The notes under the pieces were generated by a model, which saw only the letters and a program-made list of their open reading frames with translations, was not told the DNA's origin and did not search any database. 64,000 nt of DNA from a virus. This document shows positions 1 through 64,000 of this stretch, one piece after another. The DNA lies in the IMG/VR virus record IMGVR_UViG_3300017917_003893, positions 64,001 through 128,000 of that record; one strand, 5' to 3'. Made by a program: the position numbers and the translations under genes. Position 1 is the stretch's first letter, and every line of letters begins with the position of its first letter.

Positions 1-2
1 CT

Positions 3-869
3 TACTCTGAATACATCGCTGAAAACTTAGACAAATCTATTAGCTATGCTGGTATGATTGCTGAGAAATTAAACACAAAACTTTCTGGTAAATTAAATGA
101 ATCTTGGGAAGAAGAAGAAGCTTTCCCTACATTAAATGCAGCAGGTTTCGAATCTCACGATGAAGAGGAAGAAGTATGTGGTCCAGATGCTGAAGAAGAA
201 TGTGGTCCAATGAATCAAGAAGAGGAAGAAGCAACTTATGAGAACTCACAAGAGGATGAAGAAGATTGTGGTCCAAATTCTTATGAAGAAAACAACGAAG
301 AAGAGGAAAATGAAGAAGAAGTACACAACTATGAAGTTAGTGGTAACTCTGATTCTGAATTATCTGAATCTATTGATAAATTAATTGAAGAAGCTAAAAA
401 ACGTAAAGTTTCTGAATCAAGTGACTTGAACTTCTTAAAGTTCTTAAATAAGTCGCAAGTAGATAGTTTCTATGCTTTGTCTGATGAAGACCAAGAGGCT
501 GTTAAATTTCACATAAGCGAAAGAAATTACTTCACATCTAAAGATGTGTTAAGCCTAATCGCAGAAGCTCTATCAACAAAAAACGAAACTCTTGAAGAAA
601 GAGTAATCAGATTAATGCCTGAAAACGTTAAGGCTATCTGGGGTCAAATGAACGAATCAGCTAAAAAATCTATCTTATCACAAGCTAGACTTTACCCAGC
701 TGAAGTTTTAATGACTGAATCACAAGTTGAGCATTTCTGGTTAACTAGAAATCTCAAGAAAAATGAGTCTGTAACTAAAAAGTTAGTAGCTCACGAAAGT
801 TTAATACAAGAAGATAAACTTTCTGATAATGATGTTACTGCTATTATGGAAAGATTCAAAAACATTTAA
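3..869 (+). CDS. Prohead core/scaffold protein (gp22-like), 5'-truncated by the window edge
   Basis: The frame is open from base 3 (YSEYIAENLDKSISYAG precedes the ATG at 54). The product is very acidic and Glu-rich and lies directly upstream of the major capsid gene, as in T4-like head modules. Confidence 0.65.
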   Translation, partial: YSEYIAENLDKSISYAGMIAEKLNTKLSGKLNESWEEEEAFPTLNAAGFESHDEEEEVCGPDAEEECGPMNQEEEEATYENSQEDEEDCGPNSYEENNEEEENEEEVHNYEVSGNSDSELSESIDKLIEEAKKRKVSESSDLNFLKFLNKSQVDSFYALSDEDQEAVKFHISERNYFTSKDVLSLIAEALSTKNETLEERVIRLMPENVKAIWGQMNESAKKSILSQARLYPAEVLMTESQVEHFWLTRNLKKNESVTKKLVAHESLIQEDKLSDNDVTAIMERFKNI

Positions 870-949
870 TCTATAAAAAATCCACACTTGAAAAAATCAA
901 GAAAATAAAGGATTATATATAGATCACAAAAAAAAATTAAAAACAAATT

Positions 950-2623
950 ATGTCACACATTAGAATAGACAAATCAAAAGCAGTTAAGAAATGGGCTCCG
1001 GTTCTTGAGAACATGGGCGTTTCAACTGAAAGAGTTGAGTGGATGTCAGAAATGGCTGAGTACCATTCAATCAACGAGAACGCATATGTTAATGCTGCTA
1101 ACGTAGCAGGTATGGGTGCTGTTCTTAACCCAGTATTAGGTAGTTTACCTGGTAATGTAACTGGTAACGGTAACGTAGCTGGTTCTGGTGATGTAGGTCA
1201 AAACTTACTTCCAGTAGCTATGAAAATTGCTGCTCAAACAATCGGTTTAGATTTAGTAGCAGTTAAACCAACTCCAGGTCCAAAAATCGACTTACTTTAT
1301 ATTGACTTCCAATATGATGATGTTGATTCTTCAGTAAATGAAAGACCTCAAGTTTTCAAAATCAACGCTGCTACTAACTTAGATGCAGTTGAGACAGTTT
1401 TAGGTCTTCAGTTAGTATCTAAAGGTATCACTGAAACTCAAGGTGGTTTAGCAGGTGGTAGATTATTCTGTGGTATCACAGCTTCTGCTACTTTCACAGC
1501 TACCGAGCCTGCAACTAAAACAGGTTGGGTTGAGTTCTTAGGTTTCTCTCGTATCGATGGTTTCCCAATGTTTAGAGCTTACAGACAAGCTAATACAGCT
1601 GGTCAAGCTAACTACTTTGCGTTTGATGCTACATTAAACACATTCTCAAATGATAGAACATCTACAATTGCTTCTCAAATCGCAAGCATCGGTACTCAAT
1701 CAACTGGTGGTAGTGTTTCAATCGAGTTAGTATCTGCTCTTGAAGACCACATCCCTGGTTTCTCTGCAAACTGGACTTCTGCTGCTTCAGGTCAAGCTGC
1801 TGGTCAATACCCAATGGGTCGTTTAGCTGATGACCAATCATATGCTGGTGTTATCGGTCCAAAAATTTCTTCTAAATCAGTTGCTGTTGGTACTATCGAA
1901 GTATCTTCTGCTCTTAGAAGAACTGAAATCGAAGATATTAAAGCTAACACAGGTATGGATATTGTTCAAAAAATGGAATCTATCCTTGTTAACGAATTAT
2001 CTCAAACAATTTCTAAGCAAATCGTTGCTAAGATTTTTGAAATGGGTGATCTTAACAGATCTTCAGCTCCTACATTTGGTGCTTCTGCTACTATCACTGG
2101 TCAAACTATCTTTGACTTAGATACAGCTTATGTAACTAACGGTCCTGGTGGTGAAACTACTCACGCTGTTCAACGTAAGTTAATCACTAAGATTGCTCAC
2201 GCTTCGAACTTCATCGCTACTGAAGGTCGTGTTGGTCCTGCTCAATACCTTATCACAAACGGAGGTCTTGCTGCTGCTTTACAAGATATCGCTGGTTACA
2301 CAATTAACCCAGTTAAATCTAAATTAAACGGACAAGGACAACTTTACCCAGTAGGTTCAATCGGTGATATTTCAATCTATGTTGACCCATACATGAAGTA
2401 CAACGATAACAGAATCGTTCTTGGTAGAAAGAACAATCCTGACCAACCAGGTATCATTTTCGTACCTTACTTAATGGCTCAGTCTATCTCAGTTATCTCT
2501 GAAGCTACATTCGCACCAAGAATGTTGTTACGTTCAAGATATGCTGTAACTGAAGTTGGTTGGTTCCCACAAAAACAATATATGACTATCAAAGTTAAAG
2601 ATAGCGCAAGCTACCTTAACTAA
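950..2623 (+). CDS. gp23: Major capsid protein, T4 gp23-like
   Basis: gp23-family motifs are present: KWAPVLE, DLVAVKPTPGP, ILVNELSQTI, IYVDPY, PGIIFVPY, FAPRMLLRSRY. Codon usage is strongly biased and a terminator follows. Confidence 0.93.
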   Translation: MSHIRIDKSKAVKKWAPVLENMGVSTERVEWMSEMAEYHSINENAYVNAANVAGMGAVLNPVLGSLPGNVTGNGNVAGSGDVGQNLLPVAMKIAAQTIGLDLVAVKPTPGPKIDLLYIDFQYDDVDSSVNERPQVFKINAATNLDAVETVLGLQLVSKGITETQGGLAGGRLFCGITASATFTATEPATKTGWVEFLGFSRIDGFPMFRAYRQANTAGQANYFAFDATLNTFSNDRTSTIASQIASIGTQSTGGSVSIELVSALEDHIPGFSANWTSAASGQAAGQYPMGRLADDQSYAGVIGPKISSKSVAVGTIEVSSALRRTEIEDIKANTGMDIVQKMESILVNELSQTISKQIVAKIFEMGDLNRSSAPTFGASATITGQTIFDLDTAYVTNGPGGETTHAVQRKLITKIAHASNFIATEGRVGPAQYLITNGGLAAALQDIAGYTINPVKSKLNGQGQLYPVGSIGDISIYVDPYMKYNDNRIVLGRKNNPDQPGIIFVPYLMAQSISVISEATFAPRMLLRSRYAVTEVGWFPQKQYMTIKVKDSASYLN

Positions 2624-2640
2624 TAGTTAAGCATATTAAA

Positions 2641-2669
2641 GAAAAAAGACCCTTAATGGGTCTTTTTTC
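2641..2669 (+). terminator. Intrinsic terminator after the capsid gene
   Basis: gaaaaaagaccc-ttaat-gggtcttttttc hairpin with a T tract. Confidence 0.85.
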
Positions 2670-2690
2670 ATTTTAAATAGTTTTATAATT

Positions 2691-2698
2691 AATATATA
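2691..2698 (+). promoter_or_regulatory. Putative phage late promoter AATATATA (representative copy)
   Basis: The motif recurs a short distance upstream of many starts, for example at 914, 2691, 3098, 12882, 26086, 28602, 34191, 41051, 44659, 45909, 51336 and 55191. It is analogous to the T4 late promoter TATAAATA. Confidence 0.6.
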
Positions 2699-2702
2699 CA
2701 CT

Positions 2703-3092
2703 ATGATAAAGAATTTCAAATTATTTAATGAAGGTAAAAAGGAAAAATTTCCTAATATTCAAAAATTAGACATAGATGGCTTTGTAGTTTATGTTGGAAA
2801 AGATGCTAAGTCAAACGACCATTTAACATTTAATGTTGCTGATAAAGAAGATATTTGGATGCATGTTAAAGGTGTTCCAGGAAGCCATGTTGTTATTCGT
2901 GTTAGAGAAAATTTACCTACAGAAACTGTTATTAAATCTGCTGCTTTATTGGCTAAAAAGAATAGTAAAGCATCTAAGGAAAATAGTGCAACTGTTGTTT
3001 ATTGTCAAAGAAGGTTTGTTAAAAAAGAATCAGGTATGAACGATGGTCAAGTTAAAGTTGATTATACTAATTCTTATCAAATTGTAGTTTAA
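2703..3092 (+). CDS. NFACT-R (DUF814) RNA-binding domain protein, RqcH/FbpA C-terminal-like
   Basis: Motifs VGKDAKSNDHLT, DIWMHVKGVPGSHVVI, AALLA and VVYCQRRFVKK. Confidence 0.85.
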   Translation: MIKNFKLFNEGKKEKFPNIQKLDIDGFVVYVGKDAKSNDHLTFNVADKEDIWMHVKGVPGSHVVIRVRENLPTETVIKSAALLAKKNSKASKENSATVVYCQRRFVKKESGMNDGQVKVDYTNSYQIVV

Positions 3093-3126
3093 TATTTAAT
3101 ATATACAATAATAAAATAACAAAGAG

Positions 3127-4533
3127 ATGGATAAATTATTAAGATATAATCAAATATTTGAAGCTGGTACTCAATCAGTCTCCGCTTCAAATGACCAAGT
3201 TAGAGTTAAGTTTACTCAAGATTTACATGATATTCTTAAAGTATTAGAAGATGAGAATAGTTATATAGCCTTTGAAATGCTTTGGTTAAATGAACCAAAT
3301 TCTAAATACTATAATGGATTAAAAATAGGTAAGGTTGATGTGTCTAAAACAAAATCCTGCTTAGATGTTACTATAGGTGAGAAGGTTCATCCTATGAAAA
3401 TAGAAAATTTTATTAAATTTTATTTTAAAAATTACTTTCAAGCCTCAGATATATCTGAATTCATTGAACAATATGATATTTTAGCTGGTGGTGGTTCTAT
3501 TGAAGACCACAGAGTTAAGATAACACCTGAGCCTTTTAGTTATAATCCAACTGATGTTAGAAGTACATTTATATCTTTAGTAACTAAAACTTATCCACAT
3601 GGTCATGAAGAAGAAGTTATGCAGTTTATGCCAAAACTTGATAAAGATTCTGTTGGTAATTATTATAAAATAATAGGTGAAAATCCAACAACTATGTTTA
3701 CATCTCACTTAGATACTGCTGATAGAAAACAAGGTATTACTAAACTCTTTAGTATGAAAGATGAAAATGGTGATGAAATAATATACACTGATGGATCTAC
3801 TATATTAGGTGCTGATGATAAATCTGGAGTTGCTGTTATGTTATACATGATGGCTAATAATGTTCCGGGTTTATATTATTTCTTTATGGGTGAAGAAAGA
3901 GGTGGTATTGGTTCTGGTTTATTATCATCAGTTTATGAACAAACACCATATTTGAAGGATATTAAAAGATGTGTTTCTTTTGATAGAAGAGATGTTCGTT
4001 CTGTTATTACATCTCAATTAGGTAGAGTTTGTTGTTCTAATCAATTTGGAACAGCTCTTTGTGAACAATATAATAAACAAGGTCTTAATCTTTCTTTAGA
4101 CCCTACTGGTATTTACACAGATTCTGCTTCATTTTTAGAACAAATACCTGAGTGTACTAATATATCTGTTGGATATTACAATGAACATACAGGTAAAGAA
4201 AAACAAAATATTAGTTATTTAGAAAGATTGGCTAAGGCTAGTGTATTAGTTGATTGGAATTCATTACCTACAGTTAGAAAAATAGGTGTAGATGAAGAGA
4301 TAATTAGAAAGTACAGTAAACTAATAAATGATATAAAAGCTAGTCCTTTTGGTATAGATGTTAAGATTACAGCTGAAGAAGGTGGTGGTACTGTTATTAG
4401 ATGTGATTTAGAAGATGGTCAAATAGATGATACATATGAATCTTTATCAACTTTACAATTCTTGTTAAATAAACATAAAGTAAATCAAACAGTTTACTTT
4501 GACGGAGAATATATAAAAATAGATTTATCGTAA
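3127..4533 (+). CDS. M28/M20-family zinc peptidase with N-terminal extension
   Basis: Metal-ligand motifs SHLDT, LGADDKSG, GEERG, SFDRR, YTDS and NEHT. Confidence 0.85.
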   Translation: MDKLLRYNQIFEAGTQSVSASNDQVRVKFTQDLHDILKVLEDENSYIAFEMLWLNEPNSKYYNGLKIGKVDVSKTKSCLDVTIGEKVHPMKIENFIKFYFKNYFQASDISEFIEQYDILAGGGSIEDHRVKITPEPFSYNPTDVRSTFISLVTKTYPHGHEEEVMQFMPKLDKDSVGNYYKIIGENPTTMFTSHLDTADRKQGITKLFSMKDENGDEIIYTDGSTILGADDKSGVAVMLYMMANNVPGLYYFFMGEERGGIGSGLLSSVYEQTPYLKDIKRCVSFDRRDVRSVITSQLGRVCCSNQFGTALCEQYNKQGLNLSLDPTGIYTDSASFLEQIPECTNISVGYYNEHTGKEKQNISYLERLAKASVLVDWNSLPTVRKIGVDEEIIRKYSKLINDIKASPFGIDVKITAEEGGGTVIRCDLEDGQIDDTYESLSTLQFLLNKHKVNQTVYFDGEYIKIDLS

Positions 4534-4988
4534 TGAAACTTAAAAAATTTAACTTATTTCAAGAAAGAGAAGGATTTGATGACATCTATGATTATGATGA
4601 TTATGGTGATGGTGATTATGGTGATGAATTTTCAACTGATGATAAAGAGTATGATCCAAATGAAGATGAAGACTCTGATGATATGGAGCACCTTTGTTAT
4701 TTACTTAGACAGATGATGTACAATTCGGGAATTGATGATGTTTCTGTAGAAAGTAGAGGACTAGATATATCTATTTCTGTTCAATTTAATAGAAAAGAAC
4801 AACTTAAAGATATAGTTAAAACTTTTGGTGTTATTAAAAAGATTAAGAGAGATATACTTGCTCAGTATGAAGACTCTTATGAGATTTGGGAAACAAAAAA
4901 AGGTAGTCCAGTAATCACATTTGATTTTAATTATGATGATGGTAATACTGAAAAATCATCTGATGGTGATGGTGATTATCCTTGGTAA
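4533..4988 (+). CDS. Hypothetical acidic protein with capsid-targeting-like N-terminus
   Basis: ORF translationally coupled to the upstream gene (taatg); begins MKLKKFNLFQE. Confidence 0.7.
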   Translation: MKLKKFNLFQEREGFDDIYDYDDYGDGDYGDEFSTDDKEYDPNEDEDSDDMEHLCYLLRQMMYNSGIDDVSVESRGLDISISVQFNRKEQLKDIVKTFGVIKKIKRDILAQYEDSYEIWETKKGSPVITFDFNYDDGNTEKSSDGDGDYPW

Positions 4989-5007
4989 TTAATTTTTTTC
5001 TAAACTT

Positions 5008-5039
5008 TTTGCTATTTTAAGATATTATATATACATTTG
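5008..5039 (+). promoter_or_regulatory. Bacteroidota-type sigma70 promoter for tmRNA, overlapped by a TATATATA late-type motif
   Basis: TTTG (5008-5011), 20-nt spacer, TACATTTG (5032-5039). Confidence 0.7.
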
Positions 5040-5058
5040 TAGTATAATTAACACACTT

Positions 5059-5438
5059 GGGGATGTTTTAGAATTGATTTGCGGGATGGTGGTGATTATG
5101 CAGGTATCGGCTGGTTAAGTATCCGATTAATAAATTAAGTGACGAATTTGTAAACGGCAACGTTAATGAAGTAGCAAGCAAAGAAGATTTAGTATTTGCT
5201 CTACAAAACAACATGCTCTTGGTAGAAGAGCCAGCAACTGTCTAACAACAGTTACTGTTCAAAAAATTCTCCAACCTGTCTCACACAGGAATAAAAGGGT
5301 GAAATGGTTTTTTGTTACTTATTAGAGTTTTTCAAAAAAAGTAAATATTTCGTAAGTTTAGAAAAAGTTACTATGCCTGTGAATGAATAATTATTAACAA
5401 CCGAAAAAGACACCAGGGGCAGTACCTGGTCATCTCCA
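5059..5438 (+). ncRNA. ssrA: tmRNA (transfer-messenger RNA)
   Basis: 5' GGGGATG pairs with 3' CATCTCC-A, including the G3.U alanine identity pair. T-arm CCAGG-GGCAGTA-CCTGG is preceded by GAC. It is about 380 nt long, has an internal tag ORF, and is flanked by a promoter and a terminator. CCA is not encoded. Confidence 0.9.
5156..5245 (+). other. tmRNA tag reading frame (A)GNVNEVASKEDLVFALQNNMLLVEEPATV*
   Basis: Resume codon GGC follows TAAAC, as in Bacteroidota tags that start with G. 29 codons to TAA. Confidence 0.7.
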
Positions 5439-5442
5439 CAAC

Positions 5443-5468
5443 AGTCCACTCTCAGAGTGGACTTTTTT
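5443..5468 (+). terminator. Terminator after tmRNA
   Basis: agtccact-ctcag-agtggact followed by a T run. Confidence 0.8.
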
Positions 5469-5504
5469 ATTTTAAACAATTTAAGTTATTATAATATAAT
5501 TATT

Positions 5505-6023
5505 ATGATTAATAAATTTGAAGGTAGATTTCGTTTCCTATCAAACTTTTATCCTTGTAAAATAGAACATAAAGGAATTAAATATCCTTCAGTAGAGCAT
5601 TTTTATGTTGCTATGAAAGTAACTGAGATGCAACTCTTAAATGGTATATACTATACAGCCGCTGACTTTAGAGAACTTATATCAAAAATATCAGAACCAG
5701 GTGATGTTAAAAAAATAGGTCAGCGTGTTAAAGTTAGAAAAGATTGGGATGATAAAAAGTTAGAATTTATGAATTGGTCAGTTAGAGAAAAATTTAAAGA
5801 TGAGACTCTTGCTGAAATGTTATTATCAACAGGTGATGAAGAGATAGTAGAAGGTAACTGGTGGCATGATAGATTTTGGGGAGTTTGTATCTGTCCAAAG
5901 TGTTCAAGTTCTGGTGATAATCACTTAGGAAAGATATTAATGTCAATTAGAGATGAAATAAAATTATCAAATCAAAAACCTTCAATAGAAGATTTTATAA
6001 AAGAAAAAAATAAATTAAAATAA
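5505..6023 (+). CDS. NADAR (YbiA-like) family hydrolase
   Basis: Motifs FLSNFY, YPSVEHFY, KFKD..LAEMLLSTG, EGNWWHDRFWG and NHLGKILM. Start moved to the ATG at 5505 because the upstream GTG lies inside the terminator. Confidence 0.9.
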   Translation: MINKFEGRFRFLSNFYPCKIEHKGIKYPSVEHFYVAMKVTEMQLLNGIYYTAADFRELISKISEPGDVKKIGQRVKVRKDWDDKKLEFMNWSVREKFKDETLAEMLLSTGDEEIVEGNWWHDRFWGVCICPKCSSSGDNHLGKILMSIRDEIKLSNQKPSIEDFIKEKNKLK

Positions 6024-6980
6024 ATGAGTGTAATTTCGTATTTCGGTGGTAAATCATCAAATGTATTCATTGAGTTTATTAACTCAAAGATACCAAAAGA
6101 TGGTTCTATTAAAACATACTTGGAGCCTTTTTCTGGCTCAATGGGAACGTATATGGACGACCCAAAATTAAAATTTGATGTAGTTGTCTACAATGATAAA
6201 AATCGCCACCAGGTGAACTTATATAAGTGTTGTTCAGAACCAGAAACTTTTGTACAATATTTACAAAACCTTAAAAACACTTTGCTACATACAACTGAAA
6301 CTGATCCTTTGAAAAAGTGGGATTTTTATAAAGGTATTTACAAAGAATACATCAAGAATGATTTCCTAGATGATATGAACTTTGAAATTGGTGATTATGA
6401 AAAAGCGGCTATTTATGCTTTCCTAATCACATCTGCTCATAATTCAGTTTATCCTCGTGGTGCTGGTTTCAATGGTTATAAAAAAGATAAAGATAGACTT
6501 AAATTAGAAGTTCTTATTGATAAATTAAAAAAGAATAAGTATACTGAAAAGTTGAAATCTATTACTGATTTTTATAATATTGATTTTGAAGAGCTTATTA
6601 CTAAATATGATTCTGAAGATACCTACTTGTATTTAGATCCTCCTTATGCTCGTTTTGATGAAGCTAAAGGTGAAGATGATGCTAAAAGATTATTTTGGTA
6701 TGGTGCTGATGCTGAAGGTGTTTTTGGTCCAGCTTCTCATAGAAGACTTTTAGAATTGATTAAGAAATCTAAATCTCGTTGGTCTTTATCATACTACTAT
6801 TTTCCTCTATTAGAGGAATTGTTACCAAGAGACCAATATATCTGGACTGAAAAAGAAGTATTCAGAAGTTCGGCTCAAGGTGGTAATAACCATGAGGGCA
6901 AAGGTGAACAAGCTAAAGGTGTTGAGTTGTTAATTTTAAATTATGACCCAATTACGGGTAAAAAAATAAATTTTGAATAA
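6024..6980 (+). CDS. dam: DNA adenine methyltransferase, Dam/D12 class
   Basis: Motifs YFGGKS, YLEPFSGS, VYNDKN and YLDPPY. Confidence 0.85.
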   Translation: MSVISYFGGKSSNVFIEFINSKIPKDGSIKTYLEPFSGSMGTYMDDPKLKFDVVVYNDKNRHQVNLYKCCSEPETFVQYLQNLKNTLLHTTETDPLKKWDFYKGIYKEYIKNDFLDDMNFEIGDYEKAAIYAFLITSAHNSVYPRGAGFNGYKKDKDRLKLEVLIDKLKKNKYTEKLKSITDFYNIDFEELITKYDSEDTYLYLDPPYARFDEAKGEDDAKRLFWYGADAEGVFGPASHRRLLELIKKSKSRWSLSYYYFPLLEELLPRDQYIWTEKEVFRSSAQGGNNHEGKGEQAKGVELLILNYDPITGKKINFE

Positions 6981-7572
6981 TATGTATAAATTTGAATCTG
7001 AAGAAATACTTGGTCTAATAAAAGAAATCCAAGAGACTAGAATATGTGATACTGACAAGGGATCTTATCATACTTACACTGGTATGTATGAAGAGATATT
7101 ATCACAATATAAAAATAGAGATTGTACATTATTAGAAATTGGTGTGCAATCTGGTGGATCTGCTTTACTTTGGAGTAGATATTTACCAAATGCTAAATTA
7201 TCTTTTTCTGATATTAATCAACTTAATCAAGTAGTAATTGATATGATTGGTGATAAGTGTATTTTTCATTTAGGTGATGCTTATTCGGATTATGGATCAA
7301 GTGCTATTAAAAGTGCTAGACCAGACGGATTTGATGTTATAATTGATGATGGTCCACATACCCTTCAATCAATGGTTGAATGCATTAGAAGATATTTACC
7401 TGTGGTTAAAAAAGGCGGATATCTTATAATTGAAGATATTCAAGATATTTCTTGGTGTGAAGTGTTAAGAAATGAAGTTCCTTTAGAATATAAAGAAAGT
7501 ATTGAGGTTTTTGATATAAGAAATTTCAAAGGTAGATATGACGATATTGTTTTTATAGTTAAAAAAAATTAA
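6973..7572 (+). CDS. Class I SAM-dependent methyltransferase (Methyltransf_24-like)
   Basis: Motifs LLEIGVQSGGS, FDVIIDDGPH and GGYLIIEDI. Confidence 0.85.
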   Translation: MNNMYKFESEEILGLIKEIQETRICDTDKGSYHTYTGMYEEILSQYKNRDCTLLEIGVQSGGSALLWSRYLPNAKLSFSDINQLNQVVIDMIGDKCIFHLGDAYSDYGSSAIKSARPDGFDVIIDDGPHTLQSMVECIRRYLPVVKKGGYLIIEDIQDISWCEVLRNEVPLEYKESIEVFDIRNFKGRYDDIVFIVKKN

Positions 7573-7573
7573 T

Positions 7574-7780
7574 ATGAGTTATCCCTTACCAAATCAAAAA
7601 TATAATCATTATAAAGGTGGTACATATGAAGTTATTTCTATGGCTACTCATACTGAAACAGGAGAAAAGTTGGTAGTTTATAAATCTATCAACTTTGGCT
7701 CTGTTTATGTTAGACCTTACGACCTGTGGTCTGAAACTTTAGAAGGCGGTCAAAAAAGATTTGAACTAATAAATGAATAA
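7574..7780 (+). CDS. DUF1653 family protein
   Basis: YNHYKGGTYEV..ATHTETGEKLVVYKS..VYVRP..RFE. Confidence 0.85.
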   Translation: MSYPLPNQKYNHYKGGTYEVISMATHTETGEKLVVYKSINFGSVYVRPYDLWSETLEGGQKRFELINE

Positions 7781-8513
7781 TATTATAAAAGATTTCAAAC
7801 AAAGAGGTGATATTATTAAAATTTATGATTGGATGAAAATTAATAAGAATCTAAATAATTTTGATAAGAAACAAGTTTCTATGAAAAATAATTCAGGCAT
7901 TGGTACTGCTTTTAATATAGATGTTACAAGCATTGTTACTAGTACACTTATCAATGAATTAAATCAAGATTTAATTAGAACTATTTTGAAATCAATGTTT
8001 AATACTCAAAATTTTGATTATTTAGATTTAAGACCAGATGGTTCTCTAATGACTGGTAGAGTTCATCTTGAGAGGTTAGTACAAATGATTTATCAAAGCG
8101 GTTATAAAAATGTTATCACAACTGGCATGATAGCTTCTGAACTTATGGATAGTGCTTACTTTTTATCCAATGGGTTTAAAAATGCTAGTATGAGTGCTAC
8201 TTCAACATTTTATAATTCAGGTAGTTTAAATGGTGTTAAAGTTTGGGTTGATCCATATATGAAATTTAACGATGGTAGATTATGTCTGTTCAATGAGGTT
8301 GATATCAACATTGAAGACGTTGACTTAGTTGAATTTATTGACCCAGTTGATGCACAGTCCACATTCAAGATTCAGTATAAATCCGACTTTATTGTAAATG
8401 ACTCTAAATTAATATTTGTAATTGAGAATGAAAACTCCGAGGCATATATTCAATATAAGTCGTTACAAAGAGATATAAAAATAGATAATATTTTAGATGG
8501 CAAATCTTTCTAA
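7773..8513 (+). CDS. Truncated major-capsid paralogue with C-terminal RDIKIDNIL peptide
   Basis: TLINELNQDL, NVITTGMIASELMD and GVKVWVDPYMKFNDGRL align with the capsid segments ILVNELSQTI, YLITNGGLAAALQD and DISIYVDPYMKYNDNRI. Confidence 0.8.
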   Translation: MNNIIKDFKQRGDIIKIYDWMKINKNLNNFDKKQVSMKNNSGIGTAFNIDVTSIVTSTLINELNQDLIRTILKSMFNTQNFDYLDLRPDGSLMTGRVHLERLVQMIYQSGYKNVITTGMIASELMDSAYFLSNGFKNASMSATSTFYNSGSLNGVKVWVDPYMKFNDGRLCLFNEVDINIEDVDLVEFIDPVDAQSTFKIQYKSDFIVNDSKLIFVIENENSEAYIQYKSLQRDIKIDNILDGKSF

Positions 8514-8715
8514 TACATTTCAAATAAATAGTACCTGTGGTTCAAGTGCTTTAACGATTGATTCTGATGGTAATACGGTTGTAAATAAGCTGGTTCTTTT
8601 GGATGAAAAAACAGGAAATAAATGGGAAGTTAAAATATCGCATGGTGAACTAGTGGTTGAGCCTTTAGAATTAGAAGATAAAAGAGAATTTAAATTAAAT
8701 AAAATATTGAAATGA
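8497..8715 (+). CDS. Small hypothetical protein ending KREFKLNKILK
   Basis: ORF overlaps both neighbours and carries the shared peptide. Confidence 0.65.
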   Translation: MANLSNTFQINSTCGSSALTIDSDGNTVVNKLVLLDEKTGNKWEVKISHGELVVEPLELEDKREFKLNKILK

Positions 8716-9257
8716 AATACACAGTCTCAGTTTATGGCTATGGAGCCGAAGTAACTATTGGTTCTGTTAATGAAGAATTAAAACAGATACTAAGTAATCC
8801 AGAAAAAGAGTTGATAGATATTGTCACTGAAGATATTGAAGATTTTGGTAGTTGGTATGAAATAGATGACCAATATCACAAATGGAGTGCCGCTGGAAAT
8901 TTTACAATTTTAGTTGAAGATGAAAATGGAAACGAAGTTTGTAAAATAGATTCAGAAAATATGCACAAACATGATACAGATAATTTTGAATTAGTAGAAT
9001 ATGATTGTATAGAAGTTGATGATTCTAAAGATTTGTTAATGTGTGTAGCCTATGAAAAAGGTTCATTTTTTGAAGGAGATATTGAAACTGATAGATTTGA
9101 AATATCAAAGTTAAAAATTAAAATAGATGGTGAGATAGGTATTGAAGAATGTTACTTTGGTGATATTATATCTGGTATCTATTATGATGATGAAGAAGTT
9201 GATAACTATGGTGGTGGTACCGATGGTAAATCATTTGAAGTTTATAAGAACTTTTAA
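8712..9257 (+). CDS. Hypothetical acidic phage protein
   Basis: 181-aa ORF coupled by atga; followed by a terminator. Confidence 0.7.
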   Translation: MKYTVSVYGYGAEVTIGSVNEELKQILSNPEKELIDIVTEDIEDFGSWYEIDDQYHKWSAAGNFTILVEDENGNEVCKIDSENMHKHDTDNFELVEYDCIEVDDSKDLLMCVAYEKGSFFEGDIETDRFEISKLKIKIDGEIGIEECYFGDIISGIYYDDEEVDNYGGGTDGKSFEVYKNF

Positions 9258-9261
9258 AAAG

Positions 9262-9292
9262 AAAAAACCTCAGAGAAATCTGAGGTTTTTTT
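9262..9292. terminator. Bidirectional intrinsic terminator
   Basis: A-run, cctcaga-gaaa-tctgagg, T-run, between convergent genes. Confidence 0.85.
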
Positions 9293-9299
9293 ATTTATT

Positions 9300-9764
9300 T
9301 TACTCTTCAGTATATATTTTAGCTGAGAACTTTGGTGACTTATAATCAACATCAGTTGTGTTTGTAACACAACTATCATCATCAGCCTCACCACTCTTTA
9401 CTATTCTCAAAGCCTCCTGCTCATTTTTTGCTTCTATGATATATTCACGATATGCTCTTACTGGATAATCAATAGTTACTATATAAGTTTCATTGCTTGA
9501 TTGACCTTCATTAGTGCCTTCTAATTCTTCAATTGCATCAATTTTATCTTCAATCTCAGCAGGACTTAAATCATCCATCTTACGAGTTACTTTATTGAAT
9601 TTATATCTTGAGTTAGCAAAATTCTTTTGATACTCATCAGAATTAGGCTTATTTTGTCTATTCATTTTCTTTAGTTCATCTTTCTCAGAATCTGCTGAGA
9701 AATCCTTAAAGTTTACTACTTTTCTATTTACATTGAATGTAGGTTGATTATCTTTATAAGTCAT
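9300..9764 (-). CDS. Hypothetical protein
   Basis: 154-aa ORF with an AATATATA motif upstream on the minus strand. Confidence 0.7.
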   Translation of the reverse strand: MTYKDNQPTFNVNRKVVNFKDFSADSEKDELKKMNRQNKPNSDEYQKNFANSRYKFNKVTRKMDDLSPAEIEDKIDAIEELEGTNEGQSSNETYIVTIDYPVRAYREYIIEAKNEQEALRIVKSGEADDDSCVTNTTDVDYKSPKFSAKIYTEE

Positions 9765-9872
9765 TTTATAGAATTACTTTTTTGTATATATTAAATTCAA
9801 TATTTCATTTATTTTATTTCAGAGACCTGGTTTTTTATATATACTTATGATGAAAACAAAAATCAAAAAGTA

Positions 9873-11219
9873 ATGTATAATAAAGACATGAGTAAGTTAA
9901 TAACACTAAATGGTAATAATGACCAAGAATTATTGAGTTCTATATTCGACAATGAAATAGTAGTATTTGAAGATGTACAAGGCTCAAAGATATGGGTTAA
10001 TTGGGATGGTAAAGAGTTTACTATAAAACCTAAATCAATGAATAGCGATCCTATAAATTTAATTGATTTGGCTATGCAAAACTATTATAATCCAGCAATT
10101 ATTTTTTTTAATTCACTTGATGTTAGAGTTAAGTCTTTATTGAATAAAAAATGGTGGTTTTGTTTTGAATATTTTCCTGATAATCAACCAGCTAATATTG
10201 AGTACTCTAGAGTTCCAAAAAATAATTTAGTTTTAATTACAGTTAATAAATCTGGAAAATATGATTTTGGTGTTGATGAACTAGATGAATATGCTAGACT
10301 TTTTGATGTGGATATGTTGCCTATTGTTTTTCAAGGTAAATTGACCGAAAGAATGATAGAGGCAATTAGATATTTTATAAACACAAGTGAAGAGGATTTA
10401 GAATATGTTTTTGGTGAAAAATCATTTGCTTTTTTCTTTTATAAAATATTGAATCCTAGTTCAAAGAATTCATTTTTAATGGAAACTGATGATTTTCAAA
10501 ACAATGTAGAAAAATTAATAGTTAGAACTGCTAAAGGTGATATTTCATTTGAAATATTAAATCCTTTATATAAAAGAATAAGTGATAATAATTCAACAGA
10601 ATTTGTTGAGATATACACTTTAATTCTAGTTAATTTCTTGAATTTCTGTCAATCATTTAACTTAGAAGAAATTAAGTTAAAGGGTGATAAAAGAGATGAG
10701 GTTTATATTTATTTAATGTCTAAGTTATTTAATGTTTATGTATCTGAGGTTAAGCAAGATTTATTAGACTTTGAATTTATAGTTCCTGAATTTTTCGACA
10801 AAGAGAAGTTTAAGATTAATATTGAATTAATACCAAATAAATTAACTAAAGACTATATTAAAGAATCAGATAAATTAGAATATATTTTCAAAGTTATTTT
10901 AGGCTCATTTAATAAAAAAAGAAAGAAGCCAATTGGTGTATTTACAGAAAATACAGTTATTCTTTTCAATGGATTTGTAACTGATATTAATAATTATATT
11001 GATAAATATTTAAATAAATTACACGAAGTTGAGTTAACAAGAGCTGGTCTTTTAGACTTTGGTGATTTCTTTGAAATTCAATATGATACAGACGGTGAAG
11101 GTGAAGTTTATCCAGATGTTTATACTGAATTTGAAAAAGGAGTTCCTTCTGATAAGAAGAAAAAAGGAAAAGGTGGTAAAATGTTACCAGTTGAAGAAAC
11201 GCCTAAATCTCCTAAATAA
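9873..11219 (+). CDS. RNA ligase-like nucleotidyltransferase-fold protein, apparently lacking the catalytic Lys
   Basis: VVFEDVQGS at the position of motif I (normally EKxDG), FCFEY (motif III), PIVFQG, and VEKLIVR (motif IV-like). Confidence 0.5.
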   Translation: MYNKDMSKLITLNGNNDQELLSSIFDNEIVVFEDVQGSKIWVNWDGKEFTIKPKSMNSDPINLIDLAMQNYYNPAIIFFNSLDVRVKSLLNKKWWFCFEYFPDNQPANIEYSRVPKNNLVLITVNKSGKYDFGVDELDEYARLFDVDMLPIVFQGKLTERMIEAIRYFINTSEEDLEYVFGEKSFAFFFYKILNPSSKNSFLMETDDFQNNVEKLIVRTAKGDISFEILNPLYKRISDNNSTEFVEIYTLILVNFLNFCQSFNLEEIKLKGDKRDEVYIYLMSKLFNVYVSEVKQDLLDFEFIVPEFFDKEKFKINIELIPNKLTKDYIKESDKLEYIFKVILGSFNKKRKKPIGVFTENTVILFNGFVTDINNYIDKYLNKLHEVELTRAGLLDFGDFFEIQYDTDGEGEVYPDVYTEFEKGVPSDKKKKGKGGKMLPVEETPKSPK

Positions 11220-11419
11220 TGAAATCTGTTAATCTTAATATAAAATCTGTCGAGGTAAAAGCAAGTGTAAGACCACTTAGAACTAAGTGGACTCGTGAAA
11301 TGGTCAATGATATACAAAGCCTTAGTGATATGGATTTAAGTTCTTTTGAGAGATATTTTACAAAAGAGTTAAGAAGAGAAAATAGGAAAAATTCTATAAA
11401 TAAAATCTTTAAAAAATAA
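11219..11419 (+). CDS. Mini-protein: gp23-family capsid fragment plus RKNSINKIF peptide
   Basis: IKSVEVKASVRPLRTKWTREMVNDI resembles the gp23-family segment IEK.TV.AKSR.LKA.[YW]T.ELAQDL. Confidence 0.6.
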   Translation: MKSVNLNIKSVEVKASVRPLRTKWTREMVNDIQSLSDMDLSSFERYFTKELRRENRKNSINKIFKK

Positions 11420-11450
11420 AAACATAGAACCGTTTTCGAGGTATAATTGT

Positions 11451-12689
11451 ATGACGGTTTCGAGTGTAGTTAAATTAAGTGATATTGAATCATACTCTTC
11501 AATTAAGAAGAGCTTAGAAAATAAAAAGTGCAGTTTACAGTTTCTTCCATTATCTATGGAGTCCTTATCCAAGGAAAAGAATTTTACCTATAAAGGTCAA
11601 AAGTTAAAGACATCATATCTTATTGATATAGTTCACAATCTTATATTAAAATACTATTTTAAGAAAGAGAATAAGTTTCATCTTATGTCTCCAATATTAA
11701 AAGAAAAGTATGGTTATTTATATAATTATTATATGGACTATCTTATTGAGAATAAGGTATTAATTTTACTATCTAAGCATCAAAAAGGTAAAAGTTCAAG
11801 AGTATATGCTATTAATGAGTTTATATTAAGAGGTACTATAATTCGATATAATAATTTTGACAAAGTTTTATTAAAAAAATACAAGAGTAAAGTTTCTCAA
11901 CTTAAAGAAGAAACTAAGTTTGAAAATTTACTGATTGATAATGATATTAAAATCAAACTTGTTGACGATTTGTTCAAGATTCAAATAGAATTTGATAGGT
12001 CTATATTCTATTTAGATTCACTAAAAGGAGATGATGTTGATATTTACAATAGAAATAAATATTCCGTTGAGTGTATAAATGATAAACACATATTCTATCA
12101 CTTTGATAACTATGGTAGAATGCACACAAACTTTACTATCCTAAAGTCTTTCATCAGAAAGAACTGTTTACTTATAAATGGTGAAGAAACACATGAGATT
12201 GATATTAAAAATAGTCAACCTTTGTTCTTAGCAAAGTTAATTAAGGATTCTGGAACTAAGTGGGTCAATGAAGATGAGTTTGAATTATTCAAAGACTTAA
12301 CGCTTAGTGGTAAGTATTACAACTACTTTATGGATTCTTGTGGTATTTCTGATAGAAATACTGCTAAAGAGTATACATATAAAGTTCTTTTTGGTAGAAA
12401 TGGTTCAAATAGTAAAGCAGATAAAATGTTTATTAAATTATTTCCCACTATACACAATTTTATCAAATTATATAAAAAAGAAAATGGTGATTATAAAGTT
12501 CTTGCCTATGAGTTACAGAAATCAGAAAGTAATCTTATATTTAACAAGATAATTAGACAAATTATGACATTATATCCTGAAATTAATTTAGTAACTGTAC
12601 ACGATAGTATAATTGTTCAAAGGTCTTATAAAGACTCTGTTTGGGCTATATTTCAGACTAAACTTTATGAAGAGTTTGGACTTATTTAA
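11451..12689 (+). CDS. Family-A (PolA/T7-type) polymerase-fold protein with no exonuclease domain
   Basis: GRMHT, motif A EIDIKNSQP, motif B R..AKEYTYKVLFG, LQKSES and motif C VTVHDSI. Confidence 0.7.
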   Translation: MTVSSVVKLSDIESYSSIKKSLENKKCSLQFLPLSMESLSKEKNFTYKGQKLKTSYLIDIVHNLILKYYFKKENKFHLMSPILKEKYGYLYNYYMDYLIENKVLILLSKHQKGKSSRVYAINEFILRGTIIRYNNFDKVLLKKYKSKVSQLKEETKFENLLIDNDIKIKLVDDLFKIQIEFDRSIFYLDSLKGDDVDIYNRNKYSVECINDKHIFYHFDNYGRMHTNFTILKSFIRKNCLLINGEETHEIDIKNSQPLFLAKLIKDSGTKWVNEDEFELFKDLTLSGKYYNYFMDSCGISDRNTAKEYTYKVLFGRNGSNSKADKMFIKLFPTIHNFIKLYKKENGDYKVLAYELQKSESNLIFNKIIRQIMTLYPEINLVTVHDSIIVQRSYKDSVWAIFQTKLYEEFGLI

Positions 12690-12713
12690 GAATAAATTTA
12701 AAATATATAAGAT

Positions 12714-12866
12714 ATGAAAATGTTCTATTTAACCGTTAACGGAAACAAGAAAGATGTTATATCTAAGGTCATGACAGAGACATTAGAACAAGCAGTTGTT
12801 TACTTCTCGGAAATTAAAAATCTGTCAATTGATGCTCTACTAAAAATCTATACCATTACTGAATAA
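12714..12866 (+). CDS. Small hypothetical protein (50 aa, not in ORF track)
   Basis: MKMFYLTVNGNKKD...IYTITE*; AATATATA directly upstream. Confidence 0.6.
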   Translation: MKMFYLTVNGNKKDVISKVMTETLEQAVVYFSEIKNLSIDALLKIYTITE

Positions 12867-12894
12867 GTGTTGTATATTTTTAATATATACAATT

Positions 12895-13434
12895 ATGATT
12901 GGATTAGAACATCAAAATGCAACCTTCATCTTACTATCTTCAAAAAGACTTGAAGATATGATTTCTATACTTTATGCTAAAGAATATACAGTTGTGCCAA
13001 TAAAGGGTTACTACAGAGGTCAGTTTGAAGACTCTGTTATGGCTTATGGTATGGTTGATAATGATACTTTAAGAAAAGATGTACTTTTTCTACTTAATCA
13101 TTTTGATGAAGAGTGTGCTATAATAAAATATCAAGGAGAATCTAATGCTAAAAAGATATTTAAAGATGGTTCTGAAAAACCACTTGGTATAGTTATGTAC
13201 AATACAGATGCTGACAATATGTCTTATCTATACAATGGTACTTCATTCTCATTCGTAGAGTCTAAGAGATATTGGAAGCCAACTAAGAAAGAAGATTTTA
13301 GAGTAGGTATGTTAGTTGAATACTTCAACAATAATAAATGGTATGAAAAACTTGTTGAGAATCCTAACGATGAATATGAAAAACTTTATAAGTTACTTAT
13401 AAAGTATGATAAAGTTAGAGTTGCTTCTAAATAA
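12895..13434 (+). CDS. Hypothetical protein
   Basis: 179-aa ORF behind AATATATA. Confidence 0.7.
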   Translation: MIGLEHQNATFILLSSKRLEDMISILYAKEYTVVPIKGYYRGQFEDSVMAYGMVDNDTLRKDVLFLLNHFDEECAIIKYQGESNAKKIFKDGSEKPLGIVMYNTDADNMSYLYNGTSFSFVESKRYWKPTKKEDFRVGMLVEYFNNNKWYEKLVENPNDEYEKLYKLLIKYDKVRVASK

Positions 13435-14221
13435 TTTCAAACCAATTTATTATTTTATGCCAATTTGGTGTTTCTTTTAAGAAGTATCTCATATCATTTG
13501 GACAATTTATTACATTCAATCCGTTTTCAGTTTTTTGAACATTTCTCATCATAATAATCTTATTTGATTTAATATAAGGAGAAGTTATAACATTTATTCC
13601 GTTAATATTTCCAGTTACAACACCGTTATTACTAGACACAATCATTCCATTAGATAATAGAAGATATTTATAAGCATCTAAACCAACTATAATTGTATTA
13701 GCTGGTCCGGTTCTACCTGATGATGCTATTAAGCTACTAACCATCATTATTCTAGTTATCACTCTTCTCGATAAAGCTATTTCGTTTTCAGAATCTGTTA
13801 AGTTAGAATCTTTTTGATAAATAACATTTAGATTTTGAGGAACACCCATTGGGTTTGATGTTAGTGTCTCTAATGTTTTCATAATATCTGTATAGATATC
13901 TGTTAAATCTAAATAGGTTTTACCTTGAACATTAATAGAATTTATTTTAGGAGAAATAACTGACATATAACCTTCATTATCCAAAGGGTTTGAAAATGTT
14001 TCTCTGTTCTTGAACTCTTCTACTTTACCATCAACGATAGCGTCAATAGCAAGATCTCTATTCTTTCTTTTTAATTCTCTTTGATATTCTTCGTTTGGTT
14101 CTTCAATCCAATCCATATATGTCATTACAACTTGAGGTAAAGAAGGTTTGGTAGATTCTACATAATTACAGATAGCAATTAAGTCATTATTAGAAATTAT
14201 CATATTTATTCTTCCATCCAA
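13427..14221 (-). CDS. Internally deleted major-capsid paralogue with RDLAIDAIV peptide
   Basis: YMSVISPKINSINV matches capsid YAGVIGPKISSKSV. LSRRVITRIMMVSSLIASSGRTGPANTII matches VQRKLITKIAHASNFIATEGRVGPAQYLI. Confidence 0.8.
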   Translation of the reverse strand: MDGRINMIISNNDLIAICNYVESTKPSLPQVVMTYMDWIEEPNEEYQRELKRKNRDLAIDAIVDGKVEEFKNRETFSNPLDNEGYMSVISPKINSINVQGKTYLDLTDIYTDIMKTLETLTSNPMGVPQNLNVIYQKDSNLTDSENEIALSRRVITRIMMVSSLIASSGRTGPANTIIVGLDAYKYLLLSNGMIVSSNNGVVTGNINGINVITSPYIKSNKIIMMRNVQKTENGLNVINCPNDMRYFLKETPNWHKIINWFEII

Positions 14222-14951
14222 TTTTTGGCATTTGGTTTAATATAACCTTCTGTAATTGTTCTTTATTCATAGTGGATGTTTTTTGTAACAATTGTAGATT
14301 TCTTTGATACCACTTCATGTCAGGTTGAACTCTTTCGTGGTATAAATGAAAGCATCTTGCTTGTAGTTCGGTCCAAGTTAAAAAGTTTTTAACTTTCATA
14401 GTTTGAAAATCATCTTCTCCACCCCAACCAATGAAGTCTTCATTCCAACCACCAATCTTTTGAATAGCTTCTCTTCTAAACATTGCTATACCACCAGAGA
14501 TGTTAATTTTTTGATTATCTGTTTCTCCTCTACCTGGTCTATTTATACTAATCATTTGTTCTAATTGTAGATTACTTTCTTGTTGGGTTAAATCTACAAC
14601 TGAATGATACGGACTCACCATATCATAACTTTGTAAAGCGTTTAAACCAGCTATGAATTGATTAGGTTCCATAATTAAATCAGAATCACCAAAAACAATA
14701 ATATTTGAGTTTGCCCATTTCATTGCTACATTAAATGCCCAGGATCTGTTGTAGGGCATATCTGATTTTGTAAATATGTGTTTGGCTTTTAAGTTTAGGT
14801 GAGATATTTTAGAGTGAGTATCTTGTTCAATTAGTAGCACTTCAACTCCTCCAAATCCGTTAATCCAATCGAGAACTCTTCTTAAATTTTGTAATCTTTC
14901 TAGATTGTGTCTATAACCTATTACATAGGTGAATGAATAGTTTGAACTCAT
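14190..14951 (-). CDS. Glycosyltransferase, GT2/GT7 (galactosyltransferase-like)
   Basis: Motifs YNRSWAFN, DSD and IGGWNEDFIGWGGEDDF. Confidence 0.85.
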   Translation of the reverse strand: MSSNYSFTYVIGYRHNLERLQNLRRVLDWINGFGGVEVLLIEQDTHSKISHLNLKAKHIFTKSDMPYNRSWAFNVAMKWANSNIIVFGDSDLIMEPNQFIAGLNALQSYDMVSPYHSVVDLTQQESNLQLEQMISINRPGRGETDNQKINISGGIAMFRREAIQKIGGWNEDFIGWGGEDDFQTMKVKNFLTWTELQARCFHLYHERVQPDMKWYQRNLQLLQKTSTMNKEQLQKVILNQMPKIGWKNKYDNF

Positions 14952-14995
14952 TAATGAATATTATTTTTTATTTATATTAAATATAATGAGTTTGT

Positions 14996-15610
14996 TTATA
15001 CTATATATGTTTTCCATTTATCATCTAATTCATCAAAATCAAACTGATATTTAAACATCTCAAAATCATCTTCCCAATAGCTATTTATATCGTGATTCCA
15101 TAGTAAGCACTTTTTAAGAGGATCTTTACCTCCATACTTTCTTTTAAACCAATTGTATGGATTATTTGGAATATTACATTCAATATTATTAAATGTGTGT
15201 CTTTTTAGAGGATATATCTCTTTTTCGGTTAGCTCTGATAGTCTACCATATGTTTCATCTTCAGTTCTTTCTAGAAAGAATATATCCACTCTTGGTTTGT
15301 AAATACTATACTCACCCTCATGTACTCTATATAATCTAGCATCAACATTAGAAAACGTCACATTAAGATTCATGTCTATGTTAAGAAAGTTTTCCAATTC
15401 ACTCCAAGGTATACATATGTCTATATCATCATCCCAAGGTATAAATCCGCCGTGTCTTATAGATCCAATTAGTGTTCCATATCCTAACCAGTATGTTATA
15501 TTGTTTTTTTCTAACTCATATATTAAGTCTTTGAGTATTCTCAAAGACTCTCTTTGTCTATTCACTAAATCAAAATCACATATTTCCTCAAGTTTAGTAT
15601 TTATGTTCAT
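14996..15610 (-). CDS. licD: LicD-family (fukutin-like) phosphotransferase
   Basis: YWLGYGTLIGSIRHGGFIPWDDDIDI. Confidence 0.9.
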   Translation of the reverse strand: MNINTKLEEICDFDLVNRQRESLRILKDLIYELEKNNITYWLGYGTLIGSIRHGGFIPWDDDIDICIPWSELENFLNIDMNLNVTFSNVDARLYRVHEGEYSIYKPRVDIFFLERTEDETYGRLSELTEKEIYPLKRHTFNNIECNIPNNPYNWFKRKYGGKDPLKKCLLWNHDINSYWEDDFEMFKYQFDFDELDDKWKTYIV

Positions 15611-15981
15611 AGTATTTTTTTAATTTCCGTTGAACTTACATTTTCAGTTCTTTTTAAGTAGATAACTTTACAGTTTAAGTCATCAAATTTGCCTTTCCAA
15701 TCATCCCCAATTACAAATATGTCAATTTTGTAATTCTCTATGTCTGTATTTTTTTGTTGCCAGTTTTCTTCCGGTATTATCTCATCAATATATTTGATTG
15801 ATTCTAACCACTCTTTTCTTTTATCATAGTTGAACTTACTTTCTTTACCTTTTATTCTATTAAAGTTATCAGTTGATAGTCCAACAATAAGATAATCACC
15901 TAGTTCTTTAGATCTTCTCAAAAGTTCTAAATGACCATAATGAAATGTGTCAAAAGTTCCATACGTTATTACTTTAGTCAT
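15607..15981 (-). CDS. tagD: Glycerol-3-phosphate cytidylyltransferase, TagD-like
   Basis: Motifs VITYGTFDTFHYGH, VGLSTD, GDDWKGKFD and RTENVSST. Confidence 0.9.
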   Translation of the reverse strand: MTKVITYGTFDTFHYGHLELLRRSKELGDYLIVGLSTDNFNRIKGKESKFNYDKRKEWLESIKYIDEIIPEENWQQKNTDIENYKIDIFVIGDDWKGKFDDLNCKVIYLKRTENVSSTEIKKIL

Positions 15982-18900
15982 TGATTGAATCTACTTTTTT
16001 AAGTTTATCTGAAATAATATTAAATTTCAAATTCTCTATTATTTCAAAATCTTGAATATCTCTGTTGTCAATTAAACCATCTCTACTTTCAAACTCATTC
16101 ATATCAAGTCTTTTTACTTCATAGAAACAAGGTTTTTCATATCTCATTGATATTGATGTGTTTGCGTATTCTCTGTCAATATATTCACACCTTTCAGCAT
16201 CTACCCATTTAACACCTTTCAATAAACTAAAAGATCTATACTCATCATAATATGAATCTGTGTTTATATACATTTCATTATCTTGTGTTATAAAAAGAGT
16301 TTCTCCGCTAAACCAAAGGGAAAACTTATCATCTCTATTAGAGATATCAAATTCTTTAATCATATCTGATAGATTTTTCCTGTTTGCTATAAAATCCGCA
16401 TCCCATTTTATAATTGTTGATTTTGTTGCTTTGCTTAAACAGAAATTATAATAACTTGATAAGCTGTTTCCTACTATCTTAATGTTTTTTGTATAATTTG
16501 GACCAGCTTTCGGTACCTCCTTGGTGTATTTGAATACCTTTATGTTTTCGTATTTTTTACTTAGTTCAAATGCTATTTCATATGTTTTATCTGTTGATAA
16601 ATGATCTACAAATATTACCTCATCGGCTATGTCAACTATAGATGTTAGACATTGTTCTACATTTTTTTCTTCATTTCTTGCTCTTATTATAAAGCTAGTT
16701 CCTTTTTTATAACCACCATATAAGTAATCAAGATAGTATTTACATTTCTCGTAACTTCTGTTGTATTTTATCTGGTCTTTTATTTTGTTTTTATCTAAAA
16801 CACCAATTTTGTAAAGTTTTTTTATTTCATTAACAAATATTATAATTTCGCCATCTCTGAATCTATTAAAAATGCAGTTATCTTTATCATTTATGTCAAA
16901 TGATTTTCTTTGATTTATGTTTACAACAGAACCATAATTATTTAAAACCATTGGTATTTCACCATGTGATGGATAAACACAATGAACTCCACAAGTCATT
17001 TGTTCAAGAAGTGATATTGGTAAGCCTTCACTGGGTGATGTGTTTAGTGATATACTAAAAGTAGATATGTATTTGTAAACATCACTGTTATTAACATAAC
17101 CTGTTATTATAACTTTATCTTCTAAGCCTAAATCTTTAATATAATCTAAAACTTCTTTTTTATAAGGTAGTGCTTCCGTTGTTTTTGGTGCATCACCTAC
17201 AATTAAGAGTTTGGCATTTTCAATATTTAATTCACTTAGTATTCTTATTGAATCAAGTATATTTTTATCAGGTGATATTCTGGTCACCATTCCTATTACA
17301 AAATCATCGTCTTTTATTCCAATTTTATTTTTGATTTCAGTATTGTCAAAATTTTGTATGCTGTTATCTATTGATTTATAATCTATAAAATTAGGAATAG
17401 TTATTATTCTTGTATTGCAAACTCCTTTTTTATTAAACTCATCTCTTATTTTGTCATGTATCACTACATACTTGTCTGTTATCTCGTCATATTCAAATAT
17501 AGAGTTAACTACCCATTCTATATCAGAATGGGCAATTGTGTAGTATTTAAAGTCTCTTAGTTCTTTGAGAGTTTTTATGTGTGGCGTTATTCCGAAATAG
17601 TTACAATTGTAAACTATTTCACAGTCATTTGATAGATTGTATAGTATGTCTATTAGTATATTGATATCAATATCATATAGCTTTGAATAATACAAATCAA
17701 CATCAAGATCTTTTATTTTATTAAAAAACATTCCTTTGTCTGCTGATAGTACAACCGGATGATATCCAAGTTCTTTACAAGCTTTTATATGTTGATAGGA
17801 TACATATTCGGCACCACCTATGTCATTTAGATACATTAAAAATAGTATCTTCTTGCCACCTTTATTTGATGATATATTAATAACCTCAAAGTGATTTGAA
17901 TTCTCATCTAAAGGCTTATTATATTTATTTATTTCATTAGATTTTTTTTCACCTTGTAAAAGAATATCTACAAACTTCTCAGTTTTTCTTCCTGTCCAGT
18001 TTTGATTAGTTGGTCCTAAGTGAACAACATAAGTGTCTAATTCTTTTTTAGATTTAAACATGTCTCTAAACTCTAAGTCACTAAAACTAGCATCATTATA
18101 ATTTTCAGGAAAAATATTTCTTTTGTTAAAGTTTCTAATATTAAATAGATGAAAAAAACCATAACCCTTAGCCCTTTCCATATTACCAACGTTTTCACCA
18201 TTTTTCCACTTTAAAAAATCATCATGATTATCTACAACAAGTCTTTTTGAAATAAAAAGATCTTTATATGTTAGATTTGTCGAATTTACTACATCTAAAA
18301 AATCATCTTTTAAATAAATATCAGCATCTAAAAGTAGTATCCAATCTGGATTTTGAATCGTTTTTATTCCATCATTTATGGCTTTACCTTTGTTAAATAC
18401 AGCTCCGTTTTCGTAAATTCTACTAGATATTACACAATTTACTCCAAATGATTCACAAATTTTTTGACACTCAGTATCTTTTTCGGTTGTTACTACAGTA
18501 ACTTTTATTTCTTTAGGTATATTACTCAGAGTTATAGGTAGTATATCATTATAGTCTACCGAAACCATAATAATATCTATTTTTGGTATTTTTTTATCTT
18601 CTTTTTTCTTAGATAGATAATTGCTAATTCTCTCTTTGTTTTTTAAGGATATCTTTGGTCTATTAATTACCATTTGTGTGTTATCCTCTTTAGTCCAAAT
18701 ATTTTTTTTATTAACTATTATTTTATTATTTGTTTCAAATGATTCAAAAATAGAATTAACATCTTGATTGTTATTAAATTGGTAGTTTCTATTAAATATG
18801 TAATAGTCTTCAGATTTTATAACACTTTTAAAATTTTTGTCAATGTGTATTAGACTATTGTTAAATATTGCAAATGGGTTGGCAAATATGAAAACTTCAT

Positions 18901-19123
18901 CATTATAAATTCTTTTACAGTATTCAATTATTTCTTTATCTGTGTAGCCATTTTTAACAACTAAATTAACTTTATTGTTTTTTGGTAATACAATATTTGT
19001 ATTATTATAAAAAACAACTATGTTGCTAATAAATCCAACGTCAGAGTTTTTCAGTAAGCATTCCATTAAATCTTTTTGAAATGCTTCGTTTAATAGCGGT
19101 GTTAATTTATTTATTAGAATCAT
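15974..19123 (-). CDS. Multidomain glycosyltransferase (GT2-like + GT4 + GT2-like)
   Basis: FNKGKAIN..LLDAD; IGGAE..RISPDKN..SEGLPISLLE; FIIRARNEE..VDHLSTD..KWDAD. Confidence 0.85.
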   Translation of the reverse strand: MILINKLTPLLNEAFQKDLMECLLKNSDVGFISNIVVFYNNTNIVLPKNNKVNLVVKNGYTDKEIIEYCKRIYNDEVFIFANPFAIFNNSLIHIDKNFKSVIKSEDYYIFNRNYQFNNNQDVNSIFESFETNNKIIVNKKNIWTKEDNTQMVINRPKISLKNKERISNYLSKKKEDKKIPKIDIIMVSVDYNDILPITLSNIPKEIKVTVVTTEKDTECQKICESFGVNCVISSRIYENGAVFNKGKAINDGIKTIQNPDWILLLDADIYLKDDFLDVVNSTNLTYKDLFISKRLVVDNHDDFLKWKNGENVGNMERAKGYGFFHLFNIRNFNKRNIFPENYNDASFSDLEFRDMFKSKKELDTYVVHLGPTNQNWTGRKTEKFVDILLQGEKKSNEINKYNKPLDENSNHFEVINISSNKGGKKILFLMYLNDIGGAEYVSYQHIKACKELGYHPVVLSADKGMFFNKIKDLDVDLYYSKLYDIDINILIDILYNLSNDCEIVYNCNYFGITPHIKTLKELRDFKYYTIAHSDIEWVVNSIFEYDEITDKYVVIHDKIRDEFNKKGVCNTRIITIPNFIDYKSIDNSIQNFDNTEIKNKIGIKDDDFVIGMVTRISPDKNILDSIRILSELNIENAKLLIVGDAPKTTEALPYKKEVLDYIKDLGLEDKVIITGYVNNSDVYKYISTFSISLNTSPSEGLPISLLEQMTCGVHCVYPSHGEIPMVLNNYGSVVNINQRKSFDINDKDNCIFNRFRDGEIIIFVNEIKKLYKIGVLDKNKIKDQIKYNRSYEKCKYYLDYLYGGYKKGTSFIIRARNEEKNVEQCLTSIVDIADEVIFVDHLSTDKTYEIAFELSKKYENIKVFKYTKEVPKAGPNYTKNIKIVGNSLSSYYNFCLSKATKSTIIKWDADFIANRKNLSDMIKEFDISNRDDKFSLWFSGETLFITQDNEMYINTDSYYDEYRSFSLLKGVKWVDAERCEYIDREYANTSISMRYEKPCFYEVKRLDMNEFESRDGLIDNRDIQDFEIIENLKFNIISDKLKKVDSIND

Positions 19124-19160
19124 AGTTTATATATAAAGAAACTTTGTTTTTGTCACAAAA

Positions 19161-19562
19161 ATGAGAAAAAAGATAGGAAGAACTGAAATTATATCATTAC
19201 CTGATTTTGGAATATTCGGGTTATCAGCAAAAGTTGACACCGGGGCCTATGGTGTAGCTTTACATGTTGATACTATAAAAATAGATAATGATAAGCTTTA
19301 CTTTACTATTGATAATAAAGAGTTTATATATGACAAGTTTAAAATGGTGTCCGTTAAAAGTTCTTTTGGTAAAGTTCAAAAAAGATTTTCTATTATGACT
19401 AAAATATTAATCGGTGACAAGATATATAAATTTTATGTATCTTTGACCAATAGAAAGAACATGAGATATCCTATTCTAATAGGTAGAAGATTTTTGTATA
19501 AATTTGACTATTTAGTAGATGTTAAGAAAAAGAATATAAATGATACAGTTAAAAAGATGTAA
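19161..19562 (+). CDS. RimK-associated retropepsin-like putative protease (DUF785-type)
   Basis: Motifs IGRTE, AKVDTGA and LTNRKNMRYPILIGRRFL. Confidence 0.8.
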   Translation: MRKKIGRTEIISLPDFGIFGLSAKVDTGAYGVALHVDTIKIDNDKLYFTIDNKEFIYDKFKMVSVKSSFGKVQKRFSIMTKILIGDKIYKFYVSLTNRKNMRYPILIGRRFLYKFDYLVDVKKKNINDTVKKM

Positions 19563-20079
19563 TTATATTACGGGTGATCCAAATGAATTAGGATTTGCTG
19601 TTTCTGATATCGTTAAGTTTCTTGAAACTGATGGTAGAAATGCTCTATTGTTTACTCCACCAAGAGCTACAACTGAAGATAAAAAAGGAGTTTCTACATC
19701 TATAAAATATATTTTTAGTAATCAATTCACTTTTGATAATTTTAATCAGTTTTCAGAGATAATTGCCAATAGGTCTAATTTATTTAGAGTTGATTTATTA
19801 GTCTTTGATTTTTATCACCTTTCTCCTTGGCAAATTTCTGATTATAAGAAATTAATAGATGAATTAAATATAGACCATATTATAATAGCCAAAGAATATC
19901 ATTACAAAACTTCTGATGATGTTAATGATTTTCGTGTTAGAAGAGAATACAAAGACCTAAATAAAAGTGAAACTCACATAACTGATAATATAAATAAGTG
20001 GACTTCTACACTTAAATCTTTATCTGTATCTTATATAAGAGATAAAAAAATCGACAATATATTTGGTAGTGATGAATAG
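19540..20079 (+). CDS. Degenerate P-loop/RecA-fold-like protein ending IRDKKIDNIF
   Basis: Remnant ITGDP and VDLLVFD segments; carries the shared peptide. Confidence 0.55.
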   Translation: MIQLKRCNYITGDPNELGFAVSDIVKFLETDGRNALLFTPPRATTEDKKGVSTSIKYIFSNQFTFDNFNQFSEIIANRSNLFRVDLLVFDFYHLSPWQISDYKKLIDELNIDHIIIAKEYHYKTSDDVNDFRVRREYKDLNKSETHITDNINKWTSTLKSLSVSYIRDKKIDNIFGSDE

Positions 20080-20093
20080 TATTACTATATTTG
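20062..20093 (+). promoter_or_regulatory. Bacteroidota-type sigma70 promoter
   Basis: TTTG-N20-TATATTTG. Confidence 0.65.
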
Positions 20094-20121
20094 CTTCATT
20101 AGCAATATAATATAAATATTA

Positions 20122-21222
20122 ATGAGAATTAGAAGAAAGTTTCTACAACTTACACGGTATACATATCCTTATGGTACCGAATCATTCCTTAAATCATACT
20201 TACCTGAAGGTATTAAAAAAGACCAATATGGTAACTATTACTATGTTATTGGTGATAAACCAACAACAATGTTTACCTGTCACTTAGATACGGCTTGTGG
20301 TAAACAAGATAAGGTTAAACACGTTATTAATAATAACATAATTAAGACAGATGGTAAAACTATACTTGGTGCTGATGATAAGGCAGGTATGGTTGTTTTG
20401 CTTTATATGATTGAAAATAAAATACCTGGACTATATTATTTCTTTATTGGTGAAGAAGTTGGTTGTATAGGTTCTGGTAATTTATCATCTACTTGGGCTG
20501 ATACTGAATTTAGTTATTATGTATCAAAAGTTGTTTCATTTGACAGAAGAAGTACTTGTTCTGTTATCACTCATCAATGGTATGGTCGTTGTTGCTCTAA
20601 TGAATTTGCTGAAGAATTGTCAAGTAGACTAAATGGTGCTGGTTTTAATCTTAAATTAAAGCCAGATGATACTGGTGTTCTAACAGATTCTGCTCAATTT
20701 ATGGATATTGTTCCAGAGTGTACAAATATATCAGTTGGTTACAATTATGAACACACAACATCTGAATATCAAGATATTGATTATTTAAGTAGACTATGTA
20801 AGTCAGTGTGTTTAATTGACTGGGAAACACTTCCTGTTGAAAGAGATCCCTATGAAGAATCTATTTTTAGTGATTCACCAGGTTGGGATGATGATATTAA
20901 TCACTCAAATGATTCTGAATTTGTAGAAGATTTCTATTCTTATTTTTCAGTAGATGGTGAGACTAAAAAGATGTATATTTCCAAGGATGTGATTACTAAA
21001 GAAATTGAATTAATTACTGATTGGCTCAAATCACAAGATGGATATAGTGATGTTTCAACTATTAACTGGAATGGAAATACTCTTTATGTCGATAGTGAGT
21101 CCGGTGGTTATAATTTTATAGGTAGTCGAACTGATATTATGGAGTTTATTACTGAATTATGTTCAGTTTCCAATTCAAAAGTAACTGATAAAATTAAGAC
21201 CAAGAAGAATATGGTTTTTTAA
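20122..21222 (+). CDS. M28/M20-family zinc peptidase, paralogue of 3127..4533
   Basis: Motifs TYPYGTE, CHLDT, LGADDKAG, GEEVG, SFDRR and ECTNISVGY. Confidence 0.85.
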   Translation: MRIRRKFLQLTRYTYPYGTESFLKSYLPEGIKKDQYGNYYYVIGDKPTTMFTCHLDTACGKQDKVKHVINNNIIKTDGKTILGADDKAGMVVLLYMIENKIPGLYYFFIGEEVGCIGSGNLSSTWADTEFSYYVSKVVSFDRRSTCSVITHQWYGRCCSNEFAEELSSRLNGAGFNLKLKPDDTGVLTDSAQFMDIVPECTNISVGYNYEHTTSEYQDIDYLSRLCKSVCLIDWETLPVERDPYEESIFSDSPGWDDDINHSNDSEFVEDFYSYFSVDGETKKMYISKDVITKEIELITDWLKSQDGYSDVSTINWNGNTLYVDSESGGYNFIGSRTDIMEFITELCSVSNSKVTDKIKTKKNMVF

Positions 21223-21383
21223 GACAATCTTGGTTTTTTATATGAGTCCTGAGAAACTATCTCTAGCATTTGTCTAGTTGATAGTTCTTTTGGATTCCAT
21301 CCTTTTTTTCTTGAATATTGATGGATGAATTTTTCTCTAAGCAGAGAAACTTCTTCTTTTGTGAGTCTTATTTTATTGTTCAT
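21219..21383 (-). CDS. Small hypothetical protein (54 aa, not in ORF track)
   Basis: MNNKIRLTKEEVSLLREKFIHQYSRKKGWNPKELS...; coupled to the upstream minus-strand gene. Confidence 0.6.
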   Translation of the reverse strand: MNNKIRLTKEEVSLLREKFIHQYSRKKGWNPKELSTRQMLEIVSQDSYKKPRLS

Positions 21384-21808
21384 AGTATAAATAAATAGAT
21401 AAATATTTGAAGTAGTAAACCAACTGACATTCCAATTGTTCTTCTTTTATATGTAGTTAATAGAGAAAATGGTGGAAATGTTTTTGATTCATCTGACCAT
21501 CTTTTAGGATATAAGTTACTATCAAGTTTATTTCTTGTGTAGTAATAAGTTCCATTGTGAAAGAAAGGAAACATTATAACCATACAAAACAAACTTAAAA
21601 GTGAGTAGGTCCCTAATGTGTAAAAAAGAAATCCGCTGGTTAGCAGTAAAACAAGTAATCTTTGTAAATTAAATATTCTATTTAAGTTAAAATCACAAAC
21701 TCTTTTACTTTTATTTTCATAGTTCCAGTAAAAACCTTCTCTAATACCTTCAGTTAGTGAGTATCCTATCCAGATAATATTTGTTATTAATAATGTTAAT
21801 AGAATCAT
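21380..21808 (-). CDS. Hypothetical membrane protein
   Basis: Several hydrophobic segments. Confidence 0.7.
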   Translation of the reverse strand: MILLTLLITNIIWIGYSLTEGIREGFYWNYENKSKRVCDFNLNRIFNLQRLLVLLLTSGFLFYTLGTYSLLSLFCMVIMFPFFHNGTYYYTRNKLDSNLYPKRWSDESKTFPPFSLLTTYKRRTIGMSVGLLLQIFIYLFIL

Positions 21809-21823
21809 TGTTTTTCGCTATTT

Positions 21824-21855
21824 TTTGTATATATTAATTTTTTATAGTATCTTTG
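21824..21855 (+). promoter_or_regulatory. Bacteroidota-type sigma70 promoter giving a near-leaderless mRNA
   Basis: TTTG-N20-TATCTTTG ending 4 nt before the ATG at 21860. Confidence 0.65.
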
Positions 21856-21859
21856 TTCT

Positions 21860-22333
21860 ATGTTAGAAATGAAAGGTATATTAGAATTTGACCCAGTTAA
21901 CGTAACTAGGAAGCACTTAGCACAGTCTTCTTGGAAGAGAACTGCTATGGTTCGTTTTGATTGTGACCTTTGGGCATACTACGCTTGGTTTATTGAAAGA
22001 CGATTCAACTTAAAGTTAAATAAACCTTTAAGAGGAACTCACTTGACTGTCATCAATGATAGATTTGAAAGTGATGAGCTTTACGCACAAGCCCGTCAAT
22101 TATTTCACGGTAAAGAAATTACTGTAAAATATGATCCTACTCTTATTCGTGCTAATAATAAAGGTCACTGGTGGATAAATGCGGATAGTGATGATGCTAG
22201 AAATATCAGAAGTGTTATTGGATTAGATCCTAATCCTTACTTTGGCTACCACATCACTATTGGTTTGGCTACTCACTTACAATTAGAACACTCTAAATAC
22301 ATCTTAGACCAATGTATAAGATTCAATCTTTAA
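21860..22333 (+). CDS. 2H phosphoesterase superfamily protein
   Basis: Two HxT motifs, HLTVI and HITIG, about 70 aa apart. Confidence 0.75.
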   Translation: MLEMKGILEFDPVNVTRKHLAQSSWKRTAMVRFDCDLWAYYAWFIERRFNLKLNKPLRGTHLTVINDRFESDELYAQARQLFHGKEITVKYDPTLIRANNKGHWWINADSDDARNIRSVIGLDPNPYFGYHITIGLATHLQLEHSKYILDQCIRFNL

Positions 22334-22803
22334 TAGACCATATTGAGAAAGTATATGGATTTGAAATTGTCCCTTGTTCAATACCAAGGGGCAATTTTCA
22401 ATATTTTAAAAGATATATCTACCTATTTATACTTCATAAAGTAAGTGAAAAGTTATTTTACTTTTTAAGAGATAAAGTCTCACCTATTAAATATTTAGAT
22501 GAAAGACCGGATAAAGAACTTTGGTTTCGTAAAAGAAACTCAGAGGGTAGAGTATCTATTGAAGTTGAAATAAGACCAGTTCCTGTTGAAGCTTGTATTT
22601 ATTTAAGTCATGATTCTGGTTTATTTAAGACTATGGATGAAAACTATAAAGTTAAAATATATTGTCAACTTAGTGATGTTGAACATATATCATTTCCATT
22701 AAATCACATCAACGGTAATGAACAGATTGATTATTACTTTTCTAAAATTAATGAACTTAAAGAAGAGTTGAGAAATTATAAATTAAATAATATTTTAAAG
22801 TGA
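22312..22803 (+). CDS. Hypothetical protein ending LRNYKLNNILK
   Basis: ORF carrying the shared peptide. Confidence 0.65.
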   Translation: MYKIQSLIDHIEKVYGFEIVPCSIPRGNFQYFKRYIYLFILHKVSEKLFYFLRDKVSPIKYLDERPDKELWFRKRNSEGRVSIEVEIRPVPVEACIYLSHDSGLFKTMDENYKVKIYCQLSDVEHISFPLNHINGNEQIDYYFSKINELKEELRNYKLNNILK

Positions 22804-22986
22804 TTTATTTTTCTTAAACTTAAATAGTTTAAATTTTCTTCTTTTCTTCTTCTTTTCTTCTTTCTTTGTAACTGATTTACTATAAAGACTGTCTATACTT
22901 GAGGTTATTTTTTTATCTATAACAATGTTTTCTTTTTCACATGAAGTAAGCAATAAAGTAAGTAGTATTATTATAAAAAATCTCAT
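22795..22986 (-). CDS. Small basic lipoprotein
   Basis: Signal peptide with lipobox LLTSC and a Lys-rich tail. Confidence 0.55.
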   Translation of the reverse strand: MRFFIIILLTLLLTSCEKENIVIDKKITSSIDSLYSKSVTKKEEKKKKRRKFKLFKFKKNKSL

Positions 22987-23054
22987 AATTCTTATATTTA
23001 ATTTAGTGGTAAAGGTTCTTAAACTAGATTATATATTAGACATATAATGATTAT

Positions 23055-23405
23055 ATGGATGATTTTTTTGATAGCTTTAAGGGTAAACCTAAATACGACC
23101 ATAAAGTGAGAGTAGTTCACTTTAAAAAAGAACCATATGACATTTACATTGGTCGTCTTCCGAATGGAAAATATAATAAGTGGGCTTATCCAAAAGAGTT
23201 AAGAGAAAGTTTTCCAGAAGGCACACCAAGAAAAGTTATTGTTGATGCTTATGAAGAATATCTTACTAATAATGAAGAATTGATGAATTCACTTTGTGAG
23301 TTAAAAGATAAAGTTCTTGGTTGTTGGTGTAAAAATCTAGGTGGTGGTGGAAAGTCATGTCACGGTGATATTTTAGTTAAGTGGGTTAAGAAAACTTGTA
23401 ATTAA
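23055..23405 (+). CDS. DUF4326 family protein
   Basis: YDIYIGR..KW, and ELKDKVLGCWCK..CHGDIL. Confidence 0.85.
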   Translation: MDDFFDSFKGKPKYDHKVRVVHFKKEPYDIYIGRLPNGKYNKWAYPKELRESFPEGTPRKVIVDAYEEYLTNNEELMNSLCELKDKVLGCWCKNLGGGGKSCHGDILVKWVKKTCN

Positions 23406-23435
23406 TTTTTTATATAACCTACATAATTTAATAAT

Positions 23436-24221
23436 ATGCCAGAACTTGCAGAAATAAAAATAATGTCAGATTACATCAACGAAAATTGTAAAAATAAAAC
23501 TTTTACAAAAGCATATCACGTTGAAAAAGGCAACAATCCTGTTGACTTTAATTTAATTGAAAACTTTAATGTTGAAGCCGAATCCAACGGTAAAGAACTC
23601 ATAGTCAAAATGTATCATGATGATACATGTATTAATCTATCAGTTTTTATGGGTATGTCTGGTAATTGGTTATTTACTCCAACTGAAACTTGGTCAGAAA
23701 GAAAATTCACAAGATTTAGATTAGATACAACTGATGGCAATTCACTACTTCTTTATGGTCTTTATATGGGTCCTAAATATAGAGTAGGTGGATTTACAGG
23801 AGTTAAAAGAGGCGTAGATCCTACAAAAGATTTTGAAGCATTTAAGAATACTGTTTTAGATAATCTAGATAAGAAGATATTTGATAAACCTATCTGTGAG
23901 GCACTATTAGACCAAAAGTATTTTAATGGAATTGGCAACTATCTTAGAAGTACTATTCTTTATTATTTAGATGTTAATCCATTTGAAACCGCTAGAACAG
24001 TCATTAAATCAAATACACAAGTTTTAGATATGTGTAGAGATATTCCTATGAAAGCATATGAACTAAACGGTGGTCAACTACAAGACTGGAAAAATCCATT
24101 TGATACTGATTATGAAGAATTTCAAAAATGGGTTTTTTATCAAAAAGGAATTTCTTGTAAAGATAAAACAGGTAGAACCTTTTGGTATAATGAAAAATGG
24201 AAAGAATATTGTCCTTACTAA
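23436..24221 (+). CDS. Fpg/Nei-family DNA glycosylase (NEIL1-like)
   Basis: Catalytic N-terminus MPELAE, GKEL, MGMSG, H2TH motif LLDQKYFNGIGNYL and GRTFW. Confidence 0.88.
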   Translation: MPELAEIKIMSDYINENCKNKTFTKAYHVEKGNNPVDFNLIENFNVEAESNGKELIVKMYHDDTCINLSVFMGMSGNWLFTPTETWSERKFTRFRLDTTDGNSLLLYGLYMGPKYRVGGFTGVKRGVDPTKDFEAFKNTVLDNLDKKIFDKPICEALLDQKYFNGIGNYLRSTILYYLDVNPFETARTVIKSNTQVLDMCRDIPMKAYELNGGQLQDWKNPFDTDYEEFQKWVFYQKGISCKDKTGRTFWYNEKWKEYCPY

Positions 24222-24251
24222 ACCATATTTAATTTATTTATATAATGTATA

Positions 24252-24734
24252 GTGTTTGATTTAAATTTTAATACTATACATGGTGATGATAAAACTGGTA
24301 GAACTAGATTTCTACTAGAGTTATCGTCTATTTTAAAATCATATGGTTTTAAAATATTCTTTTTAGGATGTACAAGTGAATTTGAAAACGCAAAAAGAAG
24401 TGGTGATTTATCTTCTTTTGATGACTTTAGAATAATATCAACAAGTGATGATTTTAATAATCTAAAAATAATTGAAGTTATAAATGAAATAACTGATACA
24501 AAAAGTTATGATTATCTAATAGTAGATGATATTGATTATTTATCAGATAACTGTATAAATTCAATAATTAAAACAAAAGTTAAAAAAGTTATTACTTGTT
24601 TAAGTGATAATAAAAAAAGATTACCAGAAAGTTCAACATTTTATAATATCACTGATATTAAAGATATGACTAAGATTAATGATTATATTAAAACTTTAGT
24701 CAGAGACCAAAAAATTAATTCTATACTTAAATGA
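24252..24734 (+). CDS. Small P-loop-like protein ending VRDQKINSILK
   Basis: Walker A-like GDDKTGRT and Walker B-like YLIVDD; carries the shared peptide. Confidence 0.6.
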   Translation: MFDLNFNTIHGDDKTGRTRFLLELSSILKSYGFKIFFLGCTSEFENAKRSGDLSSFDDFRIISTSDDFNNLKIIEVINEITDTKSYDYLIVDDIDYLSDNCINSIIKTKVKKVITCLSDNKKRLPESSTFYNITDIKDMTKINDYIKTLVRDQKINSILK

Positions 24735-25564
24735 TAAAAGCAGACAAGTACTATATAGACAATCTAAAAAGAATAGTCTATGGTGACGGAACTTGGGATG
24801 AAAATCCTAGACCAAAATATGCAGATGGTCAACCGGGTCACAGTAAATTTATAACTCAAATTTTTGAAGAGTATGATATCTCAAAAGGTGAGTTTCCAAT
24901 TACGACATTAAGAAATACAGCAATAAAAACAGGTATCAAAGAAGTTCTTTGGATTTATCAAAGACAATCTAACTCACTATCTGTGGCTCGTGAAATGGGT
25001 ATTAATTGGTGGGATGAATGGAATGTTGGTGATGATACAATTGGTCAAAGATATGGAGCCACTATTAAAAGATATGACTTAATTGATAAGTTACTTCATA
25101 ACCTAAAGTATGATCCATTTGGTAGAAGACATATTATGAATATGTATCAATATGCTGACTTAGAAGAGACTAATGGTTTATTTCCTTGTGCCTTTGAGAC
25201 TATGTGGTCTGTTAGAAGAGTAGATGATGATTTTTATTTAGACTTGACACTTAATCAAAGAAGTAATGATTACATCATGGCTGGTTATATAAACAAAGTT
25301 CAATATGTGGCTTTACAAATGATGATAGCTTCTCATTTAGAGTATAAAGTAGGTAAGTTTTGTCATTTTGTTCAGAACCTTCATGTTTATGATAGACATT
25401 TTGATGCTGCATCTGAATTATTGAATAGAATGCCATTAGATAAACAACCAAGGATTGAGTTGGTATCTAATAAATCTTTCTATGAATTTACAGTAGATGA
25501 TTTCAGAATTATTGATACTGATGGAATTAAGAAAATAGAAAGTAAGCTAGAGATAGCTATATAA
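24731..25564 (+). CDS. thyA: Thymidylate synthase
   Basis: Motifs FPITTLR, PFGRRHI, catalytic LFPCA, QRSND and NLHVYDRH. Confidence 0.93.
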   Translation: MIKADKYYIDNLKRIVYGDGTWDENPRPKYADGQPGHSKFITQIFEEYDISKGEFPITTLRNTAIKTGIKEVLWIYQRQSNSLSVAREMGINWWDEWNVGDDTIGQRYGATIKRYDLIDKLLHNLKYDPFGRRHIMNMYQYADLEETNGLFPCAFETMWSVRRVDDDFYLDLTLNQRSNDYIMAGYINKVQYVALQMMIASHLEYKVGKFCHFVQNLHVYDRHFDAASELLNRMPLDKQPRIELVSNKSFYEFTVDDFRIIDTDGIKKIESKLEIAI

Positions 25565-25577
25565 AATAATTATTGAT

Positions 25578-26057
25578 ATGGGAAGATATGATAGCTTATT
25601 AGAACAAATAAAAACAATTGATACTGAAGTTGTTAAAGATTGGGATTCAAATACAGATCCATCTATGAAAGTTGTAGAGGAACAAAAAGTTTATATTTGG
25701 ATAAGACTTTATTTGAAAAATGAATCTAACTTAGAGATTGGTGATGATATATTCATTAACTATACACCAAGTGGAGAGAAATTAGAGACTAAGTTTATTT
25801 GTTATGATAAAACTAGTTTAACAAAAGATCACGATGACTTAGAAAAAATAGTTAATTTCAATCCTGAAGATGATAAGAAAGTTCTTTGTCTTATGGTTGA
25901 CCAAGACAGAATCAACAAAGGAAATGATATACCTTTTATTAGAACACTGTTTAAATCAGGAATTCATTATCAACATCAACTTGTAAGAAGATCTGAACTT
26001 TTATTTGTGAATAGTAGAACTGGTGAGTCTTTAGACTATTTTGACTGTGATTATTAA
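25578..26057 (+). CDS. Hypothetical protein
   Basis: 159-aa ORF. Confidence 0.7.
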   Translation: MGRYDSLLEQIKTIDTEVVKDWDSNTDPSMKVVEEQKVYIWIRLYLKNESNLEIGDDIFINYTPSGEKLETKFICYDKTSLTKDHDDLEKIVNFNPEDDKKVLCLMVDQDRINKGNDIPFIRTLFKSGIHYQHQLVRRSELLFVNSRTGESLDYFDCDY

Positions 26058-26120
26058 AAAATAAAAAAAATGAGTTTTATAATGTAATATATACATTATA
26101 AAAAATTAACCTAAATAGAC

Positions 26121-26678
26121 ATGAGATATTTAAAAACTTATGAATCATTTTCAACAAACGAAGAGTTCTTAGGTGGACTTTGGAATAAAATTACCGCTGC
26201 GTTTGCTAATTGGAAAAATGAAAAAATGAAAAAAGCTGGTGAGACACTAGCTAAATCAATCGAAGAAAAAAAGGATGATCCTAAAATGCAAAAGGCTCTA
26301 GCTGACTTAAAGGTAGCTTATGATAAATTAGCTCCAGAAGATAAGGCTAAAGTTCAATCATTTAAAGATGAAAAAAATATTCCAGTAGAAACTGAAGTAA
26401 ATGCTGAAGAAGAAGTTATGGCTGAATCTTTACTTTTAGAAGAAGAAGGTATGGTAGCTAAAATTATCTCTTACCTAGGATTTACAGCAGGTGCTGCTTC
26501 ATTTGTTAGTCTAATTGTAACAGTTATTCAAATCGCTATGGCTGGTTCTGGTTATCCAACTACTTTATTTGGATTATCATTGGGTACTTTTGGTGCTATC
26601 TGTATGGTTGCTGTATTAGTATTTGGTGTTGGTGGAGCTATTGCTCAGTCTGTTGACCAAGGTGAATTTTCAAAATAA
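26121..26678 (+). CDS. Putative virion internal protein with two C-terminal TM segments
   Basis: N-terminus MRYLKTYESF, AATATATA upstream, hydrophobic C-terminus. Confidence 0.65.
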   Translation: MRYLKTYESFSTNEEFLGGLWNKITAAFANWKNEKMKKAGETLAKSIEEKKDDPKMQKALADLKVAYDKLAPEDKAKVQSFKDEKNIPVETEVNAEEEVMAESLLLEEEGMVAKIISYLGFTAGAASFVSLIVTVIQIAMAGSGYPTTLFGLSLGTFGAICMVAVLVFGVGGAIAQSVDQGEFSK

Positions 26679-26695
26679 TAATAAATTTATAAAAT

Positions 26696-26728
26696 AAAAA
26701 GGAGATAATTAATTATCTCCTTTTTTTT
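26696..26728. terminator. Bidirectional terminator
   Basis: aaaaaggagataat-ta-attatctcctttttt. Confidence 0.8.
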
Positions 26729-26939
26729 GTTCCTTATTTTTTAGCTTTTCAAATTCCGCATCTAAGCCACTTTTTCTCAAGCCAAAGTTTGAAGCAAAGT
26801 AAGCAGTTCCTAAAACAAGAATGCAGAATAGTGGATTTTTCATTTCATCACCAAAACCTGTTAATAGGAAAATGCCAAAAGTGATTGCTATTCCGATTAG
26901 GTGAAAAATTGCTTTGTAGTTGTTAACGATGAATTTCAT
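26709..26939 (-). CDS. Small membrane protein
   Basis: Two TM segments. Likely start MKFIVNNY, downstream of a TTTG-N19-TATATTTG promoter (26967-26997, minus strand). Confidence 0.65.
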   Translation of the reverse strand: MKFIVNNYKAIFHLIGIAITFGIFLLTGFGDEMKNPLFCILVLGTAYFASNFGLRKSGLDAEFEKLKNKEQKKGDN

Positions 26940-27055
26940 ATGTGTAGTGATTAATTTTATATTGAACAAATATAATACTTTTTATTTAATATCCAAAATA
27001 AAATAACTTTTTTCTAAAAAATATCTATAACTCATGTAAAAATAAATATGAATAG

Positions 27056-28582
27056 ATGTTAGTTGAAACACAATATTTAACAAATAGTAAGAAATTAGTA
27101 GTTAGTTACGTTGATAAAACCGGTGATATAAAGCTTAAATATTATAATTGGGATAATCCAATGAAGTATGTTGCTTGTGAGGACAACGATCCTCAAAGAC
27201 ACCCTGAATTTAGATCTTGGGATGGTAAATCAGTTAAACAAGTTGAAGTTAATCAACCTGATAGATATGCTATCTATGAATTCTTAGATGGCTTACCAGA
27301 ATCTGAAAAAAATGAAATATTTGAATTTAATCTACCTAAGATTTACTTTATAGATATCGAGACTGAAATCGTTGATGGTTTCCCTGAGGCGGCTGATGTT
27401 AAAGACCAAGATGGTAATATAACTAAAGAAGGAGCTTCAACACAAGTTCTTTCTATCTCTATTGTTTATGATGATAAAATCATTCTACTTGGTTTGAAAG
27501 AAATGCCTCAAGATATGCAGGATAGAATTATTACAAATACTAATAAGTATTTTGAGAAGTTCGGAACTGAATACAAGTTTAAGTATATTAAGTATGATGA
27601 TGAGTTTGATATGCTTTATGCTTTCTTCTATAAGATGATTCCTAAGATGCCAATTTTAACTGGTTGGAACTTCTTACAATATGACTGGTTGTATTTAGTA
27701 AATCGTTCTAGAAAGATTTCTAAGTGGGTAAATGGTAGAGAGTATAGAATTGATCCTGCTGTTTCATCTTTAACAAAAAGAATGAATAAGATTTGGTCAA
27801 CAGACTTTGAAGTTCCAGCACATAGAATGATTTTTGACTATATGCAACTTTATGAAATCTGTGATACTTCTATCAAAGTAAAAGAATCTTCATCATTAGA
27901 CTTCGTATCTAATAAATTAGTTGGTGTTGAAAAGATTAAGTATAATGGATCTTTACAAAAGTTATATGAAGATGATTTTGAGACATTTATGTACTATAAC
28001 GCAGTCGATAGTGTTCTTGTTCAAAAGATACACGATGCTCGTAACTACATTTCAATTATCTATGCGATTTCATCACTTGCTCAGATTAGAATCATTGACG
28101 TTGTTTCTCAAATGAATAATGCGTTAGGTTCCTTGGCTATTACAGAAGGTGTTTTAAGAAACAGATTTCGTAAGATGGACAATATTGTTCTATTCCGAGA
28201 TGAGCGAGGAGATGCAGAATCTACAATTGCAGGTGGTTGGGTAAAAGACCCTGTAGTTGGTATGAATCAGTGGTGTGTTACTTATGACTTTGCTTCACTT
28301 TATCCAACAACACAAAGACAATTCTTTATAGCACCTGAAACTTTTGTAGGTGTTCAAGATGAAAAAGATAAGTCTAAATGTACAAATGGTAGACCTATTG
28401 ATTTAGATAAACATGTTTTATGTGTAAATGGTGTAGTATTTGAAAAAAGAAAGTCACCAACGCTTAATATGCTTGAGGATGTTTATGCTGATAGAAAAAA
28501 AGCAAAGAAAGTGATGATGCAAAAGAAAGAAGACTTAAAAAAAGTTCTTGATGAGATTAAACAATTAGAGGCAGAAATATAA
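27056..28582 (+). CDS. Family-B DNA polymerase N-terminal subunit (split gp43A-like)
   Basis: Exonuclease motifs DIETE, GWNFLQYD and YNAVD, plus motif A YDFASLYP. It ends in the fingers helix (ADRKKAKK) with no motif B or DTDS. Confidence 0.88.
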   Translation: MLVETQYLTNSKKLVVSYVDKTGDIKLKYYNWDNPMKYVACEDNDPQRHPEFRSWDGKSVKQVEVNQPDRYAIYEFLDGLPESEKNEIFEFNLPKIYFIDIETEIVDGFPEAADVKDQDGNITKEGASTQVLSISIVYDDKIILLGLKEMPQDMQDRIITNTNKYFEKFGTEYKFKYIKYDDEFDMLYAFFYKMIPKMPILTGWNFLQYDWLYLVNRSRKISKWVNGREYRIDPAVSSLTKRMNKIWSTDFEVPAHRMIFDYMQLYEICDTSIKVKESSSLDFVSNKLVGVEKIKYNGSLQKLYEDDFETFMYYNAVDSVLVQKIHDARNYISIIYAISSLAQIRIIDVVSQMNNALGSLAITEGVLRNRFRKMDNIVLFRDERGDAESTIAGGWVKDPVVGMNQWCVTYDFASLYPTTQRQFFIAPETFVGVQDEKDKSKCTNGRPIDLDKHVLCVNGVVFEKRKSPTLNMLEDVYADRKKAKKVMMQKKEDLKKVLDEIKQLEAEI

Positions 28583-28635
28583 TTTCTGTCTTTTTTATTT
28601 TAATATATATTGTTGTAAAAAAATATCTTCTTCTA

Positions 28636-30843
28636 ATGAAAATTGAAAAATACTCAGATTTCAACAATCAAAATATATCCGAAGAAATAGATTGGGAAAA
28701 TATAAAATATAAACTAGGTAAACTAGGATCTATTACTAAAGGTGGTAAATTTTTTGGTAGAAAAAAACAAGATGCTAAGGCTAAAGAGGAAATTGAAGCC
28801 TTACTTAAAGATGCTAATAATAAATTTATTAGCGATATGGATAAAAAACTAAAAGAGGTAGCACCTGAGTTTCCAAACAATAAAAGTAGAGACCAGTTCT
28901 TAGAAGCACTTTCAATAATTTCAGCTACATATGACTCAATAATTCAAGCTTGTCATAAAACATACGAAATACACGCATACTCAAGTAGTCGTGAAGATTT
29001 AAAAGATGAAGATAATAAAGGTTTTTTGAAAACAGATAAAGATGGTAATATAATTACCACTCTTAAACCAGGTGATGAGAATTATATGACAATTGAAATG
29101 GCTAATGCTTTAATTCAGTCATTACAAAAATATATGAAAAAACTAATAGACTATGATTTATCAACATCTTACACAGTTTTTGAAAAAAATACTATAACAG
29201 AAGAAGAAGCTGAATATTTAATTAATAAGTTAAATGAAGAGATATCATTAAATCCTTTTAATTGGTTTAAAAAGAAACAAGAATCACCTGCTCTTACTTC
29301 AGGTACTGATACGGCTACTAAAAAAATGGTACACTCTACTAAATATGAAAAGATATTTGGTGGTTTAGGTGTTGCTTTAGGTGTATTTGGTTGGGTTGTT
29401 CAAACAGAATGGTTTAGAACAATGATGGAGTCTTGGTTGAATAAACCAGAAATAACAAAAGATGTTATAAGTAAAGATATTAAAAATATAGGAATGGAAG
29501 TTAAAGATGGTGAAGGTTTAACTCAGGCACTTAACAGAACATTAGGTACAGATTTTAATAAGAATACACCCGTTTCAGAATTTGTTAGTACTCTTAGAGA
29601 TAAGGGATTTGGTAATAATCCTACTGAGATATTTAATAATTTAGGTATTGATTCTTTATCACCAAATGCTAATTTTAATGCAGATGCTGTTACAGCTTTA
29701 AGTGGTGGTGGTAATTTACAAAATGCTTTTTCAGGAATTTTTCACGGTAGAGGTGGTACTTTATTGGCTCTTAATCCAGGGGAATTTTTAGCAAAACAAA
29801 TAACAACACAAGTAACAAAGGTTGTTGTTCAACAAGCTGTTAAAGTAGGAACAACTATTGCTACTGGTTTAGCGGCAGCAGGTCCTTTTATTACTGGTTT
29901 AGGTATAGCTATGGTTGCTGGTGCTATAACATCTTGGTTGTTAAAAAGAAAGGCTAAGAAATCTTCTAGATATAAAGACTTACAAGAACTTTTAGAGAAA
30001 TTCAAGCTAATTGAGTTACAACAAGGTTATAGAAAGAGTCCTATTAAATATGAAGATGGTGAAGAGTTTACACCAATTGGTAATGATGAAACTGGTGGTA
30101 CTGTTGAGTCATCTGGTGTTAGTGAGAAGTCAATTTATTCTTTAATGATTAAAAACTTAACTCAGTTAAGAAGTTTAATTAGCACTTCAGAAGGTGTTAG
30201 ATTAGAAGGCGAAAAAGACTCAATTAAAGGTGCTGAACTTGGAAAATCAAAAAGACAAAAAGAAGTATCTAAAAGAAGAGTTAATAAACCAGCACTTGCT
30301 GAAAATTTAATATTAAGATATAATGATTTGATAACTGAGGAAGATAGATTTGGTCAGCAACGTAATGTTGAGATAATGAAGACTGAAGAATATTTAACTC
30401 AAGCTTTCACTAATATTAGAAAGTCTTTAAAGTCATTAAAAGATGAAAAAGATAAAGGTATTGGAGTTACATATGATTTCATAGGTGATATTCTTGATAA
30501 GAAAATGGATTCTGGCACAAAAGAACCAATTAAGAACTTATATTCTGAAATATATGATTATCTATATGGTTCTAAATCTAAAACTGTAAGTGATTTAGGA
30601 GCTTTATATAAAGAAAGTGTTGAAGTTATTTCTAATAAGGCTAAAAGACAAGTTGTTGCTGAAAAAATAGCTAGATTCTCAAAAAGATCTTTACAGTTTG
30701 AAGGTGAAGGTTTTTATGGTGGTATGGGTCAGTTTGGATCAGACTTACAGGATTTTAATAAATCACTTAAAGATATAATGAATTACTTTAAAGAAAATAG
30801 TCAAGTAAAAGAATCTAAAATACAAAGATTCAAAGATATGTAA
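28636..30843 (+). CDS. Large putative virion internal/ejection protein with TM segments
   Basis: N-terminus MKIEKYSDF, late motif upstream, two hydrophobic regions. Confidence 0.6.
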   Translation: MKIEKYSDFNNQNISEEIDWENIKYKLGKLGSITKGGKFFGRKKQDAKAKEEIEALLKDANNKFISDMDKKLKEVAPEFPNNKSRDQFLEALSIISATYDSIIQACHKTYEIHAYSSSREDLKDEDNKGFLKTDKDGNIITTLKPGDENYMTIEMANALIQSLQKYMKKLIDYDLSTSYTVFEKNTITEEEAEYLINKLNEEISLNPFNWFKKKQESPALTSGTDTATKKMVHSTKYEKIFGGLGVALGVFGWVVQTEWFRTMMESWLNKPEITKDVISKDIKNIGMEVKDGEGLTQALNRTLGTDFNKNTPVSEFVSTLRDKGFGNNPTEIFNNLGIDSLSPNANFNADAVTALSGGGNLQNAFSGIFHGRGGTLLALNPGEFLAKQITTQVTKVVVQQAVKVGTTIATGLAAAGPFITGLGIAMVAGAITSWLLKRKAKKSSRYKDLQELLEKFKLIELQQGYRKSPIKYEDGEEFTPIGNDETGGTVESSGVSEKSIYSLMIKNLTQLRSLISTSEGVRLEGEKDSIKGAELGKSKRQKEVSKRRVNKPALAENLILRYNDLITEEDRFGQQRNVEIMKTEEYLTQAFTNIRKSLKSLKDEKDKGIGVTYDFIGDILDKKMDSGTKEPIKNLYSEIYDYLYGSKSKTVSDLGALYKESVEVISNKAKRQVVAEKIARFSKRSLQFEGEGFYGGMGQFGSDLQDFNKSLKDIMNYFKENSQVKESKIQRFKDM

Positions 30844-30849
30844 AAAAAG

Positions 30850-30877
30850 AAAACCTCTGATAAATCAGAGGTTTTTT
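30850..30877. terminator. Bidirectional terminator
   Basis: aaaacctctga-taaa-tcagaggtttttt. Confidence 0.8.
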
Positions 30878-31527
30878 TAATTTATTTTAATAGGTTCCCA
30901 AATTACTTCAGGCATTTTTTCTTTAACAACTTTAGTTGCTCTTTTTAGATATTTTGGATTATCATCATAAAAAATAGCTTTTTTGAAACCGGTTTCTTTT
31001 AATATTTCAACTATTTTTTCACCTTTCCAAATTCCCAAATTTCTTGAACCTTTAGGTGCCATATGTAATCCATATTTAGGTAGTTTTAGTCCTAGTTGTA
31101 ATAATCTATCAACTATTTTACCTCTTATAGTTTCTTCTCTTGCTGTAACAATACATTTATTTTCAACTGATTTGTATAAGTCTGATACTTCTTTTAATGT
31201 ATTAGGTAAGCTTATGTTTGATGTGTGAAATAAATTAGGTGTTGTTAAATACATTCTATCACCTTTTCTAACCCAGTTTCCGAACTCTTTAATTTGTTTA
31301 TTTGGATCTGGTATATAAATTCTATTATCCTGCCATTTTAAGTCATTTAATGATACGCCAATTCTATTAACTGATTGTATCAATAGGTCTTTAATAGTTA
31401 CATCTTCTTTTAAATATTGAATAGCTAGTTCTTCAAATGATGGTGAATTTACAAGTGTGTCATCAAAATCAAATACATGAAGCGTTTCTTCATCACTTGT
31501 AAATTCATTATAGGTTTTAATTTTCAT
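30877..31527 (-). CDS. HAD-superfamily phosphatase (RNA-repair/Swiss-army-knife type)
   Basis: Motifs VFDFDDTLV, IVTAR, K and FYDD; probable start MKIKTYNEF. Confidence 0.75.
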   Translation of the reverse strand: MKIKTYNEFTSDEETLHVFDFDDTLVNSPSFEELAIQYLKEDVTIKDLLIQSVNRIGVSLNDLKWQDNRIYIPDPNKQIKEFGNWVRKGDRMYLTTPNLFHTSNISLPNTLKEVSDLYKSVENKCIVTAREETIRGKIVDRLLQLGLKLPKYGLHMAPKGSRNLGIWKGEKIVEILKETGFKKAIFYDDNPKYLKRATKVVKEKMPEVIWEPIKIN

Positions 31528-31705
31528 TGACTTCAAAAAATATATCTATTATATCTTGAAACTCTTTACCAAAGTGTTCAACACATAATGTATATATTTC
31601 TTCTTTCAATTCAAAACCTTGCTCAAAGAGCTGTTCTACATAATATTCAACATCATCTACTGATGTATAAATATTAAACTCATCATAATCTGGTACTAGC
31701 AACAT
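31517..31705 (-). CDS. Small acidic hypothetical protein
   Basis: 62-aa ORF coupled to the HAD gene. Confidence 0.55.
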   Translation of the reverse strand: MLLVPDYDEFNIYTSVDDVEYYVEQLFEQGFELKEEIYTLCVEHFGKEFQDIIDIFFEVNEN

Positions 31706-31814
31706 AAAATGGAAGATATTTTTACTTATATATTATTAAAAACCTTTGAAAATTCAATTTTTTCAAACAATTTTGAAAAAAATAATATAAATTTTACAAA
31801 AAGTTTAAAGAAAT

Positions 31815-33482
31815 ATGTCTCTAAAAAAAGATCTTGCTAAATATAAGCCCCGTAAAGAACAAAGAGAAGCTCTCGATTTTATAGAAAGTGAGTATCTAAA
31901 GAATAAAATGAACAAGTTTTTTTTATTAAATCTTCCAGTTGGAAGTGGAAAATCACACTTAGCATTAATGATTGCTGACTGGTATAAAAAGAATGTTAAT
32001 AAAACTGCAAAAGTAGATATAATCACTAATAGTAAAATATTACAAGACCAGTATTCTGGTACTTATGAGTCAATTAGTGATTTAAAGGGAAAAGAAAATT
32101 ACGAATGTGAACAATATTCTTGTTCTTGTGCTCAAGGTGCTGAGTTTAATAGATTAAATAAAACATCTTGTGAAAGTTGTCCTTATACCTATGCTAAGGA
32201 GTCTTTTATTAGTGGTGGTATTTCTTTAACTAACTTTTATCTTTATATACTTTATGCTATCTATAATCAAAAACTACTTGAGAGTAGAGATTCTAGAGTT
32301 TTAATAGTTGATGAGGCTCATGAGTTTGATGATGTAATGTCTGACTTTATTACTATTAAAATAACTGAAGGTATAGTGAAGAAGTATAAATTTTCAAATG
32401 AGTATGAGATAATGAAACAGTTAAAATCTGTTACAACAATATCTCAGTACGTTGATTTTTTAAGATTTCTTAACGGTGAAGTTATATCTACAATTGAAGA
32501 TATGGAGAAAGGTTTGTCTAAATCACCAAGAAATGTTAGACAAGACAAACGTGATTTAAAAATTAATAAAATTATTGGTGGTAAAAACTCAGATGTTAAG
32601 ACAATGCAGTTAGCAACCGATTTAAGACAATTACAATTAAAGATTGAAGTTTTTTTAAAAGAGTATAAAGATAATCCAAACAACTGGGTTCTTGAGTCTT
32701 CCTATAATGAAAAGGCTAAACAAAAAGAGCTATCACTTGAGCCAATATGGGCATATGATTACTTAGATAAATATGTATTTAGTAACTATGATATGGTTAT
32801 AATGATGTCGGGTACTATTTTAGATAAAAATCTATTTTGTCAGTTAAATGGCTTAGATGTTACTAAAGCAGTTTACTATTCAATAAGAAGTCCTTTCTCA
32901 TTAAAGAATAGACCTATTTACTATATGCCACTTGGTAAGATGTCCTATAAGTCAAAAGACGAGACATTTAAGAGATATATTCCTTACATAAAAAAACTAC
33001 TTGATAAGTATAAAAATAAGAAAGGTATAATACATACTAACTCTTTTGAACTAGCTAAATGGATTCAAGAATCAATTAAAGATCCAAGATTAATTTTTCA
33101 TGATTCTCAGAATAAAGATGAGATGTTAAAGATGCATAAAGATTCGGAAGAGCCAACAGTAATAGTTAGTCCTTCTATGGACACTGGAGTTTCATTTGAT
33201 AATGATGATGCTAGATTTCAAATAATAGCTAAAGTTCCTTATCCAAGTTTAGCATCTCAGAAAAATAAACTTAGACAGTCTAATAATCCTGATTGGTATT
33301 CTTGGAAAACAGTTGCTGGTTTAGTTCAAATGACTGGTAGACCTGTTAGATCTGAAATTGACTATGCTGATACTATTATACTAGATGGTTCTTTTGGTGA
33401 TGTTATTAAACATAGTTCACAATTTATTCCAGATTGGATTCAAGAGGCTATTAAAAAAGTTAATGTTAAAATTGAGGCATAA
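31815..33482 (+). CDS. DinG/Rad3-like SF2 helicase
   Basis: Q motif, PVGSGKS, Cys cluster, DEAH, MSGT, GVSF, KVPYP and QMTGRPVR. Confidence 0.88.
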   Translation: MSLKKDLAKYKPRKEQREALDFIESEYLKNKMNKFFLLNLPVGSGKSHLALMIADWYKKNVNKTAKVDIITNSKILQDQYSGTYESISDLKGKENYECEQYSCSCAQGAEFNRLNKTSCESCPYTYAKESFISGGISLTNFYLYILYAIYNQKLLESRDSRVLIVDEAHEFDDVMSDFITIKITEGIVKKYKFSNEYEIMKQLKSVTTISQYVDFLRFLNGEVISTIEDMEKGLSKSPRNVRQDKRDLKINKIIGGKNSDVKTMQLATDLRQLQLKIEVFLKEYKDNPNNWVLESSYNEKAKQKELSLEPIWAYDYLDKYVFSNYDMVIMMSGTILDKNLFCQLNGLDVTKAVYYSIRSPFSLKNRPIYYMPLGKMSYKSKDETFKRYIPYIKKLLDKYKNKKGIIHTNSFELAKWIQESIKDPRLIFHDSQNKDEMLKMHKDSEEPTVIVSPSMDTGVSFDNDDARFQIIAKVPYPSLASQKNKLRQSNNPDWYSWKTVAGLVQMTGRPVRSEIDYADTIILDGSFGDVIKHSSQFIPDWIQEAIKKVNVKIEA

Positions 33483-33508
33483 AAAAACCCACCAATTGGT
33501 GGGTTTTT
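33481..33508. terminator. Bidirectional terminator
   Basis: aaaaaaacccacc-aatt-ggtgggttttt. Confidence 0.85.
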
Positions 33509-33529
33509 CTTTTTATTTTAAGTTAAAAA

Positions 33530-34051
33530 TTATTTCTTTTTTGCTAAAATTGACTTTTGAAGAGCCGCTGGTAACTTCTTTTGTGCTGCAGTTAAACCTT
33601 TAGTTTCTTTTTTATCATCTTTCTTATCTTCTTTAGCTTCTTTAGCCGCTTTTTTCATAGGCTCTTTTTTATCACCATCTTTATCTAAGTCTAAAAAATC
33701 AGGTTTAGCTTTTTTACCACCTTTTTCTTCTTTCTTGTCATCTTTTTTATCTTTCTTAGCTTTTTGTTTGTCTAAGAATGCTTGGAATCCAGCGTTTACT
33801 TTTTTCTTTTCAACAACTTCATCGCCCCAAACTCTACCTTTTTCATCTTCTCTTTCATCTTCAAAAGTTTCTTCTTCTTCTCTTTCTTCTCTTTCTTCCA
33901 TTTCTTCTTCAAAATCTTCTGAGTTATAGATTTCTTCCTCTTCTTGATCGAACGCTTGTTCGTTTTCGTAAGGGTTGTTAATTTCTTCTTCTTCGGAGAA
34001 TCTTCCTAAGTCTTGTCCTGAGAAGTTTTCAAATTTTTTTAAGTATTTCAT
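33530..34051 (-). CDS. Acidic/basic bipartite putative virion internal protein with EF-hand-like DLDKDGD motif
   Basis: N-terminus MKYLKKFENF; Glu-rich first half, Lys-rich second half; KPDFLDLDKDGDKKEPMKKA. Confidence 0.7.
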   Translation of the reverse strand: MKYLKKFENFSGQDLGRFSEEEEINNPYENEQAFDQEEEEIYNSEDFEEEMEEREEREEEETFEDEREDEKGRVWGDEVVEKKKVNAGFQAFLDKQKAKKDKKDDKKEEKGGKKAKPDFLDLDKDGDKKEPMKKAAKEAKEDKKDDKKETKGLTAAQKKLPAALQKSILAKKK

Positions 34052-34203
34052 TTTAGCGTAAATAATTTTTTATAACTTATATATTAAGTATATAAAGCCA
34101 TTTTCTTGTTTTTTATATATACTTATATTAAACTTTTAAATTTTTTTGAATTTACTCAATAATTAAAAGTGAAATTTGAAAATTGAAATTAATATATAGA
34201 TTT

Positions 34204-34998
34204 ATGAAGGTACAAAGATTTTCTGAATATGAGTTTGAGATAGAAGCCGCTCAACTTTTTTTAAATTCATTTGATAACATGGTAAATGAATCTGATGAAT
34301 CTCATCTTAAAAAAATAATGAGAAAGGTTATTTCTGACTTAAAATTAAATACTAGTCTTGTATTTACATTTGGTGCTGGTATTGGTGCTTGTTATCCAGT
34401 TGTTCAAAGTCTTATGCAAAATATGGGTGTTGACTCTTTTGTACTTTCTGAAGAATCTATTTTACTCTTAACAATTACTGCTTTAACAATACTATACTTA
34501 GAAGAAAAAAAGTGTAAAAGTATAGATGAAGAAGAACGTCTAACAAAAGATGCTAAGTCTATGTTAGAAGAATTAAAGATGAAAGGTATTGGTAACGGTA
34601 TAGTTAAAAAGGTTATCGCATCACTAAAATCTATTAAAAACATATTTAATGTTATAGGTAAACACATCGGTGCTGTTATAGGTGGTGTTGTTGATATGTT
34701 TGCTTACACTTCACTTTTAATTCCTATCATGAATGGTATTTTGGCTATCATTAAAAAATATGATTTAAATTTAGAAACACTAACTCAGAACCTTATAGGA
34801 CTTGCTGCTGGTATAGGTACTATAATAGCAAAGCATGGTATTGTTGAAATACTTAAAAGAATAAAGGATAAATTTAATATTAAAGTTGATCAAAAAGAAA
34901 TCATAGATGACTTAGAAACACCTTCTATTCAGAAGTTTTCGACATTTGGTGACGCTGAAAAAGAAGAACAACCTGGTGATTTAATCAAAGAGCAATAA
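34204..34998 (+). CDS. Hypothetical membrane-associated protein
   Basis: Start placed at the ATG just after AATATATA (MKVQRFSEYE); several hydrophobic helices. Confidence 0.65.
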   Translation: MKVQRFSEYEFEIEAAQLFLNSFDNMVNESDESHLKKIMRKVISDLKLNTSLVFTFGAGIGACYPVVQSLMQNMGVDSFVLSEESILLLTITALTILYLEEKKCKSIDEEERLTKDAKSMLEELKMKGIGNGIVKKVIASLKSIKNIFNVIGKHIGAVIGGVVDMFAYTSLLIPIMNGILAIIKKYDLNLETLTQNLIGLAAGIGTIIAKHGIVEILKRIKDKFNIKVDQKEIIDDLETPSIQKFSTFGDAEKEEQPGDLIKEQ

Positions 34999-35053
34999 GT
35001 TAATTAAAACTTAACTCTTACATTTCATATAATATAAAAATGAAATTGATTAA

Positions 35054-36385
35054 ATGACTCCTCAACTGGAAAAAGTATTCTTTAATTTTGTTCTTAGAAA
35101 TAAGAAGTACTTTGATATTGTAAAGCCTTACTTTTTCAGAAATTCTGAAATTCAATTTGTTTATGGTGTCATAAGAGAGTACATGAATAAAGGTACAGAT
35201 GCTCAAATACCTTCACCTAGACAAATTTTAGATATGGTCACTCTTGAAGATAAAGAGGGTATTATTACAAAAGAAATATTAAAATCTATATTACAAGTCG
35301 ACTTAAAAGAGTATGATGAGAAAAACTTTATTGAGCCAAAATTCAATGCTTGGGTTCTTTCAAATCGACTAAAAACAGGAACTGTTGATATTATAGATGA
35401 AACTAGAAATTTAGATACTATTTCTGATTTTGAAAAGGCTATAGAGACCGCTGATAGAATTAAAAGTATTGTAGACGAAATGTCTTCAACTAATTTTGTT
35501 CAAGATGATGATATGGGTTCTGACTTTGATGACCCTGAGATGCACGTTCAAGATTCTTCTAAATTTAAAGTTAAATGTGGATTTGACTCGATTGACCATA
35601 TGTTAGGTGGTGGTTGGGATATATCTACATTAAATGTGATAATGGCTGAAACTAATAACGGTAAGTCATTATGGATGCAAAACTTTGCTGTTAAGTCTGC
35701 TAATATGGGTCATAACGTTCTTTATATAACACTTGAAATGAGTGAAAGAAAAGTTATGAAGAGATTAGGTGCTATGCGTTTAAGAATTCCAATTAACGAT
35801 TATGATGTTATGTCAAAAGACGTTGATATGATTAAGAACAAAATATCTAATTTAAGTAAAACCGAAGGTAGTGCTGATCTTTTTGATAGAAAGGTCGGTA
35901 AAATAATAACTAAGTTTTGGGCGGCAGGTACTGCCACTATTTCGGATTTTGATTATTATATTCAAAAACTAAAAGAGAAAAAAGATATAAAAATTGATAT
36001 GGTTATTGTTGACTATATCACATTAGTTGCTGCTGGAAAAGGTACAGCGGCTGATAATCTTTACACAAAAGGAAAACATTTAGCTGAGGGTTTAAGAGCC
36101 TTAGGTGCTAAGTATAAATGTCCAGTTTTAACTGGTGTTCAAGTTGCTAAGGATGCTTGGAACTCATCTGATATAACATTAGAAAGTGTTCCTGAATCTA
36201 AAGCTATAGCAGAAACTGCTGACACATTTTTTGCTATAATAAGAACTGAGGAAATGAAAAGGCAAAATATTTATAGATTTAAACTTCTAAAACAAAGAGA
36301 TGGAGATTTTTTGAAATCTCAGATTAGACTTAATTTGAATCCTACATATTTGACTTTAGAAAACGATCAGTTTATAGACCAATAA
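35054..36385 (+). CDS. Replicative DnaB-like helicase (gp41-like)
   Basis: Motifs AETNNGKS, YITLEMSE, IVDYI, TGVQ, ESKAIAETAD and LKQRDG. Confidence 0.92.
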   Translation: MTPQLEKVFFNFVLRNKKYFDIVKPYFFRNSEIQFVYGVIREYMNKGTDAQIPSPRQILDMVTLEDKEGIITKEILKSILQVDLKEYDEKNFIEPKFNAWVLSNRLKTGTVDIIDETRNLDTISDFEKAIETADRIKSIVDEMSSTNFVQDDDMGSDFDDPEMHVQDSSKFKVKCGFDSIDHMLGGGWDISTLNVIMAETNNGKSLWMQNFAVKSANMGHNVLYITLEMSERKVMKRLGAMRLRIPINDYDVMSKDVDMIKNKISNLSKTEGSADLFDRKVGKIITKFWAAGTATISDFDYYIQKLKEKKDIKIDMVIVDYITLVAAGKGTAADNLYTKGKHLAEGLRALGAKYKCPVLTGVQVAKDAWNSSDITLESVPESKAIAETADTFFAIIRTEEMKRQNIYRFKLLKQRDGDFLKSQIRLNLNPTYLTLENDQFIDQ

Positions 36386-36415
36386 TTGGTTTAAAAAAAA
36401 TTAATAAAAAACTCT

Positions 36416-37384
36416 ATGGCTAAAAAAGTTAGAGATGAAGACGAATTTGATGATTTAGATAATGAACTTGATGATGAGTTAAATGACGATGTTTTATCTG
36501 ATGATGACTCTGATGAAGATGATTCTATATCTGATGATGAGATTAACATATCTGATGATGATGATAATTTAGATATTATCATTGAAATTGACGAGGACGA
36601 CCTTGATATAATAGAACCTAATTCTGATTCTGAATCAAAACCTGAAGAATCTGAGTCTGATGGTGTTATTCTTTCTAAACATAAAATAGAAGGAAAACAC
36701 TCATTAAAATATGACTCTATCTTTAAGGGTAAAAAAGAAGACCCTTTAGATGAAGAAGAAGGAACTACAATTGATATGTATCAAAAAGATACTATCGAGG
36801 TTGATAGATCATCTAATTACTATTTTGAATCAATTGATAATGAAAAGTATATTAGATCAAAACAAGTAAAAGAAAAAGTTTATGAAGTTTTATCAGAAAA
36901 CACAACAATTAACTTCTTAAACAATCGTAGAAAGCCTTCAAGGTCAGATTTTAATCAATATTATAATATTTTAAAGTCTAATCTTCAAACAGAAAGTTTT
37001 ACGAATGTTGAACTTTTTAATGAACTGGCGGTTTACTTTTCTGATAACTTATTCAACATGTTTAAGCTTCTTGATAAGAAGTGGAGAAATCTAATAATTC
37101 TTGAGTTACAAGATCATATTGGTAAAAACACAAATTCAAAAGAAATAACAAATAGAAATATCTATGAAGGTACAGAAGTTGAATTTGAATGGGAAGATGA
37201 TTTTACTGAACATAAAATTTTTATAACAGGTGATGTTGTTGAAGTTGATTATGAAAATTCAACTTTTAAAGTTAACTCATATGAGAGAATTTATGATGTT
37301 GAGATAACAATGATAACTAAAATTCTCAATAACACTAAGTTCAAATATAATTTAAATAAACTTAATAATATAGATTTTCTATAA
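36416..37384 (+). CDS. Hypothetical protein with Asp/Glu-rich N-terminus
   Basis: 322-aa ORF between the helicase and nrdA. Confidence 0.7.
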   Translation: MAKKVRDEDEFDDLDNELDDELNDDVLSDDDSDEDDSISDDEINISDDDDNLDIIIEIDEDDLDIIEPNSDSESKPEESESDGVILSKHKIEGKHSLKYDSIFKGKKEDPLDEEEGTTIDMYQKDTIEVDRSSNYYFESIDNEKYIRSKQVKEKVYEVLSENTTINFLNNRRKPSRSDFNQYYNILKSNLQTESFTNVELFNELAVYFSDNLFNMFKLLDKKWRNLIILELQDHIGKNTNSKEITNRNIYEGTEVEFEWEDDFTEHKIFITGDVVEVDYENSTFKVNSYERIYDVEITMITKILNNTKFKYNLNKLNNIDFL

Positions 37385-37483
37385 TTTTTTTGAGTGCTAT
37401 AAAAAACTCAAAAAAAAACAAAATGTGAACTTTTAAATAAAAAAACAGTCGGATATATAAAAGACAAAAAAAATTAAAAAAGT

Positions 37484-40030
37484 ATGAATATAAAAGTAAT
37501 AAAGAGAAACGGCAAGAAAGAACCAGTAATGTTGGATAAAATTTTAGACAGGATTACACAACAAACTTATGGCTTAGATAAACTAATTATTCCTTTTGAA
37601 GTTGCTCAGAAAGTAATCGAAGGTATTACTCCTGATATCAAGACTTCAACATTGGATCAATTAGCAATGGAAACAGCGGCATCATTGGCTACAAAACACC
37701 CAGACTATTCGATATTAGCTGCTAGATTAGCAATTACGAATTTACATAAAGAAACTAAAAAGAGTTTTTCAGAGACTGTTGAGGATTTATATAAATATAT
37801 CGATCCTAAAACAAGTAAACACTCACCTATTGTTTCAGAGAACTTCCGTAATTTAGTTAAAAAATACGCTGATGAGTTAGATTCAGCAATCGTACATTCT
37901 CGTGACCATAACTTTGACTATTTTGGTTTTAAAACGTTAGAGAAATCTTACTTATTAAAGATTAATGGTAAAGTAGCAGAACGTCCTCAGTATATGTACA
38001 TGAGAACCGCTATTCAAGTATGGGGTGATAACTTAGAAAAAGTTATTGAAACATATAATTCTTTATCAGAGGGATATTATACTCACGCAACTCCTACCTT
38101 ATTTAACTCAGGTACAACAAGACCTCAATTGTCATCTTGTTTCTTGTTAGATTTAGAATCTGACTCTATTGAAGGTATTTTTAATACACTTAAAGAGTCT
38201 GCTCAAATTTCTAAGAACGCTGGTGGTATTGGTATTGCTTTTACTAAAGTTAGAGCAAAAGGCACATACATTGCTGGTACAAATGGTACTTCAAATGGTA
38301 TTATTCCTTTCTTAAAGATTTATAATGAAACTGCCAGAGCCGTTGACCAAGGTGGTGGTAAACGTAAAGGTTCAATTGCTATCTATATGGAGCCTTGGCA
38401 TTCTGATATTATGGAGTTCTTAGACCTTCGTAAAAACCAAGGTAAAGATGAGGTTCGTGCTCGTGACTTATTCTTAGCTATGTGGATGAATGACTTATTC
38501 ATGGAAAGAGTTGAGTTAGACGAAGATTGGACTTTAATGTGTCCTCATGAATGTTCTGGTTTAACAGAAACTTATGGTGAAGAGTTTAGAGAACTTTACA
38601 CTAGATATGAAAGAGAAGGTAAAGGTAAGAAAACTTTAAAAGCTCGTGAAGTTTGGAATAAAATTCTTGAGTCTCAGATTGAGACAGGTACTCCTTACAT
38701 TCTTTACAAAGATTCAATTAATGAAAAATCAAATCAATCAAATATTGGTGTGATTCGTTCATCTAACCTTTGTGCTGAAATTGTTGAAGCTACAGGTGTT
38801 ACTAAGACACAAGCTGAAATTCTTCAGAATAAAGAATTACTTGAAAAGTTAGGATTAAGTGAGTTTTATGGTGAGGAATCTGTAAATGAAACAGCTGTTT
38901 GTAACTTGGCTTCAATTGCGCTTCCTAAATTTGTAAATAAGAATAAGACTTATAACTTTAATAAGTTATATGAAGTTGCTTATCAAGCCACTATCAACTT
39001 AAACAATGTAATTGATGTTAACTTCTATCCTTCTCCTGCTGCTAAGTTTTCTAACTTATTACACAGACCAATTGGTTTAGGTGTTCAAGGTTTGGCTGAT
39101 GTATTCTTTATGCTAGGATTACCGTATGAGTCAGATGAGGCTAAGTCAATAAACAAAGAAATTTTTGAGACTATTTACTATGCTTCTATTAAGGCTTCTT
39201 GTGATTTAGCAAAAACAGATGGTTCTTATGCTACATATCAAGGTTCTCCTATTTCTCAAGGTAAGTTTCAGTTTGATTTATGGGGTGTTACTCCAACTAA
39301 GAGATGGGATTGGGATAAATTAAGAGAAGATGTTAAGAAACATGGTGTTAGAAACTCTTTAACAACTTGTATTATGCCTACGGCTTCAACAGCCTCTATT
39401 TTAGGTAACGAGGCATCTTGTGAAGCACAAACATCAAATATGTATACTCGTTCAGTATTATCTGGTACATTTATCCTAGTTAATAAATATCTTGTTAAGG
39501 AGTTAGTTAAATTAGGTATTTGGAATGATACTATTAGAAAGAAGATTATTACTGAAAATGGTTCTGTTCAAAACATTCCTGAGATTCCAACAAATCTTAA
39601 AGAAATATTCAAGACAGTTTATGAAATTAAACAAAGAGATGTTATTGATATGGCGGCTGATAGAGGTGCTTTCATTGACCAAACACAGTCTATGAATATC
39701 TTTATGGATTCACCTAACTTTGCTAAGTTAACAGCTATGCATTTTTATGGATGGGGTCGTAGAAACTTTATTATGAACTCAGATGGAACTCCAAATATTC
39801 CACAAGGTGAAAACATTGAAATTATTTACGATAAAGATGGTAAGCCAAGATGTTATCGTGATAAGAGATTCAATCTTAAAACAGGAATCTATTATTTAAG
39901 AAATAAGGGTGCCGCTGATGCTGTTAAGTTCACAATTCAAGAAGAACAAAAGAAATCTGTTGAAGAACAAATGGCTGAAATTAGCTGTTCACTTGATAAT
40001 CCAGATGACTGCTTAGCTTGTGGATCATAA
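37484..40030 (+). CDS. nrdA: Class Ia ribonucleotide reductase large subunit with ATP cone
   Basis: VIKRNG ATP cone, ATPTLFN, SSCFL, SNLCAEI, PTAST and C-terminal CLACGS. Confidence 0.96.
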   Translation: MNIKVIKRNGKKEPVMLDKILDRITQQTYGLDKLIIPFEVAQKVIEGITPDIKTSTLDQLAMETAASLATKHPDYSILAARLAITNLHKETKKSFSETVEDLYKYIDPKTSKHSPIVSENFRNLVKKYADELDSAIVHSRDHNFDYFGFKTLEKSYLLKINGKVAERPQYMYMRTAIQVWGDNLEKVIETYNSLSEGYYTHATPTLFNSGTTRPQLSSCFLLDLESDSIEGIFNTLKESAQISKNAGGIGIAFTKVRAKGTYIAGTNGTSNGIIPFLKIYNETARAVDQGGGKRKGSIAIYMEPWHSDIMEFLDLRKNQGKDEVRARDLFLAMWMNDLFMERVELDEDWTLMCPHECSGLTETYGEEFRELYTRYEREGKGKKTLKAREVWNKILESQIETGTPYILYKDSINEKSNQSNIGVIRSSNLCAEIVEATGVTKTQAEILQNKELLEKLGLSEFYGEESVNETAVCNLASIALPKFVNKNKTYNFNKLYEVAYQATINLNNVIDVNFYPSPAAKFSNLLHRPIGLGVQGLADVFFMLGLPYESDEAKSINKEIFETIYYASIKASCDLAKTDGSYATYQGSPISQGKFQFDLWGVTPTKRWDWDKLREDVKKHGVRNSLTTCIMPTASTASILGNEASCEAQTSNMYTRSVLSGTFILVNKYLVKELVKLGIWNDTIRKKIITENGSVQNIPEIPTNLKEIFKTVYEIKQRDVIDMAADRGAFIDQTQSMNIFMDSPNFAKLTAMHFYGWGRRNFIMNSDGTPNIPQGENIEIIYDKDGKPRCYRDKRFNLKTGIYYLRNKGAADAVKFTIQEEQKKSVEEQMAEISCSLDNPDDCLACGS

Positions 40031-40054
40031 GATTAAATAAAACAAATTAAATTA

Positions 40055-40081
40055 AAAGGGAGATGAACATCTCCCTTTTTT
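40055..40081 (+). terminator. Terminator after nrdA
   Basis: aaaagggagatg-aa-catctcccttttt. Confidence 0.8.
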
Positions 40082-40108
40082 GTTATATAATAAAAAAGAT
40101 TTTTTAAT

Positions 40109-40753
40109 ATGAATAAAATTGAAATAGAAGGTAAATTAAATAAATCTTGGGTTAATAGTCTATTAGCTGAGGGTTATACAACATATGATATTGTATCAAA
40201 CTATGAAATAGATGAAGATGTTATTTTAGAGTGTTATGAGTTTTTAGATAAAAATGTAATAATACAAGGTCTTAATTTATCAGAAGATTTTATAAACAAG
40301 TCTATTGAAATACAATATTTAGACTTAGAAGATATAAAGGAACTAAGTATGTCTACTTATGCTAATTTGTCTCCGGAATTTATATCTAAATATAAAGAGT
40401 ATATCAACTGGAATAGAATGATTCTCTACATTTCAACTCAGTCAAATTCATTTGATGAATATGTTGAGGTTATTAATGATAAAGACTTATGGCAAGTTAT
40501 TAGTGCTAATGATTTACCATTAGAGTTTATAAGAGAATATAAAGATAAATTAGATTGGTCTTATTTATCAATGGTTAAGTGTTTTACAGATGAGGAAAAA
40601 GAAGAGTTTGGTGATTATATTCTTACACCTGTACAAAAAGAAATAAGCGATGAGTCATTTATTAATCAAGATGATTTAAAATTCTCAGATAAGATGACTG
40701 ATGAAGAGTTAGAAGATTTAATTAATGAAATCTCAAAACATATAGGAAAGTAA
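40109..40753 (+). CDS. Hypothetical protein with tryptophan-repeat-like units
   Basis: LSPEFISKYKEYINW and LPLEFIREYKDKLDW repeats. Confidence 0.65.
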   Translation: MNKIEIEGKLNKSWVNSLLAEGYTTYDIVSNYEIDEDVILECYEFLDKNVIIQGLNLSEDFINKSIEIQYLDLEDIKELSMSTYANLSPEFISKYKEYINWNRMILYISTQSNSFDEYVEVINDKDLWQVISANDLPLEFIREYKDKLDWSYLSMVKCFTDEEKEEFGDYILTPVQKEISDESFINQDDLKFSDKMTDEELEDLINEISKHIGK

Positions 40754-40754
40754 A

Positions 40755-40913
40755 ATGTCAAATTATCAATTAAAAATTTTAGAAAAGTTAGATGATGAGG
40801 ATTGGAATTATCCAAGCGTGGTAAAGGTTGTAATGAAACCTAAATCTGCTATAAACAATCCACCTTTGAAAAAAACGAAATTTTCGAGGTTGATATATAC
40901 TGAACAAAAATAA
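40755..40913 (+). CDS. Small hypothetical protein (52 aa, not in ORF track)
   Basis: MSNYQLKILEKLDDEDWNYP...; starts right after the upstream stop. Confidence 0.45.
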   Translation: MSNYQLKILEKLDDEDWNYPSVVKVVMKPKSAINNPPLKKTKFSRLIYTEQK

Positions 40914-40949
40914 TTAAAAATATTTTTTACAAGATTTAAAACTTTTTCA

Positions 40950-40957
40950 TATCTTTG
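40950..40957 (+). promoter_or_regulatory. Bacteroidota-type -7 element upstream of the ncRNAs
   Basis: TATCTTTG about 27 nt before RNA 1. Confidence 0.55.
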
Positions 40958-40983
40958 TATAAAATAAAAACAAATAAAAAAAC

Positions 40984-41048
40984 CCAGTAGCGAATTGAAG
41001 TGTTACTTCGTATGGATTGAAAAAACACACTTTAATGATTTACTCTGG
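40984..41048 (+). ncRNA. Ro60-associated Y-like RNA 1 (about 65 nt)
   Basis: CCAG/CTGG closing stem, TAGCGA internal loop, ATTGAAGTGT/ACACTTTAAT stem, then TACTTCG. Same architecture as RNA 2. Confidence 0.65.
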
Positions 41049-41066
41049 TCAATATATAGGCTAAAC

Positions 41067-41332
41067 CGCAAGCATAGCGATAGTTTGAGATACTTCGATA
41101 AATATCAATTAAACTATGACAGCCAAAGTGCCGAGCTAACAGCAAAGCTACCTTTCAATCTCCAATTGGCTGATTGATAAAAAGGTGAAAAAGTTCGAAA
41201 AGTACCTCGTAAAGGGCTAAGGAATTCAGAAACTTCCTTTAAATAAAGAACTGAGTGAGATAGTCACTTCAACCATCGGCAAAGTTTCGGGAGAATTCTT
41301 TGTAACGCTTAGGCTAAATTTTCTTGCTTGCG
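41067..41332 (+). ncRNA. Ro60-associated Y-like RNA 2 (about 266 nt) with a large structured insert
   Basis: CGCAAGCA/TGCTTGCG terminal stem, TAGCGA, TAGTTTGAG/CTTAGGCTA stem, TACTTCG, and many internal helices. AATATATA lies at 41051 and a terminator follows. Confidence 0.7.
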
Positions 41333-41344
41333 ATTAACATATAT

Positions 41345-41384
41345 GACCAGATTAACTTTACTGTTAGTCTGGTCTTTTTTTTTT
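41345..41384 (+). terminator. Strong terminator after the Y-like RNAs
   Basis: gaccagattaac-tttact-gttagtctggtc followed by T10. Confidence 0.85.
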
Positions 41385-41394
41385 GAACAAACTC

Positions 41395-41465
41395 GGACAA
41401 GCTCGTGTATCTCGAAAGAGTGAACGGTTTCTAGAGCCAAGGTGGTATCCCACGAGCCTCTGTCC
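41395..41465 (+). ncRNA. Structured multi-way-junction element in the Ro60 leader
   Basis: GGACA/TGTCC and GCTCGTG/CACGAGC stems enclose a CTC-GAAA-GAG hairpin and a GGTT/AGCC hairpin; GC-rich island in an AT-rich background. Confidence 0.55.
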
Positions 41466-41500
41466 CTTAAATAGAAATTAATAAAAATTAAAACGATATT

Positions 41501-42952
41501 ATGTCAAAATTTAACACAACAATGCCAAAGGCAAAAACTCTTACTGAAAACCTAGCAGGTGGTCAAGCTTACTCTCAATCAAATGAGTTAGCTTTAGTTT
41601 CTCTTCTTTTAACATCTTTTGTTAATGATCAGTTCTATAGGAATGCTCAAACGACTCTTGATGAATTGAGAAGCCTTATCACTAAGGTTAAAGATAAAGA
41701 ATTTGTTGCTAAGGCGGCTATATTTGCTCGTGACCGTTTTGGTATGAGAAGTATTACTCATGCTCTTGCTGGTGAATTAACTTCACAACTATCGGGTGCG
41801 GAGTGGGGTAAAAACTTCTACGACAAAGTAGTTGTTCGTGTTGATGATATGACTGAAATCATGTCATACTACTTGGCTTATAAGACATCTAAAGATAGTC
41901 CTAAGTTTCCAAACTCTTTGAAGAAGGGTTTTGCTAAGGCTTTTGATAAGTTTGATGGTTATCAACTTGCTAAGTACAAAGGTGATAACAAAGAAGTTAA
42001 ACTTGTTGACCTTGTTAACATTGTTCACCCAGTTCCAACTGAAAGAAACAAATCTGCTCTTGAGTCACTTGTTAAAGGTGAACTAAAGAACACTCAAACT
42101 TGGGAAGCTAAACTTTCACAAGCAGGGCAAATGGCTGAATCTGAAGAAGATTTGGCTCAACTGAAGGCTGATGCTTGGCAAGAACTTATCTCTACAAGAA
42201 AGATTGGTTACTTTGCTCTTCTTAGAAACTTGAGAAATATCATCACTCAATCACCATCTGCTGTTAAGTCAGCATGTGAGTTGTTAGTTGATGAGAGAAT
42301 GATTAAGAATTCAAGAGTTCTTCCATTCCGTTTCTCAACTGCATATGAAGAAATCTCTAAGTTAGGTTCTTCTAAAGAAGTTCGTGATGTTCTTGTTGCT
42401 ATTAACCAAGCATTGGATATCTCAGTATGTAACGTTCCTAAGTTTGACGGTGAAACACTTGTTGTTATGGACGTTTCTGGTTCAATGAGTGGTAAACCAT
42501 CTGAGATTGCTTCTTTGTTTGGTGCTATTTTAGCTAAAGTTAATAACTGTGATGTTATGACTTTCTCTACTGATGCTCAATATAAGCAATACAATCCAAT
42601 GGATTCAGTGTTGACTATTAGAGGTTCTTTTAGATACTCTGGTGGTGGTACAAACTTTAAGTCTATCTTTCAGAAGGCTAACAAAAAGTATGACAGAGTA
42701 ATTATCTTGTCAGATATGCAAGGTTGGATGGGGTACACTACACCATCTTCTGAGTTTGCTCAGTACAAAAAGAAATACAATGCTAATCCATTTGTATATT
42801 CTTGGGACCTTGCTGGATTGGGTACTTTACAGTTCCCAGAACAAAATGTCTTTGCTTTGGCTGGCTTCAGTGATAAAGTATTTGACATCATGAAAATGAT
42901 GGAGTTAGACAAGAAGGCTCTTTACAATGAGATTAAAGCTATACAGCTTTAA
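41501..42952 (+). CDS. rsr: Ro60/TROVE domain RNA-binding protein with vWA domain
   Basis: NLAGGQAY, DQFY, FARDRFGMRS, YQLAKY, TWE, ALLRNLRNI, LPFRF, MIDAS motif DVSGSM, GGTN and ILSDMQ. Confidence 0.93.
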   Translation: MSKFNTTMPKAKTLTENLAGGQAYSQSNELALVSLLLTSFVNDQFYRNAQTTLDELRSLITKVKDKEFVAKAAIFARDRFGMRSITHALAGELTSQLSGAEWGKNFYDKVVVRVDDMTEIMSYYLAYKTSKDSPKFPNSLKKGFAKAFDKFDGYQLAKYKGDNKEVKLVDLVNIVHPVPTERNKSALESLVKGELKNTQTWEAKLSQAGQMAESEEDLAQLKADAWQELISTRKIGYFALLRNLRNIITQSPSAVKSACELLVDERMIKNSRVLPFRFSTAYEEISKLGSSKEVRDVLVAINQALDISVCNVPKFDGETLVVMDVSGSMSGKPSEIASLFGAILAKVNNCDVMTFSTDAQYKQYNPMDSVLTIRGSFRYSGGGTNFKSIFQKANKKYDRVIILSDMQGWMGYTTPSSEFAQYKKKYNANPFVYSWDLAGLGTLQFPEQNVFALAGFSDKVFDIMKMMELDKKALYNEIKAIQL

Positions 42953-42954
42953 TT

Positions 42955-42984
42955 AAAAAACCCACTTAATGAGTGGGTTTTTTT
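42955..42984. terminator. Bidirectional terminator
   Basis: aaaaaacccact-taatg-agtgggtttttt. Confidence 0.85.
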
Positions 42985-43819
42985 ATTTCTTAAATGAGTT
43001 ATTTCTTAGTATCATTTTAGTATGAGTTGGATGACTTAGTATTATATTAAAGTCTTTCTTAACTTCATTTCTTAAATATGGTAGAACAAAGTTGTCTTCA
43101 TATAATATTGAGTACGAACCAGGTATCTTAGATTTTAATGTTTCAAGTGTTATTGGTAAATAGTTTTCATTAACTTCTCTTTCCCAGTTGTCTGTGTATT
43201 TATACTTTAATAAAAAATGTACAAAGCTTCTGTAGTCTGAGTTTATACTACCCCATACTTCTTCAAATGAAGTTAGGCTTTTCGTATCAGCCATTCTTCT
43301 TAATTTTTTAGCATCTTCTTTGAAGTTATTTATTTCATTTCTAGTTAGAGTAACTGACGGTATCATATCTCTTATTGTAATATATTTGAATTTTCCACCA
43401 AATACTTGTTGATTCCAAAACTTACTAACAACTAATGAACTTGAATATGAGTAAACTTCATGTATTACAGAGCTTAGATTAAGTAGAGGATTTTTATATC
43501 CTGATATTTCTTTTAACACTTCATTCCAATCGTCTGTTAGAACTGCATTACTAGGTAGTTTTCCTCTAGCAATTTCAAGCATTTTTGAATCTAAGTCATA
43601 ACCTATAATTTTAACATTTGGTCTCACACTTGAAACACTCTTTAAGAATGTTCCGTCAGCACATCCAAAATCAACTATAACATCAAATTTAAATTCATTT
43701 ACAAAGAATAGCTTATCAGACATAGTTGTATTCATGTCTGATATGTATTGATCGTAATTTGATATTGGATTTTCTCCTACTAGTTCTTCTAGAAATAGTT
43801 GCCAAGATAGTATTCTCAT
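42983..43819 (-). CDS. Class I SAM-dependent methyltransferase
   Basis: Motifs IVDFGCADG, IGYDLD and LSSVIHEVYSY. Confidence 0.8.
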   Translation of the reverse strand: MRILSWQLFLEELVGENPISNYDQYISDMNTTMSDKLFFVNEFKFDVIVDFGCADGTFLKSVSSVRPNVKIIGYDLDSKMLEIARGKLPSNAVLTDDWNEVLKEISGYKNPLLNLSSVIHEVYSYSSSLVVSKFWNQQVFGGKFKYITIRDMIPSVTLTRNEINNFKEDAKKLRRMADTKSLTSFEEVWGSINSDYRSFVHFLLKYKYTDNWEREVNENYLPITLETLKSKIPGSYSILYEDNFVLPYLRNEVKKDFNIILSHPTHTKMILRNNSFKK

Positions 43820-43835
43820 AGACTTATATATTAAA

Positions 43836-44606
43836 TTATTTCCAGATTTTTTCTAAATCAATTTTAGATGTTATTTCTATAACTTTGTTTCCTGTTTTAA
43901 GAGAATATTTTTGAATAGGTTGAAATAGTTTTACAATTTTTTTAATTTTTTTACTATCTTCTATATCTATATCTTCGTTAAAAATTTGAATTAAGTTTTC
44001 TATTTCATTAAAAGTTATACTTCTTTTATTGCCTAAAAAGAATATAAAATCATAACTATAATCGTTGTATTTGATTGCATCATGTTCATCTGATTTACTT
44101 ATTAAATAGTTAGTTATGCAGTTCTCAACACCAATTGATGGTAAACTAAACTTAAATCCATCTATTGTAAATTCTTTTTTAGATTCATTATAGTTTTTTT
44201 TCATCTCTTCATTTATAATAAAATAGTTAAAATAATTAGATGAGAATTCAATTGCATTTTCTTTACCGATTTCATCATCAAAATATGTCAAACTTACAGC
44301 TTTTCCTTTTGTAAATCTTACAATCTCTAAAAATAAAAATACAACATCTATACTTTTTAAATCATTGAATTCATAACCCTTTGAGAATATAGAGTTTTTT
44401 TCAACTACCTTTTTTAGTTTATTGATTATTGAACCTAAATCATCTTTAATATAATCATGTTCATATTCTATTATATCTTCTATATTGGCTTTTTTTATTG
44501 TAATTTCAAAATCATCATTGTAAAAAAGTCCTTGCGATGGTAAAGATTTAACATCAACTACCTTTTGAAGATTTAATAACCCTTTTAATAAATTTACTAA
44601 GCTCAT
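43836..44606 (-). CDS. Baseplate hub protein (gp26-like)
   Basis: LPSQGLFY and DLKSIDVVFLFLEI, typical of T4-like hub proteins. Confidence 0.55.
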   Translation of the reverse strand: MSLVNLLKGLLNLQKVVDVKSLPSQGLFYNDDFEITIKKANIEDIIEYEHDYIKDDLGSIINKLKKVVEKNSIFSKGYEFNDLKSIDVVFLFLEIVRFTKGKAVSLTYFDDEIGKENAIEFSSNYFNYFIINEEMKKNYNESKKEFTIDGFKFSLPSIGVENCITNYLISKSDEHDAIKYNDYSYDFIFFLGNKRSITFNEIENLIQIFNEDIDIEDSKKIKKIVKLFQPIQKYSLKTGNKVIEITSKIDLEKIWK

Positions 44607-44668
44607 TTTCTTGGTTATATTTTATGTATATATTATTTATATGAAGGTCATGTTGTCTAATATATACT

Positions 44669-45397
44669 TTGATGATTTTACAAGGTGATTGTTTTGAATT
44701 AATTAAAAATATTGATAGTAAGTCAATAGACTTAATTTTAGTAGATCCACCTTATCTTATTTCTAGAGATTCTAACTTTGACAAATATTCAGGTGATACC
44801 TCAAAGGAAATGGTGACCAAGTATGGTGGTATTTCTATAGATTTTGGTGATTGGGATAAATCAGAATTAAATTGGGATTTTTTATTTAAACAATATAATA
44901 GAATTTTAAAAGATGGTGGTACATTAATTATATTCTATGATATATGGAAGTCAAACGAAATTAAGTTAATGGCTGATAAGTATAAGTTCAAACAACCTAG
45001 AGTTTGTCAGTGGCAAAAAACAAATCCTGTTCCAATAAATTCAAAAGTTAATTATTTATCAAATGCTATTGAGTATTTTTTTACTTTTGTTAAAGGTAAG
45101 AAACCAACATTTCACTCAGTTTATGATAATGGTGTTTATAAATATCCAATTTGTCACGGTAAAGAAAGATATGAGCATCCTACTCAAAAACCACTTCAAT
45201 TAATTTTAGATATTGTAAATAAACATTCTAATAAAGGTGATGTTGTTTTAGATAATTTTGCAGGAACTGGAACTACAGCACACGCTTGTATTTTATCCGA
45301 AAGAAATTACATAGTTATAGAAAAAGATGAAAAATATTTTAATATTTTGAAGTCTAGAATAGAATCAACAACATTAGAAATAAATAATATAAAATAA
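44669..45397 (+). CDS. DNA methyltransferase, N4-C/N6-A beta class
   Basis: Motifs GDC, LVDPPY, HPTQKP and VLDNFAGTGTT. Confidence 0.9.
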   Translation: MMILQGDCFELIKNIDSKSIDLILVDPPYLISRDSNFDKYSGDTSKEMVTKYGGISIDFGDWDKSELNWDFLFKQYNRILKDGGTLIIFYDIWKSNEIKLMADKYKFKQPRVCQWQKTNPVPINSKVNYLSNAIEYFFTFVKGKKPTFHSVYDNGVYKYPICHGKERYEHPTQKPLQLILDIVNKHSNKGDVVLDNFAGTGTTAHACILSERNYIVIEKDEKYFNILKSRIESTTLEINNIK

Positions 45398-45413
45398 AAA
45401 ATAAACAATAAAA

Positions 45414-45815
45414 ATGTCTATTATAGTAAGAAACTCACAATTAAATGATGAAACTATGACTTCTTTGAATAAGTTAGTCGATGTTGATATTAATGCTAAT
45501 GTTGCATTTAAGTTAATGAGAATCATCAAAGAAATATCTTCAATAGTTGAAGATAAAAATAAAATGGAGCAAATGATTATAAACAAACATGCTGAAAAGG
45601 ATGAATCTGGTAAAGTAATACAAGCAAAAGATGACAATGGTAATCCTATACCAGGTGGTGTTAATATAAAAGATATGGATGCATTTTCAGCTGATATGGC
45701 TAATCTTATGGAAGTTGAAAACGAAATCGGATATGATAAGATAAATTTTGAAGATTTAAATCTTAAAACTGCTAAAGTCAAAGATTTAATAAAACTAGAA
45801 TTCTTATTTAATTGA
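45414..45815 (+). CDS. Hypothetical protein, possibly tail-fibre-associated
   Basis: 133-aa helical ORF upstream of the tail genes. Confidence 0.6.
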   Translation: MSIIVRNSQLNDETMTSLNKLVDVDINANVAFKLMRIIKEISSIVEDKNKMEQMIINKHAEKDESGKVIQAKDDNGNPIPGGVNIKDMDAFSADMANLMEVENEIGYDKINFEDLNLKTAKVKDLIKLEFLFN

Positions 45816-45852
45816 TATCTTTAGAAGAAAAACACCAGTTGTTAAAATATTT

Positions 45853-45884
45853 AAAAAGTCTGATAATAATTATCAGACTTTTTT
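45853..45884. terminator. Terminator
   Basis: aaaaagtctgataat-a-attatcagactttt. Confidence 0.7.
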
Positions 45885-45936
45885 ATTAATAGTTGGTCTT
45901 GTTTTTTTAATATATACAAAAAAAGATTAAGACTAA

Positions 45937-47547
45937 ATGCCGGCTACATACAGTATAAATGTTGGACAACCAACAGAAGCTTTTAGAAAGCAAGATATTA
46001 ATAGTGTTTTATTAGAACTTCCTGATAATACTCAAAAATTAATATCTCCAAAAGATGTAAGAGATGCTTTTTTAACATCTTGGGCTAACTCTGCTTTTAA
46101 ACAAACAATCGGTCAAGCCGGTATTGAATATTTAGGTATTGATTCAGGAAATCCTTCTGATAGAGATATAAAACAAAAAATATTTATTGGTAAAAGAAGT
46201 TATACAGGTTCTGATATAATGACTAGTAACTTACTTAATAACAGTAGCTCAGATATTTATATTTATAATACAAAGCCTGATAATTATTTAACACAAAGTA
46301 CATCAATAGTTATATTAGCTGGTACAAATTCTACATTACATGAATATGCGCCTTATATACATTCAAGTGTGGTTAATTCTGACACAGCTTTAAGTTTAGA
46401 TTTTATTAACCCTTCATTGTATTCTGGTCCTATAAATATTTTTAGTCCAACTGGTAGAGTATCCGTTAACGGTATATTGTTTCCAACTTTATCTGAGACA
46501 TCAGCTTCTGCTTCAAATGGTAAAATATTAAAATATTTTGGTAGTTATCCAAATGGTGTTCTTAGATGGTCAGAGCCTACTGTTAGTTTGGCTTCAATTG
46601 GTTCAATTGGTTCACCTACTAATATCTATGGTACTGTTAGTGTAAATGGATTTCAAGGTAATTCTTTAGAATTTGTTAATTCTAATATTGTTCCTCAAAC
46701 AATAGGTGGAGTTTCTATAGGTGACTCTTTTGCTTCTGGTAGTTTTAATGGTCAGAATTGGCCCTTATCAGAGGTTTTAAGAAAAGTTCTTTATCCTTAT
46801 GTTCCGCCTACTTTATCAATTTCAGTTACAAACGGTGGTGTTAATTACTTCTCGACAGGTTTAAGTCAGTCAGCCTTATTTAGTTATTCTGTTTTTAGAT
46901 ATTCTAATGCTGTTTCAAACTATAGAATACTAGATAACTCTTTAAGTGTTTTAGGAACTTTTTCAAACTTATCATATAATGGTGCTGTTGGAACCGGAGT
47001 AAATGCTACATTTTCTTACAATATTTACTCAAATAGTGATGCTACACAAAGCTATTATATATCCGCTAGAGATAATCAAACATTAATTACTTTTTCACAC
47101 AGTGCAACGGCTTCTATTAGATTTGCTCATCCAATTTTTTATGGATTTAGTACTACTTTTATAGACCTATTTGCGTCTGGTGGTGCTGCTGCGACTTTAA
47201 GAGCCACACAGAGTGGTGCTTTTATGAATAGCTCAACGAGATATATTTATCCTTATTTAGGTCCTTCACAATCTATGTCATTTAAAATAAATGGCTCAGG
47301 ATATATTTATTTTATGATACCAAATGGAACAGGAAATTCTGCTTTTCCTTTGTTATCATTTATTAAAGATCCTAATGGTTTTGTGATACATGACTCTAAT
47401 AATTTGAGCTTATCTGCATTTACTTACTCTTCTAGCGTCGCAAATCAAGGTGCTAATAATGTACCTAGTGGTTTAAGTTATAAAGTTTATAGAACAATTG
47501 CAACTTGTAGCTATACCGGAAATGGTAATTTTGAATTTATATTTTAA
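45937..47547 (+). CDS. Virion structural protein (tail/baseplate-associated)
   Basis: Ser/Thr/Gly/Asn-rich beta composition; paralogue of the next gene. Confidence 0.7.
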   Translation: MPATYSINVGQPTEAFRKQDINSVLLELPDNTQKLISPKDVRDAFLTSWANSAFKQTIGQAGIEYLGIDSGNPSDRDIKQKIFIGKRSYTGSDIMTSNLLNNSSSDIYIYNTKPDNYLTQSTSIVILAGTNSTLHEYAPYIHSSVVNSDTALSLDFINPSLYSGPINIFSPTGRVSVNGILFPTLSETSASASNGKILKYFGSYPNGVLRWSEPTVSLASIGSIGSPTNIYGTVSVNGFQGNSLEFVNSNIVPQTIGGVSIGDSFASGSFNGQNWPLSEVLRKVLYPYVPPTLSISVTNGGVNYFSTGLSQSALFSYSVFRYSNAVSNYRILDNSLSVLGTFSNLSYNGAVGTGVNATFSYNIYSNSDATQSYYISARDNQTLITFSHSATASIRFAHPIFYGFSTTFIDLFASGGAAATLRATQSGAFMNSSTRYIYPYLGPSQSMSFKINGSGYIYFMIPNGTGNSAFPLLSFIKDPNGFVIHDSNNLSLSAFTYSSSVANQGANNVPSGLSYKVYRTIATCSYTGNGNFEFIF

Positions 47548-47550
47548 TAT

Positions 47551-49071
47551 ATGATGACTTATAGTATTAATACAGGAACTTCTACACAAGCAACCACTTA
47601 TGATATAATTGGTGCAACTTCTGTTGATCTAACCTCAGTTCTTGAAGCTTTACATGATAATACTAATAAGGAGATAAGCCCTTCGGTTATAAGAAACTCT
47701 ATTCTAACTGCTTGGTCAAGTTCAGCATTTAAACAAACATTGGCTTCTCAATCAAATATTGATTATATAGGAATTGATAATGGTGATACTGATTATACTA
47801 ATAAAGATGTTAAAAGTAAAATTTATATAGGAAAAAGATCTTATAATGGTACTTATTCATATTCAGCTAGTGGTGATATTATGACATCTGACATATTGAA
47901 TAGAACAGAAGATGTATTTTTATTTAATACAAAAAAAGATACAGTTTCTAATAATAGAACCAGAATATCTATTTTATCTGGTACAAAATCATCTTTATTT
48001 ACACAGTCTCCTTATATACAATCTCAAATTATAACAGTTGGTACAAATTCTACACTTTCATTAGATATTGTAAATGATACTACTAGTGGTGGTACTGCTT
48101 CTGTTATTTCTTTTAGAAGTGACACTGGTACTGTATCAATCAATGATATTGTTTTTCCAACAATACAGGATTCAATTTCAAATGCTTCTGATGATAAAGT
48201 TTTAAGTTGGAATAATGGTAATATGATTTGGGATGTTATGTCATTTTCAGCAGTAAACTATATCGGTGTTACTGGCGGTACAACTAATATATTTGGTTCA
48301 CCTATTAACATCAACGGTTATCCTTTAGAGTTTACAGATTCTAATCCGTGTCCAATATCAATAGGTGATATTCAATATGGTGAAACTTTTAATTCAGAGT
48401 CTATTATTGATATGTTAACAAGAATAATATATCCTTATTTACCACCTAGTTGTTCAATTAGTATAAGACCTCCTTATTCTTCGGGTTATGTTGAAGTTGG
48501 TACATCACCAATAGTTGGTATTGATTATAGTATAACAAAAAGAAGTCTTCCTACTTTAACAACAGTGTTATCTTATATGATACCTAGTGCATATCCACCA
48601 ATAACAACTCCTGGTCAAGTAACTATAAATGGATCAGCTTCAGGTGTTGTTATAACACCTGTTACTAGTGCAACCACATCATTCTCAATTACAGTTAGTG
48701 ATGGTACTCAATCAGCTTCAGCTAGTACTAATATAAAAGGAATATATCCTTATTTTTATGGATTTAGTTCTATTTCCACAATGAATACAGCTGGGTTACT
48801 TCCACTTACTAAAGTAGTTGAACCACTTGGTGATAAGTCTGTTGATATTGTTGGTAGTGGTAATTTTTATTTTATGTATGATAGTAATTACCCTGTTTTG
48901 AGTAATATATTTGACGAGTTAGGAAATACTGTTTCTTCTTCTTTTACATCATCTATTGTTACTTTATCATCACCAACCGGTTTATGGGCATCTAAACAAT
49001 TTAGAGTTTATCAATGGAATGGTGTTTCACAAATTGGACCACCATCTGTAAATTATCAATTCAAATATTAA
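47551..49071 (+). CDS. Virion structural protein, paralogue of 45937..47547
   Basis: Shared segments TYSIN.G, DNT.K.ISP, W..SAFKQT, IGKRSY and LYPY.PP. Confidence 0.7.
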   Translation: MMTYSINTGTSTQATTYDIIGATSVDLTSVLEALHDNTNKEISPSVIRNSILTAWSSSAFKQTLASQSNIDYIGIDNGDTDYTNKDVKSKIYIGKRSYNGTYSYSASGDIMTSDILNRTEDVFLFNTKKDTVSNNRTRISILSGTKSSLFTQSPYIQSQIITVGTNSTLSLDIVNDTTSGGTASVISFRSDTGTVSINDIVFPTIQDSISNASDDKVLSWNNGNMIWDVMSFSAVNYIGVTGGTTNIFGSPININGYPLEFTDSNPCPISIGDIQYGETFNSESIIDMLTRIIYPYLPPSCSISIRPPYSSGYVEVGTSPIVGIDYSITKRSLPTLTTVLSYMIPSAYPPITTPGQVTINGSASGVVITPVTSATTSFSITVSDGTQSASASTNIKGIYPYFYGFSSISTMNTAGLLPLTKVVEPLGDKSVDIVGSGNFYFMYDSNYPVLSNIFDELGNTVSSSFTSSIVTLSSPTGLWASKQFRVYQWNGVSQIGPPSVNYQFKY

Positions 49072-49089
49072 AAATTTTATATATACAAT

Positions 49090-50646
49090 ATGGCAATACA
49101 AATTATAGATGGTTTTCAAGTAAACATCGCATCACCGATAGATAATAGAATAGTAGCTTCTGGTTCTTCTGCTAGAAATTCAATACCTTATAAATATGAA
49201 GGTTTAAGAGTTTTTGATTTATCAAATGGAATTCCTTATGTTTGGTATAATGGTGCTTGGGTATCTGAAAATGCTACAGGTGTTGCTGGTGTTGGTACTA
49301 CTACTAATTATATTCCTAGATACACATCAACAAATGTTATAGGTAACAGTATTATTTATCAGTTAGGTTCAAGTATAGGTATTAATACATTAGTACCTAG
49401 TGCTACTTTTTCAGTTAATGGTTCTTTAAGTGCTACAACTTTAAGTGGTGATGGACAATCACTTACAAATTTAAATGCTTCAAATTTAGCAACAGGAACT
49501 GTTGCTCTCAATAGATTACCAAATGGATCTAACGGTTGGATTTTATCTGGTGGTTCTGGAGTTCCAGCCTATGTTAATCCCACTCAAATAACAGTTGGTA
49601 CTTCTTCAGTTGCTAACAGTATTGCTATAAATAATACAACAACAAACGCTACACATTATTTAACATTTATTTCATCTGGTGCTTGGTCATCAACAAATGC
49701 TAATGCGATTATTAGAGCTAATTTAGGTATCGGATATAACCCAAGTACTAATATTTTAACTACTGGTGGTATTACAGCGAGTAATTATGTCTCAACACTA
49801 AATGGTTTTTACTCATATGGTGGTACACTTTCTAATACCCTTAATACTAAAAAAATATTAATGAATTTGTATATTAATACCGGAAATAATGATAATTTAG
49901 AGTTCTCAAAAATAAGAACTACTGGTTCATCTGGTTGGCAAAATGCTGGTTATAGAATACAGTCTAAAGTTGATTCAAGTGATTTGGGTTATATACAATT
50001 TAATGGTAATAACGATACTGGTATTTCATTTGGTACTGGATATAGCGCAACTGAAAGATTAAGAATTGATATACTTGGTCGAGTTTTAGCAAATACCACA
50101 ACTCCAATAAGTAGTAATTGTATCTTACACTTAAAAAGTGATTCTAGCCTTTATGATGGTTTAGTTCATCAATCTTTTAATGATTCTCATACTATATTTG
50201 AATTTAAAAATACATCAGGTGTTCAAAGAGGTCGTATAGTTGGTAATGGAACAGGTGCTGTGCTGTATAATACTTCTTCTGATAGAAGATTGAAAGATAA
50301 TATACAAGAAATGCCTAGTATGTATAATGTGATAAAAGAATTAAAACCTTCAAAGTTTAACTGGAAATCAGGTAATAAAGAAGACTATGGTTTTATAGCT
50401 CAAGATGTATATAGATTAATACCTAATCTTAGAGGTGAGATAGCATATTGTGATGTTAATAGTGAAGACTTTGATATTGAAAATCCAATTAAAACAGATG
50501 GCGATCCTTATTACTATGGTTTAGACTATGGTAAATTAACACCATTCTTAACTAAGGCATTACAAGAGACTATTGAAAGGCTTGAGACACTAACTGATAA
50601 GATTAAGAACGCTAGTTCTTTAGATGAGTTAAAAAGTAGTTTATAA
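49090..50646 (+). CDS. Tail fibre with C-terminal intramolecular chaperone (peptidase S74)
   Basis: YNTSSDRRLKDNI, GFIAQDV and LDYGKLTPFLTKALQE coiled coil. Confidence 0.85.
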   Translation: MAIQIIDGFQVNIASPIDNRIVASGSSARNSIPYKYEGLRVFDLSNGIPYVWYNGAWVSENATGVAGVGTTTNYIPRYTSTNVIGNSIIYQLGSSIGINTLVPSATFSVNGSLSATTLSGDGQSLTNLNASNLATGTVALNRLPNGSNGWILSGGSGVPAYVNPTQITVGTSSVANSIAINNTTTNATHYLTFISSGAWSSTNANAIIRANLGIGYNPSTNILTTGGITASNYVSTLNGFYSYGGTLSNTLNTKKILMNLYINTGNNDNLEFSKIRTTGSSGWQNAGYRIQSKVDSSDLGYIQFNGNNDTGISFGTGYSATERLRIDILGRVLANTTTPISSNCILHLKSDSSLYDGLVHQSFNDSHTIFEFKNTSGVQRGRIVGNGTGAVLYNTSSDRRLKDNIQEMPSMYNVIKELKPSKFNWKSGNKEDYGFIAQDVYRLIPNLRGEIAYCDVNSEDFDIENPIKTDGDPYYYGLDYGKLTPFLTKALQETIERLETLTDKIKNASSLDELKSSL

Positions 50647-51330
50647 TTAATCCTCTATCTTTTCAAACCACCAGTTAAAGTAAATAAAGTTGTCATTTAT
50701 TAGATTGTAATAATCAGACTCATGTTTTATTATTATCTTGTTTTCATGAGACCTTACTAATTCAACTTCAATTCCTTTTTCCATTCTTAATTGTTTACCA
50801 GTTTCTGTTGAATAACAAGTAATTTCATCATTTAACAATCTATACTTACCTGGTTCGGGTTTTAACCAAGTTTTAATTGTTTTTATAATAATACCTTTTA
50901 TTTTAACAACCCATTCCTTTGTTTGATATAAATCATAGTCTTTGAATACTTCTGAGGTTAATTCTGGACTTAAACTTGTTATGTTTTCAACAACTCCCCA
51001 ATATTCATAGTCATCAATAACAAAAGTTATATAAACATCATAGTTAATATTATTTGATTTAACTATTCTAAGAATCTTCATTTTTTGTACATCTTGATGT
51101 TCTAATGCTAATTTACTTTTAAGATTTCTATAAGCACTTGTTCCTGATAAGTTATACAATATGTCATTGATTCTAGACATTGCTTGTCTTAAAGCATCTT
51201 GATTTTTATCAAATGCGTTTGTTGATAATTGTGGATCATCAACATGTACAGATGCTTGTGCTGAATCAGGATTCATTCTTTGAAGATTGAATTCTGTGAA
51301 TTCTAGAATTAGTCTATTTCTACCTTTCAT
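50647..51330 (-). CDS. Hypothetical protein
   Basis: 227-aa ORF; shares a palindromic AATATATATATT (51336-51347) with the divergent gene. Confidence 0.7.
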   Translation of the reverse strand: MKGRNRLILEFTEFNLQRMNPDSAQASVHVDDPQLSTNAFDKNQDALRQAMSRINDILYNLSGTSAYRNLKSKLALEHQDVQKMKILRIVKSNNINYDVYITFVIDDYEYWGVVENITSLSPELTSEVFKDYDLYQTKEWVVKIKGIIIKTIKTWLKPEPGKYRLLNDEITCYSTETGKQLRMEKGIEVELVRSHENKIIIKHESDYYNLINDNFIYFNWWFEKIED

Positions 51331-51367
51331 AATTAAATATATATATTAAAATACCAAACTATTAATT

Positions 51368-51685
51368 ATGAAAATAAGAAGATTTAATGAAGATGAACAA
51401 GTAGATATTTCATCTGAAAGAGTTAATGAAATTATAGAAGAGTTAAAAGACTTCTCAGCTATTATGAGTGATAAGTCAAAATATGTAGATGCTTTATTAA
51501 ATGAACTTAATAATTATAAGAGTGATTCCACTAAAGGAAATGACCAAATAGATGATTCTATAGCGGCTTTGCAAATTGTAAAAAAAGATGCTGATGATTG
51601 TAATGATAAGATTGATACAATTGTTAATAATCTTTTAGATTATAATGATAGTGGTAGAAAGTATATGTATACTGAAAACAAGTAA
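51368..51685 (+). CDS. Coiled-coil putative internal protein
   Basis: N-terminus MKIRRFNE. Confidence 0.65.
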   Translation: MKIRRFNEDEQVDISSERVNEIIEELKDFSAIMSDKSKYVDALLNELNNYKSDSTKGNDQIDDSIAALQIVKKDADDCNDKIDTIVNNLLDYNDSGRKYMYTENK

Positions 51686-51706
51686 TCAAATTTACTGTAT
51701 AATCTT

Positions 51707-51841
51707 ATGTCTGTTTGGGAAAATATACCTCTCATTGATAGAGAATCTATAAAAAAATCTTTGTATAGATTGAATAGAATTCAAAGTAGGAAAAATAAAA
51801 TTAATAGTATATTTAATGAAGTTAGGAAAGAAGTCAAGTAA
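51707..51841 (+). CDS. 44-aa mini-protein carrying SRKNKINSIF (not in ORF track)
   Basis: MSVWENIPLIDRESIKKSLYRLNRIQSRKNKINSIFNEVRKEVK*. Confidence 0.55.
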   Translation: MSVWENIPLIDRESIKKSLYRLNRIQSRKNKINSIFNEVRKEVK

Positions 51842-52085
51842 TTTAGAACCTGGTTATGTTTTTGCTCCTTATATTCCAGTGACTTCATCACAAGTAATAG
51901 TTGATTACAGTTCTTCTAAAAGAGTTAACAGAAAAAGAAAGATTAATAACATATTTGATTTGGGTTTAGATATTAAAGATTATGATATATTCTCACCAAG
52001 TAAATCAATTATGAGTAGATATTCTAAAAAGATTATAAATGCTAATTATTACGGAACTATAGAAATAAAAAAACCCACTTATTAA
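51816..52085 (+). CDS. Mini-protein: gp23-family C-terminal fragment with RKRKINNIF peptide inserted
   Basis: EPGYVFAPYIP and FSPSKSIMSRYSKK..YYGTIEIK match the capsid segments PGIIFVPY and FAPRMLLRSRY..YMTIKVK. Confidence 0.7.
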   Translation: MKLGKKSSNLEPGYVFAPYIPVTSSQVIVDYSSSKRVNRKRKINNIFDLGLDIKDYDIFSPSKSIMSRYSKKIINANYYGTIEIKKPTY

Positions 52086-52095
52086 GTGGGTTTTT
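52068..52095. terminator. Bidirectional terminator
   Basis: aaaaaacccactt-att-aagtgggttttt. Confidence 0.8.
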
Positions 52096-52098
52096 AGT

Positions 52099-52659
52099 TT
52101 ATTTGTTATAAGTTAATTTGTAGATTGTTTTATATTGTAAAGCTATTAGCTCATCAACTATGTTGTGTATATGTGTATCTTCATCTTTTATACAAGTTCT
52201 TTCAGATTTAACAAACTCAACAACTTCTTTGAAATAGTCTAATCTATCTTTTGATTTAGAATCTGTTGTATCAATTACATCATATCCTTCGATAAGACCG
52301 TATTGACCTTGATAAATTTCAACGATATCATCAATGAATCCAATAACACCATCGTAGTAAGCCTCTAAAGCTAAATGTGCGGCGTGTGAACCCATATCAC
52401 CTTTAACAGTCCAGTGATAAACTTGTGCCATTTCTCTACTTTCTAAAAGTTTAGAAATAAATTTTGATATATCTGTAGAATTTGAATTTTCAGGTTTGTC
52501 TTCAACCTTTTCTTCATTATCAGTTTCTGGCTTTTGTTGTTGACCAGACATTAACTTTAATAGTTCTTCTTTTGACATATCTTCATAGTTAGAAGGTAGA
52601 TTTGATTCTGCCTCAAATATTTTCTTCTTAACCGGTTTGAATTCAGAAAATTTTCTCAT
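52099..52659 (-). CDS. Ferritin/Dps-like four-helix protein (DUF5856-like)
   Basis: AQVYHW, HLALEAYYD..IDDIVEIYQG and NIVDELI..TIYKL. Confidence 0.75.
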   Translation of the reverse strand: MRKFSEFKPVKKKIFEAESNLPSNYEDMSKEELLKLMSGQQQKPETDNEEKVEDKPENSNSTDISKFISKLLESREMAQVYHWTVKGDMGSHAAHLALEAYYDGVIGFIDDIVEIYQGQYGLIEGYDVIDTTDSKSKDRLDYFKEVVEFVKSERTCIKDEDTHIHNIVDELIALQYKTIYKLTYNK

Positions 52660-52701
52660 ATTTCTTTTTAATTTTTATGTTTTATATATTATTTTTCAAT
52701 A

Positions 52702-53100
52702 TTACTTTAGTGTGTTTAAAAAATGATTGTAATCAAATTTTATATCTTCTCTTTTGAATTGAGATATCATATCATTAGCAATCTCCATTCTATTTTCTTT
52801 ATCTTTTACTTTTTTAAGTATATCTATAATACCAGAAACCATTTGATAATCATTTCCTTTAATTTCCTTTTTAATTTCTGATTTAGATTCTTTTATAAAT
52901 GACTCAGAGATTCTATCATCTGTACTTTCAATAAGTTGAATTGTATAATCATAATTATTTTCAACAGATGCTAGTATAGAGTCAGCAATATATCCAGCTT
53001 CTCCTTCATTTTCGGCTGGAATTATTAACTCTACTTTAGCAAATACTTTATAGTATTTTTCATTTAAGTTATTTTCTAAAATTTTAGTAAATTTTTTCAT
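52702..53100 (-). CDS. Hypothetical putative internal protein
   Basis: N-terminus MKKFTKILE. Confidence 0.65.
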   Translation of the reverse strand: MKKFTKILENNLNEKYYKVFAKVELIIPAENEGEAGYIADSILASVENNYDYTIQLIESTDDRISESFIKESKSEIKKEIKGNDYQMVSGIIDILKKVKDKENRMEIANDMISQFKREDIKFDYNHFLNTLK

Positions 53101-54208
53101 TTTGTATATCTGATTTTATTTTTGCAATTTTTTTCTTCATGTAAGTTCCATTTTGATTAAATTGTTTACCCCAATAATCTATGAATTGTTTACAACTCAT
53201 TTTCTTTAAAGTATTAATTGATATTATAGGTTCACCTTTCTGTTCTTTTAACTCTTTCTCATAAACAGAAACCCACATATCTTTTAATCTATCAGCAACA
53301 TCATCAGGACTATCATTGTCAACTAATAGTGCGTTTCCTAAATCTTTCCAATTGTGAGATGATATTTCATTTATCAATGATACATAAAAAGAATCAGCAT
53401 CAAAGTTTTGCATTTCACTAGCCGTTCTGTATATCTTAAAACTACTTAAATCTTTTTCAGGATATTTTCTTATAAAATAGTGTATTTCTTGTATGTTTGC
53501 ATTTAGTTCTTGAGCCTCACTTATGTATATATACCTAAGAAATTCATCACTCCATTTATACCATATTGATTTTGGAAATTTCCATATATTATTTTCAGCA
53601 TAAGTTAAAGCTGTGTTAAAAGATCTACCATATATGGGTTTTCTATATTCACCTCTTTTAGGTGACCTAATAGTTCTTTTATAATGCTCGTAGCAATGAT
53701 TTAACTCATGATATAGTGTTGACCTTATACCATCTAGTAATTCTTTTTTGTTACTTGGATTATTAATATCAAAATTATTTTTATCTACATCAATACCTAC
53801 GCTTAATTGTATAATTAAACCAACATCTGCTATTTTTCTCATTGGTTTTACAATTTTAGAATAGTTTTTCCAATTTTTATTTCCAAATCCTGAGGCATAT
53901 CCACCTATTGCGACATGGTCGGGATAGTCATACAAACTATTAAACTTTCTTTCTGTCATTTTTTTGAATTCAAGTATTAACTCAAATCCAACTACAGGAA
54001 AGTCTGCATATTTTTGTTTATCTATAAATGGCGCTAATTGTCTATATTTTATATTTAATGTCTCATCTAATGATTTTTCAGATGATTCTAAGAATTCTAT
54101 AAATTTATAATAAGTTTTCTTATCAAGTAGATCTACAAACATGATACTTGATTCTGAGAGACCTTGTCTTTCATTTATTAGAAACTGTTTAAAATTAAAA
54201 ATCCCCAT
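53084..54208 (-). CDS. Putative zincin metallopeptidase
   Basis: LYHELNH (HExxH) with downstream QELNA; N-terminus MGIFNFKQFLINE. Confidence 0.6.
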   Translation of the reverse strand: MGIFNFKQFLINERQGLSESSIMFVDLLDKKTYYKFIEFLESSEKSLDETLNIKYRQLAPFIDKQKYADFPVVGFELILEFKKMTERKFNSLYDYPDHVAIGGYASGFGNKNWKNYSKIVKPMRKIADVGLIIQLSVGIDVDKNNFDINNPSNKKELLDGIRSTLYHELNHCYEHYKRTIRSPKRGEYRKPIYGRSFNTALTYAENNIWKFPKSIWYKWSDEFLRYIYISEAQELNANIQEIHYFIRKYPEKDLSSFKIYRTASEMQNFDADSFYVSLINEISSHNWKDLGNALLVDNDSPDDVADRLKDMWVSVYEKELKEQKGEPIISINTLKKMSCKQFIDYWGKQFNQNGTYMKKKIAKIKSDIQNEKIY

Positions 54209-54236
54209 AGACTATATATAAAAATCTATGGGGATT
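54200..54236 (-). promoter_or_regulatory. Hairpin/terminator enclosing a late-promoter motif and the start codon of 53084..54208
   Basis: 12-bp inverted repeat aatccccataga/tctatggggatt with TATATATA in the loop. Confidence 0.6.
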
Positions 54237-54251
54237 AATTTTACTTAATGT

Positions 54252-54680
54252 TTAATTTAATATCTCGTTTATTTGATTTTCTCTTAGTGATTGTAAATCA
54301 ATATCAGTTTCAACAGCTTCATAGAAGCTCATTCTAACCATTTTGTAATACTTTTCACATTCTTCTTCATTAGCCATAGGATGTAGTTTGTTTTCGTAAT
54401 TATCCCATCTGTTTTTTGATTCTGGCTTGCCGTATTTGGCTATTAATGATTCATTAAACTCTTCATATTCACTTACATCAACATTTAAAGAATCTTCTAA
54501 ATCATATGAATATTCTGATAGTGAACACTCTTTATATTCTTTTATGTTTAATTCATATACTTTTTTTTCAGCTTCTTGTTTTGTGAATACAATTAAGCTA
54601 GGACTACCACCTTCTGTTTCACTGTAGATGTTATCATCATACTCAAATCCTTTTTTTAAAATTACAAATCCTTTTTTCAT
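54252..54680 (-). CDS. Hypothetical protein ending LRENQINEILN
   Basis: ORF carrying the shared peptide. Confidence 0.7.
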   Translation of the reverse strand: MKKGFVILKKGFEYDDNIYSETEGGSPSLIVFTKQEAEKKVYELNIKEYKECSLSEYSYDLEDSLNVDVSEYEEFNESLIAKYGKPESKNRWDNYENKLHPMANEEECEKYYKMVRMSFYEAVETDIDLQSLRENQINEILN

Positions 54681-54686
54681 ATTATT

Positions 54687-55172
54687 TTATTTTATTTCAA
54701 TATTTTTCATCCATTTATTTACTTGACTTTCCGCCATATCACAAATTTGTTCTTTTGTAAATCCCATTTGTGACATAATATCAAATATCATAATCAAACA
54801 ATCTGTCGACTCTAATAGAATATTTTTCTCTATTTGTTGTTTACTTTCAGTTGTTCTTTTATAATTAATAAGTTTTAATACCTCTGCTGAAAGCTCACCA
54901 TATTCTTCTCCTAATTTTAGACATCTTTCAATTAAACCTGGGTTTTCAAACTTTGAGGCATTCATTACTAAATCATAAACATAATCTATTATAGGCTCAA
55001 CCTCAACATTTTCATTTGAAAAATCTCCTTTTCTTTCAAAATCTTCAATTAGAATCTCTAATACAGCTACATTGTTTGATTCTTCTTCTGATAATTCTTT
55101 ATGAAATATAGACTCTAAATATTCTTGAGCCTTTTTGTAGTCGTATATTGTTTTTATTGGTTTAATTTTCAT
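54687..55172 (-). CDS. HigA-like N-terminal segment fused to a MazG-like NTP pyrophosphatase
   Basis: MKIKPIKTIYDYKKA..LEILIEDFE, then KLGEEYGELS..ESTD. Start reassigned to 55172. Confidence 0.7.
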   Translation of the reverse strand: MKIKPIKTIYDYKKAQEYLESIFHKELSEEESNNVAVLEILIEDFERKGDFSNENVEVEPIIDYVYDLVMNASKFENPGLIERCLKLGEEYGELSAEVLKLINYKRTTESKQQIEKNILLESTDCLIMIFDIMSQMGFTKEQICDMAESQVNKWMKNIEIK

Positions 55173-55224
55173 TTTTAACAATTGGAATTTAATATATATG
55201 TTGTAAAAAATATAAAGTTTATAT

Positions 55225-55428
55225 ATGGGATTAATTAAAAAGTTTGACTCTTTTGTATCTGAAAAATTAGTTGCAGAAGCACCTGTCAGTAAGACCATTT
55301 CTAAGCCAGTAGTTGAGCCTGAGGTTTCTAGTGAAGAATCGGCTAAACAAGTAATTGATAGATTATCAAGAATCTATAATGAATTACCAACTGATGAGAA
55401 AAAAGAAATAGATAAATATTTCCAATAA
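55225..55428 (+). CDS. Small putative internal protein
   Basis: N-terminus MGLIKKFDSFVSE; late motif upstream. Confidence 0.65.
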   Translation: MGLIKKFDSFVSEKLVAEAPVSKTISKPVVEPEVSSEESAKQVIDRLSRIYNELPTDEKKEIDKYFQ

Positions 55429-55441
55429 ATTATTTTAAGAT

Positions 55442-57181
55442 ATGAAAAATTTCAAAGATTTTATAAAAGAAGAAGTAGATTTAAGAGGAAGTAAAGGTAT
55501 TCCTTCTGATTTTATTTCTAAAGCAGACCAAGAAGCAAGAGCATCTTTAGGTATTAGACCTGATGATGAATCACAAATGATGAGAATTTGGCCTGAGTTT
55601 GAAAGAAACATGAGAGAATCTAGTCAGTTATTAACAACTGGTCCTAATGGTCAAAGACTACCTCAAAATGAAGTTAAAGAAAGAGTTGAAAAACTTGAAA
55701 AACTAGCTGAGAAAGTAGTTAGAGATCAATTTGATGAAATATTAGATACTGCTGTTAAGCCAATTGAGTTAAAGATTAAATTAGTTCCTATGGGTGAGGT
55801 TTCTTCAGAGATATCTGATATTACAAAAGTCCCTAAACAAGCTAAACAGCCTACTGAAGAACAACAAGAAGAACAAGACGAGAAAGACGAAGAAAATAGA
55901 AAAAAAGAACAAGAAGAACAATCTGAAGAAGAAAAAAGACAACAGGCAGAAGAAGGTGAAGAAACACCGGGTACTGACTTAGTTGCTGCTGTTGATAAGA
56001 AGAAAATTCTTAATATGATAACTCAAGCTGCTGGTAAATCTACTAAAGATATTATCAGAGCCTCTGATATTGTTGATGAGGGATTACAAGAAATATTTGG
56101 TGATTCTGCTAGAAGAATTTTAGATTGTTGGGTTAGAATGTCTGACTTAGCTGATAAAATGGACTGGGTTATTCCAATTGGTAGAAAATCACAAATGATG
56201 AAAGATATGCCAGGCGGTATGGCGGGTGCTGTACAACTTAAATGGGAAAGTCATTCAGGTAATTTTTATGATATGAAACTTCTTTTAGAAAAAGAAGCTA
56301 CTAAAATTGTTATTCACGCTACTGGTGTTGATTTTCCTATGTTAATACATGAAACAATTAAAGGTATTTATCTTTTCTTACAATCTGGTGCTATCAAAAA
56401 AGATAAGGAAACAGCTAAAATTGTAAAAGCAGCAACTTCTTCATTTGAAGATGAGGCTCAAGATTTTAGATATGGTCCTCCAGCTTTACAAATGTTACTA
56501 AACTTTGTTAATATGTTCCCTGAATCTAATCAATATAAAAGACTTGATACTAGAGTATTTACAATTTTAGCGGTTGATAAAGAAAGAGCTATGGCTGAAG
56601 CTAAGAATGCTAGTGAAGAACATAAAGAATTCTTAGAAAAGAAAGCAAATGTAGCAAGAACAGATGAACAATTTTTAGAAATTATGAAAAGTTTATTTTC
56701 TGTATTTGATCTTCAAGGCTCTAACTATGTTGTTAATGAAGAAAGATTCAATACATCTTTAGCTAAAAGAGAAATCAAAAAGATTATTGATTATATAGTT
56801 GAGGATATTGAAGAATATAAGAGAGAAATTGAAGAGTGGGAACAAGAACAAAGAGAAAGAGAAGAAGAGTCTAAATATCGTCAAGAATATAATGATGATG
56901 AAGGTACAATTGAACCTGGTCAAGAAGAAGAATCTGAAATAGACGCTTTAATTAAACAAACTTTATATGGTCAAGAAGATGAAACTCCAACATCTAATGA
57001 AATTGATTATTCTGAATTAACTCAAAGAGAGTTACAAGAGTTAATCGATGATGCTTTAGATGCTGGTGATTATGAAAGAGTTAAAATGCTAGCTCAGTAC
57101 ATGAAAGAAGGTAAAGAAGTTTATATGAAAGAACTTGAGAGAATAAATGAATCTCATAGTTTTCATACAAGAAGAAAATAA
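55442..57181 (+). CDS. Large acidic putative virion protein
   Basis: N-terminus MKNFKDFIKEE; FPMLIHETIKG; C-terminal UVR-like LIDDALDAGDYERVK. Confidence 0.7.
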   Translation: MKNFKDFIKEEVDLRGSKGIPSDFISKADQEARASLGIRPDDESQMMRIWPEFERNMRESSQLLTTGPNGQRLPQNEVKERVEKLEKLAEKVVRDQFDEILDTAVKPIELKIKLVPMGEVSSEISDITKVPKQAKQPTEEQQEEQDEKDEENRKKEQEEQSEEEKRQQAEEGEETPGTDLVAAVDKKKILNMITQAAGKSTKDIIRASDIVDEGLQEIFGDSARRILDCWVRMSDLADKMDWVIPIGRKSQMMKDMPGGMAGAVQLKWESHSGNFYDMKLLLEKEATKIVIHATGVDFPMLIHETIKGIYLFLQSGAIKKDKETAKIVKAATSSFEDEAQDFRYGPPALQMLLNFVNMFPESNQYKRLDTRVFTILAVDKERAMAEAKNASEEHKEFLEKKANVARTDEQFLEIMKSLFSVFDLQGSNYVVNEERFNTSLAKREIKKIIDYIVEDIEEYKREIEEWEQEQREREEESKYRQEYNDDEGTIEPGQEEESEIDALIKQTLYGQEDETPTSNEIDYSELTQRELQELIDDALDAGDYERVKMLAQYMKEGKEVYMKELERINESHSFHTRRK

Positions 57182-57190
57182 TTAATAAAA

Positions 57191-59143
57191 ATGAAGTTAT
57201 TTAAGTACAACCAATTTTTAGGTGAGAATCCAATAAATGAAAACCTTGATAAGGCAAAAAAATACATGAAAGAAAGATACCTTTTAAATAAGGTTGCTAA
57301 TGATTTAGGTTTTGTTCAAGGTGAGTTAAAAGCTCAGATGGATCACAAAGAGAAAAGAAGTTTAACTTTAGGTGATTTTACGCCTGAACAACAAGAACAG
57401 ATAAAACAAGGTTTAAGAACTATTAAGTTAACTGACCAAGAGGTTAGAAATATTGAAAGAGAACCCGATTTCTTAAAAATAAGAGAACTTTTGGGTCAAC
57501 AATATATTGGTTGGACTTTTCCGTTTACTTATTTTTATTTTGTTGAGATGGTATCATTGGATGAGTTATTCAATAATGAGGGTTCTATATTAAATAAACT
57601 TATAGAATATAGAGGTCTTTTGGATAAATTACCTAAGAAATTTGACCAAAACTTTATTGATCCTAATATTCCAAATAATGCTGAGGTTTTAGTTGATGGT
57701 TTAGATTCACTTGAAGATTATAGAAAAGTTAAGAAAGTTTTTGATAAATTAACTCCTGTATTGAAAAAAGATTATAATGATTCACCTGAAGTTATTAAAC
57801 AACAATTTGCTGAAGTTGCTCGTGGCTTTGACCAATTAGGTGGTGAAGATGAAGCAAAGAAAGAAAAACTTTGGAAATCATTCTTTGGTGAAGTTAGAAC
57901 AATTGATGCGGATCAAGTAATACATGGTAAAGCTTATAAAAGAGGTGATAAAAGATATTTTGGTCCACTTAACAGATACACTAACATTAGAGAGTTTATC
58001 AAGGCTGGTCAAAACTACTTAAAATCTTCTGAGAACGAATCTATTATTGCTTTTTATGATAAGATTAATAACTGTAATGATAAATATGGTACACAAGGTG
58101 CTGATACGGTATTTGAAGAAAATGGTATATTGATTATTGAAGTTAAATCATTCCAAGCTAACCAATACTTAAATGGACACACAAGACACTGTATTAAAGA
58201 TTATTCATCTCAGTGGGAAAACTATGTTGCTAGTCATGATAATAAACAATATTATATCTATAACTTTAACATACCACAATATGACAATAAGTCAACAATT
58301 GGTATTACTATTGAGCCTGGTCAGAGAATTAGAGCTTGTCACTTAAAAGATGATGCTGGATATTCTAGCAACATTAAATCTCTTTTATCTAGTTGGGAAA
58401 AAGAATATGGTATTAAAGAAGATCTTTTTGCTCAACTTAAACCAATGACTAGTGAAGAAGTTGAGAAAAGAAGAAGAGCTAAAGTGGCAGAAAGAGAAAT
58501 TGTTAAAAAAGGTCTTACGATTGATCAAATTAACAAGTATGTTAAAGAAGATGGTGCTAATATCAATAAAGATAATTGCGTTGCTCTTTTACATGCTGTT
58601 GAAGAAGATGATCTTGAAAAGGCAAAAGTTATTCTTGGTTTAGGTGGTTCACCAAACTTGAGAAGTAAATCTGATGCTATTATTAATAAAGCTCAGTCAC
58701 TTGATATGATTAAAATATTGGTATCTAATGGTTCTGAATTGACTGGAGAAGTATTCAATAATATTTGTAATGATTTAGATGCGGTTGAATACTGTTTGAA
58801 ACAAGGATTAGATCCTAACTTTGATAATTCACTTCCTTTTAGAAGAAGTTGTAAAGGTTCTTGGAAAACTAAAGATGATATTGGAGAAGGATATTTTGAC
58901 GTAATGAAGTTGTTAGTTAAGTATGGTGCTAAATTAACAGACGATAATGGTAGAAATATGCAACTTAAATGGGCAGCAGAGTACGGTAGATTGGACTTTA
59001 TTGACTATATGATAGAGAAAGGTGTTAAGACAGGATTCAAGGCGGCTCTTTCTTGGTTAAATCACAGTAGAAAAATTCCAGATACTAAGAAACAAGAAGT
59101 TGTTGCTTATTTAAATGATAAAGTTAAACAATATGAATCATAA
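57191..59143 (+). CDS. Protein with C-terminal ankyrin repeats
   Basis: GANINKD..ALLHAV, KLLVKYGA and LKWAAEYGRLDFIDYMIEKG. Confidence 0.75.
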   Translation: MKLFKYNQFLGENPINENLDKAKKYMKERYLLNKVANDLGFVQGELKAQMDHKEKRSLTLGDFTPEQQEQIKQGLRTIKLTDQEVRNIEREPDFLKIRELLGQQYIGWTFPFTYFYFVEMVSLDELFNNEGSILNKLIEYRGLLDKLPKKFDQNFIDPNIPNNAEVLVDGLDSLEDYRKVKKVFDKLTPVLKKDYNDSPEVIKQQFAEVARGFDQLGGEDEAKKEKLWKSFFGEVRTIDADQVIHGKAYKRGDKRYFGPLNRYTNIREFIKAGQNYLKSSENESIIAFYDKINNCNDKYGTQGADTVFEENGILIIEVKSFQANQYLNGHTRHCIKDYSSQWENYVASHDNKQYYIYNFNIPQYDNKSTIGITIEPGQRIRACHLKDDAGYSSNIKSLLSSWEKEYGIKEDLFAQLKPMTSEEVEKRRRAKVAEREIVKKGLTIDQINKYVKEDGANINKDNCVALLHAVEEDDLEKAKVILGLGGSPNLRSKSDAIINKAQSLDMIKILVSNGSELTGEVFNNICNDLDAVEYCLKQGLDPNFDNSLPFRRSCKGSWKTKDDIGEGYFDVMKLLVKYGAKLTDDNGRNMQLKWAAEYGRLDFIDYMIEKGVKTGFKAALSWLNHSRKIPDTKKQEVVAYLNDKVKQYES

Positions 59144-59156
59144 AAATATTAAAAAT

Positions 59157-59501
59157 ATGAAATACATTAATTTATTTGAAGAGTTTCAAGAAGGACCAAT
59201 GCAAAAACCAAAAAGTTTTTTTAGTAAAATTGTTAAAGGTGCTAAAGATGTAATGGGTGTGGAAAATAAAGAGGATAGAAAATCACTAGAATCTTTACAT
59301 AAAACCATTTCTGATATGCCTAGTTTTGTGAAAAATGTCAGAGAGATTAAACCAGGTGTTATTGTTGCTTGGATTCTTGACAATTCTATTACTGTTGATA
59401 AGAATACTCCAGAGATTATCTACAAAGGTAAAACACTTGATTTGCATAATACAACTAGTGAAGCTGAGTATCTTTATAATAAATTAATTAATAGACTTTA
59501 A
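59157..59501 (+). CDS. Putative internal protein
   Basis: Start reassigned to MKYINLFEEFQE. Confidence 0.65.
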   Translation: MKYINLFEEFQEGPMQKPKSFFSKIVKGAKDVMGVENKEDRKSLESLHKTISDMPSFVKNVREIKPGVIVAWILDNSITVDKNTPEIIYKGKTLDLHNTTSEAEYLYNKLINRL

Positions 59502-60227
59502 TTATTTACCAAGAATTTGATAAATTAAATAGGCATCATCAACATCTTCATAGGGTTTGGGAGTTGTACTTACTGAAAGTACTTCATCTTTTACAGATTT
59601 ACAGTGCTTAGACCAAAAGTCATCTAATTTTTCATTTTCGACAATAGCTCTAAACATATCTGGTTTTTGAAACTTACCACCAGGTATTCCTAGTTTGTTT
59701 CTATATTCTTCAACTATCTTAATCTTTTTGATTCCGGTTTCCTTTCTAATTGGTTCGTAACTAAACTTACAAGCTTCTAATTTAAGAGTTGATGGAGACA
59801 TTACCCATATATTTTCAGATACTTTATCAAATAGTTTTTTTCTTAAAAGTGTTGAGAAAGTTACCAGGTCAATAAGGTCACCTACTTGAGCACCAAAGTT
59901 ATAACCTTCAATTCCTATTTTAGTTTCTTTTGTTGGATCAATGTTCAAAAGAATATCATCTATTATTTGGTCTGTAATTGCGTCATAATCTTTTAGCTTA
60001 GTTAACTCGCCTTCTGAGTAATCTTCAAATTCTCTATATTCAATGAATTTGTAAGTTACATATTGTTCAGCGGATTTGAACCACTTAGTTATTCCTTTTT
60101 TGCCAAATACTTTGGATTCTCTACAATAGTTGTAGATTTTAAAACTATCACCAGAACTTACTACAAGTGCTGTTGATATTAATGATGGATCAATTGCTAC
60201 TATATTCATAATTCTATATAGTAACAA
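59502..60227 (-). CDS. RuvC-like (RNase H fold) nuclease / Holliday junction resolvase
   Basis: Motifs IVAIDPSL, IGIEGY, SPSTLK and DVDDAY; the real start may be MNIVAID. Confidence 0.7.
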   Translation of the reverse strand: MLLYRIMNIVAIDPSLISTALVVSSGDSFKIYNYCRESKVFGKKGITKWFKSAEQYVTYKFIEYREFEDYSEGELTKLKDYDAITDQIIDDILLNIDPTKETKIGIEGYNFGAQVGDLIDLVTFSTLLRKKLFDKVSENIWVMSPSTLKLEACKFSYEPIRKETGIKKIKIVEEYRNKLGIPGGKFQKPDMFRAIVENEKLDDFWSKHCKSVKDEVLSVSTTPKPYEDVDDAYLIYQILGK

Positions 60228-60234
60228 TTCATGT

Positions 60235-60636
60235 CTACCACCTCTTAGTTGTGTCTTTTGGAGTGTGTCCTATTTTAGATATTACTAATTCGTAGTATGC
60301 GTCAGTTTGTCCAAAGTCTGATGCATATACATATAAGTTAAATTCTTTAAGATGTTCATTTACATCATTAATCAATTCAAATATCTTTGGTTCAACATAA
60401 TGTAAAACGGGCATATCACTTGGAAAATCTATGCCTTTTTCCATAAATTCAATAATAAAACAATTATCATCTTTTTCAATTAAAGATGATTGTAAAGAGT
60501 CTTCTACATAATAATCTAAATTAGGAAACTCATCAGTGATATGATAAAGTATCTCAGTTAAATCTTGATATGATATACCAAAATCATTTTGTAGAGAGAA
60601 TCTTTCTGTTATAAATTGATTGTATTTTTTAATCAT
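60235..60636 (-). CDS. Putative internal protein
   Basis: Start reassigned to MIKKYNQFITE, which is close to the T4 IP capsid-targeting sequence. Confidence 0.65.
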   Translation of the reverse strand: MIKKYNQFITERFSLQNDFGISYQDLTEILYHITDEFPNLDYYVEDSLQSSLIEKDDNCFIIEFMEKGIDFPSDMPVLHYVEPKIFELINDVNEHLKEFNLYVYASDFGQTDAYYELVISKIGHTPKDTTKRW

Positions 60637-60746
60637 TACATCATTCTTAATGTTTGTATAAATGCTACTTTTATTCTTATCCAAGCTCTTTTCTTCCAAG
60701 GTAAAGATTTGAATTCTTCTGTTAAAAAAATATCTTCTAGTTCCAT
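60636..60746 (-). CDS. 36-aa mini-protein (not in ORF track)
   Basis: MELEDIFLTEEFKSLPWKKRAWIRIKVAFIQTLRMM*; directly behind AATATATA and coupled by taatg to the next gene. Confidence 0.55.
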   Translation of the reverse strand: MELEDIFLTEEFKSLPWKKRAWIRIKVAFIQTLRMM

Positions 60747-60763
60747 AATTTCTATATATTAAT

Positions 60764-60794
60764 TTTGACATTATAAGTATTTTCCTTATTTTTG
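60764..60794 (+). promoter_or_regulatory. Bacteroidota-type sigma70 promoter
   Basis: TTTG-N19-TATTTTTG. Confidence 0.55.
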
Positions 60795-60813
60795 TATAAA
60801 TAATCACTACAAA

Positions 60814-61266
60814 ATGGAAGGTCGTAAGTTAAAAAATTCAGATGCTCTTAAATTTATGTTTGCTGGTAAATCTATTTTTACTTTTGTAAACACACAATCT
60901 GGTAATCGTTTTACTTTTAAAATTAAAGCCGCAAAGGATTCTAATTTATTCTTTGTTAGTGTATTAACTAATCCTGATACTTATACTTATATTGGTACTT
61001 GTATTGAAGGTAACTTCAAACATGGTCGTAAATCAAGTGTTTCTCAAGACGCTCAATCAGTAAAAGTATTTCAATATGTTTTGGCTAAATTAAAACTAGG
61101 TACTTTACCTGATTTTATTGAAGTTTGGCACGAGGGTCACTGCGGTAAATGTGGAAGACGTTTAACAGTTCCTTCTTCTATTGAAAATGGCTTGGGTCCT
61201 GAGTGTATTAAAACTTTGTCTAAGTCAGAAAAGCGTGATAAATTTTTAGAACTAATATTAGCATAA
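60814..61266 (+). CDS. DUF6011-like zinc-finger protein
   Basis: CGKCGRRLTVPSSIENGLGPEC; ends KRDKFLELILA. Confidence 0.75.
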   Translation: MEGRKLKNSDALKFMFAGKSIFTFVNTQSGNRFTFKIKAAKDSNLFFVSVLTNPDTYTYIGTCIEGNFKHGRKSSVSQDAQSVKVFQYVLAKLKLGTLPDFIEVWHEGHCGKCGRRLTVPSSIENGLGPECIKTLSKSEKRDKFLELILA

Positions 61267-61748
61267 TGCAATCGATAGTCAGTATTTTATTTTCCTTATT
61301 ACCATTTATTTTTATCTCATATTACTTTTTTAATGTGAGAAAGACAAAGTATATTTCACTTGACTTAAAAACTGGACAAAGATGTTATTCTTGTAAAGAC
61401 AAAATAGAAATAGACCAAGTTGATTTACTTGATATACTTTTAAAAGAAAAAAAGAACTATCGTCTTTGTCATGCTTGTCAACGTGAAGAAAAGCTCGATG
61501 GCTTAATTAATAAAAATAAATCGTCTATCTTACATAAGTTTAATCTTAAACTTATCGATGAAAGATTTGATAAGACATCAAAAATTTTATTAACCTCTAT
61601 TGTTTTCTTATTAATTGTAGATCTTACATTAAAGATTGTATTTGGTATTAAGTGGTTTTCATATTGTTATAATATATTTTTGGCACTTTATTGGTGTTTT
61701 ATGATTTATAGACACAAGTTAATATCAATAAAAAAACCCTCAGAATAA
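61266..61748 (+). CDS. Membrane protein with CxxC..CxxC
   Basis: Three hydrophobic segments, CYSC and CHAC, and an internal QREEKLDGLI. Confidence 0.65.
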   Translation: MQSIVSILFSLLPFIFISYYFFNVRKTKYISLDLKTGQRCYSCKDKIEIDQVDLLDILLKEKKNYRLCHACQREEKLDGLINKNKSSILHKFNLKLIDERFDKTSKILLTSIVFLLIVDLTLKIVFGIKWFSYCYNIFLALYWCFMIYRHKLISIKKPSE

Positions 61749-61761
61749 TCTGAGGGTTTTT
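61731..61761. terminator. Bidirectional terminator
   Basis: aaaaaaccctcaga-ataa-tctgagggttttt. Confidence 0.8.
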
Positions 61762-61800
61762 AGGGCCGACCGGATTCGAAACCGTTCAGTATCCACCACC

Positions 61801-62019
61801 TTATTTTTCTAAACAAGGAAACTTATTATTTTCGATATAACTAATTATACCTCTAATAAATAATTCTTTTATTACAGATTCACAAGTATATGTTTTATCT
61901 GAATAAAATTCAATGTTATTTCTAACATTGTCCATTCCAACTTTATATAAGATATCCATTGGAAAGTTTTTAATTTCTACATTTCTTTCTAATAGTAATT
62001 CTCTTATCATGTGTTTCAT
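61801..62019 (-). CDS. Small hypothetical protein
   Basis: 72-aa ORF in the uvsX operon. Confidence 0.55.
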   Translation of the reverse strand: MKHMIRELLLERNVEIKNFPMDILYKVGMDNVRNNIEFYSDKTYTCESVIKELFIRGIISYIENNKFPCLEK

Positions 62020-62040
62020 TGGAATGTTTTATTTTTTTAA

Positions 62041-62217
62041 TTATTTACCAGCTTTACCTTCTTCAGTAGATGCTGCTCTATATGGAGTAACTAATTTCTT
62101 AATCTCACCTAAAGCTTTTCTTGCTCTTGAGTCTGATACTTTACTTGTAGCTTTGTGATTAGCTTCAAATTCAGCCCAAAGTTTTGCTAGTTGTTCAAAA
62201 ATTTCATTCTTGTTCAT
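62041..62217 (-). CDS. Histone H1-like Hc1 family protein (58 aa, not in ORF track)
   Basis: MNKNEIFEQLAKLWAEFEANHKATSKVSDSRARKALGEIKKLVTPYRAAS...; RARKA..E..K...R..S signature. Confidence 0.7.
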   Translation of the reverse strand: MNKNEIFEQLAKLWAEFEANHKATSKVSDSRARKALGEIKKLVTPYRAASTEEGKAGK

Positions 62218-62265
62218 TTTATTTTATTTTATTTTTGTAATCCCTTAGTATTAAAGGGATTTATT

Positions 62266-63492
62266 TTATCCGAAAATATCATCAGCATCAGATGCATCAG
62301 TGAATCCATTAGAGTCGTCATCATCACCTATCATTTCATTAAACTGGCTTTCTACTTTATCCATCTCGTCAATTGACTTAAATCTAAAGTAATCATTTAC
62401 AATTGGAGCCATCTTATCAAGAACTTCTTTTGTAAAGATATCAGAGTTAAATAATTGTTTAGTTGTAAAAGACTTATCTAAATGTCTTACATACCAACGA
62501 TTACCACCTGGTGTAAAAGTCATTTCTCCTGTTTTCTTATCAACATCCATTTTACCTTGAGCAATACCAATTTGTTCAAAGAACTCAGGACGACAGAAAG
62601 CATCTAATCCTGTATATGGATTAAGACCATTTAAGAAAGATATATCAAATCTAATTTTCTTAGGCTTAGCTAAACGGTTCTTTTGAGTTTTGAAAAGAAC
62701 TGAGATACCAGATTGACCTAAGTCCATATCATCTTCTTCACCAGTTTTTAATTTTGACTTTGAAAGGAATCCTAAAACTGAAGCAGAGTAAACAAGACCC
62801 ATACCACCTTTAGAGATTTCTTTAGGAAATAAATCTTGAGTTAAATAAGTGTGGTTACAACAAACCATAGGAATATCAAGATAACCTAAGTCAGAACTAA
62901 TACTTCTGAAAAGAGCATTTAACTGTTTAGCTCTTGTCATATCTTGTTTGATATCACCTTTTAATAAGTCAGCTTTCTCCTTATTAGATGACATCATACC
63001 GATTGAGTCAAGTACTACTAAGATTTTTGGAATTTCATATCCACCCATTTTAGCTTCTTTTAACTCATCTAATAATTGAGTTAAAGAGATGTTAATATCT
63101 TCAACTTTGTTAGATCTAATTAATCTAAATTTATTTGGATCATTATCAATACCCATTTTAGTAATACCTTCTAAGTCAATTGAGTTTTCAGTGTCAATGT
63201 AGATAACTGAATAACCATCTTTTTGAGCTGATTTACATATTGAGTAAGCAATAAATGATTTACCTGCTCCTGATTCACCTAATAGACCAAAAATACGACC
63301 TGCTAAGATACCACCACCTACTAATTTAGCTGATAAGGCAGCATCAAGTAAGTAAACACCTGTTGAGATGTAACTTCTTTCTTTAATTTCTTTTTCGATT
63401 TGAATTGGAACTGACTTTGCTATGTTGTCCAAAATAGTTCCTACTTTACTGAATTCAAACTTCTTTGTTTCTTTTCCTGTTGTCTTTGCCAT
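62266..63492 (-). CDS. uvsX: RecA/UvsX-like recombinase
   Basis: Motifs ISTG, GESGAGKS, YIDTE, VLDSIG, DMTRAK, NHTY and GGMG. Confidence 0.92.
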   Translation of the reverse strand: MAKTTGKETKKFEFSKVGTILDNIAKSVPIQIEKEIKERSYISTGVYLLDAALSAKLVGGGILAGRIFGLLGESGAGKSFIAYSICKSAQKDGYSVIYIDTENSIDLEGITKMGIDNDPNKFRLIRSNKVEDINISLTQLLDELKEAKMGGYEIPKILVVLDSIGMMSSNKEKADLLKGDIKQDMTRAKQLNALFRSISSDLGYLDIPMVCCNHTYLTQDLFPKEISKGGMGLVYSASVLGFLSKSKLKTGEEDDMDLGQSGISVLFKTQKNRLAKPKKIRFDISFLNGLNPYTGLDAFCRPEFFEQIGIAQGKMDVDKKTGEMTFTPGGNRWYVRHLDKSFTTKQLFNSDIFTKEVLDKMAPIVNDYFRFKSIDEMDKVESQFNEMIGDDDDSNGFTDASDADDIFG

Positions 63493-63536
63493 TTTATTAA
63501 TTTTTATTTTATAATTTATATATTAAGAAACTTACT

Positions 63537-63575
63537 CCCCCTTTCAAAAAAAATTAAAATAATTTTGAAAGGGGG
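63537..63575. repeat. 13-bp inverted repeat in a divergent promoter region
   Basis: ccccctttcaaaa / ttttgaaaggggg. Confidence 0.6.
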
Positions 63576-63598
63576 TTAGGATTTTTTATATATACTTT

Positions 63599-64000
63599 AT
63601 GACAAGGTTCGAATTTTTAGAAAAAGCCAGGAATATACACGCTTATAAATACAATTATTTAAATTTATCAAATAAGGTTACACTTAATGATAGAATTGAG
63701 ATTGAGTACAAAGGTGAGATTTACAGACAATCTGTTTCTAAACATTTAATGGGTAGATGTCCAGAAAAAACTACTAAGAAAAAAACAACTGAAGAGTTTA
63801 TATCGGAATCTAAAAATATTTGGGGAGATAAATATGACTACTCAATTACTGAGTATACTGGTGCTTTGAATAATATTCAAGTTATTTATAATGGAATTAT
63901 TTATGAACAAAGAGCTAGTTCTCATTTATTAGGACTAGCTCCAGAGTTTAGAAGTAACGAAGATAGTTTATTGAGAGATAGGATATATCAGTCTGACTAT
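63599..64000 (+). CDS. Partial ORF with DUF723-like repeats, probable homing-endonuclease-associated protein (3'-truncated)
   Basis: Repeats FLEKARNIHAYKYNY..HLMG.CP and TTEEFISESKNIWGDKYDYS..HLLG; open to the window end. Confidence 0.65.
   Translation, partial: MTRFEFLEKARNIHAYKYNYLNLSNKVTLNDRIEIEYKGEIYRQSVSKHLMGRCPEKTTKKKTTEEFISESKNIWGDKYDYSITEYTGALNNIQVIYNGIIYEQRASSHLLGLAPEFRSNEDSLLRDRIYQSDY

What the first reader, a model, noticed from the sequence alone, without database searches (positions are those of the whole stretch)
41098..41307. Large folded insert in Y-like RNA 2 with a possible pseudoknot and RNase P S-domain-like motifs
The insert is about 210 nt and is not the tRNA mimic seen in YrlA. 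Visible helices are GCCGA/TCGGC (41130/41276), ACCTTT-CAATC/GATTG-AAAGGT (41150-41186), AGTTC/GAACT enclosing two hairpins, and AGTGA/TCACT. CAGCCAA (41120) is complementary to the loop sequence TTGGCTG (41166), which would form a pseudoknot. AAAGTGCC..AACAGCAAAG and GGTGAAA flank one helix much as CR-II and CR-III flank P12 in RNase P RNA, where they form the tRNA-elbow-binding double T-loop. The catalytic CR-I and CR-V regions are absent. Speculative: an RNA module that delivers tRNAs to Ro60, or a new ribozyme or aptamer.
Basis: inference. Interest (0 to 1): 0.75.

Follow-up and report, generated by a model that had tools for sequence, protein, structure and literature searches.

The report
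Triple-pseudoknot cargo in phage Y-like RNA
The flagged 210 bases are a real, conserved, tightly folded RNA domain held by three pseudoknots. It sits inside a Y-RNA-like "handle" in front of a giant phage's Ro60 gene, it is not built like RNase P, and what it binds is unknown.

Summary
The insert (41098-41307, + strand) is real. The same RNA lies directly upstream of a Ro60/TROVE gene in every related locus found: more than 100 IMG/VR, GenBank and lake-metagenome contigs of huge phages. It occurs once per genome and matches no Rfam family.

It does not support GCCGA/TCGGC, AGTTC/GAACT or the CAGCCAA/TTGGCTG pseudoknot.

Three other pseudoknots appear instead, each with many compensatory variants:
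- loop 41138-40 with 41193-95;
- loop 41225-29 with 41251-55;
- loop 41259-63 with 41273-77.

The "CR-II/CR-III-like" motifs are the two strands and surroundings of the first pseudoknot. They change by compensation in divergent clades, and no RNase P model matches. The RNase P/T-loop reading is therefore not supported.

Best reading: a new cargo (effector) domain on the second of two tandem Y-RNA-like handles of a phage Ro60 particle. The structure is well supported. The function is inferred only.

First readers of this scan noted the same two-element locus in related genomes (e1-5725551, e1-5675156, e1-5648674).

The parts
41068..41097 (+). 5' half of the RNA2 handle: S1 (41068-74), UAGCGA (41075-80), S2 (41081-89), A, UACUUCG (41091-97)
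   Evidence: S1 is 99% paired with 5/7 pairs changed on both sides. S2 is 95% paired. UACUUCG is present in 58/59 sequences. The same layout occurs in RNA1 (40984-41048) and in crAss-like phage cr111_1.
41098..41129 (+). V1: AU-rich variable linker with a small local hairpin (GAUA/UAUC, 41097-41106), the semi-conserved AACUAUGA, and AAAGU
   Evidence: Length and sequence vary. AACUAU can pair with AUAGUU of the S2 5' strand instead of S2' (79% paired, little covariation).
41130..41148 (+). Hairpin He: outer pairs 41130-48 and 41131-47, inner pairs 41135-43 and 41136-42, loop UAACA (41137-41)
   Evidence: Pair 41131-41147: CG 29, UA 13, AU 7, UG 5, other 5. Inner GC pair 92% paired. Longer continuous stems occur in the L059/L062 and L092 clades.
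41138..41140 (+). PK1 5' strand (AAC in the He loop), pairs with 41193-41195
   Evidence: Pair 41138-41195: GC 46, AU 8, GU 4, other 1. Haplotypes: GAC/GUC, AAC/GUU, AUCC/GGAU, GGUC/GACC, AGUC/GACU, GACU/AGUC. Permutation test 0/2000.
41149..41187 (+).
   Evidence: Base 90% paired, with CG 30 / UA 18 at 41152-41184. 48 of 49 distinct versions fold as one hairpin, mean z -2.15.
41188..41195 (+). A5 linker (41188-92) and PK1 3' strand GUU (41193-95)
   Evidence: AAAAG is present in 54/59 sequences. PK1 as above.
41201..41218 (+). Hairpin Hg1: 3 bp, a bulge, then 2 bp; loop (A/U)CGUAAA
   Evidence: 93% paired: AU 19/GC 19, AU 24/GC 12, CG 15/UA 10/UG 10. Absent in the L059/L069 clades.
41219..41239 (+). 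Hairpin Hg2 (AAGGAA/UUCCUU). Its loop holds the PK3 5' strand, UUCAG (41225-29)
   Evidence: 91% paired. Absent in 14 short-type sequences.
41240..41255 (+). A-rich linker UAAAUAAAGAA (41240-50) and PK3 3' strand CUGAG (41251-55; the last 2 nt are shared with the base of Hi)
   Evidence: 20 loop/target haplotypes, e.g. AGUUU/AAACU, UCAU/AUGA, UAUC/GAUA, CAGCU/AGCUG, GUUUU/AAAAC, CAAAUUCC/GGAUUUG. Permutation test 0/2000. Pair 41229-41251: UA 18, GC 15.
41254..41268 (+). Hairpin Hi (AGUGA/UCACU). Its loop GAUAG (41259-63) is the PK2 5' strand
   Evidence: 87% paired, 4/5 pairs with double changes.
41273..41277 (+). PK2 3' strand CCAUC
   Evidence: Pair 41259-77: GC 39, UA 12. Pair 41263-73: GC 39, UA 8, AU 3, GU 2. 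Pair 41261-75: UA 54, CG 3, AU 2. Haplotypes: GAUGG/CUAUC, UAUGG/CUAUA, GAUGU/AUAUC, GAUG/CAUC, GAAA/UUUC. Permutation test 12/2000. The window has A.C where most sequences have G.U.
41280..41302 (+). Hairpin Hh (CAAAG/CUUUG plus UUC/GAA, GGGA loop)
   Evidence: 90% paired. CG 50/UA 5, AU 50/GC 3, and other compensated changes.
41303..41331 (+). 3' half of the handle: UAACG, S2' (41308-16), AAUUUUCU (41317-24), S1' (41325-31)
41345..41384 (+). Intrinsic terminator. Its 5' arm GACCAGA can also pair with CUCUGGUC at 41042-51
   Evidence: All three strands covary across clades.
41501..42952 (+). Ro60 (TROVE + vWA) gene
   Evidence: Pfam TROVE 7e-19. PHROG 850 'RNA-binding protein' 3e-43. Thermus phage phiLo Ro60 (9KOP/9L5Y) 5e-22 over the full length.

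Best explanation
The stretch is the cargo (effector) domain of a Y-RNA-like non-coding RNA of a huge freshwater phage.

Two tandem RNAs lie upstream of the phage's Ro60 gene and share one 'handle': closing stem S1, UAGYGA, stem S2, UAC(U/A)UCG ... AAC, S2', RAUUUWCU, S1'. This is a stem-bulge-stem with a (C/U)GA(A/U) on the 5' strand.

RNA1 carries only a small loop at the apex. RNA2 carries about 210 nt there. This domain folds into six hairpins: He, Hf, Hg1, Hg2, Hi and Hh. Three H-type pseudoknots lock them together:
- the He loop pairs with GUY behind an A5 run;
- the Hg2 loop pairs with CUGAG behind an A-rich linker;
- the Hi loop pairs with CYAUC.

Shown: the RNA is conserved, strictly linked to Ro60, present once per genome, and has the helices and pseudoknots described.

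Inferred: Ro60 binds the handle, as in other Y RNAs. The compact pseudoknotted cargo then docks or blocks a second partner, most plausibly a host 3'-5' exoribonuclease such as PNPase or another S1/KH-domain protein. The phage Ro60 particle would in this way redirect or dampen host RNA decay.
For: Linkage:
- 92 of 100 loci fetched through Ro60 carry the RNA directly upstream on the same strand.
- 17 of 18 IMG/VR hits to an insert-specific pattern are the RNA, and all 17 have Ro60 immediately downstream.
- It occurs once per genome in the three records where BLAST found it; the divergent copy in G002 is seen by profile (L010).
- It is absent from bacterial and archaeal genomes; the pattern hits there are chance matches, and none fits the RNA profile.

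Structure:
- 84% of cells are paired, against 79% in shuffles (0/500) and <=45% when partners are slid.
- For the pseudoknots, 86.7% against 74.3% (0/500), covariation score 0.295 against 0.140, and <=36% when slid.
- Haplotype permutation tests.
- The AAC/GUU state arose on several branches of the Ro60 tree and always changed on both sides (42 rows, 0 exceptions).
- The strand is +: conserved U.G pairs in S2 and a T10 terminator.

Handle-plus-cargo logic:
- The same handle with a small loop occurs upstream of Ro60 in crAss-like phage cr111_1.
- It occurs in tRNA clusters of related huge phages, once with a T-arm cargo.

Ro60 homology.

Precedent: Thermus phage phiLo has two Y-like RNAs upstream of its Ro60. 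They are stem-bulge-stem with a CGAA motif, and they form a ternary complex with host PNPase that slows RNA decay (PMC12135203).
Against:
- No Rfam Y_RNA or YrlA hit.
- The published GNCGAAN0-1G motif is matched only loosely: UAGCGAU in RNA2, UAGCGAA in RNA1.
- Binding of Ro60 to the handle, and of anything to the cargo, is pure inference.
- The RNA is followed by a terminator, and in most relatives there is no visible promoter before the Ro60 ATG. A cis-regulatory role therefore cannot be separated from a trans-acting one.
- Hg1 or Hg2 is missing in some clades, so only He/PK1, Hf, Hi/PK2 and Hh form the constant core.
Confidence: 0.55

Rival explanations
1. Cis-acting leader. The whole 400-nt element is the 5' leader of the Ro60 mRNA, and the 210-nt domain is a sensor for a protein, RNA or small molecule. 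Its folding decides whether the long-range helix CUCUGGUC../..GACCAGAG (41042-56 with 41338-52) or the terminator (41345-84) forms, and so sets Ro60 expression.
For: - The terminator with T10 lies directly 3' of the RNA.
- In most relatives only 25-35 AT-rich nt separate it from the ATG.
- GACCAGA is complementary both to the upstream CUCUGGUC and to the terminator 3' arm, and all three strands covary (e.g. L088 AGUUAU / AUAACC / UUGGUUAU).
- An alternative pairing AACUAU/AUAGUU competes with S2.
Against: - The handle's single-stranded motifs (UAGYGA, UACUUCG) are sequence-conserved. They recur far from any Ro60 gene in tRNA clusters and with other cargo, which fits a trans-acting protein-bound RNA.
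- The two roles are not exclusive.
Confidence: 0.2
2. One reading: an RNase P S-domain-like module. CR-II/CR-III-like strands flanking a P12-like helix form interleaved T-loops that bind the tRNA elbow and deliver tRNAs to Ro60.
For: There is linear resemblance in the window: AGUGCC..ACAGCAAAG..[hairpin]..GGUGAAAAA, against the RF00010 consensus AGugCcACAGAAAacAgA[P12]GGGUGAAAa.
Against: - No RNase P family scores E<=10 in the window region or in 8 homologues.
- ACAGCAA occurs in only 18/59 sequences and GUGAAA in 47/59.
- The bases after GUG covary with those before CUAC.
- (G/A)AC pairs with GUY.
- The U of GGUG pairs with the A of CUACC and changes to G-C in L053.
- The UGNRA T-loop signature is not kept at the first site.
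Confidence: 0.04
3. An autonomous functional RNA: a new self-cleaving or other ribozyme, or a ligand aptamer, that merely uses the handle as a carrier.
For: High structural complexity for 210 nt (six hairpins, three pseudoknots, near-invariant joiners such as AAAAAGUCCG and AAC.AUCGG) and no known family.
Against: - No match to any catalogued ribozyme or riboswitch.
- Nothing in the sequence points to a cleavage site or ligand.
- Two of the hairpins are dispensable in some clades.
Confidence: 0.1
4. A purely structural element: a nuclease-resistant knot that stabilises the RNA, or holds the ends of RNA2 together, without a specific partner.
For: Serial pseudoknots with A-rich linkers are typical stabilising folds (my own knowledge of tmRNA and plant-virus 3' UTRs).
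Against: RNA1 and the handle RNAs in tRNA clusters do without it. Loop and joiner sequences are more conserved than stability alone would need.
Confidence: 0.1

Closest known systems
Thermus phage phiLo Ro60 with Yrl1/Yrl2 (PMC12135203; PDB 9KOP, 9L5Y)
   Same: - It is a phage Ro60 homologue and the best solved-structure match (E 5e-22 over the full length).
- Two Y-like RNAs are encoded just upstream.
- Each RNA is stem-bulge-stem with a CGA(A)-type motif on the 5' strand.
   Different: - Yrl1/2 are small RNAs predicted from single sequences, with no large cargo.
- The phage RNA here has a UAGYGA/UACUUCG handle, and RNA2 carries a 210-nt triple-pseudoknot domain.
- There is no sequence similarity between the RNAs.
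Bacterial and mycobacteriophage YrlA/YrlB and Deinococcus Yrn1 (Chen et al. 2014, PMC4201824; Rfam RF02553, accession as given in earlier scan notes)
   Same: - Non-coding RNAs encoded next to Ro60/rsr on the same strand.
- Often two per locus.
- Modular: a Ro60-binding stem plus an effector domain.
   Different: - The YrlA cargo is a tRNA mimic (D and T arms).
- Here there is no T-arm, no ARAGORN call and no Rfam hit.
- The GNCGAAN0-1G motif is only approximated.
RNase P RNA specificity domain (RF00010: J11/12-P12-J12/13)
   Same: Short linear sequence resemblance in the window, and a variable hairpin between two conserved strands.
   Different: - The topology differs: a hairpin plus a pseudoknot here, against two unpaired joiners forming T-loops in RNase P.
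- The motifs are not conserved.
- There is no covariance-model match.
Serial H-type pseudoknots of tmRNA (PK2-PK4) and of plant-virus 3' UTRs (own knowledge, not tested)
   Same: Several consecutive hairpin-loop-to-downstream pseudoknots with A-rich linkers, attached to a protein-binding or tRNA-like end.
   Different: - No tRNA-like domain and no tag reading frame.
- ARAGORN finds no tmRNA.
- No sequence similarity.

Membership tests
Y RNA / YrlA-type Ro60 partner RNA | Encoded next to a Ro60/TROVE gene | tested here: met
   92/100 Ro60-anchored loci carry the RNA, and all 17 pattern-anchored loci have Ro60 directly downstream on the same strand.
Y RNA / YrlA-type Ro60 partner RNA | Ends paired into a long bulged stem (stem-bulge-stem handle) | tested here: met
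   S1 is 99% and S2 95% paired, with compensatory changes. Between them lies an internal loop or bulged helix, UAGYGA / RAUUUWCU.
Y RNA / YrlA-type Ro60 partner RNA | Ro60-contact motif on the 5' strand (GGUCCGA in animals; GNCGAAN0-1G or CGAA in bacteria and phiLo) | tested here: inconclusive
   The window has UAGCGAA (RNA1) and UAGCGAU (RNA2). The family consensus is UAG(U/C)GA(A/U). This gives a CGA(A) core in the right place but not the full published motif (PMC4201824, PMC12135203).
Y RNA / YrlA-type Ro60 partner RNA | tRNA-like effector domain (YrlA subfamily) | tested here: not met
   No tRNA or tmRNA call in the window, no T-arm in 41098-41307, and no Rfam match.
Y RNA / YrlA-type Ro60 partner RNA | Match to Rfam Y_RNA / YrlA covariance models | tested here: not met
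   No hit at gathering score in 64 kb, none at E<=10 in 40700-41700, and none in 8 homologous loci.
Y RNA / YrlA-type Ro60 partner RNA | Physical binding to Ro60 | not testable with these tools
   Needs EMSA or co-immunoprecipitation.
RNase P RNA S-domain (CR-II/CR-III double T-loop) | Similarity to RNase P covariance models | tested here: not met
   no RNase P family at E<=10. Positive control: E. coli rnpB scores 318 bits.
RNase P RNA S-domain (CR-II/CR-III double T-loop) | Invariant CR-II/CR-III nucleotides | tested here: not met
   ACAGCAA in 18/59 and GUGAAA in 47/59 sequences, replaced by compensating sequences in four clades.
RNase P RNA S-domain (CR-II/CR-III double T-loop) | The two motifs are unpaired joiners flanking P12 and form T-loops (UGNRA) | tested here: not met
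   The first motif is a hairpin (He) whose loop pairs with GUY. The U of GGUG is Watson-Crick paired. UGNRA is not kept at the first site.
RNase P RNA S-domain (CR-II/CR-III double T-loop) | Binds the tRNA elbow | not testable with these tools
   Needs a binding assay.
H-type pseudoknot (structural class) | Hairpin-loop bases pair with a downstream strand, and the pairing is kept by compensatory change | tested here: met
   Three cases. 86.7% paired against 74.3% in shuffles (0/500), <=36% when slid. Permutation tests 0/2000, 0/2000 and 12/2000.
tmRNA | tRNA-like domain plus tag reading frame | tested here: not met
   ARAGORN finds none and there is no Rfam tmRNA hit.
Transcription attenuator / riboswitch leader | Aptamer followed by mutually exclusive terminator and antiterminator pairings | tested here: inconclusive
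   A terminator and a competing long-range helix exist and covary. No ligand or switching has been shown.

The most novel reading that the evidence does not exclude
The triple-pseudoknot domain is a new class of autonomous functional RNA: a decoy, an inhibitor or a catalytic module. A phage Ro60 particle would carry it to a host target, for example to trap or re-programme a host exoribonuclease or an RNA-targeting defence system. This would be a Y-RNA effector principle not seen in bacteria or animals.
Probability: 0.15. Interest if true: 0.85.

Novelty: new variant of a known kind. Interest (0 to 1): 0.62.

Why it matters
Y RNAs are thought to work by tethering Ro60 to an effector. The known bacterial and phage cargos are tRNA mimics or simple loops.

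This case offers three things:
- A conserved 210-nt cargo with three covariation-supported pseudoknots, found only in a clade of huge freshwater phages. It would be a new effector type.
- A well-defined RNA for structural work.
- A direct handle on what phage Ro60 particles do to host RNA metabolism.

The structure model also gives precise compensatory mutants for testing.

Tried and rejected
Position-by-position haplotypes show that the x-y pair fits in only 6 of 18 combinations, and the flanking bases belong to He and Hh.
- A closing helix UCGAU/AUCGG (41095-99 with 41275-79): 79% paired but no covariation, and 21 sequences break the G-C pair.
- Pairing of the Hg1 loop (CGUAA) with UAACG (41303-07): no compensation where UAACG varies (by eye).
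- GUCCGA with AUCGG: not compensated.
- A blind scan of all column pairs gave many lineage-correlated false pairs. Only those forming antiparallel runs were followed.
- A pattern scan of bacterial and archaeal genomes gave >=120 hits. About 130 are expected by chance (my estimate), and none matched the RNA profile.
- The independent-pairs test on the Ro60 tree was concordant but underpowered: 2-4 pairs on well-supported branches.
- A small ORF (ATG at 41116) is not conserved in frame.
- I did not run complex prediction or structure prediction, because the question is about RNA.

Full report
**Context**

The window is part of a 143-kb IMG/VR virus record estimated at 25% complete, so the genome is roughly half a megabase. 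Around the finding lie:
- a DnaB-like helicase;
- a class I ribonucleotide reductase;
- DNA methyltransferases;
- a 483-aa Ro60 homologue at 41501-42952.

The Ro60 assignment rests on Pfam TROVE 7e-19 plus vWA, PHROG 850 'RNA-binding protein' 3e-43, and a full-length match to Thermus phage phiLo Ro60 (9KOP/9L5Y, 5e-22).

The 590-nt gap upstream (40914-41500) has no tRNA. It has no Rfam family at gathering score, and only chance hits at E>3. It ends in a strong intrinsic terminator, 41345-41374 plus T10.

**Homologues**

- tblastn of the Ro60 protein and BLAST of the gap found a 634-kb uncultured phage (LR745206.1) with 70% identity over the RNA.
- Scans anchored on Ro60 gave 19 IMG/VR loci and 80 metagenome loci, mostly from lakes, with Ro60 69-96% identical.
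- nhmmer finds the RNA directly upstream of Ro60 in 92 of the 100 loci. Most of the others are truncated at a contig end.
- A pattern specific to the insert hit 18 IMG/VR contigs. Seventeen are the RNA, and each has Ro60 just downstream.
- The same pattern in bacterial and archaeal genomes gave only the number of hits expected by chance, and none fits the RNA profile.
- BLAST with the insert finds a single copy in the window's record and in two related genomes of 476-635 kb. The third related genome (G002) holds a more divergent copy that only the profile search detects (L010).

In total, 63 full-length RNAs (59 distinct) were aligned.

**Anatomy outside the insert**

As a first-reader note on this genome pointed out (e1-5878502), two tandem elements share one module: S1, UAGYGA, S2, UACUUCG ... 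AAC, S2', RAUUUWCU, S1'.

For RNA2 I confirmed:
- S1 (41068-74 with 41325-31): 99% paired, with 5 of 7 pairs changed on both sides, including GAGGACA/UGUCCUC in one clade.
- S2 (41081-89 with 41308-16): 95% paired.

Conserved U.G pairs and the T-run fix the strand as +.

The same handle with a small apical loop lies upstream of the Ro60 homologue of crAss-like phage cr111_1. Further copies sit in tRNA clusters of related huge phages. One of these carries a T-arm-like cargo, GUAGG-UUCGAGU-CCUAC. The handle is therefore a portable tag with interchangeable cargo, and the flagged 210 nt are the cargo of RNA2.

Confirmed:
- The 41149-41187 hairpin (Hf).
- The two hairpins at 41201-18 (Hg1) and 41219-39 (Hg2).
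- AGTGA/TCACT (Hi, 41254-68).

Not confirmed:
- AGTTC/GAACT. The nearest relatives have an uncompensated C.A, and part of its 60% pairing comes from short-type sequences in which those columns are the Hg1 3' strand.
- GCCGA/TCGGC. It overlaps He (41130-48, where 41131-47 shows CG 29, UA 13, AU 7, UG 5) and Hh (41280-41302, compensated CG/UA and AU/GC). Its central pair fits in only 6 of 18 haplotype combinations.
- The CAGCCAA/TTGGCTG pseudoknot: 30% paired and mostly gaps.

**New structure**

A scan for covarying column pairs, followed by inspection of divergent clades, revealed three loop-to-strand pairings.

- PK1: the He loop (G/A)AC (41138-40) pairs with GU(C/U) (41193-95), just after the A5 run that follows Hf. 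The states seen are GAC/GUC, AAC/GUU, AUCC/GGAU, GGUC/GACC, AGUC/GACU and GACU/AGUC.
- PK3: the Hg2 loop (41225-29) pairs with 41251-55. There are 20 different complementary loop/target combinations.
- PK2: the Hi loop GAUGG (41259-63) pairs with CUAUC (41273-77). The states seen are UAUGG/CUAUA, GAUGU/AUAUC, GAUG/CAUC and GAAA/UUUC. The window has A.C where most sequences have G.U.

Statistics for the pseudoknots:
- On alignment A4, the 13 pairs are 86.7% paired, against 74.3% in shuffles (0/500) and <=36% when partners are slid. The covariation score is 0.295 against 0.140.
- Permuting targets among haplotypes gives 0/2000 (PK1), 0/2000 (PK3) and 12/2000 (PK2).
- On a Ro60 tree, the PK1 target changes state at least 8 times. 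The AAC/GUU state appears on several branches and is always changed on both sides (42 rows, no exception). The formal independent-pairs test is concordant but underpowered.

Each pseudoknot has an A-rich strand before its 3' arm (AAAAA, UAAAUAAAGAA, UCAA), as is common in H-type pseudoknots. That last remark is my own knowledge.

Hg1 is absent in the L059/L069 clades, and Hg2 is absent in 14 short-type sequences. The constant core is therefore He/PK1, Hf, Hi/PK2 and Hh.

**RNase P comparison**

I fetched E. coli rnpB and let Rfam print its consensus. It reads: P11 5' strand GugCc, J11/12 ACAGAAAacAgA, P12, J12/13 GUGAAAa.

The window's AGUGCC..ACAGCAAAG..[Hf]..GGUGAAAAA does look similar in a linear reading. 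The covariation assigns these bases different roles:
- The CC after GUG are variable and pair with the two bases before CUAC.
- 'ACAGC' is the He loop plus the inner 3' strand.
- (G/A)AC pairs with GUY.
- GGU(G) is the 3' strand of Hf. Its A-U pair becomes G-C in L053.

ACAGCAA is present in only 18/59 distinct sequences and GUGAAA in 47/59. In the L092, L077, L059 and L069 clades they are replaced by other sequences that keep PK1. No RNase P, tmRNA, T-box, Y_RNA or YrlA model reaches E<=10 in the window region or in eight diverse homologues.

**Most likely function**

Shown: a conserved, single-copy, Ro60-linked RNA with a handle shared by several RNAs and a compact, pseudoknotted cargo.

Inferred from established Ro60 biology:
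- Chen et al. 2014, PMC4201824: Y RNAs lie next to rsr, often two per locus, with a Ro-binding stem plus an effector module.
- PMC12135203: phage phiLo has two Y-like RNAs upstream of its Ro60. They are stem-bulge-stem with CGAA, and they form a ternary complex with host PNPase that slows decay.

On this basis, Ro60 binds the handle and the cargo engages a second partner, most plausibly a host exoribonuclease or another S1/KH-domain protein.

The main rival is a cis role. GACCAGA (41345-51) can pair either with the upstream CUCUGGUC or with the terminator 3' arm, and all three strands covary. The element may therefore also attenuate Ro60 transcription, and the cargo could act as the sensor. 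The two readings are compatible, and I could not separate them without expression data, which are not available for this window.

**Novelty and limits**

No Rfam family matches. No description of this RNA turned up in two full-text searches. I did not open the 2023 paper listing candidate structured RNAs of viruses and phages (PMC10690425).

First-reader notes of this scan describe the same two-element locus in related genomes (e1-5725551, e1-5675156, e1-5648674). A follow-up in another lineage reports a different ~200-nt cargo (e1-5746955).

I file it as a new variant of a known kind: a Y-RNA-like partner of Ro60 with a new cargo. All functional statements are inference. The secondary and pseudoknot structure is the well-supported result.

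Noticed in passing
window 40850-40905: A conserved hairpin (CCACCUUUG..AGAGGUUG, with compensatory changes such as CCACCCUC/GAGGGUUG) is followed by the invariant GATATATAC. It overlaps the end of the 52-aa ORF 40755-40913 and is present upstream of the RNA in nearly all relatives. It may be a phage promoter or regulator.
   Followed up: no
window 41042-41056 / 41338-41352 / 41345-41384: GACCAGA can pair with the upstream CUCUGGUC (which also closes RNA1 as CCAG/CUGG) or with the terminator 3' arm. All strands covary across clades. This may be an antiterminator/terminator switch for Ro60.
   Followed up: partly
window 41395-41465: A GC-rich folded element between the terminator and the Ro60 ATG is shared only with L015/L019. 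Other relatives have just 25-35 AT-rich nt there.
   Followed up: no
L102 2458-4587 and L119 2878-5013; contig ends of L016/L020: In some relatives the Ro60 gene is interrupted by about 700 nt between residues 160 and 164. Two other contigs break at the same point. This may be an intron, intein or homing-endonuclease insertion.
   Followed up: no
G001:C1:220338 (L244 318-440); W01:C1:342965 (L245 296-400); G000:C1:137239: Further copies of the UAGYGA..UAC(U/A)UCG handle lie far from Ro60. In two related phages they sit in tRNA clusters. The G001 copy carries a T-arm-like cargo and the W01 copy only a small loop. The G000 copy lies outside the window and is unclear.
   Followed up: partly
L241 752-832 (crAss-like phage cr111_1, MT774387.1): The same handle (GCUCAA-UAGUGA-stem-UACAUCG..AAC-stem-GAAUUACU-UUGAGC) lies upstream of a Ro60 homologue that is only 32% identical (z -5.8). 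A T-arm-containing RNA follows about 250 nt downstream.
   Followed up: partly
window 41080-41085 with 41112-41117: AACUAU in the variable linker is complementary to AUAGUU, the 5' strand of S2 (79% paired in relatives; it shifts to UCAUAGG/UCUAUGA in the L077 clade). This may be a co-transcriptional or alternative fold.
   Followed up: partly
window 41139-41145: The heptamer ACAGCAA equals the 'ACAGCAA handle' that earlier scan notes link to a different Ro60-like (DUF2828) protein. Here it is not invariant (18/59) and is explained by He/PK1, so the match is probably coincidental.
   Followed up: partly
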